From contig NC_091473.1 in assembly GCF_036971445.1 (NCBI RefSeq), positions 233,182,001 to 233,246,000 on the forward strand: a stretch of DNA of 64,000 bases, in the 5' to 3' direction. Every line of letters starts with the position of its first letter. The first letter of the stretch is position 1. This DNA comes from Narcine bancroftii. Lineage: Eukaryota. The notes under the pieces are model-generated. The model was not told the DNA's origin. It was given only the letters and a program-made list of their open reading frames with translations, and searched no databases. Of the stretch, positions 1 through 64,000 are shown piece by piece. A program made the position numbers and the translations under genes.

Positions 1-475
1 TGGGAGTTGGCAAATAATTGGCAGGAAAGAAACATACTATAACTAGGTCAAGTGAAAAAATAGAAAATAATAATTACAAGCAACTGATGAAGGTGATCGA
101 CAAGTAAAAAGTCGGGTTTCTGCAAGATAAGAAGAGCTCTGTGGAAAAATAGTACTTTGCGGAATATAAACTGAACTGAATGGCTAGCAAAAAAAAAAGT
201 TCTTGATCTTCAGATGTAAATCTGATTTTAAAAATGTTTGTTTTAAACAGAGGGTAGAATTGGTAGGATTGACATGATAAACTGAATAGCCTGTTTCCAT
301 GCTGTATGTCTCTTATAAGTCAAAGGATATCGTGCACACCGTGCGTGCCTTCTAATTCTAGGCACTTACCTGGTTTATTTTAGATCTCTCTCGAAGCATA
401 ATATTATTGTTCTATATTCAAGGGCGATGAATCATTGTAGCAAAACAGAGAGACTTTAATCAGAAATATATTTAC

Positions 476-778
476 CTGGTGGTGGCATGGCAAGGACATA
501 ATTGTCCAACTCTAACGACTCCCCCATTCCACCGTCATTGACCGATCTCACCCGCAAAGAAAGCATCTCCATTGGTTTTAAATTCTTGATCGTATATGAA
601 GTCAGTCCCACAGGAAAAGCATTGCATCTGGTCCAACTTGTATTTCCAGAAGATTTCATTTCGACAACATAACCTTTTGCTACTTCATTGACCTGGTATG
701 CTGGTGGAGTCCATGCTAGAGATATGGTTGAATAGGTGGAGTCTGTCACTCTGAGATCTCTCACAGTCCCAGGTGGCC
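476..778 (-). CDS. IGFN1: IGFN1 exon, FN3-3 (RPPGTVRDLRVTDST...LAMPPP)
   Basis: gcag/gtaaa borders, 303 nt, phase 1-1. Confidence 0.93.
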
Positions 779-1269
779 CTGCACACAGAAATAAATGTGC
801 AATGATCAAGATAGGTCTCTTCTGTAATTAACTCATTTATTTAATGCAATTACAAAATCAAAAACAGAGCAGATAACTTCATATTTTCCCCACATGAGAG
901 TTTCTTGTCCTCACCCATTCACAACCCATCGATAACCCCTCTGAAGCCTCTTTGAATTCTCCTCACAAACACTTCTGCAACCCACATTTGTATTGTCAGC
1001 AAACGTGGATATTTTAACATCTCAGGCATAATTGCAATTGTTGTAAATCTGAAATTAAATCAGATAATGTTGAAAATACTCAACGGGCACCATCTCCAGA
1101 GAGAGAAATAGAGTTCATATTTTACATTGAAGATCCTTCAAAACTGGAGAAAAGAGAAAACTGGTTAGTTCTAAGATGCAAAAAGGGTAGAGGAGAAATG
1201 GTTGAAACAAACAGAAAATCTTTGATAGAGTGAGACCAGGGTTTCTGAGGCGATTCTATTATTTTTAGA

Positions 1270-1890
1270 GCGGTACCAGAGCACGGCAGGCCCCGTTCTA
1301 TTCGCTTTACACCTATGACTGTGTGGCTCGGTACGACAACAACACCATCTACAAATTCGCTGACGATATCACGGCAGTGGGTTGCATGAAAAGAGGCGAT
1401 GGGTCAGCAGACAGGAGGGAGATTGAAAACTTGGCAAAATGGTGCACCGATTACAACCTCGCATTCAATGTCACCAAAACCAAGGAGCTGATTGTTGATG
1501 TCAGGAAAGGAAAGCCAGAGTTCTATGACTCAGTGACCATTGGGGGAATCAGGTGGAGAGGGTGAGCAAATGCACTAGGCACTATTGAGAACATTTAAAG
1601 CTGTCAGAGAACAGCAGCAATCATCAAGGATCCACACCACGCAACACACACTTTGTTCTCGCTGCTGCCATCAGGAAAGTAGTATAAGTGCCTCAAGACT
1701 CGCACCAACCAGGCTTAGGAACAGCTGCTACCATCCAGATGCCTCAACAACAAACTCAATCAGAGTCTCATTTCAGGAGTCACGCTTGTGCTCTTTATCG
1801 ATTTTTGTTTACATTCATGATTTGTTTAAAGTTCTTTATTGATTTACACGTATAAGCTGTGGACAATTTTATTTTGCACTGAAATAAAAG
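1270..1890 (+). mobile_element. Rex1/Babar-like LINE 3' fragment (decayed, internally deleted)
   Basis: KFADD...KTKELIVD RT remnant; same family as 24220-25330 and 51410-52620. Confidence 0.75.
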
Positions 1891-2802
1891 AATTGGATAA
1901 CTGAGGATATACAAAACAACCAGAAATCCTCATTTATCCAAATACTTTTCAGAGTCGAACTGATGTCACAGTTCGAAAAACATTCACTTGACGTGAAATT
2001 AATACGACGATTGTCCTCGTTTCAGGCAACTCCCTCCTCTCTCTCTCTTTCCATTTCTTCTTTACCATCCCATATTGACTTTTCTCTTCAACTCTCCCTC
2101 TCAAACTGCGTGCCACAGTCTCCCAGCCACAAGCGGTCAGAATCCCTTGCCCTGGTGTCATCAAGGAGAGTGGCTTCCCAAGCAGGAGCGGGACCTGAGG
2201 TGTTCTCTCCCCTCCCCTTCCTTCCTATCCACTTCTCTCCCTCCCTCTTCTCCCCTTCTTCACCCCTTCCTTCCCTATCTCCCCTCATATCCTCTTCCCT
2301 CCATCCCTCCTCGGCACACAAGTTCCCAACGCCGACTCCGAGCCCTTCCCTCGGCCTACGGCCTATGACCTCACACATAGGCCATGTGGTAGGCCTGGGG
2401 GAGGACTCAGAGTTGGGACTCCAGCGTCGGGATCTCCGGTGACCGGGGAGACTGGATCCCTCTGACTCGCCAGTGAGGGTATCATCGGCCTAGGAAGCCT
2501 CCCCGTGGCAGCGGTGGAGGTGTGTCGGGGGTCAGTGGCGACGGTTGGGTGGTCTCGGTCATCATCAGCAGAGGTTGCGACGTGTGGGGGTTTGGCGGCG
2601 GCCAGCATTTTTTTTGGTAGGAATTACTTTAACGCTTAAAACCCCTTTCCCTTCTTTGTTGTCGTTTAAACCTTGTTACAAGTGATTTGCTGTTTGCTAA
2701 CTGGGCTATTTAAAAAGAAAAATCACCAGTTCTCTGGGAAAAAAATCTTTTATCCAACGTAGGCACAGTCCCAACCATTTCGGAGAGTCAGAGTTGTAAC
2801 TG
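1890..2802. mobile_element. Putative Tigger/pogo-like non-autonomous DNA element with GC/CT-rich interior
   Basis: ggataa/ttatcc subterminal motifs; ends ...aactg|ta. Confidence 0.4.
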
Positions 2803-2814
2803 TATGTACTCTAA

Positions 2815-3095
2815 CGATAATTACGAAATCACTATCTTGGAGGATCTTTCCACGAGCAACGCTCGGATGGCACCATGAAGAAAGCACATCAGTGCCTCTG
2901 CTTCGTCAGGAGTGTGCGGAGATTTGGTATGACATCGAAAAACCTGGCAAATTTCTCCAGAGGTGTTGTGGAAAGTGTGCTGACCGACTGCATCATGCTG
3001 TGGTACGGGGACACCAATACCCCTGAGTGTAAGACCCTGCAAAAGATACTGGACACAGCCCAGGCCATCACAGGCAATACCATCCCCACTATCAT
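2815..3095 (+). mobile_element. Rex1/Babar-like LINE fragment
   Basis: KKAHQ.L.F.R..RRFGM..VESVLT.CI..WYG peptide. Confidence 0.75.
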
Positions 3096-4201
3096 GGAAC
3101 ATTTCAGCACAGTACAGGCCATTTGGCCCGCAATGTTGTGCCAACCCATAAAAAAAGTATTGAACCCTCCCTATCCCATAACCCTCCACTTCTCTTCCTG
3201 CCTAAGAGATTTTAAATGCCCCTAATGTTTTGGCCTCTACCACCATCTCCGGCATTTTCCCATGAAACATGAGGAGGGTCACTCAGTATGGTCCTCATCA
3301 GCCGGTGTGAGTGGCAGAGGATTGAGACTGAGATCTCACTGATTAGATTTCTTATGCTTGGATGATGCACGCCAGAGGAATGAAAGGGAATAGTTATTTA
3401 CCTCTCTCCCACAAAATGCTTTGAATCTTTATTTGCTGGGGTTTTTAAAAAAAAATGTTCTAAGCTCCCCTCCCCAACCCTTTTAAATGATTACTAAACA
3501 ACTCCATCCCCGGTACAATTCAAGCACTAATAGTAATTCAATAAATGTGGTAAAAACTGCTATGACGCTATGATTGGCTGCTGCCAAGACCGATCCTTCC
3601 CATAGCCCTTTGCACACTCCCCATTCCACTCTGCCCTGATCAGTCAATGAGGTTCATGGCTCCTCCAGTCTATAGTTAATAAAAATCCCATCAGTTTCAC
3701 AACTTCAGTCTTTTGTGATTAATGACGGTGCATCAATTTTATAAAATTGATTATAATTTTTCAAAAAAAGACATGGAACAATACCTGAAACCTGAAAACC
3801 TCAACATCGAATCTCAATCGCCTGATTGAGTATGTTTGAACTCTGGCTACGCTGTTTTGAAGACCAAAACAACTGTGATTAAAAACAAATACTTAAATAG
3901 CGTTACTTTTTTTACGTTTCCTGTTCTTCCCTGTATCCTCACAATCCCATGCAAATGAATTGGCCCAGGACCTTGCTCCACATACAATCCCTATAGGATC
4001 AGAAAGTACAATCCCTACATGAACTGCTGGGGAATATCGACAGTTTGACTTAAGGTGAAGCCTGAAAGTGAAGCAATACAATGAAATCACTGGATTAGCA
4101 GTGGATTTCAGACAGTAAATTCAGGAAATATATTTAGCATCATTGTACATTTTCATACTCAGCTGCTACCCTGCAGGTAAAGTAGACATGGAAGGACTTA
4201 C

Positions 4202-4330
4202 TTATGGGATCCCGAGCAAATACTGAATCAGTTTCACAGCTGGGTTCTCCTGACCCCGCGGAATTCACTGCAGTCACTCGGAACTCATACTCTAGCCCTT
4301 CAACGACATTAGTGACTGTCCACTTCATAT
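4202..4330 (-). CDS. IGFN1: IGFN1 exon, FN3-2 second half (DMKWTV...YEFRVTAVNSAGSGEPS...ARDPI)
   Basis: acag/gtaag borders; YEFRV.A.N..G motif. Confidence 0.93.
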
Positions 4331-5355
4331 CTGTGGAAAAGAGGCCCAAAATGTCTTACAGATCATAACAATCTTAAGATGTTGAACTGATGCACTCAAT
4401 GTACCATTAAAATGGATGTTGGTTCTTAATTTTTAACTTTTCAGATTCTAAGCATTCAAGTAAATATCTCCACTTTGCATGCCAGCAGCTTCTGCAAAGA
4501 TAGAACAGTAAGAATAGGGAGATCTAAATGTAACAAATCATATGAGGTTTTACTTAAAGTGGGATGATTAAGTACAAAGGGTAAAACCTGAAAGTCTGTA
4601 GACACTGTGAATGAGCCTGAAATGTTGGTTATGTATCTTTATCTATGCTATATAAAGAACACTGTTTGACCTGCTGAGTTTCACCAGCCTTGTGCTTTTA
4701 TTGTTAAGTTTAAATATACAGCAAATTGAACAAGACTACGGAACTTGCCTTTAATTATGGGGCCAGATGATCCTTTTGAACATGAACAGCTACTTCTATT
4801 CTAAATTCTTTTTAAAACATGCGAAAATTAAGAGGCAAGACGTTGTGGTAGCCTTAGTTGAAGGTGCATTTTTGTTCGATCAAAATAATATTTTGCTTCA
4901 TCCAAAATATTTTTTAAGTGAGGGAGTTAATGAGCAGCTCTTGGTGGTACCTGACTGGCATGTTGGCTGGATTAATCTGGGACATTAAAATTCATTTTAA
5001 TAGTCTAATTATAGTTTGTGGCCATTGCTATTTTTCACTGAGAAACGATGACCTGCTATGTGAAATTTTTTTAAAAGTGGCATTGCATGGAAATCTGAAA
5101 TAAAAATAAAAAATGGTAGAAGCGCTCAACAGGTCAGGTAGCATCTGATAGAGAAACAGAATTAACGTTACAGGTGAGGGATCGTACAGTCAGAAAGCAT
5201 TTTTTTTTCCATAGATACTGCCTAACCTGCTGAGCATTTTCATAAATTCCTGCTTTATATGTGAAATTATTTGCTAAATATTGGGGTGTCTGCAACTTGT
5301 GTTAAATGGTCAGTCATTTAGAGTAATTCTGCAAATGGTTTGTCTCTATTACCTG

Positions 5356-5521
5356 ACAAAAGACAAAAGAGGAAAACCCCAACACCCAACCCCAACCAAC
5401 AAATTTTCCGCTGCAACTGTGTCTGCCTGTCCCGCATCGGACTTGTCAGCCACAAACGAGCCTGCAGCTGACTTGGACATTTACCCCGCCATAAATCTTC
5501 GTCCGCGAAGCCAAGCCAAAG
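5356..5521 (+). mobile_element. RTE LINE 3'-end fragment inserted at the IGFN1 splice donor; TSD ATTACCTG (5348-5355, 5522-5529)
   Basis: Near-identical to the 3' end of the RTE at 62518-63860 (CCATAAATCTTCGTCCGCGAAGCCAAGCCAAAG). Confidence 0.93.
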
Positions 5522-5526
5522 ATTAC

Positions 5527-5700
5527 CTGTAATTGGATGGTCAGTGACAACAGTCCAAGTATTGCTCCCCTTCTTGCGTTTTTCTATGATATAACCAATT
5601 AAGTTGGAACTTTCAATCTTTTTTGGGGGAGTCCATGACAATGTAATGGACTTGCTGTTTGCATTCAGAATTTTTGGTGTTGCAACAGGTCCAGGAACAG
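5527..5700 (-). CDS. IGFN1: IGFN1 exon, FN3-2 first half (AVPGPVATPKI...WTVVTDHPIT)
   Basis: gcag acceptor; CAG|gtaatc donor; a second duplicated donor lies at 5353. Confidence 0.92.
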
Positions 5701-5797
5701 CTGCAAAATAGGCTTATCATCAGACATTATATTTAGTGGCTATCTTACTACTTTATAAAAAATGGTCAGTACTTGGTTCAGTTTTACTAGAACCCAC

Positions 5798-6097
5798 CTC
5801 TTTTACCAACTCTGACTGTATCGGATATCAAGGCCCCACTTACACCTTCAGAATTTGCTGCCCAGACTTTGAATTTATAATTCTTTCCGGGCTCGACTTT
5901 GGAAAAAGAAAATGTTGTTTTTAACTCGTTCACTTCACCAAGTTTAGTCCATATATTTCTTCCCACCAGTTGTTTTTCTATTAAGTAGTGTTGGATAGGT
6001 TTCCCGCCATCATCCTTGGGTGGTTTCCATTTAAAGGTGATACAACTGTCAGAACTCTCCAAAACCTCTATAGGTCCCTGAGGAGCCTGTGGCTTAT
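5798..6097 (-). CDS. IGFN1: IGFN1 exon, FN3-1 (DKPQAPQGPIEVL...WKPPKDDGG...); donor at 5798 or 5807
   Basis: FN3 motifs; two in-frame candidate donors 9 nt apart. Confidence 0.9.
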
Positions 6098-6292
6098 CTG
6101 AAAAAGACCATGAATAAAATATTCATTTCAAATTAAACTGAATATTATTTTTTATGGCATTAAAGTTAACAGGTTAAATATCAAAACTTTTAGGAGATGT
6201 CAAAGAAAATCTGGCATCTTTTAAATATTTCTGTTCAAAGGAATTTATGGAATTTTGCAACATCTGGTTGTGTATTAATTTTTGTTTACTTT

Positions 6293-6515
6293 AGGTATAT
6301 AGCACAGTAACAGAACCTTCCGACCCACAAGTCTGAGCCACCCAAATGCATCATTCAACCTAGGTTTTGAAGGGTGGGGGAAACCAGAGCACCTGGAGGA
6401 AACCCACACAGACACAGGGAGAACATACAAAATCCCTACAGACAGTGCCAGATTCGAACCTGGGTCGCTAGCGCTGTAATAGCGTTATGCTAAATGCTGC
6501 GCGAACCATGCTGCC
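6293..6515 (-). mobile_element. tRNA-derived SINE (HE1/V-SINE-like)
   Basis: B-box GGTTCGAATC on the minus strand; shared core with about 10 copies in the window. Confidence 0.8.
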
Positions 6516-6689
6516 TTTTCTAGCCAAATTTAAAAATATTCTTTTTTTTTTAAATTCAACACACTGAATATAAAATAAAAGCACATCACTGCTCTGAAAG
6601 TTAGGGGCCCTATTATTAGTACCCTGTACTATTTAATCCTGGGATTGTCCTATGTATTATTTAAGACTCAAATATATATTTAATTTTAA

Positions 6690-6932
6690 TTTAGACAGAC
6701 AGCATGGTAACAGGCCCTTCGGCCTACAACCCCATGCTGCTCAAATAGACCCAGTTGACCTACAACCCACGTATGTTTTGAACAGTGAGAGGAAACCAGA
6801 GCCTTCAGGGAAAAGCCATGCAGACACGAGGAGAACATATAAACTCCTTACAGACAGCGTGGGATTCAAACCCTGGTCCTGATCTCTGATGCTGGAACAG
6901 CGCGGCACTAACTGCTATACTAACCATGCCGT
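6690..6932 (-). mobile_element. tRNA-derived SINE copy
   Basis: Same family core (ctgtctgtaaggagttt...ctccc.gtgtctgc). Confidence 0.8.
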
Positions 6933-7421
6933 CCTATTATAACAAATGTTGTGTTTATTTTCAGACAACCAATATATAATGAGTGATTTTACACAAAATA
7001 TGGTGCATTAACATCCAAAATAGGGATAAAAAAGTGGACAGGCACATAGAATAACATTTATCCCCAGTAATTCTTACAGTTCTAATAAGAAGAGGTGTCA
7101 AAATAAAACAGAACAATTTGAGATGACATTTCCAATCTCAGCTGTACAGAATTAAGTCTCGTTCTTTGAGCAGTTATGAGAAAAGGAACCATGAGAAGAA
7201 TTAGTCTCCACTGAAGCATTGCTGTCAGGTACTGACCAGCTATGTGTGATACACAGAACAGAAAGTAGAGAAAGGGGAACAATCAACACGCAAGAGGCTA
7301 TTTTAAACCTAAATAGCAACTGTTGGCTAGCTAGACATGATCTAAATTTGATACGAATCAACCAGGTGACTGTAGATGAAGAGAGAAGTATTTCAAAAGG
7401 AAGAAGTAATTGATACCTTAC

Positions 7422-7721
7422 CAGTGACGCTCAGGTGAATGTTGTTTGCACTTGTCGTACCACTTTCGTTCTTCAATTTAACGGTTAACCTTCCACTGTC
7501 CTTTCTGTTGCAATTGGAGATTGACAATTGTGCAAAATTTCCAGTGTTGTCAATTCTGATTCTGTTGTCATTGAACAGTTCATCGCCATCCTTGTACCAA
7601 GACACCTTTGTGGGTGGTTTTCCTGAGAAGGGTACTTTCACTGTTGCTGTATGACCAGCCTTCACAAGTATAGGTTTCTTTCCCAGTTGGTCAAGCGCAT
7701 CCTGGTCAAATTCTGGTGGAG
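7422..7721 (-). CDS. IGFN1: IGFN1 exon, Ig5 (APPEFDQ...VKAGHTATVKVPF.GKP...)
   Basis: tcag/gtaag borders, 300 nt. Confidence 0.93.
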
Positions 7722-8251
7722 CTGATGTTAACCAGCAGCACTAATGAGCATCAAGGGTGACAACTCACAATAAATGAATACATATAAATTATTTTTTTCC
7801 TAAAATATTGTTTACAACCAAATAATTTTGTTGTGACCATTTACTATTAATTAATTGCAGGATGAGTTAATAGGGAAATAGCAATTTGTTACTTATTAAT
7901 AATAGTCAATCTTTAAACATTTTATTTAAAGTTCAGTTGTAACATAATGAGCAACTTGTTAAAAAGTAATATGTAGTGTAAAAGGTGAAGTGTGTAAGTA
8001 TACTTTGGTGATCTATGAATTACCCTGCTAAGCAATGAGAAAACCCATAAAGCCTGCAGATGCAATATTCTACAACTTCTACAATTGTAGGTAAACTTGT
8101 TGAGAAGAAAATTAAATATATCAAGGGAAGGATTTCTATAAACCCCACTGGAGAATAGTTGTATTTTCATTTCTCCTACTATTTTTAGATTTGAATTTTA
8201 TTCACTGTTACAACATTTGCAATTTTTAATAAATATTTCAAATTACAGTAC

Positions 8252-8393
8252 CTTTAACAAATAGTGAACCTTCAGTCCTTCCTCCATCAGCTTCAAATGT
8301 ATATATCCCGGAGTCCTCCTCCTGGACCTGAGCTAGGGTCAATTTTTGTACTGCTCCTTCCTTCGTGATGATCTTTCCATTTCCAGAGATGAT
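8252..8393 (-). CDS. IGFN1: IGFN1 exon, Ig4 second half (IISGNGK...EEDSGIYTFEADGGRTEGSLFVK)
   Basis: catag/gtact borders; DSGxY motif. Confidence 0.9.
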
Positions 8394-8444
8394 CTATGAG
8401 CACAACAAAGAGAGATTAAATATCTGCAGGTTGCATTGTGTTGC

Positions 8445-8697
8445 TGAGAAAACACGGAAACGCTGGAGGAACTCAGCAGGTCTTGCAGGGTCCGTGGGAG
8501 GTAAAGATATAAACAGTAATCGATGTTTCAGTCCTGAACCCTACTTCAAAGAATGAAGCTCGTATTTTGAAGAAGGGCTCAGGACTGAAATGTCAATTAT
8601 ATATCTTGAACTCCTATGGACACTGAGACCTGCTGAGTTCCTCCAGCGTTTCTGTGCTCTCACTCAATCACAGCGTCTGTTAACTTTAGCATTTCAC
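8445..8697. mobile_element. Penelope-like terminal-repeat remnant in inverted (hairpin) arrangement
   Basis: GAAACGCTGGAGGAACTCAGCAGGTC ... GACCTGCTGAGTTCCTCCAGCGTTTC arms; related pieces at ~4580-4700, 5090-5260, 11460-11655, 14440-14555, 42680-42785 and 46300-46520. Confidence 0.6.
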
Positions 8698-9611
8698 TCT
8701 ATTGTGTTGCTGCTCGTTTTAACAAATAGAGGAGGACCTCTCAATGCAATGCTCTGAACTGAAGGCAATAGCTCTCAACTGAAACTCCATGAGCATCAGA
8801 ATACAAGAAACAAACTGGGTGATGAGAACACGAATCAACCAGGTGACTGTAGACTACTTTCAGATGCAAGATTGAAGTAACTTTGATGCACTGGTACCTC
8901 TTCATTATAAATTGTTGTAGCATAATGCACAAAATTCTCCTGTAATAAATCACCCCTGTGATCATAAAACCCCCCACTCTTCCATTCTCACTAATCCTCC
9001 CCTGTGACCACCAAAAATACGCCCCAGTTTGAAATAAGGACATGATTCCACTTGTCTTCACCTACCACCCCACCGTATTATTCTCCACAATTTCCGCCAC
9101 CCCCATCTTAATCCCACCATCAGAAACATCTTCCTTTTCCCTCTCCATTTTCCACAGTGACCACTCCATCCAGGACTCCTTCATCCACTTATCCCTTCCC
9201 ACTAATCACCCCCTCAGTACCAATCCCTGTGACTGCAAAGCCACGCAGCTTCCAGTGCAATTGCATCTGTGCAGCTCTCTGTCAATAGTAGTTGTAGAGA
9301 GGCTTCTGACCATTCAAGTAACATTAAATGTGAGCCTTCAGACTTACTACAATTTGGTTATTATTTTAAGCTGATTGCAACAATTGTGATTCACAACACT
9401 GTGCAAGAAAATCTTATCTGTATATTTTGGGCGTTGCACAAATTTTGATATCACAAAGCAATCTGAATACTATTAAAGTATATAAAACACAAATACATTG
9501 TGTTTATGTCATTTTTGTACCACACTAATTCCTTTTGGTTCCTGAAGTAAACCAGGGCTTTTAAATTATTCATCCAGTTTCAAACGATTTAATTCTTTGT
9601 CTCTGAGCTAC

Positions 9612-9736
9612 CTTTTTTCCATCTTTAAACCAAGAACCTTGTGCTTCTTCATTCTTCATTTCACAACAAAGTTCAGCTACCTCTCCCTTCTTCACACTCA
9701 TATCTGAAAGACCACTTTTGAAATTGTGAGCTCCAT
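9612..9736 (-). CDS. IGFN1: IGFN1 exon, Ig4 first half (DGAHNFKSGLSDM...WFKDGKK)
   Basis: atag/gtagc borders; WFKDG motif. Confidence 0.9.
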
Positions 9737-9954
9737 CTATATTATTGCACAGGAAAACCTGATGTGAGTAAAATGGCTGAAGCAAGTCAAAAATTAAAAA
9801 AGATCTATGCAGTTGAATACATGGTATAATGTTAATCATTCCAGTCTTAACCACATTTATGATTATTCATTAAACATTTATGTATTCCAGTAATATCTGG
9901 TTTCTAACATAATTTGAGTTGGGATCAAAACTTTAAAACAAATTTAATTCCATT

Positions 9955-10170
9955 TATTACAGCGCCAGCAAATGGAACCAGGGTTCGTATCCCACACTGT
10001 CTGTAAAGAGTTTGTACATTCTCCCCACGTCTGCTTGTTTTTTTCCCCCAGGGCCTCTGATTTCCTCCCACTCTAAAAAAATGTACCTTGGGTTGTAGAT
10101 CAATTGGGTGTAAATTGGGCTGCATGGGCTCATAGGCCAAAATGGCCTGTTATCGTGCTGTATGTCTAAA
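9955..10170 (+). mobile_element. tRNA-derived SINE copy
   Basis: Same family core. Confidence 0.8.
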
Positions 10171-10507
10171 TTTGAAAAACAACCAAGATTTCTTTATCCA
10201 TGCAACATAAGACAGGCAAAAATATTTTGTACCATTTTTAAATGCCTGGCTATATTGTTAGTTTTTCCATTCCATCTTAAACTAACAACACTATGCAATA
10301 ACATAAGTTATGACAAGTCAAGTGAAGTTTATTATCATCTGATTGTACAAGTATAACCTGATGAAACAACTTTCTCTGGTCCTCATTCCACATAAAACAT
10401 GAAAGGCTCGATTTCAAATAATGGACTAATTTACTGTTATTAAAATTGTTAAATATATTGTGGTCTGGAGTTTCTGTTGCCATGCACTTTTGTTTTTACA
10501 GTGCAAG

Positions 10508-10745
10508 TTGGCGTAACTAGATTGGTGTAGCAGTAGCGCAAAGCCTTTACAGCGCCAGCGATCAGGACAGGAGTTCAAATCACGAGATGTCTTTAAGGAG
10601 TTTTTACATTGTCCCCGTGTCTGCTTGGGTTTTCCCTGGGGGCTCCAGTTTCCTCCCACCATTCAAAACATACTGGGGGTGTAGGTTAAATTGGGTGGCA
10701 CGGACTTGTGGGCTGAAATGACCTTTTACCATGCTGTACGTCTAA
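10508..10745 (+). mobile_element. tRNA-derived SINE copy
   Basis: Same family core. Confidence 0.8.
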
Positions 10746-11713
10746 ATCAAAAATTAAATTAAAAAACTGGTAGAAAAGTAACAGAGAATTACAAGCACAA
10801 TTGACATCCAGCTTAATTCATGTTACTGTTTTATTTTGTTTCCTGGTCTGTTGGCAATAACCATGTCAAATTTCCACTGGCTGGTGTCTCTGGTGAAACT
10901 TATTGAAATTAAGTCAAGACAGTGGTTACCCTTTACAGTACTTCCAATGGATGCTGAATGGCCTGCTGAGTTTCTTCAATGCATTGCATTGAAATTAAAC
11001 AGTTTGGCTTGAACCACATGGAAACAAAAAAAAACTGTTTGAAAGATTTTGAAAAAGTATTAACAAATCATCAATTATCAACACATGGTTCTACAATTTC
11101 AGTAACATGCTATTTTGAAATCACTTATTGATCAGATTGCACCTCAAATCACACTACAATGAAGATACTGATGCAATTCTTTAAAATATATATTGTAAAG
11201 CATAACTTCATGGTAGAATTTAAGATGAGGATGTTTGAACAGAAGTTTTGGAACCAAAATCATTTCTGCTCATAAATATAAACGTGGGATTATCTTGCCC
11301 CACAACTAATGTGCCAATTTCTGGAAATAATCAATTCAGGAAGGAGTAAGAGTTCCAAAGTAAATATGTCCATAACCACAGTCTAACCAAAGGTTCGAGA
11401 TTCAATCACAAAGCACTTAACTAAATGTACAGTTCCAGGTACAAGATACATCCCAATCGTCAGAGGAATGCAATGCACAAGTGTGCTGGAGAAACTCATG
11501 TAAAACCCAGAAAGTAAAGAACAAGCGAAACTTTGGGTGCCAAACATTGGTTATTCCTTACTTCATATGGGAGGCTGCATGACCTGCTGAGTCTGTCCAG
11601 CATGGTTGTGTATTGTACTCGACCCCAGCACCTGCAGACTTTCTTGTTTAACTCCATCATAGAAATTCACAATTTTACTCCATTATTGTAAGATTGATGA
11701 TTTTTTTTTTTAC

Positions 11714-13204
11714 CTTTGCTCTTGTGCTTCTGGTCTATTGTGACCTCGCTTTCAGAACGTTTTCCTTTTCTCTTTCTTGCACTGCTGGTTTGTTTCTGAG
11801 ATAAATCAGAAGCCAGCAAGTCCTGTTTACTTTCAGCCATGGAGTCATCTTGGATTGGCATCTGATCATCTCTCAATAAACCTTTATTATTACCTACCAA
11901 TGAAGCATGTCTACCTTTTCCAGTTCCAATACTTGTACTCATGTTTAACAACTCACCACCCATACTTAATGCATCAGTGTCATGACCTTTACCAATAATT
12001 CCAGCGAAGACAGAGTCACCATACTCTGCTAAGCCATTTTTTCCTTGATTAGAACCAGTTTCTACATCGTTTTGTGTCTCTTTCCATTCTGATGCATTCA
12101 ATCTGCTTTCGAGATCCAAACCTTTCATGTCAATTATTCCACTGCCGTTCAATCTATCCTTCCCACCGTTTTCAATTCCATCGCAACTGCCCATCCTCTC
12201 TCTTTCCTTTCCATCCAGTTTGCCTTTCCCAACAGTTCCACTACCACCGAATCTGCTCGTATCATTTGCTTTCCTTCCATCCAGTTCACTCATGACATTG
12301 CCCATCCCATCTCTTCCCATTCCATCCAATCTGTCTTTGCCATATTTTCCAATAGCAGCTGACCCATCAAGGCCATATTTTCCCACCTCATCCACTCTGC
12401 CTTTGCCATCTTCACCCATTCCTCCTTCACCCATTCCATGCAAACTTCCCTTCCCATCTTTTCCCATTCCATACAAATTGCCACTTCCATCTTTTCCCAT
12501 TCCATACAAATTGCCACTTCCATCTTTTCCCATGCCAGTTATTCCCATTCTACCAAATTGGCACTTTCCATAGTCTTCTCCATCATGCTGATTTCCCTTT
12601 CCATCTTTTCCAATTTCACCCATACTTCTCTTCCCATCCATATCCATTCCACCCTTAGTATCCATGCCATCATTTCCCATTCTATCCCAGCTGTCCTTGG
12701 CATCTCCTCCCCTTCCACTCTCTCTGCCTCTTTGATCTCTTCTCATTCTCTCCCAACCATCCTTACCATCATTTCCCATTCCAACCAGATAGTCCTTTCC
12801 ATCTTTTCCTATTACATCAACACTATTCATGCTGTTATTTCTCTTGCCATCTAATTTGCTCAAGGAATCTTTATCCATTCTACCTAATCCAACTAAACCG
12901 CCTCTTCCAGTACCACTGCCATCCTTTCCCATTCTGCCATGTTCCCCAATGCCACCCATATTATCTCCATGCAATCCATCTGCTATAGAGTCCTGCCAAC
13001 CTCCTCTGCTAAATGTAGTTCTATCATCCTCTGAGGAGAGATCCCTTCTTCCCTTCAGACCATTTGTAGTCTTATCTTTATCACTTGGTAATCTGTTTGT
13101 GGTGCTTTTTATGCCTCCTTTCAAGTCATCCAAATCTTGTTCCAAAATAGTATCAGAAATGTCCTTTCCACTCCTTGAGTGATGTGAGGTGGTACTCAGT
13201 TTTT
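11714..13204 (-). CDS. IGFN1: IGFN1 giant low-complexity exon (497 aa; G/M/K/D-rich GMGKDG repeats)
   Basis: 1491-nt open frame with tttag acceptor and AAG|gtaaa donor, phase 1-1, between Ig3 and Ig4 where IGFN1 has its disordered region. Confidence 0.88.
12454..12533 (-). repeat. 33-nt coding tandem repeat (2.4 copies; GMGKDGSGNLY)
   Basis: ccatcttttcccattccatacaaattgccactt repeated exactly. Confidence 0.9.
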
Positions 13205-13499
13205 CTAAAAAAGAGTGAGTTAGACTGCATTGTTGCTCATTGTAATAATTCAAATATGATTAAAAGGCTAAAAAATATATTCAGTAAAAATGTCAATAAT
13301 TATTTTCAAAGAATTATAATGAAATGCAAGGAATAAACTTCAACAGTGCATACTTTTAAATGAAGAGACATTTTAAAATGTTTTACACTCTAAACAATTA
13401 AGATTTTTGGTTGTCTTAGCAAACCTTTCTGTCAATCGGACACATTTATCCATCAACTTTTCTCAGGCTTGCCGATATTACAATCTTAGAAATGATGGG

Positions 13500-13942
13500 T
13501 GGTGGGCTGTTGGAGTCTGAGGAGACCATGCAGGCTTCGGTCTGCTAGTGACTTGTAGTCAAAGGATTTACACCAGGCTATGGACTGCTGGGAACTGGCT
13601 CGAGACTGTCTGAAGGGGTATCAGGAATTGAGAACTGAGATGTGATAGGGTGCGATGGGCTCCCGAGGGGCCTCGGGTGCTAAAGGCTTTCAGATCATGT
13701 CGGAGGTTTAGATCTGTTGTTGATGGTGTGGACTGAAGGCTGTGTGGCTGCAAAGACTATGGGAGCTCTGGAGGTGAATCCATGGATACTCAATGAATCT
13801 GAAGGGACTCTTTTGCTTTTCTTTCTCTTATTGTAAGGGATACCAGGCAATTTTTGCTGATGGTGAATCTTTGTCTGCCTTACAGCAAACTAAATGAAAT
13901 TTTGTATAATGTTACATGAGAATAAAAGAATCTTGAATCTTA
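13500..13942 (+). mobile_element. Unclassified non-LTR 3' end with AATAAA and (atcttga) tail; relatives at ~45470-45630 (-) and ~59640-59880 (-)
   Basis: Shared ctgccttac..gc..actaaa..aattt.gt.taat.ttaca sequence across copies. Confidence 0.5.
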
Positions 13943-14809
13943 GTCAACCTTTTTGACAATATTTTCAAATGATAATAATATCATCCTGTCTCTGGTTTTC
14001 TCTGTCTGTGATGATATTGAAGGACACCTGGTAGCTATGTAGTGGTGTATTGATGTGGTGACAATGGTTGAAAGTGGGTGCAGAGTTTGAATCTGATCAC
14101 TGCAACAAGAAAAACAAAGGTTTACAGGGAGCATCAACTTTTCAACTTTCCTTGGATTACTTTGCACGGACAGTTGTTCCCAGCAGGCTGCAGCAAGAAA
14201 GCTACATGATCATCCATTCAGTTAAAAATACCAAATTCTATTGCAAAGATATCATTGGAGCTTGGTCTGTATTTATAAACATGATGTAACTTGTTGAGTG
14301 TATATCTTTAAGTTAAAAATTGTTACAGAAATCAAGAAGAAAAATGTAGATTGGTAAAGACAAACCATGGCATAAACACATTGTTAATCATTAAAATATA
14401 TAATTTACAGCTTAAAGAATATACATAATTATCATTCAGTTAAAGGTTTTGGCTCGAAACAACAACCATTTTCTTCCAACTGATGCTTCTTGACCTGTTG
14501 AGTTCCTTTAGAAGATTGTATTTAGCTTCAGATTCCAACTTCTGCAGTCTCCTGTGTGTTGGGAGTTCTTATGTTTCTTTCAGTTAAAATTAAATTGGTC
14601 TATCTGAAATATGAGATTTGGTCTGGTAAAGTGGTTCTCTTGCAGATCATGTGATAAAATTGTTACATGACTTTGCTACTTTTTAACACTTGCATCTAAT
14701 TCTCATGCTTTTCATACTTAGGTGCAGTGTTTCATAAAAAATCTATTTTAACAAAGTTTCAAATTTTGGAAAACATTTATGGTATACACTTGGAACAGAT
14801 TAGACTTAC

Positions 14810-15079
14810 TTCCAACCACGAGATAGGCAGTTGATGATCCGGCTCCTGCTGTAACAGTATACACTCCTTTGTTTACAGGATGTACATTCTTTACAATGAG
14901 ACGATGCGTTAAACCATCTGGTGAGACCATAATCTCATACTTTTCATTATTTTCCAGAGTCATTTTTTTGTATGTCCATTCTACTGGTAAAGGTACGGAA
15001 ATGGTGCATTCAAAGACAGCATCTTCTGTTTCATTGCATTGACATTCTTGCAATGGCTGTTTGAAATCAACAGGAATAT
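14810..15079 (-). CDS. IGFN1: IGFN1 exon, Ig3 (IPVDFKQPL...DAVFEC...SPDGLTHRLIV...YLVVG)
   Basis: gcag/gtaag borders, 270 nt, phase 1-1. Confidence 0.93.
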
Positions 15080-15185
15080 CTGCAATTTCATTAAAAACAA
15101 CGAGCAGTGCAGTTAAGATTATATAGAAGGCATATCGTCAAATTTTGCAGGCATTAATTCTGTAACAGGCAGAAATGCCACTTAC

Positions 15186-15354
15186 GACTGATATCAACCT
15201 CTGTTGCAAAAATAGCAGCATCTTCAACATTTATCTTATACAGCCCTATATCTTCAGGCTGCAGATCTTTGATGCAGAAGTTATACCTTTTGCCAACCTG
15301 TTTAAGATGATGCTTTCCATCCTCACTCATTGAATATGGGATCAGATTTTCGTC
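15186..15354 (-). CDS. IGFN1: IGFN1 exon, Ig2 second half (DENLIPY...KDLQPEDIGLY...)
   Basis: aaag/gtaag borders; Ig motif. Confidence 0.92.
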
Positions 15355-16549
15355 CTTTAACAGACCACAAACAGAGCAGAAATCAAACAGAGAGATGACA
15401 TTTTTAGTATTCACACTTTTAGCTGCAAATTAACTTTAATGGTTTCCATTTGAAACAAATTGTTTCCTTGAATGTGAATCTGTAAAGATCTAGATGTTAG
15501 GTATTTGATCTGGAAGAACCCCACCTTTTATATTCATAAATATGTGAGAGAACATATTTTAAACTACTCATGGCATCGAGAAGTAAGGAAGAGAACCATA
15601 ATGGATTAAATGGTTGTGACACTATTATTTCAAAGGGAGAAGATATTGAAATACCGTCACTAAATTAATGAAGAAGGAAAGGCATAACATTGTCGGGTAA
15701 TATCTGAACCATTTATTTCTAGATGGAAACCATTTGGTGCTGGGGTAAACTGGAACTGAATGTTGAATAAACTGGAAAAGGAACAGAAAAGATTCATGAG
15801 AAGGATCTGGGACTGGGAAGCTTGAATCACAATGAAACCCCAGGTATCCAGAATCAAACAACTGGCAGCCTCAAGCAACCAGCAAAAAAAAAAAAAAATC
15901 GAGGCAAGTAATTTTTTTTAAAAAGAAATTAAAATAAATGATAGGTAAAAAATACTTGAGTTTAAAATTGTAAAAGTCAATATTCTCTGAAGTAACACAT
16001 AAACCTTTGGTGAAGATGGGAGAATTTTTTTTTCAGCCAGTCGACTTCCTTGGTCGTGCTTTGCTTGTAGCAGCTGTTTGAATAAAGTTGTGTGAAACAG
16101 TAGTGATGTCACCCAGGATGAAGAGCTGGGCGACTCCCTATCCCTGCTTAGTGAGAGGCCTTATCTGTAAATTTGGAGGGAGGGCAGGTTAATTATCTAT
16201 AACATTATTGTTTGTCTTTTGGGTGGCTCCGTGGAGGAGGTGGAACCTGCAGATGCAGGGACGAGCAGTTAAATGTTTTCAAAGAATGTGACTGAATGTA
16301 AGCAAAATGCTTTAAGGTTTATATATTCATGCCAAGTGAAGATTGTTCAGTTCAAGTAGAGTGCAATATTTTTGTCTTTTATCCTTTAATCTGTTTATTC
16401 TTAATGCAGGTTTATGAGTTAGGCATTGTAAGGGTGAATCTCAAGCAACTGTAAAATGGACTTATCTGACATCTACCAGTCCCCATAGGGGCTGAATACC
16501 AGGGGTTTTACTATGTAAGGAAAGATGGAAAAAGATGGAACTTTTTTTT

Positions 16550-17250
16550 TGCTGGAACATAGGAGGTTAAGGGAGGAATTTATAGACGTTTAGAAAATCA
16601 TGAGAGCATAGATCAGGCAAATGGTCGTAACCTTTTTCCAAGGATAGGGGAACTTAGAACTAGATGGCATTGATTTAAGATGAGAGGGTAAAAAGTTCAT
16701 TCAGACCTGTGAAGCACATTTTTTCACATAGACTGTGAGGGTATATGGAATGAGATTCAAGAAGAAGCGGTAGAAGCAGGGATTATTGAAATGTCAAAAG
16801 ACATTTCGTCAGGTACATTAATAGGAAAGGTGTTGAGGGATATGGGCTGAATCCAGACAAATGGGACTAGCTGGGTCAGGTTGAACATGTTGAACCGAAG
16901 GATCTGTTTTTGCCCATAATTGGTAGTATATATTTTACTGTTAAAATGCCATTTTGAGAGGTATGGATGAGATGGATTGTCTCAGTCTTTTTCCCCCAGA
17001 AGGCTAAAACTAAAGTGCAAAGGTTTAAATTGAGAGAAGAATGATTTAAAGGAAACCTGAGAGGCAAGATTTTCACACAGAGGGTGATGTGTATGTGGAA
17101 CAAGCTGCCACATTTAGAGGGTATGATTACCACATTTAAAAGACATTTGGATAGATATATGTGCAGAAAAAAAAATTTAGAGGCATACAGGTCAAATGCA
17201 GGAAAATTTGACAAGGTCAAAATTAGTTTGGCAAGGATAAGTTGGGCTAT
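16550..17250 (+). mobile_element. Two decayed CR1 (HER1-like) LINE 3' ends
   Basis: Typical CR1 3' ORF2 sequence (..FTQRV...WNKLP...TFKRHLD.YM). Confidence 0.7.
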
Positions 17251-17273
17251 GACTTCCAGAAAAAAAATGTCAC

Positions 17274-17387
17274 CTTGTATAGAAAAATTTGCAGATTTGG
17301 TTTCTTGAGTTCCATATCGAATCCAAAGTTAGCTGAACCATCTATCTTTGCTTGAATGGGTCTTAAATTGCCAAGAAATTTCACATA
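17274..17387 (-). CDS. IGFN1: IGFN1 exon, Ig2 first half (YVKFLGNLRPIQAKIDGSANFGFDMELKKPNLQIFLYK)
   Basis: ctag/gtgac borders, 114 nt, phase 0-0. Confidence 0.88.
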
Positions 17388-17465
17388 CTAGAAGGAGGAC
17401 ATAAGAAAAAGAAAAATTAATTAGAAGTTGCATTGATCACTTTTAACAGGTCAGCATTTGGATTC

Positions 17466-19365
17466 TACTCAATCAACAGTAATGTGGTTTAAAAGTCATT
17501 ATTAAAAATCAGCTGATCATGGATTATCTGGGTTCTAGAGGTCACAACAGCTTGTTCCAAGAATGAAGAAAAAGAAATACCTCATTAACTCAGTTGATAT
17601 TAAAGTGCCCTTACAAAATTGAAAACATTGGTCCATAAGAGGAAACCTCCCCACTAACTTGAATCAGATCTTGCACCAAGGAAGATGGCTGTGCATATTG
17701 CAGCCCAGTCAGTCTGCCCGCATGGAATTCTCAGAGAAATGTGCAGAGTTTAACTGTTATAAGCTGCTTTTTCAATGACCGTCATTGCATCTGAGAGAGA
17801 GGAAAAAAAAGGAATGCTTTTGGTTCTTGATCCTCCAAAATATTCTGCATGGAATTTAAACTGGAGGTGGGGGAGGTTGCTTGGAATATCTTAGATAACG
17901 AAATAATTTCATTAATGGATTTTATGAAGGCTATAGCATAAACTAAATTTCCCTATTAGAGAAAATTGAACATGTGCTTTTTCTTTAATTTAATGCTGTT
18001 TATCTATTTCAGAACAAGTTAAAAATTAACTCTTGTGCAGACAGGTTAGAGAAATTTATGATGATGACATTATATACTGCTCTGGTCAGATCCCAATTTA
18101 AGCACTCCATTCTGATTGGTAAGAATCAAAGGCCATACTTCACCCTTTGCAGTTTTGAGGTCAAATGTCATGCAACTGAAATAGAGATTGAAAAATGAGA
18201 AAGATAACCAGAGGAAGAAACCTGGACTCGGCAGGTTTATCAGTTTTTTTTGTTGCAGAGAAATGGATGTGACAAGAAAGATGTGCATTTAATTCCCCAT
18301 ACCCTCAGATCCTCAGGAAAGGAATAACGAATCTTCTTGTTGATTAGCTACAATTCTTATAGCTAAGGTGTTGCCGTTGATTGAAATTCATGGGTTATGA
18401 GCAATAAATAAGAAGGGATGGCAAAATACTTTAGAAAAGTGTGACTAATGCAAGTTGGTGGGTAGGTTGATCATACCATGGTCTTCATGCTTCTGATTGG
18501 TAAGGGATTTGTCGATGGTATTTTGATGTAGCACCACAATACCCTGATGTAGCACCACAATACCCTGAACGTAGTGAGAATAAGTATTCAGCTTGCTGGA
18601 TGATACCAAATAAATGGGCTGCTTTGTCCAGTATGGAGTGAAACATCTTAATGCTTATCCAGACAAACAGTGAGTAATCCATTGGATTAATGAAATGTGT
18701 TGTGGATGGAAGAAAGGCTTTAAAGAATTGGGGTGATAATCTCTGAGATATTGTTAGTCACAGTATTTGACACTTAAATTAACTTTCTGGTTAATGATAA
18801 TCTGCCAGGTGTCAATAATCCTGCTTAACGGTTAGGGATAATTGGCTGGTACTTGTGTGGTGAAACTGTTACTTGCCTCAGATGAAGCTAAATATCATCC
18901 ACATTTTGAGCATGCAGCCATAAATTATTTCGTTATCTAAGATATTCCAAGCAACCTCCCCCACCTCCAGTTTAAATTCCATGCAGAATATTTTGGAGGA
19001 TCAAGAACCAAAAGCATTCCTTTTTTTTCCTCTCTCTCAGATGCAATGAAGGTCATTGAAAAAGCAGCTTATAACAGTTAAACTCTGCACATTTCTCTGA
19101 GAATTCCATGCGGGCAGACTGACTGGGCTGCAATATGCACAGCCATCTTCCTTGGTGCAAGATCTGATTCAAGTTAGTGGGGAGGTTTCCTCTTATGGAC
19201 CAATGTTTTCAATTTTGTAAGGGCACTTTAATATCAACTGGGTTAATGAGGTATTTCTTTTTCTTCATTCTTGGAACAAGCTGTTGTGACCTCTAGAACC
19301 CAGATAATCCATGATCAGCTGATTTTTAATAATGACTTTTAAACCACATTACTGTTGATTGAGTA
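17466..19365. repeat. Long inverted repeat: 444-bp arms at 17466-17909 and 18922-19365, 1012-bp spacer
   Basis: Arms are reverse complements with two mismatches seen (left-arm positions 17590 and 17781). Confidence 0.95.
18524..18568 (+). repeat. 21-bp tandem duplication (tgatgtagcaccacaataccc x2)
   Basis: Direct reading. Confidence 0.9.
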
Positions 19366-19809
19366 TAGGCTATTCCAGTAATTGGCTGGGTTAGATTTGA
19401 TCCACTTTTTGTGAATAAGGTACAGCTGGATCATTTTTGTTTCTGGAAAGGACTACAACTAGAAAGAGTGAGATTTGCAGCAATTTTTAAGGTCAAGCTG
19501 ACAGCATCACATCTGGTAGGTCATCTATTTCTTGTGGCTTTGGCCATATTTGCATGCTTGTGGAAAAATTGGGCAACACACATGACTATTTTAAAGGAGA
19601 AAATCAAAACAGAAGTTTGCAAGATGAGGATGTTGATCCTTGAACCATAATGTAGAGGCTTAAGGATTGGAGAAAGATATTGGAGGTACTTGAGGGGATT
19701 TTATTTTTCTCTCAGTTGGTAGTCTGTATCTGGAATGAACTACCAGTGGAAACTGTAGATGTGGGCATGATAACAATATTTGGAGATGATTGGACAGATT
19801 TATGGATAA

Positions 19810-20830
19810 GAATAGAAATAGGCTATTCAGCCCATCAAGTCTGCCCTGCTATTTAATCATGAACTGATCCATTTTCCCACTCTGCCTCACTGCCTGACCT
19901 TCTCTGCATAATCTTTGATCCCCTGGCTAATCAAGAAACTATCAATCTCTGTTTTAAGTACACCCACTGACCTGGCCTCCAAAGCCACCTTTGGCAACAA
20001 ATCCTTTGGCTGAAGAAATTTCTGCAAATCTCTAAGCAGACATTCTTAAATCCTGAAGTTATACCCTCCTGTTCTAGACCAGTGGTTTTCAACCTTTTTC
20101 TTTCCACTCACATATCACTTTAAGTAATCTCTATGCTGTCAGTGTTCTGTGGTATGTGAGTGGGAAGGGAAGGATGAGAACCACTGCTTTAGATCCAATT
20201 GTTACTTGAAATATTTTGTTTAAGAAAAATTGTCATTAGCCCATTTCCTTTAGAGTTATGAAACCGTGCACTTAGAGAGCCAATCAGGTACAATTAAATC
20301 ATTGGTTTTCAAACTTTTTCTTTTCACCCACATACAGTCTTAAGCAATCCTTTACTAATCACAGAGCATCTACGACATAGGGAATACTGAGTGGAAAGAA
20401 AAAGGTTGAGAACCATTGTTCTAGACTCTCCCACCATGCGAAACACCTTTCTACATATACTCTGGCCATGCCTTTCAACATTCCAAAAGTTTTGATGAGT
20501 TTCTCTCTTTCGTTCCCCCCCCCCCCCTCCTAAATTCTATTGGTTACAGGCCAGGAGCTGTTTAATGCTCATAGTTTGATAAACCTTTCATTCCTGGAAT
20601 CATACGAGTGAACCTCCTTTGAACCCTCTCCAACTCAGCACATCTGTTCTTAAATGAGGAGCCCAAAACTCCTCACCTCCAAGTGAGGTATCACCAGTGC
20701 CTTTGTAAAGCCTCAACATCACATTCTATTCCTCTTGAAATGAGAATGACAGCATTGCATTTGCCTTCTTTACCACTGTTTTGACATGCAAGTGTACTTT
20801 TCAGGCTATCCTGCACGAGAGCTCCCAGGA
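19810..20830 (-). mobile_element. CR1-like LINE 3' fragment interrupted by a hAT MITE
   Basis: Reverse complement resembles the CR1 at 44700-45375. Confidence 0.7.
20080..20418. mobile_element. hAT-type (Charlie-like) MITE with 8-bp TSD TTCTAGAC
   Basis: TIRs CAGTGGTTTTCAACCTTTTTC / GAAAAAGGTTGAGAACCATTG; exact TSD at 20072-20079 and 20419-20426. Confidence 0.9.
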
Positions 20831-21824
20831 GAAGAGGGATACTGACCAAGCGTAACCAAACAGGATTAGTTTAGGATACTGTATGTTTTTTGTTGGCATG
20901 GACTAGTTGGGCTGAATTACTGTGTTGTATGACTACAGTCAAATCTTCAAATACAATGTTTGAGGTGTGTGTTAAATTGTTTTGACAGTAATATGAGTAT
21001 AGACAGATTCTATTATGGTTGATTGATGACAACCAGTGGCCTCTCTATCCATAACCTTTGTGATAATGCTTTAATGATATGACTTTGGCCACTGTCTCTC
21101 AATAAGCAAATTGAGGTGGCTGATATTCACATGAAAGATGTACTTTCCCAATAACTCGTGGAAGTTCCTAGGGAAGCAGAAGATACAATACACATTTTCT
21201 TAGTGCATTTTTCTGCTCAGCAGGAGTCGGGGTTTGAAAATCTTTCATGGAATTCTCTTTTGTTTATTTCAACAAATGAAAAACAATGGACGACAAATAC
21301 AGAATCGTTGTATCCATTAAAAAGGTGTAAACTCTAATAGGAGTATGAAAGTCAATACCCTACCACTTGTGGTTTAAATGGAGTATAGAAATGAAATGTG
21401 AGCCGATGTTCTCAGTTTACATAATGATTGGCACCCTGCTGCCCCCCCCGCCCCCCCCCCCCCCCCCCCCAGTTTGACAGCAGTAGATTAGAGGTAAAGT
21501 AGGGATTGCAAGTTAATTTGGCCAAGAAAAGCTGGCTAAAATATTGGTACTAAATTTTTCATTGTGCAATGATGTAGAACTTTGTGCCACAAAATTTGGT
21601 TCTGTATTGCGTAAACCTGAGGGATTAAAAATTGTCCATCTTTGGAGTAGGAAAAGTCATGTTGAAAAGGGCCTTTGTGTCTCTGCAGATAATACTGGCA
21701 ATATGTAAATAAGCATCACCATGTGATTTGTTTTTTGTGTTGTCTCAAATGTTTGTGAAGATGTCCATTCAGTAATAAGGAGGACCATCTTGAGCAAACT
21801 TTTGTCTCATGAGACAGTAACAGA

Positions 21825-22205
21825 GTATAGAAGGATGAGAGGAGACAATAGAGGTCTACAAGATTATGATAGGGTGGACAGCAAGCACCTTTTTCCCAGG
21901 GCAGGAATAGCAACCACCAGAGGACATATGTACAAAATGAAGGGTTGGAAGTTTAGGGGAGACATCAGGGGTAAGTTTTTTTTTAAAAAACACAATGAGT
22001 TGTGGATACCTGGAATGACTTGCCAGGGATGGTGGTGTATTCTGAAACATTAGGGGCATTTAAGAGACTCTTAAACAGTCACATGGATGGAAGAAAATTA
22101 GATGGTTACAGAGTAGGGAGGGTTAAGTAAATTTTTAAGGAATGTATGAGTTGGCCCAACATCGAGGGCTGAAGGGCTTGTAATGTGCTGTAGTGTTCTA
22201 TGTTC
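21825..22205 (+). mobile_element. CR1-like LINE 3' end
   Basis: RMRGD...TRGH..K..G.KFRGDIRGKFF peptide remnant. Confidence 0.75.
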
Positions 22206-22571
22206 CAAATGCCTATTGGCTGATGCAATGATTCCTGATGCCTTTTAAAGGTGAAAGAAATTGGGTGTTAAATGTTGTAGGTTTCTGAACAATTATTGCC
22301 ATACCCAGATTGTACAGATTTTCACTTTGCAGTGGAAGCAAAGGGCCATGAATTAAACATGATCTGCATGACCAGTTTTGGGGAATATCATATTTAAATT
22401 CATTATCCATCCTAACTTGATCAATTCTTGCAATTTCGTAATTACAGGACATTAACTCATCATGAAATTTACGATGAGGTGACTGACATACTTTGCTTAG
22501 TTTCAGATCTTTTCCTGACATTTAAACCATGATTATAGACTCAGTTACCATCTCTTTCAAAGATGCATTAC

Positions 22572-22746
22572 CGCTGCTTGCTTCTCTTCCCTTTCAATTT
22601 TCATCTGCTTCAGCTTCGTCAACACGCCTCGAAAGTCAGAGATGCCATATTCCATACAAATCCTTTCATAGTCTTTCTTATCTGCATTCATGAGAATTTC
22701 CCAGACATTTTCGTCCACAATGTTTTTTTTCTTTATGGGTCCAGCA
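22572..22746 (-). CDS. IGFN1: IGFN1 exon, MyBP-C-like tri-helix bundle (VWEILMNADKKDYERICMEYGISDFRGVLTKLK)
   Basis: Conserved tri-helix motif; gcag/gtaat borders. Confidence 0.95.
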
Positions 22747-24219
22747 CTGCAAAACATCGTTGGAAGATGGAGCTATTTCACATTTTAATTACACATCTCA
22801 CTCTGGGAGACCATAAAATGGACAAATTTAATGCAGTGAAATCAAAAGACCCATAACTATTTGATTTCTTTGCCAATGCTTCTACAAGTCAAGTCACCTT
22901 CATTTATCATCCATACCATGCTTGCACAGTAAAGACGAGATGGCGTTTCTCCACGACCACAGAGCATATTTACACAAATAAAGGTTAGAAGTTCAACACA
23001 TTTAAAATAATAAGACTTGTACATTAACAATCCATGGTACCCAATCCCCAAATGCTCTGGGAGTTCAGGAGTCTGATGGCTTGGGCGGATAAAGCTCTTG
23101 CCTAATATGGATGTAAGGGCCCAATGGCAGAACGGAGAACAGTTAATTTGAGTGGTGTGTGGAGTCCTTCACAATGTTTATTGCCTTTCACCTGCATCAA
23201 ATGTTATAAATGTCCTTGCTTTGGGTATGGATAAATCTCCATATTTGATCATTAAACATGGATGGTTTCTTCGCTATTGTGCGATGGTACAACGCTGCTC
23301 AGCTGAAAACTAACTTGAGACACTACACAGGTTAAAGCAACCTAACCGTCCCCAAACACCCGTCCCTCAGTATCTCCATTCCCTCTTATTGTTGTAGCAT
23401 CCATTCATTGGGCAACAGCATTTTGTGTGGCCTGGTAGCATGCTGTGCAATGATTGTGGTGAGACTGTAATAGTGGGGAACTGAGAGATCTTGCAATAGA
23501 TCATGAGAAAAATGCATGCTGAATTTGCCACAATGCTCTTCTACATGAGTAACAGTGGAAGTGAAGGCAGGTATGACCAAACAGACTATGAAGGCTACTC
23601 GTGTGGGTACCAGACCCAGGATAGATATTGAAGTCAATGGGGCTGCTTGTAATGAGATTATGTCCATACAGAGTGACTGTTTGCCAGATTTCCATCCATC
23701 CATGAAGCACTGAAGAACTCCTGAAATAGAAGTAGCTGCCATGAATGAATCTGATTTGCTGCTCTACTAAAATTCTAGAAAACCCCGTTTGTCTATTATG
23801 TGATTTTATTTAAAAAAAACTAGAAGGACACCAGGGTGTGGAGTTATTTTTGCAATGTGTGGAGAGCACACAAAACTACTTTCAGTGCACCCCAGAACAA
23901 GTGACAATAAAATAAACACTGATATTGAAACTCTCCACAGAAACCCAGCAATACTATTTTGGGAAATTTGCATTGCAAAAAATCTGATGGGCACACATCT
24001 GACTTTCAGCAGGTTCCCAATATCTGAACTGCCGTGAATGGGTGTTAAAGTCCAGAAGCAGCTTGTTTGCTTTTCTGCTAAAATGTTGGCTGACTTGTTG
24101 ACCAGCAGGATAAATTACAATCTCTATAGAACATTTATTACTTTTCTAGTACAGGTTGCAGACTTTCAACGTCTTTTTTTCTGATCTGTGCAAATTCTAA
24201 TTGGTGGTCCAGGATCTTC

Positions 24220-25330
24220 TTAAAAAGATTGATCAGCAAACTCCAAGAACTGGGGCTCAACACCCCACCGTGTAATTGAATCCTGGTTTTCCTCGCTTCT
24301 AGACCACAATCAGTGAGGATTGGTGAGATAATCTCCGCAATCTCTCTCCATCAGACACAGAGCACTATGGGGCTGCTTTCTTAGCCTCCCGTTCTATTTG
24401 TTATACAGCTATATCTGGGTGGCTCAGGATGGCAGCAACACCATTTTCAAATTTGCTGATAATACCAGAGTAGTGGGTTGTATAAAAAAGGGTGATGAGC
24501 CAACAGGCAGGAGAGAAATTGAAAACTTGGCAGAAACAACAACCACCTCGCACTCAATGTCACCAAAACCAAGAAGCTGATTATTGACTTCAGGAAAGGA
24601 AAGCCAAAAGTGTACAATTCAGTGATCATCAGGGAATCAGAGGTGGAGAGGTTCTTGGGACTCACTATCTCGGAGGATCTTTCCTGGATCCAACACCCTA
24701 ATCGCATTACGAAGAAAGCATGTTCGTGCCCTTACTTCCTCAGGAGTTTTGTATGACATCAGAAAAGCTGGCCAATTTCTGCAGTCATGCAATAGAAAGT
24801 GTGCTGACCAGCTGAATCACAGTCAGGTAAGGGGACACCAGTACCCCTGAGTGGAGAATCCTGCAAAAGGTAGTGGAAACAATCAAGGACATCACAGGCA
24901 AAACCTTCCCTACCATTGAAACATCTACAGGGAATGCTGCCATTGGAGACCATCAGCCATCATCAAGGAGCCACATCATCCAGCACACACTCTGTTCTCA
25001 CTGCTACCATCAGGAAAGAGGTATAGATGCCATAAGACTCCTACTGCCTGGTTCAGGAATAGCTGCTACCTCCACCATCAATCTCCTCAACAACACTTAA
25101 TCAGAAAATTACAGTTTTTAAGGACTCTGCTTCTTCACTTTATTGATTGTTTTTCCTCTCTATTGCACAGTTTATTTGTTTCTTTATTTGTTTACATGTT
25201 TATGTATCTTCTTGAGTACAGTGTTTTACACTGCCAATTAGTGGCAATTCTGCCTTGCCTGCAGATTAAAGAATCTCAGGGACAGTGTCGTATATGATGT
25301 CATTTATATACTCTGTCAATAAATCTGAAC
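24220..25330 (+). mobile_element. Rex1/Babar-like LINE 3' portion
   Basis: KFADNT.VVG and KTKKLIIDFRK remnants; ends aataaatctgaacttga. Confidence 0.8.
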
Positions 25331-25387
25331 TTGATTAACCACATGCTTAAGATAAAATTATAAATGGTACATTCTTCTAGTTATTAC

Positions 25388-25433
25388 CATTTTTTCAGCA
25401 TCTTCCGAAAATCCCCAGGATCTGGAACATTTT
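25388..25433 (-). CDS. IGFN1: IGFN1 46-nt micro-exon (ENVPDPGDFRKMLKK)
   Basis: DFRKxLKK motif (MyBP-C/IGFN1 motif region); aag/gtaat borders. Confidence 0.87.
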
Positions 25434-26258
25434 CTTTGGAAAATAGAACAGAAAGATCACAATATATTTAAGACGGACCAAATTATTGGCCTTTATTGCC
25501 AGAAAAATAGTTCTTGGTCTGAAGCATTACTTGCATGAAGGAGTTGCAACAGCACATGGGATAAATTTGAAAGCAGAATTCAATAGTACATTGAATTCCA
25601 AAGGTAGAGGCTATTTAGCACACTTAATGCTGGTTATTGGCGATAAATATAAAGACATATAAATTAGCAATACATTAAAATAAAGAGTTAGTAATGTTAG
25701 CCTTCTCTGGATGAAGCCATTACTGCAGCCAAGTTTTCTTTGCCTGATATTTTTCCACTAACATTACCGGGAGCAGATCTCACTAATGAATACAAGATGC
25801 CATAGAGATTTGGAGGAGGCTCTGGACCGATGGGGCACATTCTCAGAATGAGCAGTTGGACATTTAGAGATGAGGGGAACTTGTTTATGGAGAGAGTTGT
25901 GAAGCTTTGGAATCTTAGCAGGTCATGGACACTAAATTATTGAGGCCAAGATTACCAGGAAATCAGGGATATGGGGAACAGCTGACAAAATGTGGTTATG
26001 GGCCAGGATCAGCTGAGATCTTGTAAGATGGTGGAGGAGGTTTGAAGAAAATGTGGTCTATTCAGTGAATTGTGTTATTGCAAGCACTGCTATTCCAGAA
26101 TCAGCCAGAAGGTGGTCTTTTGTTATTGTCTTTCAAGTAGTTATAAAGAAATGCATATTTCTTTTTTTTTACAATTTATTTTAACGAGCCTATCCCAAGT
26201 AAGGTTACTTTGCAAGATACAAAGAAATGATTCAATTTTGTGAATCATCTATACTCAC

Positions 26259-26300
26259 CTTGTATTTTTCCAGGTTTTTTAAGTTTCTTCTTGAAGCCAA
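26259..26300 (-). CDS. IGFN1: IGFN1 42-nt micro-exon (VGFKKKLKKPGKIQ)
   Basis: ttag/gtgag borders, phase 1-1; equivalent to VGFRK in mammalian IGFN1. Confidence 0.85.
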
Positions 26301-27005
26301 CTAATTATATTCATGTGAACAAAGAAGGATGCATTCGGTCATGAAGATACAAAAATGGCAATGGAAGAGCAGCAAAAATGTCAAGAAGGTTGCACTTAAG
26401 TAAGAGTTACGCCATAATTCAGAAAGCACAAGGGGGTAGAACGGCTTACTTCAGCTATTTCTCAAGTTTGAAAACATGAATTGATTATATTTTATCACCA
26501 AGCAGTTTAAAATTACAAACAGAAGCCTTGAAGATTTCAGCAAAACTTGGAAAATCTTAAATTTTTTGATTGGCTTATTTATTTCTGTCTTGGATGTAGG
26601 ATTGCACATGACTCGCTTCCAACTTTGTCATTCATAAATAATCGAGTTCGCTCCAGAAATAATGTCATTTGTTATGAATCTATGTATTTTAATATTATTT
26701 ACATTCAATTTTGGAACTTCAACATTGGCATCTCATTTATTAAACATACCATGTATAACTTGATCTCTTAGAGGACAGATATGCTGCTTACAATGGCCAT
26801 TGGTGAACATAAAGGACTTATTTGGAATTGATTTTTAATCATGTACTCCTTTCTCATACTTTGGTGCTAGAGAAATCTCGATTGAGGTTGCATGGGGATC
26901 AGTGATCAGAGCAATGCAGATGTATAGATGATTACTTGTTTATTCAAAATGCTAATTCAAGATGTCAACTTTGAATATTATCAAGGTATTCTGATAGATA
27001 CTCAC

Positions 27006-27105
27006 CTTCTATAATATTCAGGTTTGTTACACACCTGGCTTCTCCATATTCATTACTAAAGGTACACTTGTAGGATCCAGCATCCTCTGGAGTCAGTTGT
27101 TTCAG
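27006..27105 (-). CDS. IGFN1: IGFN1 exon, Ig1 second half (LKQLTPEDAGSYKCTFSNEYGEARCVTNLNIIE)
   Basis: DxGxYxC motif; taag/gtgag borders; too short for the ORF track. Confidence 0.92.
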
Positions 27106-27643
27106 CTTAAATAACAATACAATGAATTACTCTATTTGAAATTCTTTGTACAATTTCATTGCCATCGCAAACTCAGTGAATGATTCTTAATCCATTATAC
27201 CCCATGAAGAGGATTGCAAACATTGTAAAACCAGTGTTGAAAGTTGTATATCATCCCATTGCTGCATTAAATTGCAAGGACTGTGAAATACATTTTGTAT
27301 TAAATTGCAAATATTTGGTCGATACGGATTGGCCATGTGTTTCTGATTCTGTAATATTTTTACTGGGAGAGATGAAAGAAAACATGAACCCCTGTAGGAA
27401 TACAGGGAGCCCTGTATAAACAGATTTTATATAGTGGAAGTGGTTTAACAGTGCAACATCTTGATTCAGAAGTAATTTAGCATATTTAAAAACACTATGA
27501 AAAATCAAGCTAATAATATCCATATTCTGGCCCAACTAAAATACACCAGCCTTCTCAAGAAAATGAAACTGATAATACATCACAGTCTTCTAAATGTCAT
27601 ACAGGAATTAGAATCAGATTTATAGCGCAAGTACTATTATTAC

Positions 27644-27783
27644 CTGCAAAATATGTTCATTTGTAATCGTATCATAGTAGATCTTGTAATGGTCATCATT
27701 TGTTAGATTTTTCTCTTTGATGCTCCAGACTACAGAAGGCATTGGATTTCCTCGTACGACTGCTTTAAAACTGGTACTTTTAC
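27644..27783 (-). CDS. IGFN1: IGFN1 exon, Ig1 first half (KSTSFKAVVRGNPMPSVVW...EHILQ)
   Basis: caag/gtaat borders, 140 nt, I-set Ig motif. Confidence 0.92.
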
Positions 27784-27867
27784 CTTGATAAAGAAAGATA
27801 AATGGATCATAATTAAAATACTTCCAAGCCACGCAAATTATAGTTGGAATTTTCTTTACAGCATTTC

Positions 27868-28092
27868 GGTGGCACGGTTAGAGTAATGCTGTTACAGTGG
27901 CAGCGACTCGTGTTCGAATCCCGTGCTGTCTGTTAGGTATTTGTACACTCTCCCTGTGTCTGCATGAGTTTCTTCTGGATACTCCAATATTCTCCCATCA
28001 TTCAAAATGTACAGGTGGTGTACACAACTGGATATAATTGGGCAGCACTGGCTTTTGGAAGGAAAGGGCCTGTTACTATACGGTATGTCTTT
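27868..28092 (+). mobile_element. tRNA-derived SINE copy
   Basis: A-box/B-box (GTGGCACGGTTAG ... GTTCGAATCCC) and family core. Confidence 0.8.
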
Positions 28093-28989
28093 AAATTAAA
28101 AAAAAAATTATGGATACATCGCAATCAAGTTGGATTCCATACCAGATAAGTATCAAGGGAAAGGTGAGCAGGAATATTGGTTCACAATCAACAGTTTTTG
28201 CTTCCAATTCTATGCTCTGAAGAATAGAAAATTAATATGTTGCTGCGTGAGATTACAGGATCCTGTACGTATGGCACAAGATCCAATCTCACCATTAACT
28301 CTTGGGAGTCTCTACTTGTCAGAAATAGGAGTGTCAAATGATTCAATCCCTGATCATTCCAGGACTGCTTCACATCTGATCTGCAGAGTTAGTTCGGTAG
28401 AATTTTTCACTCAGATAGGAAGCCTTTGAGCCAACTCTATCTCCAACTCCTCTGCTCTCTTCAGTATGGCCTTTCATACGTTTGCTTTTAAAGTCTGTCA
28501 TGGTCAAGTTTGGAAAATTACATTTGAATCCGCTTTCATCATCCTTGCTCTTGAATGTATTTCAGATCCTGACCAACTCGATGGATTTTTGAAAATGTTA
28601 TGTAGCATTTAGCTTTGTTTTTGGTGATCTTAAATCAATATCCATGGGTATATCCTGTGGGAGAAATGACCTCTTTATTTAATCTAAATGCAACAATTGA
28701 TTTTGACACATTTATTTGAGAATGCTATGAGTTGGTCTAGTTGCTTGCCAATTTAGACTTTGTCACATTTCCATATTCAGCTTCAAAATAAGACAATCTC
28801 ACTCCACTTTTAGCAGTTCAGGTTCATGCTCTCAGCTGAGTATCAAAGCTCGTGTTGCTCCACTGAAGAAACTGGCAGTACAAATATTGTCTAACTTGAA
28901 GCTGAGATTTAAGGAAGATTTTCTCAAGGGGAAGGGTCTCAAAGATAGATGCTCACGCTTTTGAGCTCTCTGCACCTTCATTTCCTTAC

Positions 28990-29112
28990 CCTCCTGCATG
29001 GTCATTGAGATTGGTCGGCGTTCAATGTTGGGTGCACTGCATCCTTCTGGGACATTTTCAGTGAATTCTACCAGAGTGACACCTGGAACCGATGATTTCT
29101 TTAACTTGACAC
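28990..29112 (-). CDS. IGFN1: IGFN1 exon (GVKLKKSSVPGVTLVEFTENVPEGCSAPNIERRPISMTMQEG)
   Basis: tgtag acceptor, gtaag donor, 123 nt, phase 1-1; matches the IGFN1 N-terminus. Confidence 0.92.
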
Positions 29113-29627
29113 CTACAGATTTCAAGAAGATTTGAGAAAAATGTTCATTGTTTTTAGTGAAGGACTTGTAATAATTTTTAACTGTTTCCCCTCATTTTCA
29201 TTGGGATGTTGGCATTTTAACTGCTTTGAACCTGCACACAGCATCTTTCAGTTACTCCAGGCTGGGGAACAATTTTGCCCCGCAGGCAGTGAGAATGCTG
29301 AACGACCAAAGGAACTGTTGACACTAACCATCTGAGGCTCTCATATTCAAGAAACAACACTTATTTATTAGTACATAGAACACTGCATATATACTGTTTG
29401 TCCCCATGTATGTGATGTCTGGTTGTGTGTCTGCATGTTTTTGCACCAAGGACCGGAGAATGCTGTTTTGTCAGGTTATACTTGTGCAATTAGATGTCAA
29501 TAAACTTGAATGATCTGGAACCACTCCAAGTCTTGATACAATAGTGTGTGCATTGCCCTAATTTCTCAATGGAGCATTGTAGCTGTGAAGAAAATGGTGA
29601 TATTACAACATTTTTTTTTCAAAAGTA

Positions 29628-29872
29628 TGTAGTTGATAGGCGCTACCAGTAACCACCGAGACTAGACTGAGGGAACAATGGGCTTTAATATACAGAAGAA
29701 CCTTGCTGGCCCAGATCCAGGTATAGGAATGGAGGGAAGGAAGAGGTGGCTCTACCTTAATGGCCCACCACCACAAGGGAGGAGTCATAGGGTATGAGTC
29801 ATCAGTGGGTGGGCCAGCTCCATAAGTACAATAGTCAACAATAACTATATACAATGGAGGAAACATATCACA
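29628..29872. mobile_element. Possible solo LTR
   Basis: TGTAG...TCACA ends, LTR-like size and composition; no clean TSD. Confidence 0.4.
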
Positions 29873-29915
29873 ATAGTATTCTGTACTTCTAGTTCATTTT
29901 CAATTGAGTTGGACT

Positions 29916-30857
29916 GTCATGTTAAGAGAACAAATTTAACAGCCCTGCAAGATATGGGAGAATGACTGAGCTGACAGGCTGAGGACAACCTGCACTCAAA
30001 TTGGATACTTTTGAAGAAGCAAGGCAGTGTCCCTAGAACACAGGTGCAGAGACCCTGTGACCAGCGTGTTGAAGACACAGAGCACTGTTTTGCTCAGAGG
30101 CCATTTTAAGGAAGTAGCATCTTTTGAAGGGACGCTGTGCTGAAGTGTCCACGTGTGATAACAGACAAGTTGTCAGATTTCTCTGTGTTGTAGGGGAATG
30201 AGTAGGGGTTATTTTAATGGAGCAGTGCTGTGGAGCAGAGCTCTTAGAAGTAATACAGAACTGAAGTGGCCTTGTGTGTGGTTATAGGCAATCTGATTTC
30301 CCCATGTTATAGTGGAATGAGTAGTGGCCATTTTAAGGAGACAGCATTTGGAGAGGCACCCTTTGAAGGGATGCTGTGCTGAATGTGGCCTAATGTGGTG
30401 ATAGACAATTTGATTTTATATTGCTACTCTGTGACCAAAAAAGAGAGGTCACTGTGAAAGGGGACTTGTTGAATCCCAGTGAGGCAAAGGAAAAGACACT
30501 TCTGAAAGGAATTGTTGAACCCTACTGTGGCTAAAAGAAAAAGGACATTTCTATGGAAACACCTCCACAAGGATTTTGTGAGTTAATAAACAGTCTGTCA
30601 CCCCAGTCTCTCCCAGCTCCTTTGTGAACTTCTTTGCATCCATCTTAAGCCTGCATGCCGACATTGGATTTTCTGAGACTGAACTTTGAACTGCCTTTCC
30701 AGAATTAGGCCTGAGCTGTAGTGACAAAGGCACATAAGTATTTTTGCGCATAGTTGGGGGGTTAAGTGAAGATAAGTTTGGATAATTTTAGATAAGTGTA
30801 GATAAATTAGATAAGGCATTAATCAATAATTAAAAAAATAGTATTTTAAATATAACA
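29916..30857 (+). mobile_element. Possible ERV-like long LTR with internal direct repeats
   Basis: TGTCA...TAACA ends; repeated ggccattttaagga and ctttgaaggga.gctgtgctgaa blocks; AATAAA near 30585. Confidence 0.4.
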
Positions 30858-31494
30858 CTGGGCGAATTTCTATTGTTGCTGACTGGTGTGTAACCCAAAG
30901 AATTGTAAATTGCTTAGATGCTGTAGTTGGAAATACCAGCATTGTGGATTCTAAACCTCCAGGCCAGAAGTTGGAAGTTTTTATCCTTCAGAAATTACAT
31001 TATGTTCAGGAAAGGATTAAAAAGCCAAAATATAATTGAATCAAAACTTCATCTTCAGATTGTAAAAGGGAGATAAATGAGGGCAGTAAGTTTTCAGTTT
31101 AGAGTGAATGTATGAAATGGACCTGTCGGAATGACGATGCAGCCACCATAGTGGAATCACTTAAGAAATAATTAGTTGCCCCATGATTTGAAGGTGGGCT
31201 TTTTGTAATTATTTTGTAAATAATTGGAAAAAAAAGAACTTGGCAAAGATGGTCAGAATGTTTTGGTGTTTGGGAAAGAGCTGATAGTTGCAATGTGGAA
31301 AGAGACAATACTCTCCAGTATATCATTCTGTGAGTTAGAGCTGACCTGCGTTCAATATAACTCAAATGTGCATCAAGGATCTCATGTTATAAAGAACAAA
31401 TGGACATTACGATTCTTGGAACTTTTTTTAAACTTCTTCAGTTTTCCACTGCACTAAAAGAAAGCATGTTCCACAAAAAAAAAGAGGGGTTTAC

Positions 31495-31537
31495 CTGGCG
31501 TGAAGCTTTTAATTGGTTGATTAACTTTCTTGTCCAT
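31495..31537 (-). CDS. IGFN1: IGFN1 first coding exon (MDKKVNQPIKSFTP-G)
   Basis: Kozak-like GCCATGG; donor CAG|gtaaac; phase 1 fits the next exon. Confidence 0.7.
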
Positions 31538-32087
31538 GGCTTCGCTCTTGCCACTTGCTCAAAAGATTGATTGAAAACTGTTCATTGAAAGAAAATAATG
31601 CATTTCATCATTTGATTTTCTAAAACTACTTTGATTTTTCTTTTTAAAGAATTTGAAGAACTGTGCCTCCATCAACAATATTACACCTGATCACTGTCAC
31701 ATAGATCAACTCGTAGCGATTAAAGTTGGTAAAGATCTTTATTTTACATGGCAAGCAGTCGTTCTCTTGGAGATCTCATCAGAATCTCCAAACTCAAAAC
31801 ACATTTCATTTTTATACTTTTTATGAACAAATATTAGTAGCAAGTGATTAAATAACAGGGACATTGTTTACTTCCGTATTTTAGCCTGATAAATGTTTCC
31901 TTCGGCATATTTACAACGAGAGCATACTACAAAGTCAACAGATATTCAAACACATTTGCTGGATCGAAGTAATTTGCATGGCTGATCTAAGAATCTTCTG
32001 AAGATGGAATCCAGACAAGACATCCAAATAAAAAGCATGAGAGCTGAATCTAGGTACACAAACATACTGGGAGTTGTAGATTAATTG

Positions 32088-32240
32088 ACCCATCCCCAAC
32101 CAACCAATTTTCCCCTGCAACCGCTGCAATCGTGTCTGCCTGTCCCGCATCGGACTTGTCAGCCACAAACGAGTCTGCAGCTGACGTGGACTTTTTACCC
32201 CCTCCATAAATCTTCGTCCGCGAAGCCAAGCCAAAGAAAG
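32088..32240 (+). mobile_element. RTE 3'-end fragment inserted inside a SINE (possible TSD aattg)
   Basis: Matches the RTE 3' end; SINE sequence resumes on both sides. Confidence 0.85.
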
Positions 32241-32471
32241 AATTGGGCAGCATGGGCTTGTGGGCCGAAAGGGGCTGTTACCATCGAAATTTAACATTTT
32301 TACAATTTAAAATTAAAAAAACAAAATTTAAAAGCATTCCAATTGATAGGTAATTATGATTAAAATATGGCTATAACCATGTTTTGTTCTAAATTACAAA
32401 ATAAAATCTGGTGTGGAAGCTTTTATCTCCATTATGATGCAAAATATCTTAGCTGGAGGCTTGATGTAGGC

Positions 32472-32817
32472 CAGGGGTTCTCAACCTTTTTCTTTCCACT
32501 CACATACCACCTTAAGTAATCCCTATGCCATAGGTGCTTTTGTGATTAGTAAGGGATTGCTTAAAGTGGTATGTGAGTGGGAAAGGAAGGTTGAGAATCA
32601 CTGCTCTAGACCCAATAGTTACTGAAATAGTTTTGCTTGAGGAAAAAAATGGTAATTGGCCCATTTCCTTTAGAGTTGTGAAACCGTGCACATGACGAGT
32701 CAATTAGGTACGGTTTCAAACCTTTTATTTCCACCCACACACCACCTTAAGCAATCCCGACAGCAAAGGGATTACTTAAAGTAGTATGTGAGTGGAAAGA
32801 AAAAGGTTGAGAACCTG
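32472..32817. mobile_element. hAT MITE copy (same family as 20080-20418)
   Basis: TIR CAGGGGTTCTCAACCTTTT ... AAAAGGTTGAGAACCTG. Confidence 0.85.
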
Positions 32818-33024
32818 AATTGTAGCCCAATTAATACAGCCACATTGTCTTGGGTTTAATTGATGTATATGGGAACTTCTCAGTAATCTTTTTGGAAATC
32901 AAACTGCTCAGGTGTCCCAGAAGCCCATGTTTTTAAATCGTGACCACACTCCTAAGCTGTCTTCACAATGAGAACAGCCTTCCACTATCCACTCATTCCA
33001 GACCCCACGATGCTTTATTTACAA

Positions 33025-33243
33025 CAGTAAAATTCCTGTTACCCAGAATTCAAGCAACCAGCAGTTTCAAGCAGAAATAAAATAATCACGGAAAATAACT
33101 AGGTGTAAAATATGGAAATTTAAAATTACCATGCCTCACAGTTAGGTTGCCAATCACACAACACACAATCTCAAGCATCCGGCAAATACTCTTAACTGAC
33201 ACCTACCAATCCCCATAGGTGCTAGATACCAGGAGTTTTACTA
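33025..33243. mobile_element. Tigger/pogo-like MITE (partial relative at ~16450-16512)
   Basis: CAGTAAAATTCCTG ... CAGGAGTTTTACT inverted ends. Confidence 0.55.
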
Positions 33244-36200
33244 TACTTTCAGAAAGTCCCAGGCTCTTCAATTTATCCTTCTAACTGTACATTATTCCTG
33301 GAAATTTCTTCTGGACCAATGACTCTGCATACTAATTATTATGAGGCAATGAAAACAGAACACAATATTCTGAATGAGGCCAGTCAATGTTCTATAAAGA
33401 AGCCAAGACGTTGAATTCTATCAAAGTATTATATGCTCAAGGTTCCTTGAAACTCAGCAGTTTCAAATGATAACTGAGCACTTTCACTGGTATATCTAGG
33501 ACAAGTGGTACCCTAGGGCTGCCACCGACCTTGGTGTTCCCCTGATTTTAAAAAAAAATGCAGTAAAAAAAACCATCGCACACTAACTGTATGACATAGT
33601 TTCCATTTTAAGCATCCTTCACCACACACACAGGTTGTGGATACCTGTTGGGAGAGACCAGTCAGTCTTTACCCCCTTCCCTCTTCCTGATCACTAGGAG
33701 TCCTCATTTTGGCGATAGATTGCTGTTAGGTTGTTTAGGGTGCAGGATATAGGGCAGGCAGGCTGCAGTGAGATTGGCGAGGTATTAATTGGAAAATCAC
33801 TGCAGGAGGGCAGTCAGTGGGGAGCGCGTGGCCGGGACGTGCTATGACAGCTGCGCCAGCCGCCCGGCCTCCAGCACCTCACTGGGCTGCTTTGGGGCTG
33901 CTAATTGGTGCCAGCGGCTCAATGTGGGATCAATGGGCAAAATGGCCATCTTCCCTACCCATAATCTCCCACACAGCTGGAACCGTTCTTTGTTTCCCTG
34001 GCTGGCACTGGAAGAGCCACATTGAGCCACTGCCAGATGCCGTTTGCATGCTGGAACTGCCCCAAAGCCGCCCGTATTAGGCTAGGGACTCTGATATTTG
34101 GCGGGTAAAGAGAGGACAGTGGTGCCCTGGTTCTGTGCCCCACCTGCCATACCTTAGATATGCCTATGAGCACATTAGTCCAGAATGTCAATATTTGATT
34201 AACTATATTTCCTGAATGGGTAAGTTGTAATTAGCATATTTTTGATGGATGCTGAATCAAAGGTATATTGCAGTGGTTCTTAATTTCATTTTCTTCACTC
34301 ACATACCACCTTAATTAATCTCTTACTATATGGCAAGGTCATTTGGTTATTTAAGTGTGAGATCAAATGTTTCATAGTGGTAATTTTTTCCCCTGAAACT
34401 TGCCAGAAGGACAAGAAAGAACAGTCTTTCTACACTCTGATAAATCCATGATGTGTTTGTACAGGGCTGCAACTTCTCACTTATCAGATGAACCGTACTG
34501 AGTGCCAATGTAATGTTAAATCAGAAATAGAAAGAAAAATATACAATTCCAACAGTAATGGATGATTACAGTCAGTTTCATAATGTGCAATGCTATTTGG
34601 CCAAGAGTTGAGAAGTGACATTTGTTGTTCATCTAATTTTGGCTACAGTGTTCACCATGGACCATTGGCCTTCTCCTGTGTCGTTTACTTCTATGGTAAA
34701 GAAAGACAGTCTTGCAATGGGCAACTTTCACTGCCAGATCACTGTAATCAATGCTTGCCACATGATTAAAAGCATACGTGAAATGATTCTCTGGCAGGTT
34801 TATTTCGTATCTAAATTACAAGTGCAGGAACTTCAAATCATTCAATATATTTCAACAAGGATAGTTTTTCTTTAATCCATATAATCACAGGTCAAATGAC
34901 TTTTAAGGTTTCATTGCATTTTTCAGATTTGCGTTCAGCCTATTTTAACTCGTATATTTATCTTTTTGTTAATCTAATTTCCTCTTAATTACTGTGGCAA
35001 ATTTAGAAACTTAAATTAAAGAAACTTCATTGATAAAATAGCTTGAAGATTTAGGGTGTACAGATGTCCCAGAGACTCCCTGTCTGGTATTTGAAGTTAT
35101 TCGATTCATTATCTGTATCATTAATACAAGTTAACCTTGTTTAGAGGGAGGGGTTGGATTATTAGGGGTTATTTTATCTTTCCTTTTTCTTTTTATTGAT
35201 AGAGATAAACTAGATAAAGATGGATTTAACTGGGGATCATTAATCTTGATCATATCACTGAATAAGGTATAAAATCCTTTTTTATGTAAGGGAATTAATT
35301 TTGGCTATATTATGTTTTGAATGGAATATGTTAAGTAAATAATTATCATTATATACTTCTGATTTACAATTTACCTGTGGTATGTATATGATTTGATTTG
35401 TTAATTAGAAGACCATGTATAAAGGACTTTTTCTATTAAATTCAAAAAAATATTTTAAAATGATAAAATATAGTATAGATGAGAACCCTTTCATTATATT
35501 TACTTGTTTACATTCTCTTAAAACCTTTTTATATCCTACATTCAGTTAGCTTTCTACCTTGCTTTATAGCTTCACAATGCTTTACCCTCTATTTGGTTGC
35601 AGCCATGTGTCAGATATTTGTGAAGATTTAAGCCTTGGCAGTTCTGACATCCATTTCAGCGACAGGACATCTGGATATTTATGACTGCAAAGTCCAATGT
35701 CATTTTGGGCCTTGCCAACCCGATCAGAACTGGCTGGGGACCCATTCAGAATAAAAGTGAAATGAGTACACAACAACCCCTCCCACCATATTCCCTTCTA
35801 TAGTTTCTTCTGACTGCTTCTGAGATCCAGACATGCATTGACTCATCCTTCTTGCATACCTTCAAAAACTTGTAATCATTTGCCAGCAACAAGAGATTAA
35901 CAATAAATTTTATCCAAAATATTCAATGGCACTAAATGTGACTTTTATTGACAAATAATTTATTTTGCAAATATAATAAAGAGATTTTAATTGGGAATTC
36001 CAGCATGCCCATGAAGGGTTATTGAAGTGCAAAGATAACAGTAAATTGCTTCACTATTTTGTAATTATCTGTTTTGTGAAGGTAATGTATCTCAGTATGA
36101 CTGAATTGAAGAGAATCTTGTGGCAAAGTCCCAAGTGAAAAGTGCCAAATTAAAAATGATCTAAGCAATAAGCAGAGAATTTAAGATTCAGGTTTGATTT

Positions 36201-36531
36201 GGCATTTAGAACAATGTATAATGTGAAACCTTGCAAACTACGTATCTCTATTACCATACTGTTCAACGATCTCTTTCTATGTATGTGGAGGGATTAGAAA
36301 CATGAATGACTTTGAGCACTTGTTCAACTCATCTGGATGAATGTGATAAACATTCAGCAGTACGAGAACACTCAATATTTTGGTATTATAAATTGATAAT
36401 AGATTTTATGCTGTACTGTATTATTCAGAGAATAAAACTGCAATAAAGCTGCATCTTGCCTTTATTTTCAATATTTCTTTGACATGGAAGGGAGCCACTT
36501 TGGCCTATCAAGTTTGTGCCAGCTCACAAAG

Positions 36532-36617
36532 CAATCTAATTCCCAATCTAATTCCCAATCTAATTCCCAATCTAATTCCCAATCTAATTCCCAATCTAAT
36601 TCCCAATCTAATTCCCA
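36532..36617 (+). repeat. Minisatellite (CAATCTAATTCC)7
   Basis: Seven perfect 12-bp units inside a decayed SINE. Confidence 0.95.
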
Positions 36618-37712
36618 TTGTCTCCACATTTCCAATATCTAACCACTTTCCTGCACATCAGGGGCAATTTACCCTGCCAGTTAACCTCTCAACCTACAAG
36701 ACTTTGAGATGACAGGGAAAACTATTCCATTCAAACAAAGTCTACGCAGTCTTAAGAACATGTCAGCTCCACACAGCCGTGAAGGTTGGGACTGAACTAG
36801 GGTCACAGGGCTGTGATGCGGTTGATCTATTAACGGCCACACTGTTATCCATTTGTCTGTCCAACAGTCTCTATATCTGTGCCCTGCCTCTCTTTCTATC
36901 TAATCCAGCTAATGATATGCATCAAATAATAGATCAAGATGCTCATACAATAAATGATTTCAATGTGATTTTAGTAGAGACTTCAAGTGCAGACAGTTGT
37001 TTCTTGGTGTCTACTCAGAGGAAATTGTTAATATATTTTAATACCTTGCATAAGAATATTTAGAAATATTGCAAGTTTAAAACAAAAATACTCCAATTAA
37101 TTTTTGATATTTCTTTAAGGTCAATGCCATTGACACTTTGTACATTTAATTATATGTAACTCTATCCCTCTATATACATTTAATATTAAGTGAACAAGTG
37201 TCCTGTTAACAGAACCCTGATAAAACACTTCTTCATTTAGACCAGTTCAGCTCAACTATGCAGGGTGCACAGAATACAGATTAAATCCACTAGATGGAAC
37301 CAACCACACACAAAACTCCATCTGGTTTTAAACTCTAAGATGTTTTGATGTGTTTTTTTTTAAATCGATAACTCATAGTTAATGGCAAGACAGCCTACCT
37401 TCCCAACATATAACTGCTAATATCTTCACAAACTTTTTTTTTAAATCTCCAAAATTGTGTAGTTAGCTGAAATGATAAAAATGAGAGAAATGCAGATTGA
37501 GGATGTTCAACCTTTTGAGCCTCCATTATGTAACAATCTCTGTAATATTCAATTTGAGGTCAATCTCTCTACCCTATTTTCCCACCCCTTGAATGTTTTA
37601 ATGTCCAGAAATGTATTAATCTATATGAAATTTATTGTCTATTTCCCAACAGTGTGCTGTTCATGTATAAAACTGAAGCTAAGTAAAGGGCCTTCTATCT
37701 GTAATTTTAGCT

Positions 37713-38062
37713 CAGTGATTCTCAAACTTCTTTCCACTTTAAGTAATCCCTATTCCATTGGTGTTCTGTGATTAGTAAGGGATTGCTTAAGGTTGTGTAT
37801 GAATGGGAAGGGAAGGTTGAGAATCACTGCTCTAGACCCAGTTGTTACTGAAATATTTTGCTTGAGAAACATTGTCATTGGCCCATTTCCTTTGGAGTTA
37901 TGAAACCGTGCACATAACAAGTCAATGAGGTACGATTAAAACAGTGGTTTTCAAACTTTTTCTTTCCACCTGCATACCACCTTAAGCAATCCCTTACTAA
38001 TCACAGAGCACCTATGGCATAGGGAATACTTTAAGTGGAATGTGAGTGCAAAGAAAAAGGTT
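37713..38062. mobile_element. hAT MITE copy (same family; another partial copy at 34271-34330)
   Basis: Shared internal sequence and TIR remnants. Confidence 0.8.
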
Positions 38063-39426
38063 TAGCTCTTTTCATTGCTGACTGAACTGCTGGGTATTTC
38101 CAGCATATTTTGTTTTTATTTCAGATTTCCAGCAGTTGCAGTTTATTTTTCACTTGCTCTGATTTTCCATTGCATGATTATGCATGCTTTTAATTATATA
38201 AGCACAGACTTGAATTTCTTTTTCAGCCAGTGATTGCGGTAAGTCACTCAACAGCACAAGGTAAAATATACACTGCAGCTGACTGATGAAGTATTTACCA
38301 GCTGCAGTGTGCTCTGTGATGAGAACAAGAGAGTTGGGGAGGGGAAGCGAGGGAGAGGGCAAGGGAGGCAAGTTTAAGATCATGAAAAAAACTCCCCCAA
38401 TGACTCCACTGGTAGTCTCACCCAGATATTCTGTCATATTTCAATGGGTTTTTTTGCATAAAATAACCTGCTCTTAAAGTACATTTTTTTCCTTACTTGG
38501 TCTGATATATATTTAACACTATTGATGTATCTTATAAGTGCAATTCATCTAAATTAGGCAAAATCATTCAGAGCATTATAGAATTCAAGTGCAAATTAAG
38601 ATAATTAGAAGGCTTTGGAACAGTTTTTGTGCAATGGCAGTAACCTTGCTTACATGCTAACTGATTGAATTAATCATCATCAAATGTTTTAACAAATTGA
38701 ATCTGTTTCCAGGATCACAGGTTTTCTCCAAAAAAAATTAAGATCGAACTTAATAAATCAATTACAATTTTAAAAGTTTTGTTTAGAAACGAGTTGATGT
38801 GGCGTAATGTAAAAGGTTCAATATCAATTTTTGAGGTTATTTTCCGGATAAAATTAGGTAACTTGTAGATGGATGGTGGCCCAGATTTGTTAAAATTGTC
38901 ACCATTTTAAAAAAAAATACTTCCTCACTTAATTATCAAACTCTGCCCAGTTAGCATTCTTGAACTTAATAGAGCACATTGGAAAAAAAAAAGAATAATT
39001 TGGGATCAATGTGGTCTTTGTTAATGCACAAATTAATGCAAGTTTTACTTGGAGAGAAATTAAATTCAGTTCTCAAGGCCTGTGGAACACTGGGTGAAAC
39101 TTTTATTTTTTACTCACAAAGTTCCCCATAATAATTCCTATAAAAAATTTATGGGTATATATTGAACAATGGCTGTTTAGGTTTTAATTTTGTCTCTGCA
39201 TTTTTGGCGACGTAATTCTATGATTTTTGGTCATTATTGCATTTTAAGTGCAGCCACTTTGACTTTTCCCAGTCCTCTCTCACTCTCACCTGCCTAAAGA
39301 CTCAAAAGCACATTGTAAGTACTGTTACAAGAACAACAACTCTCTAGCTATATGCAAAGGACATTTAGTCAATATCCAAAACAATTACTTAATGAAGAAA
39401 AGAACTCCCAAGATTACAATGAAACT

Positions 39427-39555
39427 NNNNNNNNNNNNNNNNNNNNNNNNNNNNNNNNNNNNNNNNNNNNNNNNNNNNNNNNNNNNNNNNNNNNNNNNNN
39501 NNNNNNNNNNNNNNNNNNNNNNNNNNNNNNNNNNNNNNNNNNNNNNNNNNNNNNN
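39427..39555. other. Assembly gap (129 N)
   Basis: Run of N. Confidence 1.
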
Positions 39556-40561
39556 ATATATAGATGAATGTTACAAAGTACAACTTCTTCATCACAGCCA
39601 TTACATTACATTGCAAAATACATCACACTATACAATTTACAATTTACAAAATAAATTACATTTCAAAATACAACTACTTCATCACAGCCATTACATTGCA
39701 ACAGATAATGTTCAAAATACACAAATACATAATAAATGAAGTCTTGTACATACATTTCCATTTGAACTGCAGAGCTTGAACCTTAGTGGATGAATGTACT
39801 TTATCCCTGAGAGTGTCATATTTTATTCTGCAGTAAACACCAGTGCTACATAGATCTTGCCAACAAATCTATCTGAGATATGAAGCAATGGGTCAAGTTT
39901 CTTCCAGCTCTTGGTGGTCAGTGACTGTCACTCTCAGATTTCACATGTACTATGCTAGCTTTTTTTAATAAAAATGTTCACAAGAGCAAATAATCCAGTG
40001 GGCAAAGGGAGTGCTGCATAGTTGGAAATCTTGTCTCTTTGTTGTAATTTTAAACAGTGGACCTGTCTGCTTTTAAAGGTAAATATAAAAGATTTGATGT
40101 CAATGGCAAAGAGAATTAACCACATGGTCACACCTAACATTTATCCTCCAATAAAGACTGGTGAAATTGTCCTCAGTTTGACTGATGCAACAGTGTGGTT
40201 ATAAACCTTTTCCCAATTTGGGTCCATTGAAATAATTGAGACTGAAATCTGGATGGGAGTTCATTGTATAATATCAACTACAGAATGTACTTAATGTATT
40301 AAGAATTAATTGTCACTAGAACATCTGGATACTAAGAACTTTCATGCTGTTAGAACATGTGCATTGAATTGATTTTCTACAGGACAACAAAAATCATGTA
40401 TGAAAGGGATTTGAAAGGTATATGAATGCAGGTCATTTAGAGCTGTACAGCACATACAAATTATTATACAAAAAAAACAAATCAAATTGCATCTAAATAT
40501 ACCTGAAAAGGGGAAAAAATACAATTTGTTTCACCTTATACATTTTTTAAATTACTTTTTT

Positions 40562-40760
40562 TTAGACATACAGCACGGTAACAGGTCCTTTTGTCCCAAA
40601 AGTCCGTGCCACCCAAATACACACAATTGACATACAACACCCATACATTTGAAGGGTGGGAGGAAACTGGCGCATATTGAGGAAACCCATGCAGACACAG
40701 GGAGAATGTACAAACTTCTTGGAGACCATGCCAGATTCAAACCCTTACAGTGCTCGCCAC
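40562..40760 (-). mobile_element. tRNA-derived SINE copy
   Basis: Family core. Confidence 0.8.
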
Positions 40761-43700
40761 TGGTTTCTTTAGTTTCGAAGCCATGAACAAAGTAATCCTG
40801 GTATGAAAATGAGAATGCAATTCCAAATGAAAGCTTCCCTACTATTCAGCTGTAACCTTAGCATCAGGATACAGCTGGATAGTGTCACTTCTTGTAGATT
40901 ATCAGGTAAATAGCAATGGATGCAATTATTCATGTTGAAGATTGATGAAGGATGAATGATAGGAAAGTACATCTTTCCCAAATCTTATCTGAACTTTAGC
41001 TCTGGATGTGAAATTTAAAAACAAAAGTAACTCCCTACATATTAAATAATCAATGACAAATAATCATTATGAAATTTAATTTTTGCAATGATATTTATAA
41101 TGTAGAAAAAAACTAAAACATCCCAATTTTGATTTAGCATTAACAATCACAAACTTAAACTTTAGTCATGTGTAATTTTAAGATTTTTCAGTTGCACGTT
41201 AATGGGAAGGATGATGTTTTATTTTGTATCCTTTTGAAAAGTTGCACATTTCTTTGTTGAATTATGAAAGTACATGCCAATATTTAAACGTTGATCCATT
41301 GTGCACTGATAATACAACGAGATTGTATACGCCAATCTCAAGGGCACATTTTTTGACTGAGAAAGAAACTTAGCCATTTTCTGATAGCTTGGTGCATTTT
41401 GCATTTGATGCCATTAAAACTGAGCCTTGGGAATCCAATGACACAATCGAGATTATGTGCTGGACTAAAATTAATCCAGTGCTTCTTTATTGTAAGGACA
41501 AGTCCTTGAATGGGATTGGTGACACACTTGAGAACTCAGACCAGGTGAAGTGCACCTGGCTCCTATCTACAGATCAGTGCTCCACTGCAGGGGCAGTGGT
41601 CAATAAAGACTGAGTACAATCGTTAAAGTCTGATGTCATTTTGCCTGAAGATGTGTTTCTTGTTTGTTATGAATTGCCTGTAAAGGTTGATTATTGTTTT
41701 ATGTGTCCATGTGAACTGGAGCTAAGGGTTCATGGTCTGTCTACTTTCTTTCAGCTGCAAGTTTTCAGTTCCTGAGAGACAAAATCATTGGACGTATTCA
41801 CCATGTCCTCTGAGTGACACATAAAGAAAAGATACTGGGCTAGATTGGGTGCTCTGCAGTAAAACATCAATGTTTTGTTATGCAGGCCAGCTTGCTGACC
41901 TCTACACCTGTGCATTTTACCGCTGAAATCAGGAACACACTGGAGGCTAGGAGCCACTGCTGGACTCGGCACTGTCGAGGGTGGAGCTCAGCCATGCTGA
42001 GCGAAGCAGCAACTGCATTTGGCCTCTTTATCTGTCAGCTTTACCCAGGAATGGATGCTGAACGCAACACGGCACAGTCCATTTGAATGGGGTGATTGTC
42101 TTGGATTGGAAAGACAAATGCAAACAAAATATATGTTTTGTTTCTTTATTTTATTTGATATTGATGCTTTTAGTTAACTTCTATCCCTTAAATGTGTTTT
42201 TGGACCAATTACCATTTTCCTTTCATTAATATTTTAGCTTTAAAATGTAAAGCTACTTCAAATGTTTTAAAAATATTTGATCCAACACTGAACAATAACA
42301 AAGGGAGCAGCCAGTCAAGTAGAGTTAGCAACAGAATGTAAGTTTGTCTGCCACGGTTTAATGATAGAATGGTGTTAAACGAGCACTTTTTCCTGGGTTA
42401 AGAGTAGCAAAACACAAGAGGACAAGTGAGGGGAAGTACAAAGTGAGGGGAGGAAAGTTTTGGGGAGATGACAGTGGTATACATTGAGTGCCTGGAATGC
42501 AGTGCCTGGGGTGGTGGTGGAGGCTGGCACATTTAAACTACTCTTAATGGATGCAAGGACAATAGCGGGTTATGGCTGTGAGGTAGGGAACGTTTAGCTT
42601 GTTGAGTAGGTTTGTAGAAGTTGGCACATCATCGTTTGTTGAAGGGCTTGTTCTGTACCATAGTGTTCTATGTCCTAAGAAAGCCTGCAGATGCTAAAAA
42701 ACCAGAGCAATGCAGCGAGTCGGGCAGGATCATTGGAAGGCAATGGATAATCGACATTTTGGACTGAAGCCTCTTCATCGGGTGTTAAATACTTTACTAG
42801 GCTCCATTGCTGAATCCTTCATGGAATCCAAAAACAGGATCCAGACTTGCCGGGATTCCCCAGCATTGCACAAGTAATTTACTTCTCCGCTCCTGTGCCA
42901 CCGAGACCCAGCAGTCCACCTGATATCCCGCTGAGAAGCCTGGGCCAATAGGTTGAGGGTCGAGGGGAAAGTAATGTTTTAAAATTGTTCAGTACAAGAG
43001 ACCACTCAGGTCACTATGCCCATGCCAGTTTGATTAAACACAACAATCTTAGTCTCACCCTCCTGATTCCCTGTATCCTTCCAATTTGTGCATTCTAAAA
43101 TGCCCATCAACTCGCCTTTGGTCCTTTTGCCATTTTCAGGGTAATTTAAATTAGCTGTTTGTTTTAGAATCAGATCTTTGAAATGAGGGACGAAGCAGAT
43201 TGCTCAAATGGAACCTTGCACAGGGAAGGATGTGCAAGGTCCACACTGATGGCTCCCATGGTTAGAATTGAAACCTGCGCCCCCTGAGCTGTGAGGTGGC
43301 TGCTGCTATTAATTATGTTACTGTCAATTATTGCTTTCAATTATTACTGCTCATTATGCATTCTCAGTTTTTATCTATTTATACTTAAACTATTTCCCAT
43401 ATTTATTAGCATACACATTTTAAAGCTGTATTGTGGGTCATTCACCACTCCACTGATACAGATATAGCAACTTTGTTCAAGTGCACAAGGAGTCCCTCGG
43501 AGAGTCTTTGTGGTCATGACGGTATATTCATTTGTATACATAATTGAGACAGACAATTTGTTTGCTATTTAAAGTAAGTTGCTCGGAGAAAATGATGTTT
43601 GCAGGCTGATCAAATGCTAATATCACAATCAGGATTACTGCCAGCAGGGCTTTAAAGCTTTATAGATGACCTATGAGGAATTTGTTATCAGTTTTTCTGT

Positions 43701-43914
43701 AATTGAATTTATTTATGAAACTCTAAGGCAGTGCAACATTTAAGTAGTGCAACTGTGACTTTGACTAACTATGTCTGTATATACTGGAGCACAGGATTTT
43801 CACTTGGTATTGATGTTGCATTCCTTTCCATGTATTTGTGGTAAGTTTACTATGTAACTAGATATTTTTATTGCTGTGAGCTTGAAAATATTTAGTCTAT
43901 TTCCTTCATCTGAA

Positions 43915-45375
43915 GTAGCAGTAGAGATTGTGGAGGCATTGGTAATGATCTTTCATGAATCATTAGATTCTGGTAAGGTCCCGGAGGACAAGAAAATCAC
44001 AAATGTCACCCTTCTATTTTAGAAAGGAGAGAGGCAACAGAAAAGGAAATTACAGTCCAGTTAGCCTGACATCCGTGGTTGGGAAAATATTGAAGTCAAT
44101 TGACAAGGATGAGATTATGGAGTTCCTAGAAGCCAATGACAACATAACCCAAAACAAGCATGGTTTCCTGAAGGGAAAAGTTGCTTGACTAACCTATTCA
44201 AATTATTTTAAGTGACAAGCATGCTAGATAAAAGAGATGCAGTGGATCTTGTGCATTTGGATTTTCAGAAGGCCTTTGACAAGGTACTATACAAGAGGTT
44301 GGTTAACATGATAAGAGCCCATGGTATAACGAGAAACATACTAGTGTGAGCAGAGCATTATGTGTTTGGCAGGAAGCAGGGATCATATTCTGGTTGACTG
44401 CCAGTTGCTAGTAGTGTCCCTCAGGGGTTGGTGTTGGGCTACTTCTTTTAATGTTGTATATTAATGATTTGAATTGTGGAAAGAATGGGTTTGTGGAAAA
44501 AGTTTACGGATGATATGAAGGAAGGTGGAGGTGTGGTAAGTGTTGAGGAAGCACGAAGGCTGGAGAAGGACTGGGACAGATGAGGAGAATGGGCAGAAAA
44601 GTGGCAAATTAAATGCAATGTTGGAAAATCAGTTTATTTTTCAAATAGGGAGCTAATTGAAAATACCCAGATACAAAGTGACCTGGGAGTCCACGTGCAA
44701 GATAGCCTGAAGGTAAACTTTCATGTTGAGTTGGTGGTGACGAAAGCAAATGCAATATTGGCATTAATTTCAAGAGGAATAGATTAAAGGAGCAGGGAGT
44801 TGATGTTGAGGCTTTATAAGACATTTGTGAGCTCTCACTTGGAGTGTCTTGAGCAGCTTTGGACTGACATTGGAGAGGCTGAGAGGAGATTGACAACGAT
44901 GATTCCAGGAATGAAAGGGTTATCATATGAAGAGCATTTGATAGCTCTTGCCCTGTACTCACTGGAATTTAGGAGAATGTGTGGGTGGGGGGGGTCCTCA
45001 TTTGAACATTTCAAATGCTGAAATGCATGGACAGAGTAGATGTAGAAAGTTTGTTTGCCATGAGGGGAAAGTCTAGGACAAGAGAGCACAACATCAGGAT
45101 TGATGGACATCCATTTACAACAGAGATGAGGAGGAATTTCTTCAGCCGGAGGGTGATAAATCTGTGGAATTTGTTACCACAGGTGGTTGTAGAGGCCAGG
45201 TCATTGGGTGTATTTATGGCAGAGAATGATAGGTTCTTGATTAGCCAGTGTCAAAGTTTATGGGGAGAAGGCCAGTCAGTGTGATTGAGTGGGAAAATGG
45301 ATCTGCTCACACTTAAGTGGTGCGGCAGACTTAATGGGCTGAATATCCTATTTCTGTTCTTGCGTCTTAAGGTCT
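43915..45375 (+). mobile_element. Decayed CR1 LINE, RT region to 3' end
   Basis: NYSPVSLTSVVGKI, DFQKAFDKV, VPQG.VLG and 3' TEMRRNFFSRRV.NLWN.LP motifs with stops and frameshifts. Confidence 0.88.
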
Positions 45376-45789
45376 TATCTTGGCTGCTACTGAAGAAAAC
45401 AATCATTTTTTGAGACTGGAGAAGATGGGTACAAGAAATCTGCTTTGAATAATTAGGTGTGGCACTCGCATTTCAAGATTCAATTTATTGTCATGTAATA
45501 AAGACAGTGTAATATTACACAAAGTTTGCTTTTGTCAGCCTTAAAACAGACATATTCATCAGTGGCAGAAATAGTCTGAAGTTCCTTTTGCAGTCAGAAA
45601 AAGAGAGTCCCCTCAGAGACACCGTGGCAGTGGCAGTGAAGAGACGGCGCAAAAAGTCTCAGTGGCTATCTTGCCACAAGCCAAATCCAAACTCAGTTCC
45701 ATGATTGTCAGAGGAGGATGGAAAGGTGACCACCTTGCCGCATCACGAGGTCGACGCCATCTTAACCATGCAGGGCAACCCAGGAGGTG

Positions 45790-45965
45790 GAGGCCACTCG
45801 AGTGAGGAGTATGGAATCTCTGGGGTCCTAGTCTTGAAGGTCCTAGATCAGGACAGACCTCACCAGCTCAGCAACTCCATAGTGACTGTGAAGGTAAATG
45901 GACATTCCACTAACCTAATTGACATGGGTTCTACTGAAAGTTTCACACACTCATGGACTGTACCA
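45790..45965 (+). mobile_element. Gypsy-like LTR retrotransposon aspartic-protease remnant
   Basis: LDQDRPHQL...VKVNG....LIDMGSTESF (catalytic DTG mutated to DMG). Confidence 0.6.
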
Positions 45966-46727
45966 ATGATTAAAGAGTATATTAATGAATCATGATCACA
46001 GAACAGTACAACACAGGAAGATGATGTTCAGCTGATGTGCCTTTGCCGAGCACAAATCCCAAATCAAACTGTTTTTCCTCTTGAGGAATATCCCTCCATT
46101 CCTCTCATGATTATGAGAGGAATCTAGAAAACATTAATGCTACTATTGTAGCTGCCTTCACTACCCTGCCAGCCATTACAGGCACCTAAAACTCTGCATT
46201 CGAAACAAAAGCTTGCCTGCAGCCCTCTTTTTAAATCCTTCCACCCCTTACTTTATTTAAATTCTACTTTTCTCAGAAACTCTTACAAAAAAAAGTTAAA
46301 CAATAAAATCTGCAGCTGCTGAGGTGAAGTGCAATACTCCAATGTGCTCAAGAAAATCAGTAGGTCATGCAGCATCCACTGGAAGTAAAGGGTAACCAGT
46401 GCTTTGGGGCAGGCCCCTTAGTCAGGAATAGGAAGAAAACTAACAGATACCTGAATAAAAAGGAAGGAGGCAGGGGAAGAGGGAGGAGGAAGGAGGCAGG
46501 GGAAGAGGGAGGAACACAGACTATCAGATAAGAGCAGGTTTATGTGGTCCATTGTCATAGATTTCAATACCCAATCCTCATACATGCTAGTAGAAATAGG
46601 TTGTTGAGCCTGCTCCATCATTTAATAACCACTGGCCATAGGTTCGACTTCACCTACCTCTTTTCCTCTATAAACCTTGATTCCCTTACTATGCAAAAAT
46701 CTATCAATAGCTAAATCTATCAAAAGA

Positions 46728-49700
46728 TTTTTTTCTTTGAAAATTTTATTTAGAAGTTTTACAAAATAATCTAACCAAAAAAATCCCTACTACCCTCTTT
46801 CCCCCCACCTCCCACTTAACCCCCCCCTCCCCCTCGGAGACAAAAAAACCCACAATTATACTGGGTATTTAATAGCTGCTGTTTGGCATCACTAATAAAA
46901 GCATTTAATTAATATCCAAACCCATACATTCCAAATATGAATTCCATATTTAAAAAAAAAAGAATAATTATTTTGCAAGTTGTAAGTTATCTTCTCCCAA
47001 TAAAGATAACTTATCTTGGGAGGAATGTTCGAACATGTATGTTGAAGGTGTTACGAAGTTAATCAATGTAGTACGTGAGGAAAATGGTAGAAGTTGAAAG
47101 GCGGATGGAAACAGTGGAGCTCGTTCAGGGTAGCAGTTACATGAAATTGGAAAATTCAGTGTTCCTACCATTGGATTGGGGGCTAACTTGGTGGTATTTA
47201 ATATAGTCTGGTTAATTATTGTATTTAACTCCTGAAAAGTAGAAAAAATACGGTTTTAGTTCATCAGACGTGTTTTTTTTTCTTTCCAAACTTTATTTAA
47301 ATAAAATAACAGACATAACATACAGTATAGAAATAATCAAAGAAAATTTTACATTAACACCCATCCCACCCTCCCACCCCTACAGCCAATTCCCTTAAGG
47401 GGAGCAAAAAAAGGAAAATATATATAGATTAATAAAAAGAAAATATTGTAAATGTTAATAACATTTCAAAGTCTACATAAATGCATATATTTCAAATACA
47501 GAGACCGCTTACTAACAAAGAAAGAATAATGATCATGTAAATTATTAATTTTTTCCATAAAAATACATACTTTCAATTCATTATGCCAACGTGCTATATT
47601 AATCTCAGTATCAGCTTTCCAAGTTCTAGCAAGACATTTATGCGCTACTGATAACACCAAACGTACAAAATCAATTTGAATTTTATCCAATTCTATTCCC
47701 CTTAACGAATGCAAATTTCCCAACAAGAAAATCATTGGATCTAACGGTAATATAAAATTATATAATTTCTCCAAAACTACTTTAATTCCTTGCCAAAATG
47801 ATTGAACTTTAACACAATTCCAAACAGCATGTAGAAAAGTTCCAATACATGAGCCACATCTAAAACAAGAATCTGAATGACTAAACCCAAATTTTTTTTA
47901 ACTTTTCCGGGGTCAAATATAATTGATGTAAAAAATTATAATTAACCATCCCATATTGTGCATTAGTCAATTTAATTAATGTGTCCTGACACATATTCCC
48001 CCATTCATCTTTGGGAAAAATAAATACTAAATCACTCTCCCATTTAAGTTTAGATTTCTCCCAATTGGTCTTATCCATACTATCTTGTAACAAATTATAC
48101 ATAACTGAAATATAACCCATTTTTAGTATAGAGGAAATCAAAGATTCAAATCTCAACAAAGTAGGTAAATCATCTCTCTACCATAATTATCTTTCATCAA
48201 AGTTCTAAGTTGATAATACGGAAACAAAGAATTGACAGGAATATCAAATCTTTCTCTCAATTGCTTAAACGAAAGAAATTGCCCCTTGACAAAACAATCT
48301 TGTATTGTCTTTATACCTTTAGAATCCAAAATCTTTAAATGATTATTAAACATTGAAAAAGGAATGAGCTGATTGTTATACAATGGAGTTAAAAATCATA
48401 ATTTATCTTTTGACCTTAACCTGTTTTTTTTTAATCCAGATCTTTAACAAATGTTTCAATATCGGCATATCATTGCTGTAACAAAATCAAATTCCAATGA
48501 AATATAAATTCATGTATTTCAACCCTATATATACATGCCATTTCCACTTTATCCCAGCTGGGAGGCTGATCCAAATCCATCAATCTACTAATAAACTTCA
48601 ACTGGGCTGCTTCATAATAATTTTGAAAGTGTGGTAATTGCAGTCTGCCCAATGAATACTTCCATGTAAGTCTATGCAATGCCATTGGGTTAATTTACCT
48701 TTCCATAAAAACTCTCACATTGCTTTATTCAAATCTTGAAAAAAGCCCTTGGAAAGTAAACAAGGTAGTGAGTGAAATAAATATTGAATTCAAGGAAAAA
48801 TATTCATTTTAATGCAATTAACCTGACCAATCAAAGTTGATGGAAGATCTTTCCACTTAATCAAATCTGCTTTAATCCCTCTTAATATAGGTACATAATT
48901 TAATTGATATAATGATTGATCATTTGTATCCATAAACACACCTAAATATTTAATTTTACTTGTCCACCTTAATTTTGTAAATTCACAATAAAATTTCACT
49001 TTTAACTCAATTAATTTTATATCCCGATAATTCTCCAAATTTCAACAATCACTCTTGCAATTGTTTCAATGACCGCTCTAGTTCCGACAAATATAGACAC
49101 ATTGTCCGCAAATAAGTTAATTTTATATTCTTCATTCTTAACCCTCATCCCTCTAATTTCTTCATTTTGTCTAATAGCCTGAGCTAACAGTTCAATAACC
49201 AATGCAAATAAGGTTAGTGACAATGGGCAGCCCTGTCGAGTTGAACAAGGCAATTTAAATAGTAAATCAATCTGTCCATTTGTCACCACCTGAGCTATTG
49301 GGTTTGTATATAAAGCCTTAACCCAACCAATAAAAATAGGGCCGAATTTAAATTTTTCTAACATTTTAAATTAAAAAAATCCCACTCAACCCTATCAATA
49401 GCTTTTTCTGCATCTAATGCAACCACCATAGGATGGTTAGGTTGCTTTCGATATGCGTTGACCAAAGTAATTAATTAAAATATATTGTCTGATGAATTTC
49501 TATTCTTAATAAAACCTCTTTGATCAATGTGTACCTATTTGGGTAAATATTTAGCAAGTCTATTAGCTAATACTTTTGCTATAATTTTATAATCTACATT
49601 TAACAAAGAGATAGGTCTATATGAAGACACTTTTAATGGATCTCTATTTTTTTTGGAATGACAGTTATTAAAGCGAACGTGATTCTGGTAACTTCTGATC

Positions 49701-50443
49701 TTCAGTAATTTGATTCAACACTTCTTCAAATTCATTAGAAAAATAATCATAAAAGAGTTTATAAAATTCCACAGGGAATCCATCATCCCCTGGGGACTTT
49801 CCATTTGGCATTTCCTGAATAGCTTCCTTAATTTCAAAATCCGTAAATGGAGATTCCAATTCCTGAACATCATTTGCATCTAATACCTGTAACTTTAATT
49901 TAGATAAGTAAGAATCAACAGAGCCATTATCCTGTTTCCCCTCAGAAGTATATAATTTCAAATCAAATGAATAAAACTGGTCATTGATTTCCTGAAGTTT
50001 GTAAGCACCTTTTGAATTCTTCTTAACAGCATTAATAGTCCGAGATGTCTGTTCAGCTTTCAATTGCCAAGCAAGTACCTTATGAGCTCTTTTCCCCCAA
50101 CTCATAATAACGTTGTTTATATTTATTAATTAAGCGCTCAAACTGATAAGTTTGTAAAGTTTTATAATGTCATTTCAACCTCGCTAATGCAACTTTTTAA
50201 AAAAATCTTTGTTACACCTTTCTGAAAATCTTTCTCCAGACTTGTGTTTTGATGTGAGAACAGACAGGTACTTTTTTACATTCAGTATGGGAATGTACAA
50301 ATGTTAGACTCTTTTGGGAAAAAAAATAAGTTTTTGCATGATTTATTTAAGATAGATCTGCAACTTGACCCGTTGGTGTGTTTACGGGGTTATATGAATA
50401 CACTAGTGATAGGATTGCAATTGGACAAATCCCAAATTGCATC
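46728..50443 (-). mobile_element. Older L1-clade copy with 5' inversion: 3' end at 46728-46990 (-), inverted part at 47203-47276 plus 50237-50443 (+), split by a younger L1
   Basis: Plus-strand LYLTPEK...GTFLHSVWEC...LDPL...LDKSQI is homologous to ORF2 of the nested L1. Confidence 0.7.
47277..50236 (-). mobile_element. 5'-truncated L1/Tx1-clade LINE (ORF2 RT and CCHC zinc knuckle, frameshifted)
   Basis: GKSPGDDGFPVEFYK, TRQGCPLS, LFADNV, IKYLGV and CFRC...GTFLHAVWNC motifs; AATAAA and poly(A) at the 47277 end; imperfect TSD cagac(tt)gtgtttt. Confidence 0.9.
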
Positions 50444-51409
50444 AATCGAAAATATATCAGTGAGAGTGCCTCTCCTGTTTCATTGGGGGGAGAATTCTAC
50501 ATGTTCACTACACACTGGAGAAAAGCAGTTCCTCCTTATCTCTGCCCAAATCTACTCCCCTGAACCTTGAGGCTATGTCCCCTAGTTCTACTACCAGTGG
50601 AAAACAATATCCTGTCTCTACCTTGTCAGTTGGTTTAATAACTTTACATACATTATAGTTTTCCATGATCTTTCCCTTTAAAGGTTTTAACTTCCCACCT
50701 TGCTGTGAATTCCCTTCTAGCTGTCAGTACCACTGAAACCAATTACATTCTGTCCTTCACTGGCTAGAACTCCTCATGAGCTGATCATAAGTTCTCCACT
50801 CCCTGATGCACTTGAGGTCTTGAAAACCTACCAACTGAATCTTTGAACCTTCCTTATCAACCCATCAGCCTTGTCTCTTTGACAACTTGGATTACTAGCC
50901 CAGATGATCTCAGCTTCTCTGAATGCGCTGCTGTTATGGGGAAATTCTCTTTGTGTGCAACGTGTGCTAGGCTATTTCAACATCAGTTCTGTCTGATGCC
51001 CTGGCTTGTTTCACTTGTTAAATTGTGCCATTTGAAGATTACAGCAACAGCTTACAGATCAGTTCTTCAGGACACAGTTCTATAGATATTTCCAGGCTTT
51101 AAGATTTAATATTGAAAAATTTCCCTAATATTTAATAATCTGGTGATAGGAGTTGATGAAATTAATGATGCCCAAGTCGTGATGAAACATTTTCTCTGAT
51201 GGGCAGCAAAGGAATAATTTGTAGACTCCAAAATTGTTATTTAAATGCATTAGGCTGCAATTTCTTTTTTTGGATAATTCTAAAAAAGAACATTGGAATG
51301 TGGTTGACAGGTTCAATCTGGAACTATTATGCACACATTTCATATAGGAAATCTGTACCTTTACAGTTCAAATTTCAGATTTATTATACACTCATCAGTA
51401 GTGCATAAC

Positions 51410-52620
51410 ACTGTATCCAAGCTAAAGATACATTTACAGAAGAGAGCAATGTAAAGAAATAAATGTAAACAAACTGATTGTGGAATACAGAAAAAAATAT
51501 TCAGTTATAAATAATATGTAAAGTAAGAGTCCTTAAATGTTTGTTGTTTTGGGGTCTGATGTTGGATGGAGTCAACTGTTCCTGAACTTGGTGGTATACC
51601 TCATTTTTTTCTGACGGCAGGACTGAAAACAGAGTCTGTTCTGGGTGACGTGGATCCTCAGTAATAGCTGCTGCTCTCCAATGGCAGCATTCCATGTAAA
51701 TTTTCTCGATTGGGTGGGGAGAATGGTTTTGCCTGTGATGGACTGGACTGTCTCCACTACCTTTCGCAGGGCTTTCTGCTCAGAGGTATTGGTGCCCCTG
51801 TAGCAGGCCATTATGCAGTCAGTTAGCAGATCTTTCATTACACATCTGTAAATGTTTGCCAAGGTTTCCTATGTCATTCCAAACCTCTGCAAACTTCTGG
51901 AGAAGCAGAGATGCTTTCGTGCTTTTTTCACGATGACAGTTGTGTGTTGGGATCAGGAAAGATCATCCAAGATAGTGACGCCAAGGAATTTATATTTGCT
52001 CACCTTTTCCACCTCTGATATCCCAATGATTACTAAATCATACACCTCTGGTTTTGCCTTCCTCAAATCAACAATCAGCTCCTTGGCTTTGGTGATATTG
52101 AGTGCGAGCTTGTTGTTAGTACACCGTTCAGCTAAGTTTTCATTCTCCCTCCTGTATGCTGACTCATCACTTTTTTTACAACCCACTACCATGGTATAGT
52201 TAGCGAATTTGTAGATAGTGTTGTTGTTGTACCAAGGTGTAAAGCGAGTAGTGTAGGGGACTAAGAATGGAGCCCTTTGGTGCTCCAGTGGTGTTGGAGA
52301 TTGTGGAAGAGATTTTTACAAATCCTCACTGATATTGTGGTCTTGAGGTGAAGAAATCCAGGATCAAATTGCACAGGTCTTGGAATTCCCTGATAATTTT
52401 TGAGGGGATGATGGTATTGAATGCTGACATGTAATTGGTAAAAAGCCTTATGATGTATGCATCTTTGCTGTTCATGCGTTTGTGTAGAGCCAATGAGGTG
52501 GCACCTGCCATAGACCTGTTGCTATGATAGGCAAATTAGAGCAGATCCATGTTGCTGCTCAGACAGGAGCTGATATGCTTCAACTCAGGCCACTCAATAC
52601 ACTTCATCACTGTGGATGTG
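51410..52620 (-). mobile_element. Rex1/Babar-like LINE 3' portion
   Basis: SAFNTIIPSK, LNITKAKELIVDLRK and YKFLGVTI motifs. Confidence 0.82.
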
Positions 52621-52779
52621 AGTACCATTTTATCGTGGGATCTGATGTTCTTCCAAGCACTTTTTTCCTGGCTTGGCAAACTCCCAAATATCCCAATGGC
52701 CAATTCCTCTGTAATGTGATCTTTCTACCTCTGTCTGAAAAATTGTAGGTTTAAATTTAAATATGAGTTTTTTTTTTAA

Positions 52780-53018
52780 ATTAGACATGCAGCACAGTAA
52801 CAGGCCATTTTGGCCCACGAGTCCGTGCCATCCAATTTACACCCAATTAACCTACAACCTGCATATGTTTCAAATGGTTGGAGGAAACTAGAGCCCAACC
52901 CACGCTGATGTGGGGAGAATGTACAAGCCCCTTACAGGCAGCACAGGATTGGGACCCTGGTCCTGATTGCTGGCGCTGTAAAGGCATTGTACTAACTGCT
53001 ACACCAAATGTGCCACCT
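52780..53018 (-). mobile_element. tRNA-derived SINE copy
   Basis: Family core. Confidence 0.8.
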
Positions 53019-53204
53019 TATTGACTTCTTCAAATAATGCTCCTTAACAACAAAATATTCAAACTGCATAGTTTGTACTCACGTGATCTATGACCTCCTA
53101 CGATCTAAATTAATTCTCACCTGTGCTTTGACTGTTTTGCTCATGTAGTCCAATGTCACCTTCATTCTCTGCTTCCTCTCGCCAAGCACATTCTTGGCTG
53201 CTGT

Positions 53205-53880
53205 TCGGGGACTCAGCAGGTCAGGCAGCATCTATAGAGAGAAATGGTCAGTTAATGTTTTGGGTGGTGACCTAAGGTGGGAAAGGGATAAAATAGGCAT
53301 TAAAATCGAGGGGGGGGGGAAGAGAAGAGCTGGGGAGGAACCAAGAGGTAATAGGATATTGGAAAGATAATGGTAGGAGAGCTGAGAAAGGGGTAGAGAT
53401 CACAAAAAGGAGTTGAGTGAAGGGCAAGTATATATGTGAGGAAAATGGTAGCAGTTGAAGGGCAGATGGAAACATTAGAGCTCGTTCAGGGTAGCAGTTA
53501 CATGAAATTGGAAAATTCAGTGTTCATACCATTGGATTGGGGGCTAACTAGATGGTATTTAATGTGCTGTTCCTCAAGTTAGTGTTTAGCTTCAGCATGA
53601 CAATGAAGTACAGACAGGTTTGTGGGGATATGGGAAGAGGAATTAAAATTTTGGGCAACTGTTTGGACAGTACGGAGGTGCAAAGCAATTGCCAATCGTT
53701 TGGCCTCCGCGTTGCAGGGAATACCACATGGAGAGCAGGGTGGATAAGGGAGGGAGGGCACACCAACAAACATGGGGAGGAGGAATGGCTTGACAAATGA
53801 AGAGGGAAGGGGGTGGAGAACTGGAGGAAAGAAAGGAGGGAAAACGGGAAAGTAGGCTAGCAGAAAAAGGAGTCATATTA
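53205..53880. mobile_element. Penelope-like element remnant
   Basis: actcagcaggtcaggcagcatct terminal motif followed by a purine-rich body. Confidence 0.5.
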
Positions 53881-56009
53881 ACACCTAGAATTCACAATAA
53901 AACATCATAAGACAGATGCAATCAAAGAAAAAATATTCTCATTGTTTTACAATAGCAACAGATAAAATGAAATGAAATTCTCCAGTCAGAGTTTGGCTTC
54001 TGCATTTGCAAAATTAATTTAATCTCCACTATGTCTGATATGTCCAACCGCAATGCAATTCGTTATCTTGCTTTTCCAGCTGGTTACTCTGTACTGAGTG
54101 ACATTTTAAAGAGATGTAAATTGATATGTAGTCAGGGAATAAGCACGATACCATATTAAACCCTAGTAAACCCTCGTAAGGACTGCCGTCATGGGTATGA
54201 CACTTCATAACTTATTTATTGATTCCAGAACTATTTTCCATCTTAAGTCAGAGCACTCTTCACATACTCTTCTGGGTTATAGATTCTGCGGGCACTTTAT
54301 TTTTGCATTATGCATCAAGCAATGTATGTATATCATGTGAGGTGGTGACATGTGGCAGTTCCAGAGTTAAGGCTGTTGAAATGTTAATCTTCTAGATCAG
54401 GATACCCACTTTAATCCTTTTCCCTCCAACCCTTACACCTCTAAATATGGCAAACTATAATTCATTTCACACGTCTCTGAGTAAACTTTGTATGGATGTG
54501 CTGCTGTTCTTAAGTGAATAAAAGCGTATTGGTTTCTCAACAACAGCCTTTCAAATAATTGATGGTGCATCTTCAGGCCTTCGAAGAGATAAACACTGTT
54601 TCAGATCATAGCCTCCAAAGAAAGATAGAGTTATCTATAGGAAGAACAGACATTGGCGTAGATCTTATTTTTTTGCAACTGTGTAAAATGATACAACCCA
54701 CTCAGCATTGTGGTGGGACCAGAAGAAAAGTGTTGCACCCCAATTAAAATTGAAACAGAGTCATTGGAGAGCTCAAACATACCATAAGGTGCAAAGAAAT
54801 TGAGAAAGAGGGTGAGAGAGATAGCATCTGGTCCAAGCCGCTGGGAACATCTAGATACCATCTGTGTTGATAGCCTTTTCACCACTACAGTCATTAAATT
54901 GAAAAATAATGCAAATAGTTTTGTGGAAAGGATAGGCATGAATATGGGAGCCAAGAACACATCAAAGAAAAAAATGTGTTATGACGTATGCTATCATAAT
55001 TTCAAGCCAAGGTCATGTACAGGTTTAAATTGTTCCTTTTTGAGGTCAATAGAGGAAAATTTATATGGATAGACAGGATGGATTATGAAGTTCTTTTCTT
55101 TAAGATATTTTTATTGAAGTTTGCAATAAAACAAAAATTTAACAATACAATTTTGTATTGCAATAAAAATTACAAGAAAAAGAAAACAAAAACACCCCTG
55201 TTCATTCAAAACCCCGACCCCTATACAAGGTTGGGGAAAAAAAAGTAATGTGGTATCCAGTGGCGACAAGCTGGGAATAGACAGCACAGCATTGGAGCTT
55301 TTAACAACCCTAAAACTTTAGATTGTGGTAATGGTCCATAAAAGGGCATCATATCTTCAGGAAATTCGTATTTGAATCTTTAATGGCACATCTAATTTTT
55401 TTTTTCCAAGACGTACTATCCCTTGGCTGTTGTGTAGGTGGAGTGTTACCTTTCCATTTAATCAAAATTGCACGTCTGGCCACAAATGAAGTAAAAGATA
55501 ACATTCAGTTTTGTGTTGAAGTCAATAAAATGTCAGCGTTTAGATAAATGTTAGATGATGGACTTCTAAAGACTCTCAAAACAAATTAAAAGATATGAAT
55601 ATTTGCCACATTACATTTTAAAAAAAGGGAGATTGCACAGATGGCTTGGGATGTAACAACAGAATTGATAAGAATAGAATGGTTAAGCAGGATGTGGCAA
55701 TAGTGTGCAATGAGGTACAGGATATTCATGTATGATGATTAAGACTTTAGTTCTACAACCACAAAACATCAATTTTGAGTATATTTACATGGAATAAACA
55801 CCTGGTGCACTTTTGACCAATTTGGACTTGAGTGCCAGAAAGGGGTTGTGAGAGAAATTGCTGTTCAAAAGGACTGAGCCTGACAGATGGAGTCAATCTT
55901 CTATGAGAGCAAGGTAAGTATGAGGCTAGACCAACAGGAATAAATCAAGGATTGTTTAAAGACACCCCAGGGTGTTTTTTTTTCTTTTAATTCAATTTTT
56001 AAAATTTCG

Positions 56010-56243
56010 ACATACAGCATGGGAACAACCCCTTCCAGCCCACAAGCTTGTGCCACCCAAATACCCCAATTGACCCTAACTCCCATACGTTTTGAAGGAT
56101 GGAATGAAACCAGAGCACTGGGAGGAATCCCACGCAGACACGGGGAGAAGGTACAAACTCCTTACAGACAGTGCCGGATTTGAACCATGGTTTTATTGGT
56201 CCTGCAATAGAATTGTGGCAACTGCTATGCTAACTGTGCCACC
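56010..56243 (-). mobile_element. tRNA-derived SINE copy
   Basis: Family core. Confidence 0.8.
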
Positions 56244-57261
56244 CCAAATGATGTTACCATAGTTCTATTTCATAATTTAAAAAAAAAACATGGAGAAATC
56301 CAACCACATTTCTGTCAATAATGTGGATTAGTACTTTGTGTTTACAGCTGCTTGAGTTCAATATGAGGAATAGCAGAAGGCAGGCACTTGTGCGAAGCAA
56401 TTCTTGGTGTTTCATTCTGCTAGTTAAATACATTTTTGTTTCAAAGCTTTGCAATTTCACAGCAAGGGTAATTTTCATGATAATACATTTGTCCTCAGTC
56501 TTTTACCACAAAATCTAATTTGAGCCACATCAACATCTCCAAAACCTGCATTTTAAGTTGGTTGCACTACTTTCTGTTCAGTGGTGCCAGAATATAGCAG
56601 AGCCACAAATTAAGTGTGAACATAATCTGGTCACCTGCTCCTCGCAAATGCTTCCCAACATTACTCAGAAGAGTGCAAGCTTACTTATTCATTATGACCT
56701 TTCTTGTGAACTTGCGATCAATTTTTTTTTTACAGCTTGCATGTGATCATTTAAAAGCTGTATCAATTCTCGCCAACACAGGAATAGCATACTAGTCGAA
56801 CCAGAAAGAATGTAGAAGGGTATTCTGTCCAATATGTAATGAAGATGCAAATCTCATTAAAAACTGTAATCCACCCTTTACAGATTTTTTTTTTTGTTTA
56901 CTTGTTCTTTATCGTCATTAGGTTTATTCCACGTCTCTGATTTAAAGATAGGCTCCCTGGCATAAATGATTAGCATCTAAATATTTCCAGTCTGGTAGAT
57001 TGCCAGGAGACATGGTGGCTAAGAATGAACCTGTCCTTGAACAGGATTTACATTCAGGGTTTTACAGGTTCAATTTTTTTGGGAAATGAGCATCGCTGAC
57101 AAGGTTGGATTTTTGTGCCCATTGAAAATTACCCTTGAAAAGGTGGTGAAGAACAGTCTTCTTGAACTACTGGTTATTATAAGGCCATAGTGTTGAACAG
57201 ATTTAAATAATAGGGAGATTTGGGATTTAGAATAATGACCTATTTATTTGTATAATAGTGT

Positions 57262-57500
57262 ATACCGTGTAAAAGTCGACCCCACGCCCCCAAATTTTTG
57301 GTCCTGATTACCCGTTGATCTGAGCTTGCAATTCCCCAAGCATGGACTTGCCACCTGTCCTGGCCATCCAAGCTCCTGATGCCTTGAACAACACAGGTAC
57401 TTACTGTAGTCAAAGTTTGACCCGTGTAAAAGTCAACCCCACCAAAATTTACCTGAAAATTTGGTCCAGAAACTCGACTGTTACAAGAATATATAGAGTA
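57262..57500. mobile_element. Tc1/mariner-type non-autonomous DNA element remnant
   Basis: Repeated ccgtgtaaaagtc(g/a)acccc motif and TA-bounded ends. Confidence 0.45.
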
Positions 57501-58085
57501 ATGATGAAGAATATTATGTACACAAAATCTGTTTTCTTTTGTCTGCTCTGCAATGGCACACAGAGGTGCCACAGGTCCAATGCCCCATCAGGAAAAGCAC
57601 AAGTCCTTTCAGAGACGGTGTCTGTAGATCCGCGCTCCCACAACCTCCATGGCCACATGGCCTCTTGTTCATTTCAGCTGTGAACCAGAACTCCAGGCAT
57701 CTGTCAAACTCCTTGGCCTCAGGTTCTGAACCACCGATATGATTAGGATGCTGTTAGCACCCAATGACCTTTCAGAGCTCTCCTCATTATCAGCACTCTC
57801 AAGAATCCTGGTCTTGACATCTTGTTCCTAGGAGCTTGCCTCCTGCAGTTCCCAGCCTGGTGTAAGGCCTCTGCTGCTGGTCCCCACATTGGTCCACTGC
57901 AGTGGCTCTCAGGTCCTCTCCCAGTCTTCCCCTTCTCAGTGGGGAAGATGTCCTCCCACTCTGATGCCCAATGCTGGTCTGCTGCTCCCCTGGAGCCTGC
58001 AACCCACATGGTCTAGGCTGCTGAACATTGCCATCTTGGGCATAAACCTCTGTGCGTTCTCCAATGCTTTACAAAAAAATGGCAT

Positions 58086-58379
58086 TGTGGTGCACTAGTG
58101 GACAGAAGCAAACACACAAAACCTAAAGTCTGTACAACAGGCTTTATTTGACATAAACTTCCACAGAGCCAGATGTGAGGAGAGCTGCTGTAAACTCTGA
58201 GAGTGCCTTCAAAGGGCCGGCTCAGGCTTATATCCCGGAGGGTGATTGACACCTGACTGGGTGAGGCTTGGTCTATTCAGGTCAGCTGATTAACAACCGG
58301 CCAGGTGTTGTCTTGTCCCCATGCTCTTCTGCAGGTATAGAGGTTGCCCTCTGCAGTAGGCCAATGGTGGACCACCACA
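58086..58379 (-). mobile_element. Solo LTR (294 bp) with 5-bp TSD GGCAT
   Basis: TGTGGTG...CACCACA termini, exact GGCAT flanks, minus-strand TATA-like (~58230) and AATAAA (~58145). Confidence 0.85.
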
Positions 58380-59274
58380 GGCATCAGCCCTGTCCAACAG
58401 CTAGGATGAACTTGTCCAGAGCCAACAGCATGGTGATGGAAGAAGGCTGGAAGATAAGTTTCCTCTCCCCACTCCTCCTGGGTCTGCACCTTGTTGGAGA
58501 TTTCAAGGGTTTAGGGAAAAGCAGATGGTTCCCAAGGTATGAGCTGTGACACTTTTTGTATATATCACAGGGGTGCGCAGGTAATGGTGGGGAAGAATGT
58601 AGATGAGGTACCAATTCAGTGGGCTACTTCATCCTGAATGACATAACATTTCTTGGGAGCTAGAAATGGATTCATTCTGGCAAATGGAGTATATTCCATC
58701 ATAGTCCAGATCTGTGCTTTGAAAATGGTGGCGAGGTTTCGGGGTTATATAATGTCACTCACGGCCGGATTCCTGGTCTCTGCCTAAAGTCATTGTATTG
58801 GCATTGCTGGTCCAATTGAGTTTCTGGTCAATGAGACGACAGAATGTTGATAATGGAGGATTTATAATTTCAGTATCAAGGATAGATAGACACTTTCATA
58901 ATGGATCTGATCAGTGCCTGATTCATAGATGTTTTAGAAATTAAATGTAATTTGGTAATATTACTAGCACCTGGTATTCAGTTTAAGGCTGTAATCCAAA
59001 CCTACCATCAAATTTGGAAACATTTGGACAGATTTGGCAGTCATGATGTAATCAGAATTACATCAGAATGTTCCAACAATTAAGTACCTTGTTGCTCATC
59101 TGAAATCTTGCATTTAATCAAAACTAAAAACAGTAAGTTTTATTCCAGAATGGTAATTTTTTTATGCATTGTTTGTAAATTGTAGAATGCAATAAATAGT
59201 TCAGCAGGGAGCATGCTTACATGATTTATCTATTTAAAAACCTCAATGATCAGATGACTTATTTAGTTTTAATT

Positions 59275-59460
59275 TAGAGGTACAGCCCAGTTACAGGACC
59301 TTCCAGCCCAAGAGCCTGTACTGCCCAAATGCACCAATTAACATACAAGTTTTTGGAAGCTGGGAGGAAACCCACTCGGACATGTGGAGAACATACAAAT
59401 TTCTTACAAAGAGTGGCAGATTTGAATCCAGGTCGCTGGTGCTGTATTAGCCTTGTGCAG
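59275..59460 (-). mobile_element. tRNA-derived SINE copy
   Basis: Family core. Confidence 0.75.
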
Positions 59461-60249
59461 CCCTCTGTTATTTTTAATATCTGAAATTTTTGAGCACTCT
59501 TATAAGAGAGAGGACAAGGCAAAATTAGGAAAAGATTATATTAAAGCAGTTTGTCTCAAAATTGAAGCCATTTGTACAGTTACTAATGTGCCATTTTCTC
59601 GGTTAAAAACTGCTTTGCATTACCCTGACAATCATTTTAGATGCTTTTTATTTATTATTAAGTGATGAAAGAAAAATATAATGTTACATGAAATTGCCTT
59701 TAGTCTGCTATAAGGCAGGAAAAGATTTGCTGTTACCATTGCTTGGCGCACCCTATAGTCAGGGAAAGCGAAGCAAAAGAAAGTCCCCTCAGTCGCCAAC
59801 TGTTGGTGCCGCCGGTGCTCCCGCGGGCCGTGCAGCTGCACAAGGCTCCAGTTCAGTTCAAACCATTGGCAGCCTGAGCCCTGGTTGACCAAATAATAAT
59901 TGGGAAATTGAGCCAGGTACTTCCAGGTAATAAATCCTATGTTCGTCCTGTGCCTAATGTGCATCAATATCCGAGTTGACTGATGGAACAGATCAGTTAA
60001 TGGCGGGGGGCTCTGAATCATTTATATTACTCACAGTATATAGCAAAGTAATAAGTTGACAAAAAAGACAAACCATGTACCCACTGAACATGATACATTA
60101 CCCACTTGTTTGCTCTACCGAACGTATTTCCTTTGCTTCACGTCTGTACACAAGCATAATTAATGAACTAAGCACCAATACCATTTTGTCAATATTGTAG
60201 CATTTGCTAAGGGCAGCACGAGGTGAACCAGTAACTGACCTTTATTTTG

Positions 60250-60480
60250 AATGCCTCACGCGGCTAAAGGAGACCGTCCACTTCCTGTGAGGGGCGCGCT
60301 GGCCTTAGGAAGCGATGTCACTCCCGGCCCAGCTGCACACAACAGGGAAGCGACACTGACCCCTGGGCAATGCATGTCACCAACCCCGGGCTTCTCTTCA
60401 AAATGGAAGGGGGGGGCTCGCGCCATCTTGTATCAGATGACTGGGGCCGTCTAACCGTGTGATCGCTCGGTCCGCTGCAA
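60250..60480. promoter_or_regulatory. CpG-rich promoter-like patch (ETS CACTTCCTG, YY1-like CGCCATCTT and CAAAATGG)
   Basis: Local CpG enrichment and motifs only; no linked gene identified. Confidence 0.35.
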
Positions 60481-60855
60481 TATTCTATTTTCAATCTTAA
60501 TATTTGTGTTGCTTGCATACTTACTGAGGTATGAATTTGAGCATATATGACTGAGCTAAATAATTTATTTATTAATTATTACCATGTATTCACTTCTGTA
60601 TTCGTACATTATTGCTCTTTATCATTATGAAATTAGTCATCAAAAATAAATAAAGTCCCAGTGCCTTGCTTGAGATAATGTTAAGTGAATACCACATCTC
60701 CTTGTCAATTATAGTTTCTGAACAACTATTTTTAAAAAATTTCTGCAGAATGGATGCTCATCCAAAAAATTTTCCAATGTTCTTTAGTCCATTTTATGTT
60801 CTGAAGATGAAAAGCATTTGTAAGTTGTGAATGATAAAGCAAGTATAGAGAAGAC

Positions 60856-61087
60856 ATGGTTAGCATAGCGGTTAACATAACGCCTTTACAGTGCCAGCGA
60901 CTGGGACCGGGGTTGAATCCTGCGTTGTCTGTAAGGAGTTGGTAAATTCTCCCGTGTCTGCATGTGTTTCTTCTGGATGCTTCTATTTCCTTCCACCATT
61001 CAAAATGTACCAGGAGTTGCAGATCAATTGGGTGTAAATGGGTGAGTTTGTAGGACAAAATCGCTTGTTACCGTACTGTACGTCTAA
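60856..61087 (+). mobile_element. tRNA-derived SINE copy
   Basis: Family core. Confidence 0.8.
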
Positions 61088-62344
61088 ATTTAAAAAAAAT
61101 TAAGACACTGGAGTTGGTGTGCCCGTGTACTTTGTACAAATTATTGAGGATTCCGAAACAGGCCATTGATCCAATAATTCTGTCTGTCTTAACGCTTCAA
61201 AAGGGTGTTTTTCCACCTTTCTCTGAAATCCACAGCATATCCTTCGATTTCTCTTCCAGCCATTGCCCACTCTTCTTGGTCCATCCTGCTAAGCCAAGCT
61301 AAGATTCCTTAATTTTGGTGTCAATTCGAAATGATGGTTTTAAAGGAAGAAAAGTTGTGTGTAAAATATAAATATTTCACAGTATTTTATTTTAAAGTGT
61401 GGAATATGTGCAACAAATATTTTAAATTCTATGAAAACTGAATAATTAGTCTGACGATTGTGAATTCATGCCAGCAGTGTTATTTTCCACAAATAATCAA
61501 ATGCACTCTTTGCAAACTTCTATAATTTGATCTGTTTGCATGCAATGCTAGGATTCACTAGCTGAAATGTAAAAAGATGAATGGCAGTCTCTGTCAACAT
61601 TGAGTAACTGACAAATGTTATTGACACAAGAAAATTATGAGGGTGCTGTTGATGAAAACATCATCCACATTCATAATGAATTTTGTTCTCTGAGTCTGTT
61701 ACTTGAGATCAATAGCAGCTGCCAAGGCATTTGATGAAGACTCTGTGCACTGTTTGGGTATTGCTTGCTTTGTACTGTGCCCCCAAATTTCACGTAGTAT
61801 TTTAGAAGTCCTAATCAAACAAAAGCGGAATTCATCAAAGCATTCTAATGTAATAAATAAACACTTCAGATGACAAGTCAAAATGCTGAGAGAGATGAAA
61901 TAAAGGAACAATGGACAGACGTTAAAATGGAACTCACAATTTAATGGAGTGCGTAGAATGTTTTTTTTTAACTTGGTACTGTGGTAAAGCGAAATCTTGC
62001 TCTCTTTACCAATAAGTTGTTATCTGGAAAGAATTTAAATGTTATTGCTTTTAGTCCTCAAGTGGAAAGCCAAAGGTCACTGTTCCATACGTTGACAATG
62101 AAAATATTGCTTCCTGAACAATTTTGGGCGTATTTTATAGATTTTGAGCTACCGATCATGAAAAATATCTTTAAATTTTCTTATCACAAGCCATTTTTTA
62201 TATATAACCTATTTTTATGACTTCCTGTCATATTTTATGTCTCCTTCAAGAATACAAAACAATGAAGTGCAACATGTCATTGAAAATTCATTTTCTGCAT
62301 TCGCATTTGGAAGTCTTCCCTGCTGATCATGGAGCAGTCAGTGG

Positions 62345-64000
62345 TGTTAGGTCTGCTTTGTTCATGAATGAATGAGTCAGACACCAGACTGAGTCAAAAT
62401 CAAGGTTCTTTATTCTTTATTACCGGATTGTAACACTTGCAACTAACAGTGTTAGTTGGAGAAGGCGCATTCTGCCGTTATCAGCAAGTGGTGTTTTTTT
62501 TATACCTCAGGATACGTCTGCTTCTTTGGCTTGGCTTCGCGGACGAAGATTTATGGAGGGGGTAAAAGTCCACGTCAGCTGCAGGCTCGTTTGTGGCTGA
62601 CAAGTCCGATGCGGGACAGGCAGACACGGTTGCAGCGGCTGCAGGGGAAAATTGGTTGGTTGGGGTTGGGTGTTGGGTTTTTCCTCCTTTGCCTTTTGTC
62701 AGTGAAGTGGGCTCTGCGGTCTTCTTCAAAGGAGGTTGCTGCCCGGCGAACTGTGAGGCGCCAAGATGCACGGTTTGAGGCGATATCAGCCCACTGGCGG
62801 TGGTCAATGTGGCAGGCACCAAGAGATTTCTTTAGGCAGTCCTTATACCTTTTCTTTGGTGCACCTCTGTCACGGTGGCCAGTGGAGAGCTCGCCATATA
62901 ACACGATCTTGGGAAGGCGATGGTCCTCCATTCTGGAGATGTGACCCACCCAGCCCAGCTGGATCTTCAGCAGCATGGACTTGATGCTGTCAACCTCTGC
63001 CATCTTGAGTACTTCGACGTTAGGGATGAAAGCACTCAAATGGATGTTGAGGATGGAGCGGAGATAACGCTGGTGGAAGCGTTCTAGGAGCCGTAGGTGA
63101 TGCCGGTAGAGGACCCATGATTCGGAGCCGAACAGGAGTGTGGGTATGACAACGGCTCTGTATACGCTTATCTTTGTGAGGTTTTTCAGTTGGTTGTTTT
63201 TCCAGACTCTTGTGTAGTCTTCCAAAGGCGCTATTTGCCTTGGCGAGTCTGTTGTCTATCTCATTGTCGATCCTTGCATCTGATGAAATGGTGCAGCCGA
63301 GATAGGTAAACTGGTTGACCGTTTTGAGTTTTGTGTGCCCGATGGAGATGTGGGGGGGCTGGTAGTCATGGTGGGGAGCTGGTTGATGGAGGACCTCAGT
63401 TTTCTTCAGGCTGACTTCCAGGCCAAACATTTTGGCAGTTTCCGCAAAGCAGGACGTCAAGCGCTGAAGAGCTGGCTCTGAATGGGCAACTAAAGCGGCA
63501 TCGTCTGCAAAGAGTAGTTCACGGACAAGTTTCTCTTGTGTCTTGGTGTGAGCTTGCAGGCGCCTCAGATTGAAGAGACTGCCATCCGTGCAGTACCGGA
63601 TGTAAACAGCGTCTTCATTGTTGGGGTCTTTCATGGCTTGGTTCAGCATCATGCTGAAGAAGATTGAAAAGAGGGTTGGTGCGAGAACACAGCCTTGCTT
63701 CACGCCAGTGTTAATGGAGAAGGGTTCAGAGAGCTCATTGCTGTATCTGACCCGACCTTGTTGGTTTTCGTGCAGTTGGATAATCATGTTGAGGAACTTT
63801 GGGGGATATCCGATGCGCTCTACATCACCTTTGTTGACCTCACCAAAGCCTTCGACACCGGTCAGGATACGTACTTAGTAAATTATCATACCATGACATT
63901 GTCCAATGAATAAACTGTTGCTATCCTTCTCTGTTAGTCTGCTGCACATCATTCTTGTTAGTGCCACGCTTATCTTGAGTGGACAAGGTCACATCTGCAT
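62345..64000 (-). mobile_element. LTR-like sequence split by the RTE insertion
   Basis: TGTT terminus at 62345; minus-strand AATAAA x2 (~62408-62420) and TATAAAA (~62497-62504); continues after the RTE TSD. Confidence 0.55.
62518..63860 (-). mobile_element. RTE (BovB-like clade) LINE, 5'-truncated with a short 5' inversion; 11-bp TSD TCAGGATACGT
   Basis: GVKQGCVLAP, LLFADDA and FTYLG motifs, C-terminal C2HC; one frameshift near 63210; TSD at 62507-62517 and 63862-63872. Confidence 0.95.

What the first reader, a model, noticed from the sequence alone, without database searches (positions are those of the whole stretch)
5348..5529. RTE insertion duplicated the IGFN1 splice donor as its TSD, creating a second in-frame donor (+58 aa with a hydrophobic tail)
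Seen in sequence: the 166-bp RTE 3' fragment is flanked by ATTACCTG on both sides. On the gene strand this reads CAG|GTAAT, the exon-intron junction itself. The exon therefore has two donors: proximal at 5527 (CAG|gtaatc) and distal at 5353 (CAG|gtaata, which keeps the original intron context). They are 174 nt apart, and the antisense RTE frame has no stop codon: GNLWLGFADEDLWRGKCPSQLQARLWLTSPMRDRQTQLQRKICWLGLGVGVFLFCLLS. Inference: the insertion was tolerated because the TSD rebuilt the donor. Use of the distal donor would give an NMD-free isoform with 58 TE-derived residues in the middle of FN3-2, ending in a ~17-aa hydrophobic, TM-like stretch. This would be exonization produced in one step by the TSD.
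Basis: partly seen in the sequence, partly recalled or inferred. Interest (0 to 1): 0.85.

Follow-up and report, generated by a model that had tools for sequence, protein, structure and literature searches.

The report
Retrotransposon copy duplicated a splice donor
A short piece of a very common jumping gene landed on an exon boundary of the muscle gene IGFN1 in an electric ray and copied the splice signal, but the one spliced RNA assembly that covers the spot skips the insert and gives the normal protein, so it is likely a harmless passenger rather than a new protein variant.

Summary
A 166-bp 5'-truncated retrotransposon end (RTE-type) lies antisense in IGFN1, flanked by ATTACCTG. This gives two CAG|GTAAT donors 174 nt apart, in frame and stop-free, with equal U1 pairing. 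Exonization is not supported. The only RNA contig over the gene (depth 47) joins 5527 to 4330; no 5353-4330 joint appeared in 3 runs, of which only one covers the gene. Contigs drop rare forms, and that animal's genotype is unknown. The open frame and hydrophobic stretch are inherited family traits. A simulated short copy is in frame and stop-free about 15% of the time. With at least 85,434 copies, 2-6 such donor duplications are expected, assuming typical donor numbers. A partial screen found a second at a UGT exon 1, out of frame. Verdict: real, a likely neutral passenger; dog merle PMEL is the acceptor-side precedent.

The parts
5798..6097 (-). IGFN1 upstream exon (first FN3 of the block), 300 nt
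   Evidence: RNA contig X1 piece 5798-6098, joint 5700-5798
5527..5700 (-). IGFN1 exon, first half of the FN3 domain, 174 nt; ends at the proximal donor
   Evidence: Pfam fn3 profile 5-46 of 84; RNA contig X1, 0 other letters
5522..5529 (-). TSD copy at the element's 3' end = proximal donor CAG|GTAATC; the junction seen in RNA
5356..5521 (+). 5'-truncated 3' end of an RTE-type non-LTR retrotransposon (end of ORF with C-C-H-C motif, stop about 5469-5471, short 3' UTR, tail of 0-1 nt), antisense to IGFN1; 5353-5522 if the microhomologies are counted
   Evidence: longer copies carry endonuclease and RT domains
5357..5404 (-). Codons of the hydrophobic stretch of the hypothetical extension; the same stretch is in all 29 nearest copies
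5353..5375 (-). Element-derived pyrimidine tract (18 of 20 pyrimidines) plus CAG: acceptor-like half of a (Y)nCAG|GTAAT site; no AG for 56 nt upstream; nearest A residues 52-60 nt upstream
5348..5355 (-). TSD copy at the element's 5' end = distal donor CAG|GTAATA with the ancestral intron behind it; CAG is also element sequence (microhomology)
4202..4330 (-). IGFN1 next exon, second half of the FN3 domain, 129 nt

Best explanation
A 5'-truncated RTE-type retrotransposon copy sits antisense on an IGFN1 exon-intron junction with the donor duplicated by its TSD, and is likely a tolerated passenger, because the exon-adjacent donor copy is the one used in the available RNA and gives the normal protein. 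Shown: the anatomy, the family, the TSD, the 5527-4330 junction in one RNA contig. Inferred: insertion by target-primed reverse transcription, with a staggered cut spanning CAG|GTAAT and 5' joining at a CTG microhomology; the proximal donor wins because it keeps the 174-nt exon (the distal one would make 348 nt); the insert is then removed inside a 1,196-nt intron (1,022 nt before insertion). The distal donor is used at most at a low, unselected level, and the open frame is inherited chance.
For: RNA contig X1 (3,840 nt, depth 47.2, 0 other letters) joins 4330-5527 and 5700-5798 unbroken; no 4330-5353 joint in 3 of 3 runs. P0002 and 6 other shark/ray orthologues have no insertion at this place. 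Family size at least 85,434, so 2-6 TSD-covered donors are expected for an assumed 150-250 thousand donors; 2 found at recognisable coding donors among 160 screened copies, the second (UGT exon 1, L069) 79 nt apart and out of frame. The frame-opening four-C variant stands in 5,133 copies against 12,359 with five C; 14 of the 29 nearest copies have the same length class and open frame, and 29 of 29 the hydrophobic stretch. Simulated chance of in-frame and stop-free: 0.153. Of 12 internal exons modelled, 11 are 300 nt or shorter.
Against: Only 1 of the 3 runs covers the gene; contigs show presence, not absence; the run is guessed to be RNA and its genotype is unknown, so an allele without the insert would give the same junction. 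The distal donor has the same U1 pairing energy as the proximal one. In an unbiased sample 0 of 25 copies would be both in frame and open at this truncation point, so the window copy is of a minority type. The truncation falls exactly at the best pyrimidine-tract CAG of the 22-23 in the element's last kilobase.
Confidence: 0.74

Rival explanations
1. One-step exonization: the distal donor is used at an appreciable level in some tissue, giving an NMD-free IGFN1 with 58 element-derived residues in the middle of an FN3 domain.
For: In frame and stop-free. Equal U1 pairing, both among the stronger donors of the gene. Precedent on the acceptor side: dog merle PMEL, in-frame +52 aa (PMC6091007, passages).
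Against: No 5353-4330 joint at depth 47, and the contig runs through unbroken. Absent from the annotated protein. Frame and hydrophobicity are family traits; the copy has only 2 private changes. The insert would split an FN3 domain in the middle; that this would destabilise it is inference.
Confidence: 0.12
2. Two-step (recursive) removal: the element's antisense pyrimidine tract plus the TSD's CAG act as an acceptor; the insert is first spliced out as a 174-nt intron (5526-5353), which rebuilds the ancestral donor CAG|GTAATA, and the old 1,022-nt intron follows. The mRNA is the same as in the best explanation.
For: The site matches the ratchet-point consensus (y)nncag|gt (PMC2773006, passages). 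18 of 20 pyrimidines ties the best of the gene's 14 modelled acceptors (range 11-18), with an AG-free zone of 56 nt. It is the best such CAG in the element's last kilobase. Compatible with the junction seen.
Against: No 5527-5352 intermediate among the joints (weak, contigs). No A within 51 nt upstream, so a branch point would be distal and weak. The intron is only 1.2 kb, and vertebrate introns show little enrichment of such sites (PMC2773006, passages). The private change at 5377 puts a G for a T on the gene strand just upstream of the scored tract, so nothing strengthened the site. The UGT case lacks such an acceptor yet persists.
Confidence: 0.1
3. The insert is an assembly error or a rare allele, and the RNA came from the empty allele, so nothing is learnt about splicing of the insert allele.
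For: No DNA run was listed; no listed contig spans an insert-flank junction.
Against: Clean TSD, microhomology and tail-side A are typical of real insertions in this family. 5 differences from the commonest letters of the 29 nearest copies, 2 of them private, suggest it is not brand new (inference). The locus is single-copy in the assembly.
Confidence: 0.04

Closest known systems
Dog merle allele: SINEC_Cf in PMEL (PMC6091007, PMC7349775; passages read)
   Same: Antisense retroposon inserted on an exon boundary, TSD (15 bp) covering the splice site, competing sites, in-frame insertion of similar size (+52 aa).
   Different: Acceptor side; aberrant RNA and phenotype are reported; the alternative site is described as a cryptic acceptor in the SINE. 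Here it is the donor side, a LINE fragment, and no RNA evidence for the long form.
Transposon-derived introns and introners (PMC11282704; passages read)
   Same: Splice signals co-opted from the TSD and the element make the insertion invisible in mRNA.
   Different: Introners insert into exons and create new introns, mostly as DNA transposons in families of many introns. This copy hit an existing donor; only 2 coding-donor cases were recognised among 160 screened copies.
Ratchet points / zero-length exons (PMC2773006; passages read)
   Same: The distal site has the (Y)nCAG|GT form.
   Different: Known mainly from very long introns; here a 1.2-kb intron, made in one step by an insertion, use not shown.
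Alu/L1 insertions at NF1 splice sites (PMC3219598; passages read)
   Same: Target-primed insertions with TSDs at or near splice sites.
   Different: Those caused exon skipping or cryptic-site use and disease; here the normal junction is present.
RTE-clade LINEs (insertion signature in PMC6007223; passages read)
   Same: TSD 7-15 bp starting with A, short A-rich repeat tail, endonuclease plus RT.
   Different: Clade placement was not tested by a tree; the label rests on these features and on recalled motifs.

Membership tests
RTE-clade non-LTR retrotransposon | AP-endonuclease and reverse-transcriptase domains | tested here: met
   RVT_1 E 6e-36 in L011; Exo_endo_phos_2 E 1.7e-5, just under the curated cut-off, and RVT_1 in L150
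RTE-clade non-LTR retrotransposon | Single ORF in an element of about 3 kb | tested here: inconclusive
   L150 and L159 hold about 2.9 kb of element with the coding region in broken pieces; no intact copy was sought
RTE-clade non-LTR retrotransposon | Microsatellite-like A-rich 3' end and TSD of 7-15 bp starting with A | tested here: met
   AAG-type tails; 27 of 29 TSDs start with A, 28 of 29 are 8-13 bp (minimum of 8 was imposed); reference PMC6007223
RTE-clade non-LTR retrotransposon | RT phylogeny inside the RTE clade | not tested
   no named reference RTs were at hand
Exonized transposable element (alternative 5' splice site) | The main spliced RNA contains the element | tested here: not met
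   contig X1 skips it; P0002 lacks it
Exonized transposable element (alternative 5' splice site) | A minor spliced form contains the element | not testable with these tools
   only contigs were on offer, no raw reads
Recursive splice site (ratchet point) | (Y)nCAG|GT juxtaposed acceptor and donor | tested here: met
Recursive splice site (ratchet point) | Splicing intermediates or lariats at the site | tested here: inconclusive
   no 5527-5352 joint, but contigs only
Recursive splice site (ratchet point) | Long-intron context | tested here: not met
   intron of 1,196 nt
Introner | Insertion into an exon creates a new intron position, repeatedly across a family | tested here: not met
   inserted at an existing donor; 2 coding-donor cases among 160 screened copies

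The most novel reading that the evidence does not exclude
A single LINE insertion built a working recursive splice site: the TSD supplies a donor at each end, the element's antisense pyrimidine tract and the microhomology CAG supply an acceptor, so the insert is excised as its own 174-nt intron and the ancestral donor is rebuilt at a zero-length exon, in a 1.2-kb vertebrate intron; the same site doubles as an in-frame alternative donor.
Probability: 0.1. Interest if true: 0.65.

Novelty: new member of a known kind. Interest (0 to 1): 0.27.

Why it matters
It is a clean natural example of how a retrotransposon can hit a splice donor and do no evident harm: the TSD restores the signal. Two such cases in one genome, one in frame and one not, give a ready pair for testing how the spliceosome chooses between identical donors. 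If distal use or two-step removal were shown, it would be a one-step route to a new coding segment or to a recursive splice site. On present evidence it changes nothing in the protein.

Tried and rejected
Membrane anchor: rejected; the stretch is internal, present in 29 of 29 nearest copies, and mouse IGFN1 is reported at Z-disc and nucleus (PMC5493368, passages). Open frame as a sign of selection: rejected. Runs X2 and X3 do not cover the IGFN1 exons (X2 has one unspliced piece at depth 2.3), so they say nothing on donor choice; the huge depth over the insert comes from other copies. No listed holder is on record as RNA, and no DNA holder was listed. Homologue search with exon plus insert found no protein covering the insert among 14 hits, 'longer' class only. 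Presence or absence in related species could not be tested: no related genomes are held. MaxEntScan is not available; U1 pairing energy with the genome's own U1 5' end was used instead. One junction of the gene model (27007-25437) was not resolved and is left out of the donor and acceptor counts. First TSD screen required AG|GT in both copies and missed the UGT case; redone. UGT exon 2 was not found within about 19 kb. Screen limits: antisense orientation only; three donor patterns; tail gap up to 12 nt; of the 108 matches only 30 loci plus 2 fetched singly and those shared were read; exons recognised by Pfam only on frames of 24 aa or more. Literature searches for the donor-side case gave no direct description, nor for retrotransposon-made recursive sites; subscription papers are not covered and no supplements were read. 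PMC12269974 (passages) was irrelevant. Earlier-findings look-ups returned nothing.

Full report
Observation. The window has ATTACCTG at 5348-5355 and 5522-5529 around a 166-bp insert. On the minus strand these are CAG|GTAATC (exon ends at 5527) and CAG|GTAATA (would end at 5353). The gene is IGFN1: the best named homologue P0002 (source label Narcine bancroftii) matches 16 exon blocks of the window at 89-100%, the shortfalls in part from junction overhangs. Pfam fn3 covers profile positions 5-46 of 84 in the exon before the insert, so the junction is mid-domain. The locus is single-copy in the assembly.

The element. The insert matches many places at 95-97% (40 scored of 1,295 candidates); an exact 18-mer of its 3' end occurs 85,434 times, the reversed control 0 times. 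Longer copies carry RT and, more weakly, endonuclease domains, end in AAG-type tails and have TSDs that mostly start with A and are 8-13 bp long (27 and 28 of 29; a minimum of 8 was imposed). This fits the RTE signature in PMC6007223 (passages); clade placement by tree was not done and the RTE label also rests on recalled motifs. The CTG of the left repeat is element sequence too (28 of 29 other copies), so the 5' junction has a 3-nt microhomology. The copy differs at 5 columns from the commonest letters of its 29 nearest relatives, 2 of them private.

Which donor is used. Three runs were listed, all contigs and only guessed to be RNA. In X1 one contig of 3,840 nt and depth 47.2 covers three exons with no other letter and joins 4330-5527 and 5700-5798. 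No joint 4330-5353 and none 5352-5527 was listed in any of the 3 runs; X2 and X3 do not cover the exons. Limits: contigs drop rare forms, the tables of loose ends and pieces were cut, and an allele without the insert would give the same junction. P0002 also reads through the proximal donor, and none of 14 homologues contains the antisense peptide; this is annotation, not independent proof. Against: distal use would make a 348-nt exon, while 11 of 12 modelled internal exons are 300 nt or shorter; that exon definition favours the shorter form is general knowledge.

Is the open frame special? It is inherited. 14 of the 29 nearest copies have the same length class and an open frame, and all 29 encode the same hydrophobic stretch (this sample is biased towards likeness to the query). 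In an unbiased sample (25 of 30 copies reached this position) 2 were in frame, 3 open, 0 both, because most have one more base in a homopolymer run. The shorter variant is itself common: 5,133 copies against 12,359. Over truncation lengths of 50-300 nt, TSDs of 8-13 nt and three phases, 15.3% of simulated extensions are in frame and stop-free.

Is hitting a donor special? For an assumed 150-250 thousand donors, 10-32 antisense copies should land within 5-10 nt of a donor, and 2-6 after allowing for the share with a detectable TSD (29 of 148). I screened 160 distinct copies with a donor-like motif behind the tail. 29 have the motif duplicated. Pfam on 130 flanking frames plus inspection recognised one more at a real coding donor: an intact UGT exon 1 (L069), TAG|GTAAGG duplicated by a 10-bp TSD to TCG|GTAAGG, 79 nt apart, out of frame with a stop. 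So the event recurs at about the neutral rate and does not need frame preservation. The screen is partial (see Tried and rejected).

On the gene strand the distal site is preceded by 18 pyrimidines in 20 and an AG-free zone of 56 nt, equal to the best of the gene's 14 modelled acceptors. It is the best such CAG of 22-23 in the element's last kilobase in 3 of 3 copies checked, and none of the other screened copies listed near this length ends at the same base. The site thus has the ratchet-point form (y)nncag|gt (PMC2773006, passages). The insert could be spliced out as a 174-nt intron, rebuilding the ancestral donor; the final mRNA would be the same. Against: no nearby branch A (nearest 52-60 nt upstream), a short intron, no intermediate seen, and the coincidence was noticed after the fact.

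Known relatives. Dog merle is the mirror case on the acceptor side: antisense SINE on an exon boundary, 15-bp TSD over the splice site, in-frame +52 aa (PMC6091007, PMC7349775, passages). Transposon-derived introns use TSD-borne splice signals (PMC11282704, passages). NF1 insertions at splice sites show the harmful outcomes (PMC3219598, passages). I found no paper describing the donor-side case or a retrotransposon-made recursive site in five searches of the open library; no supplements were read.

Verdict. Real and well formed; most likely a passenger (0.74). Appreciable exonization 0.12, two-step removal 0.10, artefact or rare allele 0.04. New member of a known kind; interest 0.27.

Noticed in passing
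L069:1447-1535 (G000:C1, about 213,961,210-213,961,300), gene on - strand: Second case: a 69-bp piece of the same element at the donor of an intact UGT exon 1; 10-bp TSD duplicates G|GTAAGGTTT; distal donor 79 nt on, out of frame. Exon 2 not found within about 19 kb.
   Followed up: partly
L139:3300-3850 (G000:C16, about 183,472,060): Element inserted about 24 nt into the intron behind a B-box (TRIM-like) exon; the real donor CAG|GTGAGT is not duplicated.
   Followed up: partly
window 5353-5410 and the same place in family copies (L007, L011, L024): The antisense strand of the element carries a strong acceptor-like site about 170 nt from its 3' end; with over 85,000 copies this could be a genome-wide cryptic acceptor, as in antisense Alu.
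   Followed up: no
L145 (G000:C17, about 137,850,060): A copy flanked by a 69-bp exact direct repeat, far longer than the usual 8-13 bp TSD.
   Followed up: no
window 27007-25437: The junction between these IGFN1 exons was not resolved by the script; about 13 residues of P0002 (136-148) have no tblastn block, so a small exon probably lies between.
   Followed up: no
window 11714-13204: One very large IGFN1 exon of 1,491 nt (about residues 408-905 of P0002).
   Followed up: no

Follow-up and report, generated by a model that had tools for sequence, protein, structure and literature searches.

A 444-bp inverted duplication in an IGFN1 intron of Narcine bancroftii

The inverted pair and its host gene

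The window, a 64,000-nt stretch of Narcine bancroftii DNA, contains an inverted repeat beside an exon that is 100% identical to P0001, the protein named IGFN1 of Narcine bancroftii by NCBI. The host gene IGFN1 lies on the minus strand, and the whole of P0001 maps as 22 exons. The features around the pair are as follows.

17274..17387, minus strand: IGFN1 exon of 114 nt, phase 0-0, encoding P0001 residues 224-261, the first part of an Ig domain
17388..17465, minus strand: stem-exon gap of 78 nt with branch-point-like motifs, pyrimidine tract and AG
17388..22571, minus strand: host intron of 5184 nt, of which stem and loop occupy 1900 nt
17466..17909, no strand assigned: left arm, the 3' arm in the IGFN1 pre-mRNA (sequence comparison and junction contigs)
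17790..17814, minus strand: putative cryptic acceptor in the 3' arm, 22 straight pyrimidines and AG (crude matrix)
17817..17879, minus strand: 3' tail of a LINE-like family, about 63 bp, within the arm (genome matches; mirrored at 18952-19014)
17910..18921, no strand assigned: spacer or loop (matches only itself in the genome search; single contig 17880-18951)
18524..18565, plus strand: perfect 21-bp tandem duplication within the spacer (from sequence)
18922..19365, no strand assigned: right arm, the 5' arm in the pre-mRNA, reverse complement of the left arm at 442 of 444 positions
22572..22745, minus strand: upstream IGFN1 exon, tri-helix bundle, P0001 residues 166-223

Direct comparison of the two 444-nt arms revealed exactly two mismatches, at 17590 and 17781. 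Both arm ends are sharp, with no similarity past either end and unrelated outer flanks, and the spacer between the arms measures 1012 nt. Seven inverted pairs of at least 100 bp were found in the IGFN1 gene, and only the 444-bp pair exceeds 75% identity. The exon at 17387-17274 is bounded by AG and GT, with 78 nt between its acceptor and the arm, so that, together with the mapping of P0001, the comparison bears out the original prediction of a 444-bp inverted duplication with two mismatches, ending 78 nt upstream of an IGFN1 3' splice site next to a frame-preserving 114-nt exon. Frame preservation does not make this exon skippable, since its 38 codons specify the start of a titin-like Ig domain and it is retained in P0002 and P0003, from two other cartilaginous fishes. 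A PDB search with the 38-aa exon alone returned irrelevant repeats only.

Several other repeats were observed in the gene and its surroundings. An imperfect 204-bp self-palindrome (79%) lies at 8453-8656 in an IGFN1 intron, and short MITE-like elements with 38-bp terminal inverted repeats and internal repeats, of very high copy in the read contigs, occupy 20073-20425, 32462-32815 and 37713-38065. Compared with the regular repeat in P0002, the large IGFN1 exon rich in Gly, Met, Asp and Lys (11715-13202, minus strand) is shorter and more degenerate. A 90-nt IGFN1 exon encoding P0001 residues 1396-1425, just beyond the window, is present twice in nearly identical form through a direct duplication of about 177 bp (C11:233180403-233180492 and 233181131-233181220; L105:8403-8492 and 9131-9220). 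The second copy, which sits in the intron after the following exon, has an intact acceptor and donor and one amino-acid change, and could be an extra or alternative exon.

The read-contig comparison covered five of eight runs (X1, X3, X4, X5 and X6). The pair was followed in read contigs of DNA runs X1, X3 and X4, which represent one sample, probably the assembled individual; the contigs are therefore independent of the assembler and not of the animal. Three of them (16419-17495, 17880-18951 and 19336-19839) carry all four arm junctions at single-copy depth, each ending 30 letters within an arm. This overlap is one letter short of the 31-letter bridging rule for read contigs, and the stops would be the expected break at a branch of the 31-mer graph. 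A separate 384-nt arm contig has a depth of 13.8 in X3 and 15.5 in X4, 1.81-1.82 times that of the flanks, and together with the flank contigs it forms the assembly-graph pattern of a two-copy segment. The collapsed arm contig agrees with the right arm at 17590 and with the left arm at 17781, and its depth ratio compares with 1.82 expected if both mismatches are real differences between the arms. The flank contigs are unbroken at the junctions, suggesting that the sample is homozygous, and no alternative joint at the pair occurred among the contig matches listed for the DNA runs of this one sample. The pieces listed for run X5, from another study, are identical in the spacer and in 15566-15794, all lying within a segment and none over a junction. 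The inverted pair is real DNA and not an assembly artefact, the doubt raised along with the original prediction being settled by the four junctions and the roughly 1.8-fold arm depth in the one sample, probably the assembled one.

In a genome search, which gives lower bounds because very common words are skipped, the full arm was found at two places only. The other 38 of the 40 scored arm matches cover only a piece of 53-80 bp, the 3' tail of a high-copy LINE-like family, a label that reflects shared upstream sequence and the repeated tail and not a database name. Since both arms carry the tail, it is older than the duplication. Matches of the distal arm plus flank were confined to the two arms, and neither half of the spacer matched anything but itself. 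No target-site duplication was found around either arm taken separately (best 2-3 nt), six-frame Pfam analysis of 17910-19711 gave nothing relevant in the way of a transposase remnant or TE protein, and Rfam returned one chance match only (E 0.28). Arms, junctions, two-copy depth, uniqueness and gene context are direct observations.

The predicted stem and nearby splice sites

Folding of 17274-19450 (minus strand) predicted 442 arm positions paired in register, in a duplex of -827 kcal/mol that contains 275 adenosines and is interrupted by two mismatches, A-C and C-U. The 5' arm would be transcribed first and the 3' arm would zip into a 442-bp duplex on emerging, looping out 1900 of the 5184 intron nucleotides. 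In this model the transcribed intron would contain a long intramolecular duplex, as expected of an ADAR-edited intronic inverted repeat. The genome holds several genes with an A_deamin domain (26 exon-level matches on six contigs, ADAR and ADAT being unseparated), and their presence makes incidental editing likely; the duplex would probably be an incidental ADAR substrate, discarded with the intron, and in the earlier proposal it is also a candidate endo-siRNA source.

YTNAY is the branch-point motif. In the 78-nt gap, branch-point-like A positions occur at 17451, 17421 and 17417, the best placed being 17421 (-34), 44 nt beyond the stem. Presence of the 5' arm makes no difference to the unpaired probabilities of these motifs, the pyrimidine tract and the AG, and the local fold of the acceptor region is weaker than that of shuffles (z +1.96). 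With branch point, tract and acceptor all located beyond the stem, normal splicing of the exon would be expected. Of the earlier proposal that a dsRNA stem of about 444 bp forms next to the branch point, the stem survives as a prediction (442 pairs), but it is set 44 nt away from the best motif and leaves accessibility unchanged. The unique part of the arm had no RNA-type contig over it, a blank that bears neither way on editing. RNA-type run X6 yielded a 1991-nt contig (depth 41.9) spanning the exons on either side of the 114-nt exon. The contig leaves 115 letters between these two exons, and read depth across the 114-nt exon matches its own. From this gap and depth the exon appears to be included, X6 being RNA by guess, with two separate one-arm stretches as the basis, and contigs being prone to drop rare isoforms.

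The 3' arm itself contains a candidate cryptic acceptor with its AG at 17791. It scored 13.2, rank 2 among the 2071 intronic AGs of the gene, compared with 8.0 for the real acceptor, using a crude matrix trained on 20 true acceptors with an own range of 4.8-13.3. A putative pseudo-exon starting at 17790 would meet an in-frame stop at codon 3, and donor-like sites follow at 17614 and 17580. The stem would bury the site during transcription. It is unlikely, if worth pursuing, that the duplex matters by hiding this acceptor and a poison pseudo-exon (17790 to 17615 or 17581), so that loss of the duplex through arm deletion or hyper-editing would activate the pseudo-exon and lower IGFN1 via nonsense-mediated decay. 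The rank of the acceptor, its two donor-like sites, the early stop and its position within the predicted stem all agree with such a role, and a study of RABL5 (PMC2533698) provides a precedent in which the negative effect of an antisense Alu was partly reversed by pairing. These points are countered by the 20 training sites of the crude matrix and by unmasked sites that score as well or nearly so, namely 14.5 at 5094 (minus strand, the gene's strongest intronic acceptor-like site, outside the annotated protein) and 11.5 at 18175 in the loop. With such strong unmasked decoys elsewhere the gene tolerates decoys without a stem, and the masking of the acceptor, with pseudo-exon use predicted from sequence alone, is to be taken as a lead. 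A bolder version, a long shot, holds that the duplication brought a poison pseudo-exon onto the IGFN1 sense strand and survives only through pairing of copy and template, the arms being locked by selection and ADAR unwinding tuning IGFN1 levels in muscle or electric organ via nonsense-mediated decay. If true, self-masking would show that inverted duplications can hide their own splice damage and so become fixed.

We consider it very unlikely that the stem modulates inclusion of the 114-nt exon, whether by crowding the branch point or through ADAR or dsRNA-binding proteins. The stem end at 78 nt from the acceptor is borderline relative to the RABL5 distance, just 14 nt separate one branch-point-like motif (A at -64) from the stem, and A_deamin-domain genes are present. 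The fold of the acceptor region, however, is unaltered by the stem, the exon contributes to an Ig domain and is retained in two further cartilaginous fishes, and the X6 contig appears to include it.

Origin and age of the pair

We interpret the pair as a 444-bp proximal inverted duplication, likely the product of a single template-switch or repair event, with the exon spliced normally and the change likely neutral (probability about 0.78). In this view a replication fork or broken end would have switched to the opposite strand 1-1.5 kb away, copied 444 nt there and gone back. An identical layout would result if the spacer had been inverted through staggered breaks, which is a possible alternative. 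Mechanism, direction, neutrality and editing are inferences.

Arm divergence is 2/444, or 0.45% (Poisson range 0.05-1.6%). At the mutation rate of the epaulette shark given in PMC10587355 (7e-10 per generation, interval 1.4-14e-10), this corresponds to an age of about 3 million generations (0.4-12 million). The pair is young relative to local repeats and need not be polymorphic.

Long near-identical arms suffice for ectopic recombination, and the length and identity of the present arms are enough for it. An older pair could accordingly have been homogenised by gene conversion or recurrent inversion, with the spacer orientation flipping in the population, and the collapsed contig does mix the right letter at 17590 with the left letter at 17781. 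We regard this as rather improbable: the arm ends are sharp with no diverged homology beyond them, the mixed contig is an outcome of bubble-popping, and the depth ratio fits real differences between the arms; as to spacer orientation, the contigs are blind either way. It is barely credible that the pair represents the terminal inverted repeats of a foldback or non-autonomous DNA transposon, an alternative raised with the original prediction, or an assembly artefact, since the arm-spacer-arm shape and the lower-bound nature of the genome search are outweighed by the lack of a second arm or spacer locus in that search, of a target-site duplication and of a TE protein, and by the read contigs of three to four runs, which show four junctions and an arm at double depth.

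The single inverted duplication that we favour raises the matter of which arm is the copy. The original prediction took the left arm as a recent local inverted copy because the right arm seemed embedded in a decayed CR1-like LINE continuing on both sides (about 18300-19430). Around the right arm, no CR1 rose above controls by blastn or nhmmer with 25 CR1 loci, nor was any found by tblastn with 15 ORF2 frames or a 75-row profile. Viterbi and Forward scans of 18300-19430 with shuffled and reversed controls likewise found none, the positive control reaching 105 bits against a control maximum of 33, and six-frame Pfam analysis around the right arm gave no CR1; none of these searches showed collinear ORF2 homology on both sides of the arm. 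The models were profiles from 25 to 40 CR1 loci, all of them copies from this genome, and an older or different family around the right arm is possible. The same profiles strongly detected neighbouring CR1 pieces (16547-16868, 16951-17116, 19806-20079 and 20416-20829). Nearer the arm the one hint was weak, a CR1-like stretch of 48 bp at 18059-18106 (E 0.068; Forward score 11.1, with controls reaching 9.2). A local inverted copy that is not a TE insertion stands, but the CR1 argument for its direction is not borne out.

Joining the left flank directly to the spacer creates a 12-bp perfect palindrome (background 0.5%), of which 8 bp are already in the spacer and which was noted post hoc among four hypothetical joins. 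We lean weakly towards the left arm as the one that may have been inserted. A match of locus L011 over the junction of spacer and right arm was put down to chance, as its anchored extension scored 3 whereas 1500 random draws reached up to 10; a pattern search built from L011 and this junction found only those two and is circular.

The commonness of such pairs was estimated from a scan of 1.264 Mb, made up of the window, an adjacent 400 kb and four 200-kb stretches from as many other contigs, for inverted pairs of at least 80 bp and at least 95% identity no more than 10 kb apart. The scan yielded 17 pairs, 12 with repetitive arms and five with arms of two copies within the sample. These five are the 444-bp pair, a 98-bp pair (100%), a 93-bp pair (97.8%), and two rows of 947 and 1830 bp (97-98%) that adjoin and form one larger event, leaving three events besides the 444-bp pair. 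The C11 block accounts for two of the three and the remaining 800 kb for one, and their uniqueness holds for the scanned 1.264 Mb. The 444-bp pair is the only one there to combine at least 400 bp with at least 99% identity, which places it at the upper end. The larger event (C11:233039042-233045273; L091-L092) has arms of about 2.8 kb at 97-98% identity and a 666-nt spacer, and lies about 155 kb from the 444-bp pair with further 680-bp copies close by. The 98-bp pair (spacer 737) is at C11:233077150-233078082 and the 93-bp pair (spacer 895) at C9:100011004-100012083. Very rough extrapolation from the three events gives 1,700-24,000 local inverted copies in the genome, probably thousands.

Known systems and significance

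According to the 1000 Genomes phase 3 structural variation map (PMC4617611), 54% of sequenced human inversion calls are inverted duplications, nearly all of these 'Inverted Dup' calls being shorter than 1 kb and no more than 5 kb from their partner, and the class is ascribed to replication error. The pair in the ray resembles that class as described there in being inverted, below 1 kb (444 bp) and close to its partner (1012 nt, within 5 kb), and in lacking signs of retrotransposition, with two copies, no target-site duplication and only a tail of about 63 bp repetitive. It differs in that the human class is defined against an allele without the copy, whereas the ray pair is known from the two-arm allele, for which spacer inversion with flanking duplication is also possible, and in that it appears homozygous in one sample. 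A reverse-complement copy of nearby sequence with sharp ends is shared with short-range template-switch mutations (PMC7954356), although the event in the ray is larger, and with MMBIR/FoSTeS.

For splicing, the closest comparison is RABL5, in which an inverted Alu pair in an intron (PMC2533698) made the downstream exon 3 alternative, an effect that held until about 68 nt were added to the 24-nt distance. In both genes a single intron ahead of an exon carries a pair of inverted copies that form dsRNA, and the downstream copy has negative splice elements partly masked by pairing; in the ray, duplex and masking are predicted. The ray arms differ in being non-TE, 99.5% identical and 444 bp long, and in ending 78 instead of 24 nt from the exon, with the cryptic acceptor about 400 nt off; exon skipping was observed for RABL5, whereas the ray pair is known from sequence and a predicted fold. 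A distance of 78 nt falls at the border of the RABL5 range, which makes the ray pair borderline for a splice effect.

The locus-unique pair is an ordinary structural variant of a well-described class and is probably neutral. As found, it matters little, being one among probably thousands in the genome. Among the papers listed by a literature search on A-to-I editing in cartilaginous fishes, none concerned elasmobranch editing, judging by titles and the opening of abstracts. Because the predicted 442-bp duplex is near-perfect, non-TE and placed in a muscle gene, editing would be readable there without multi-mapping to a repeat family, making the pair a clean natural test object for RNA editing.
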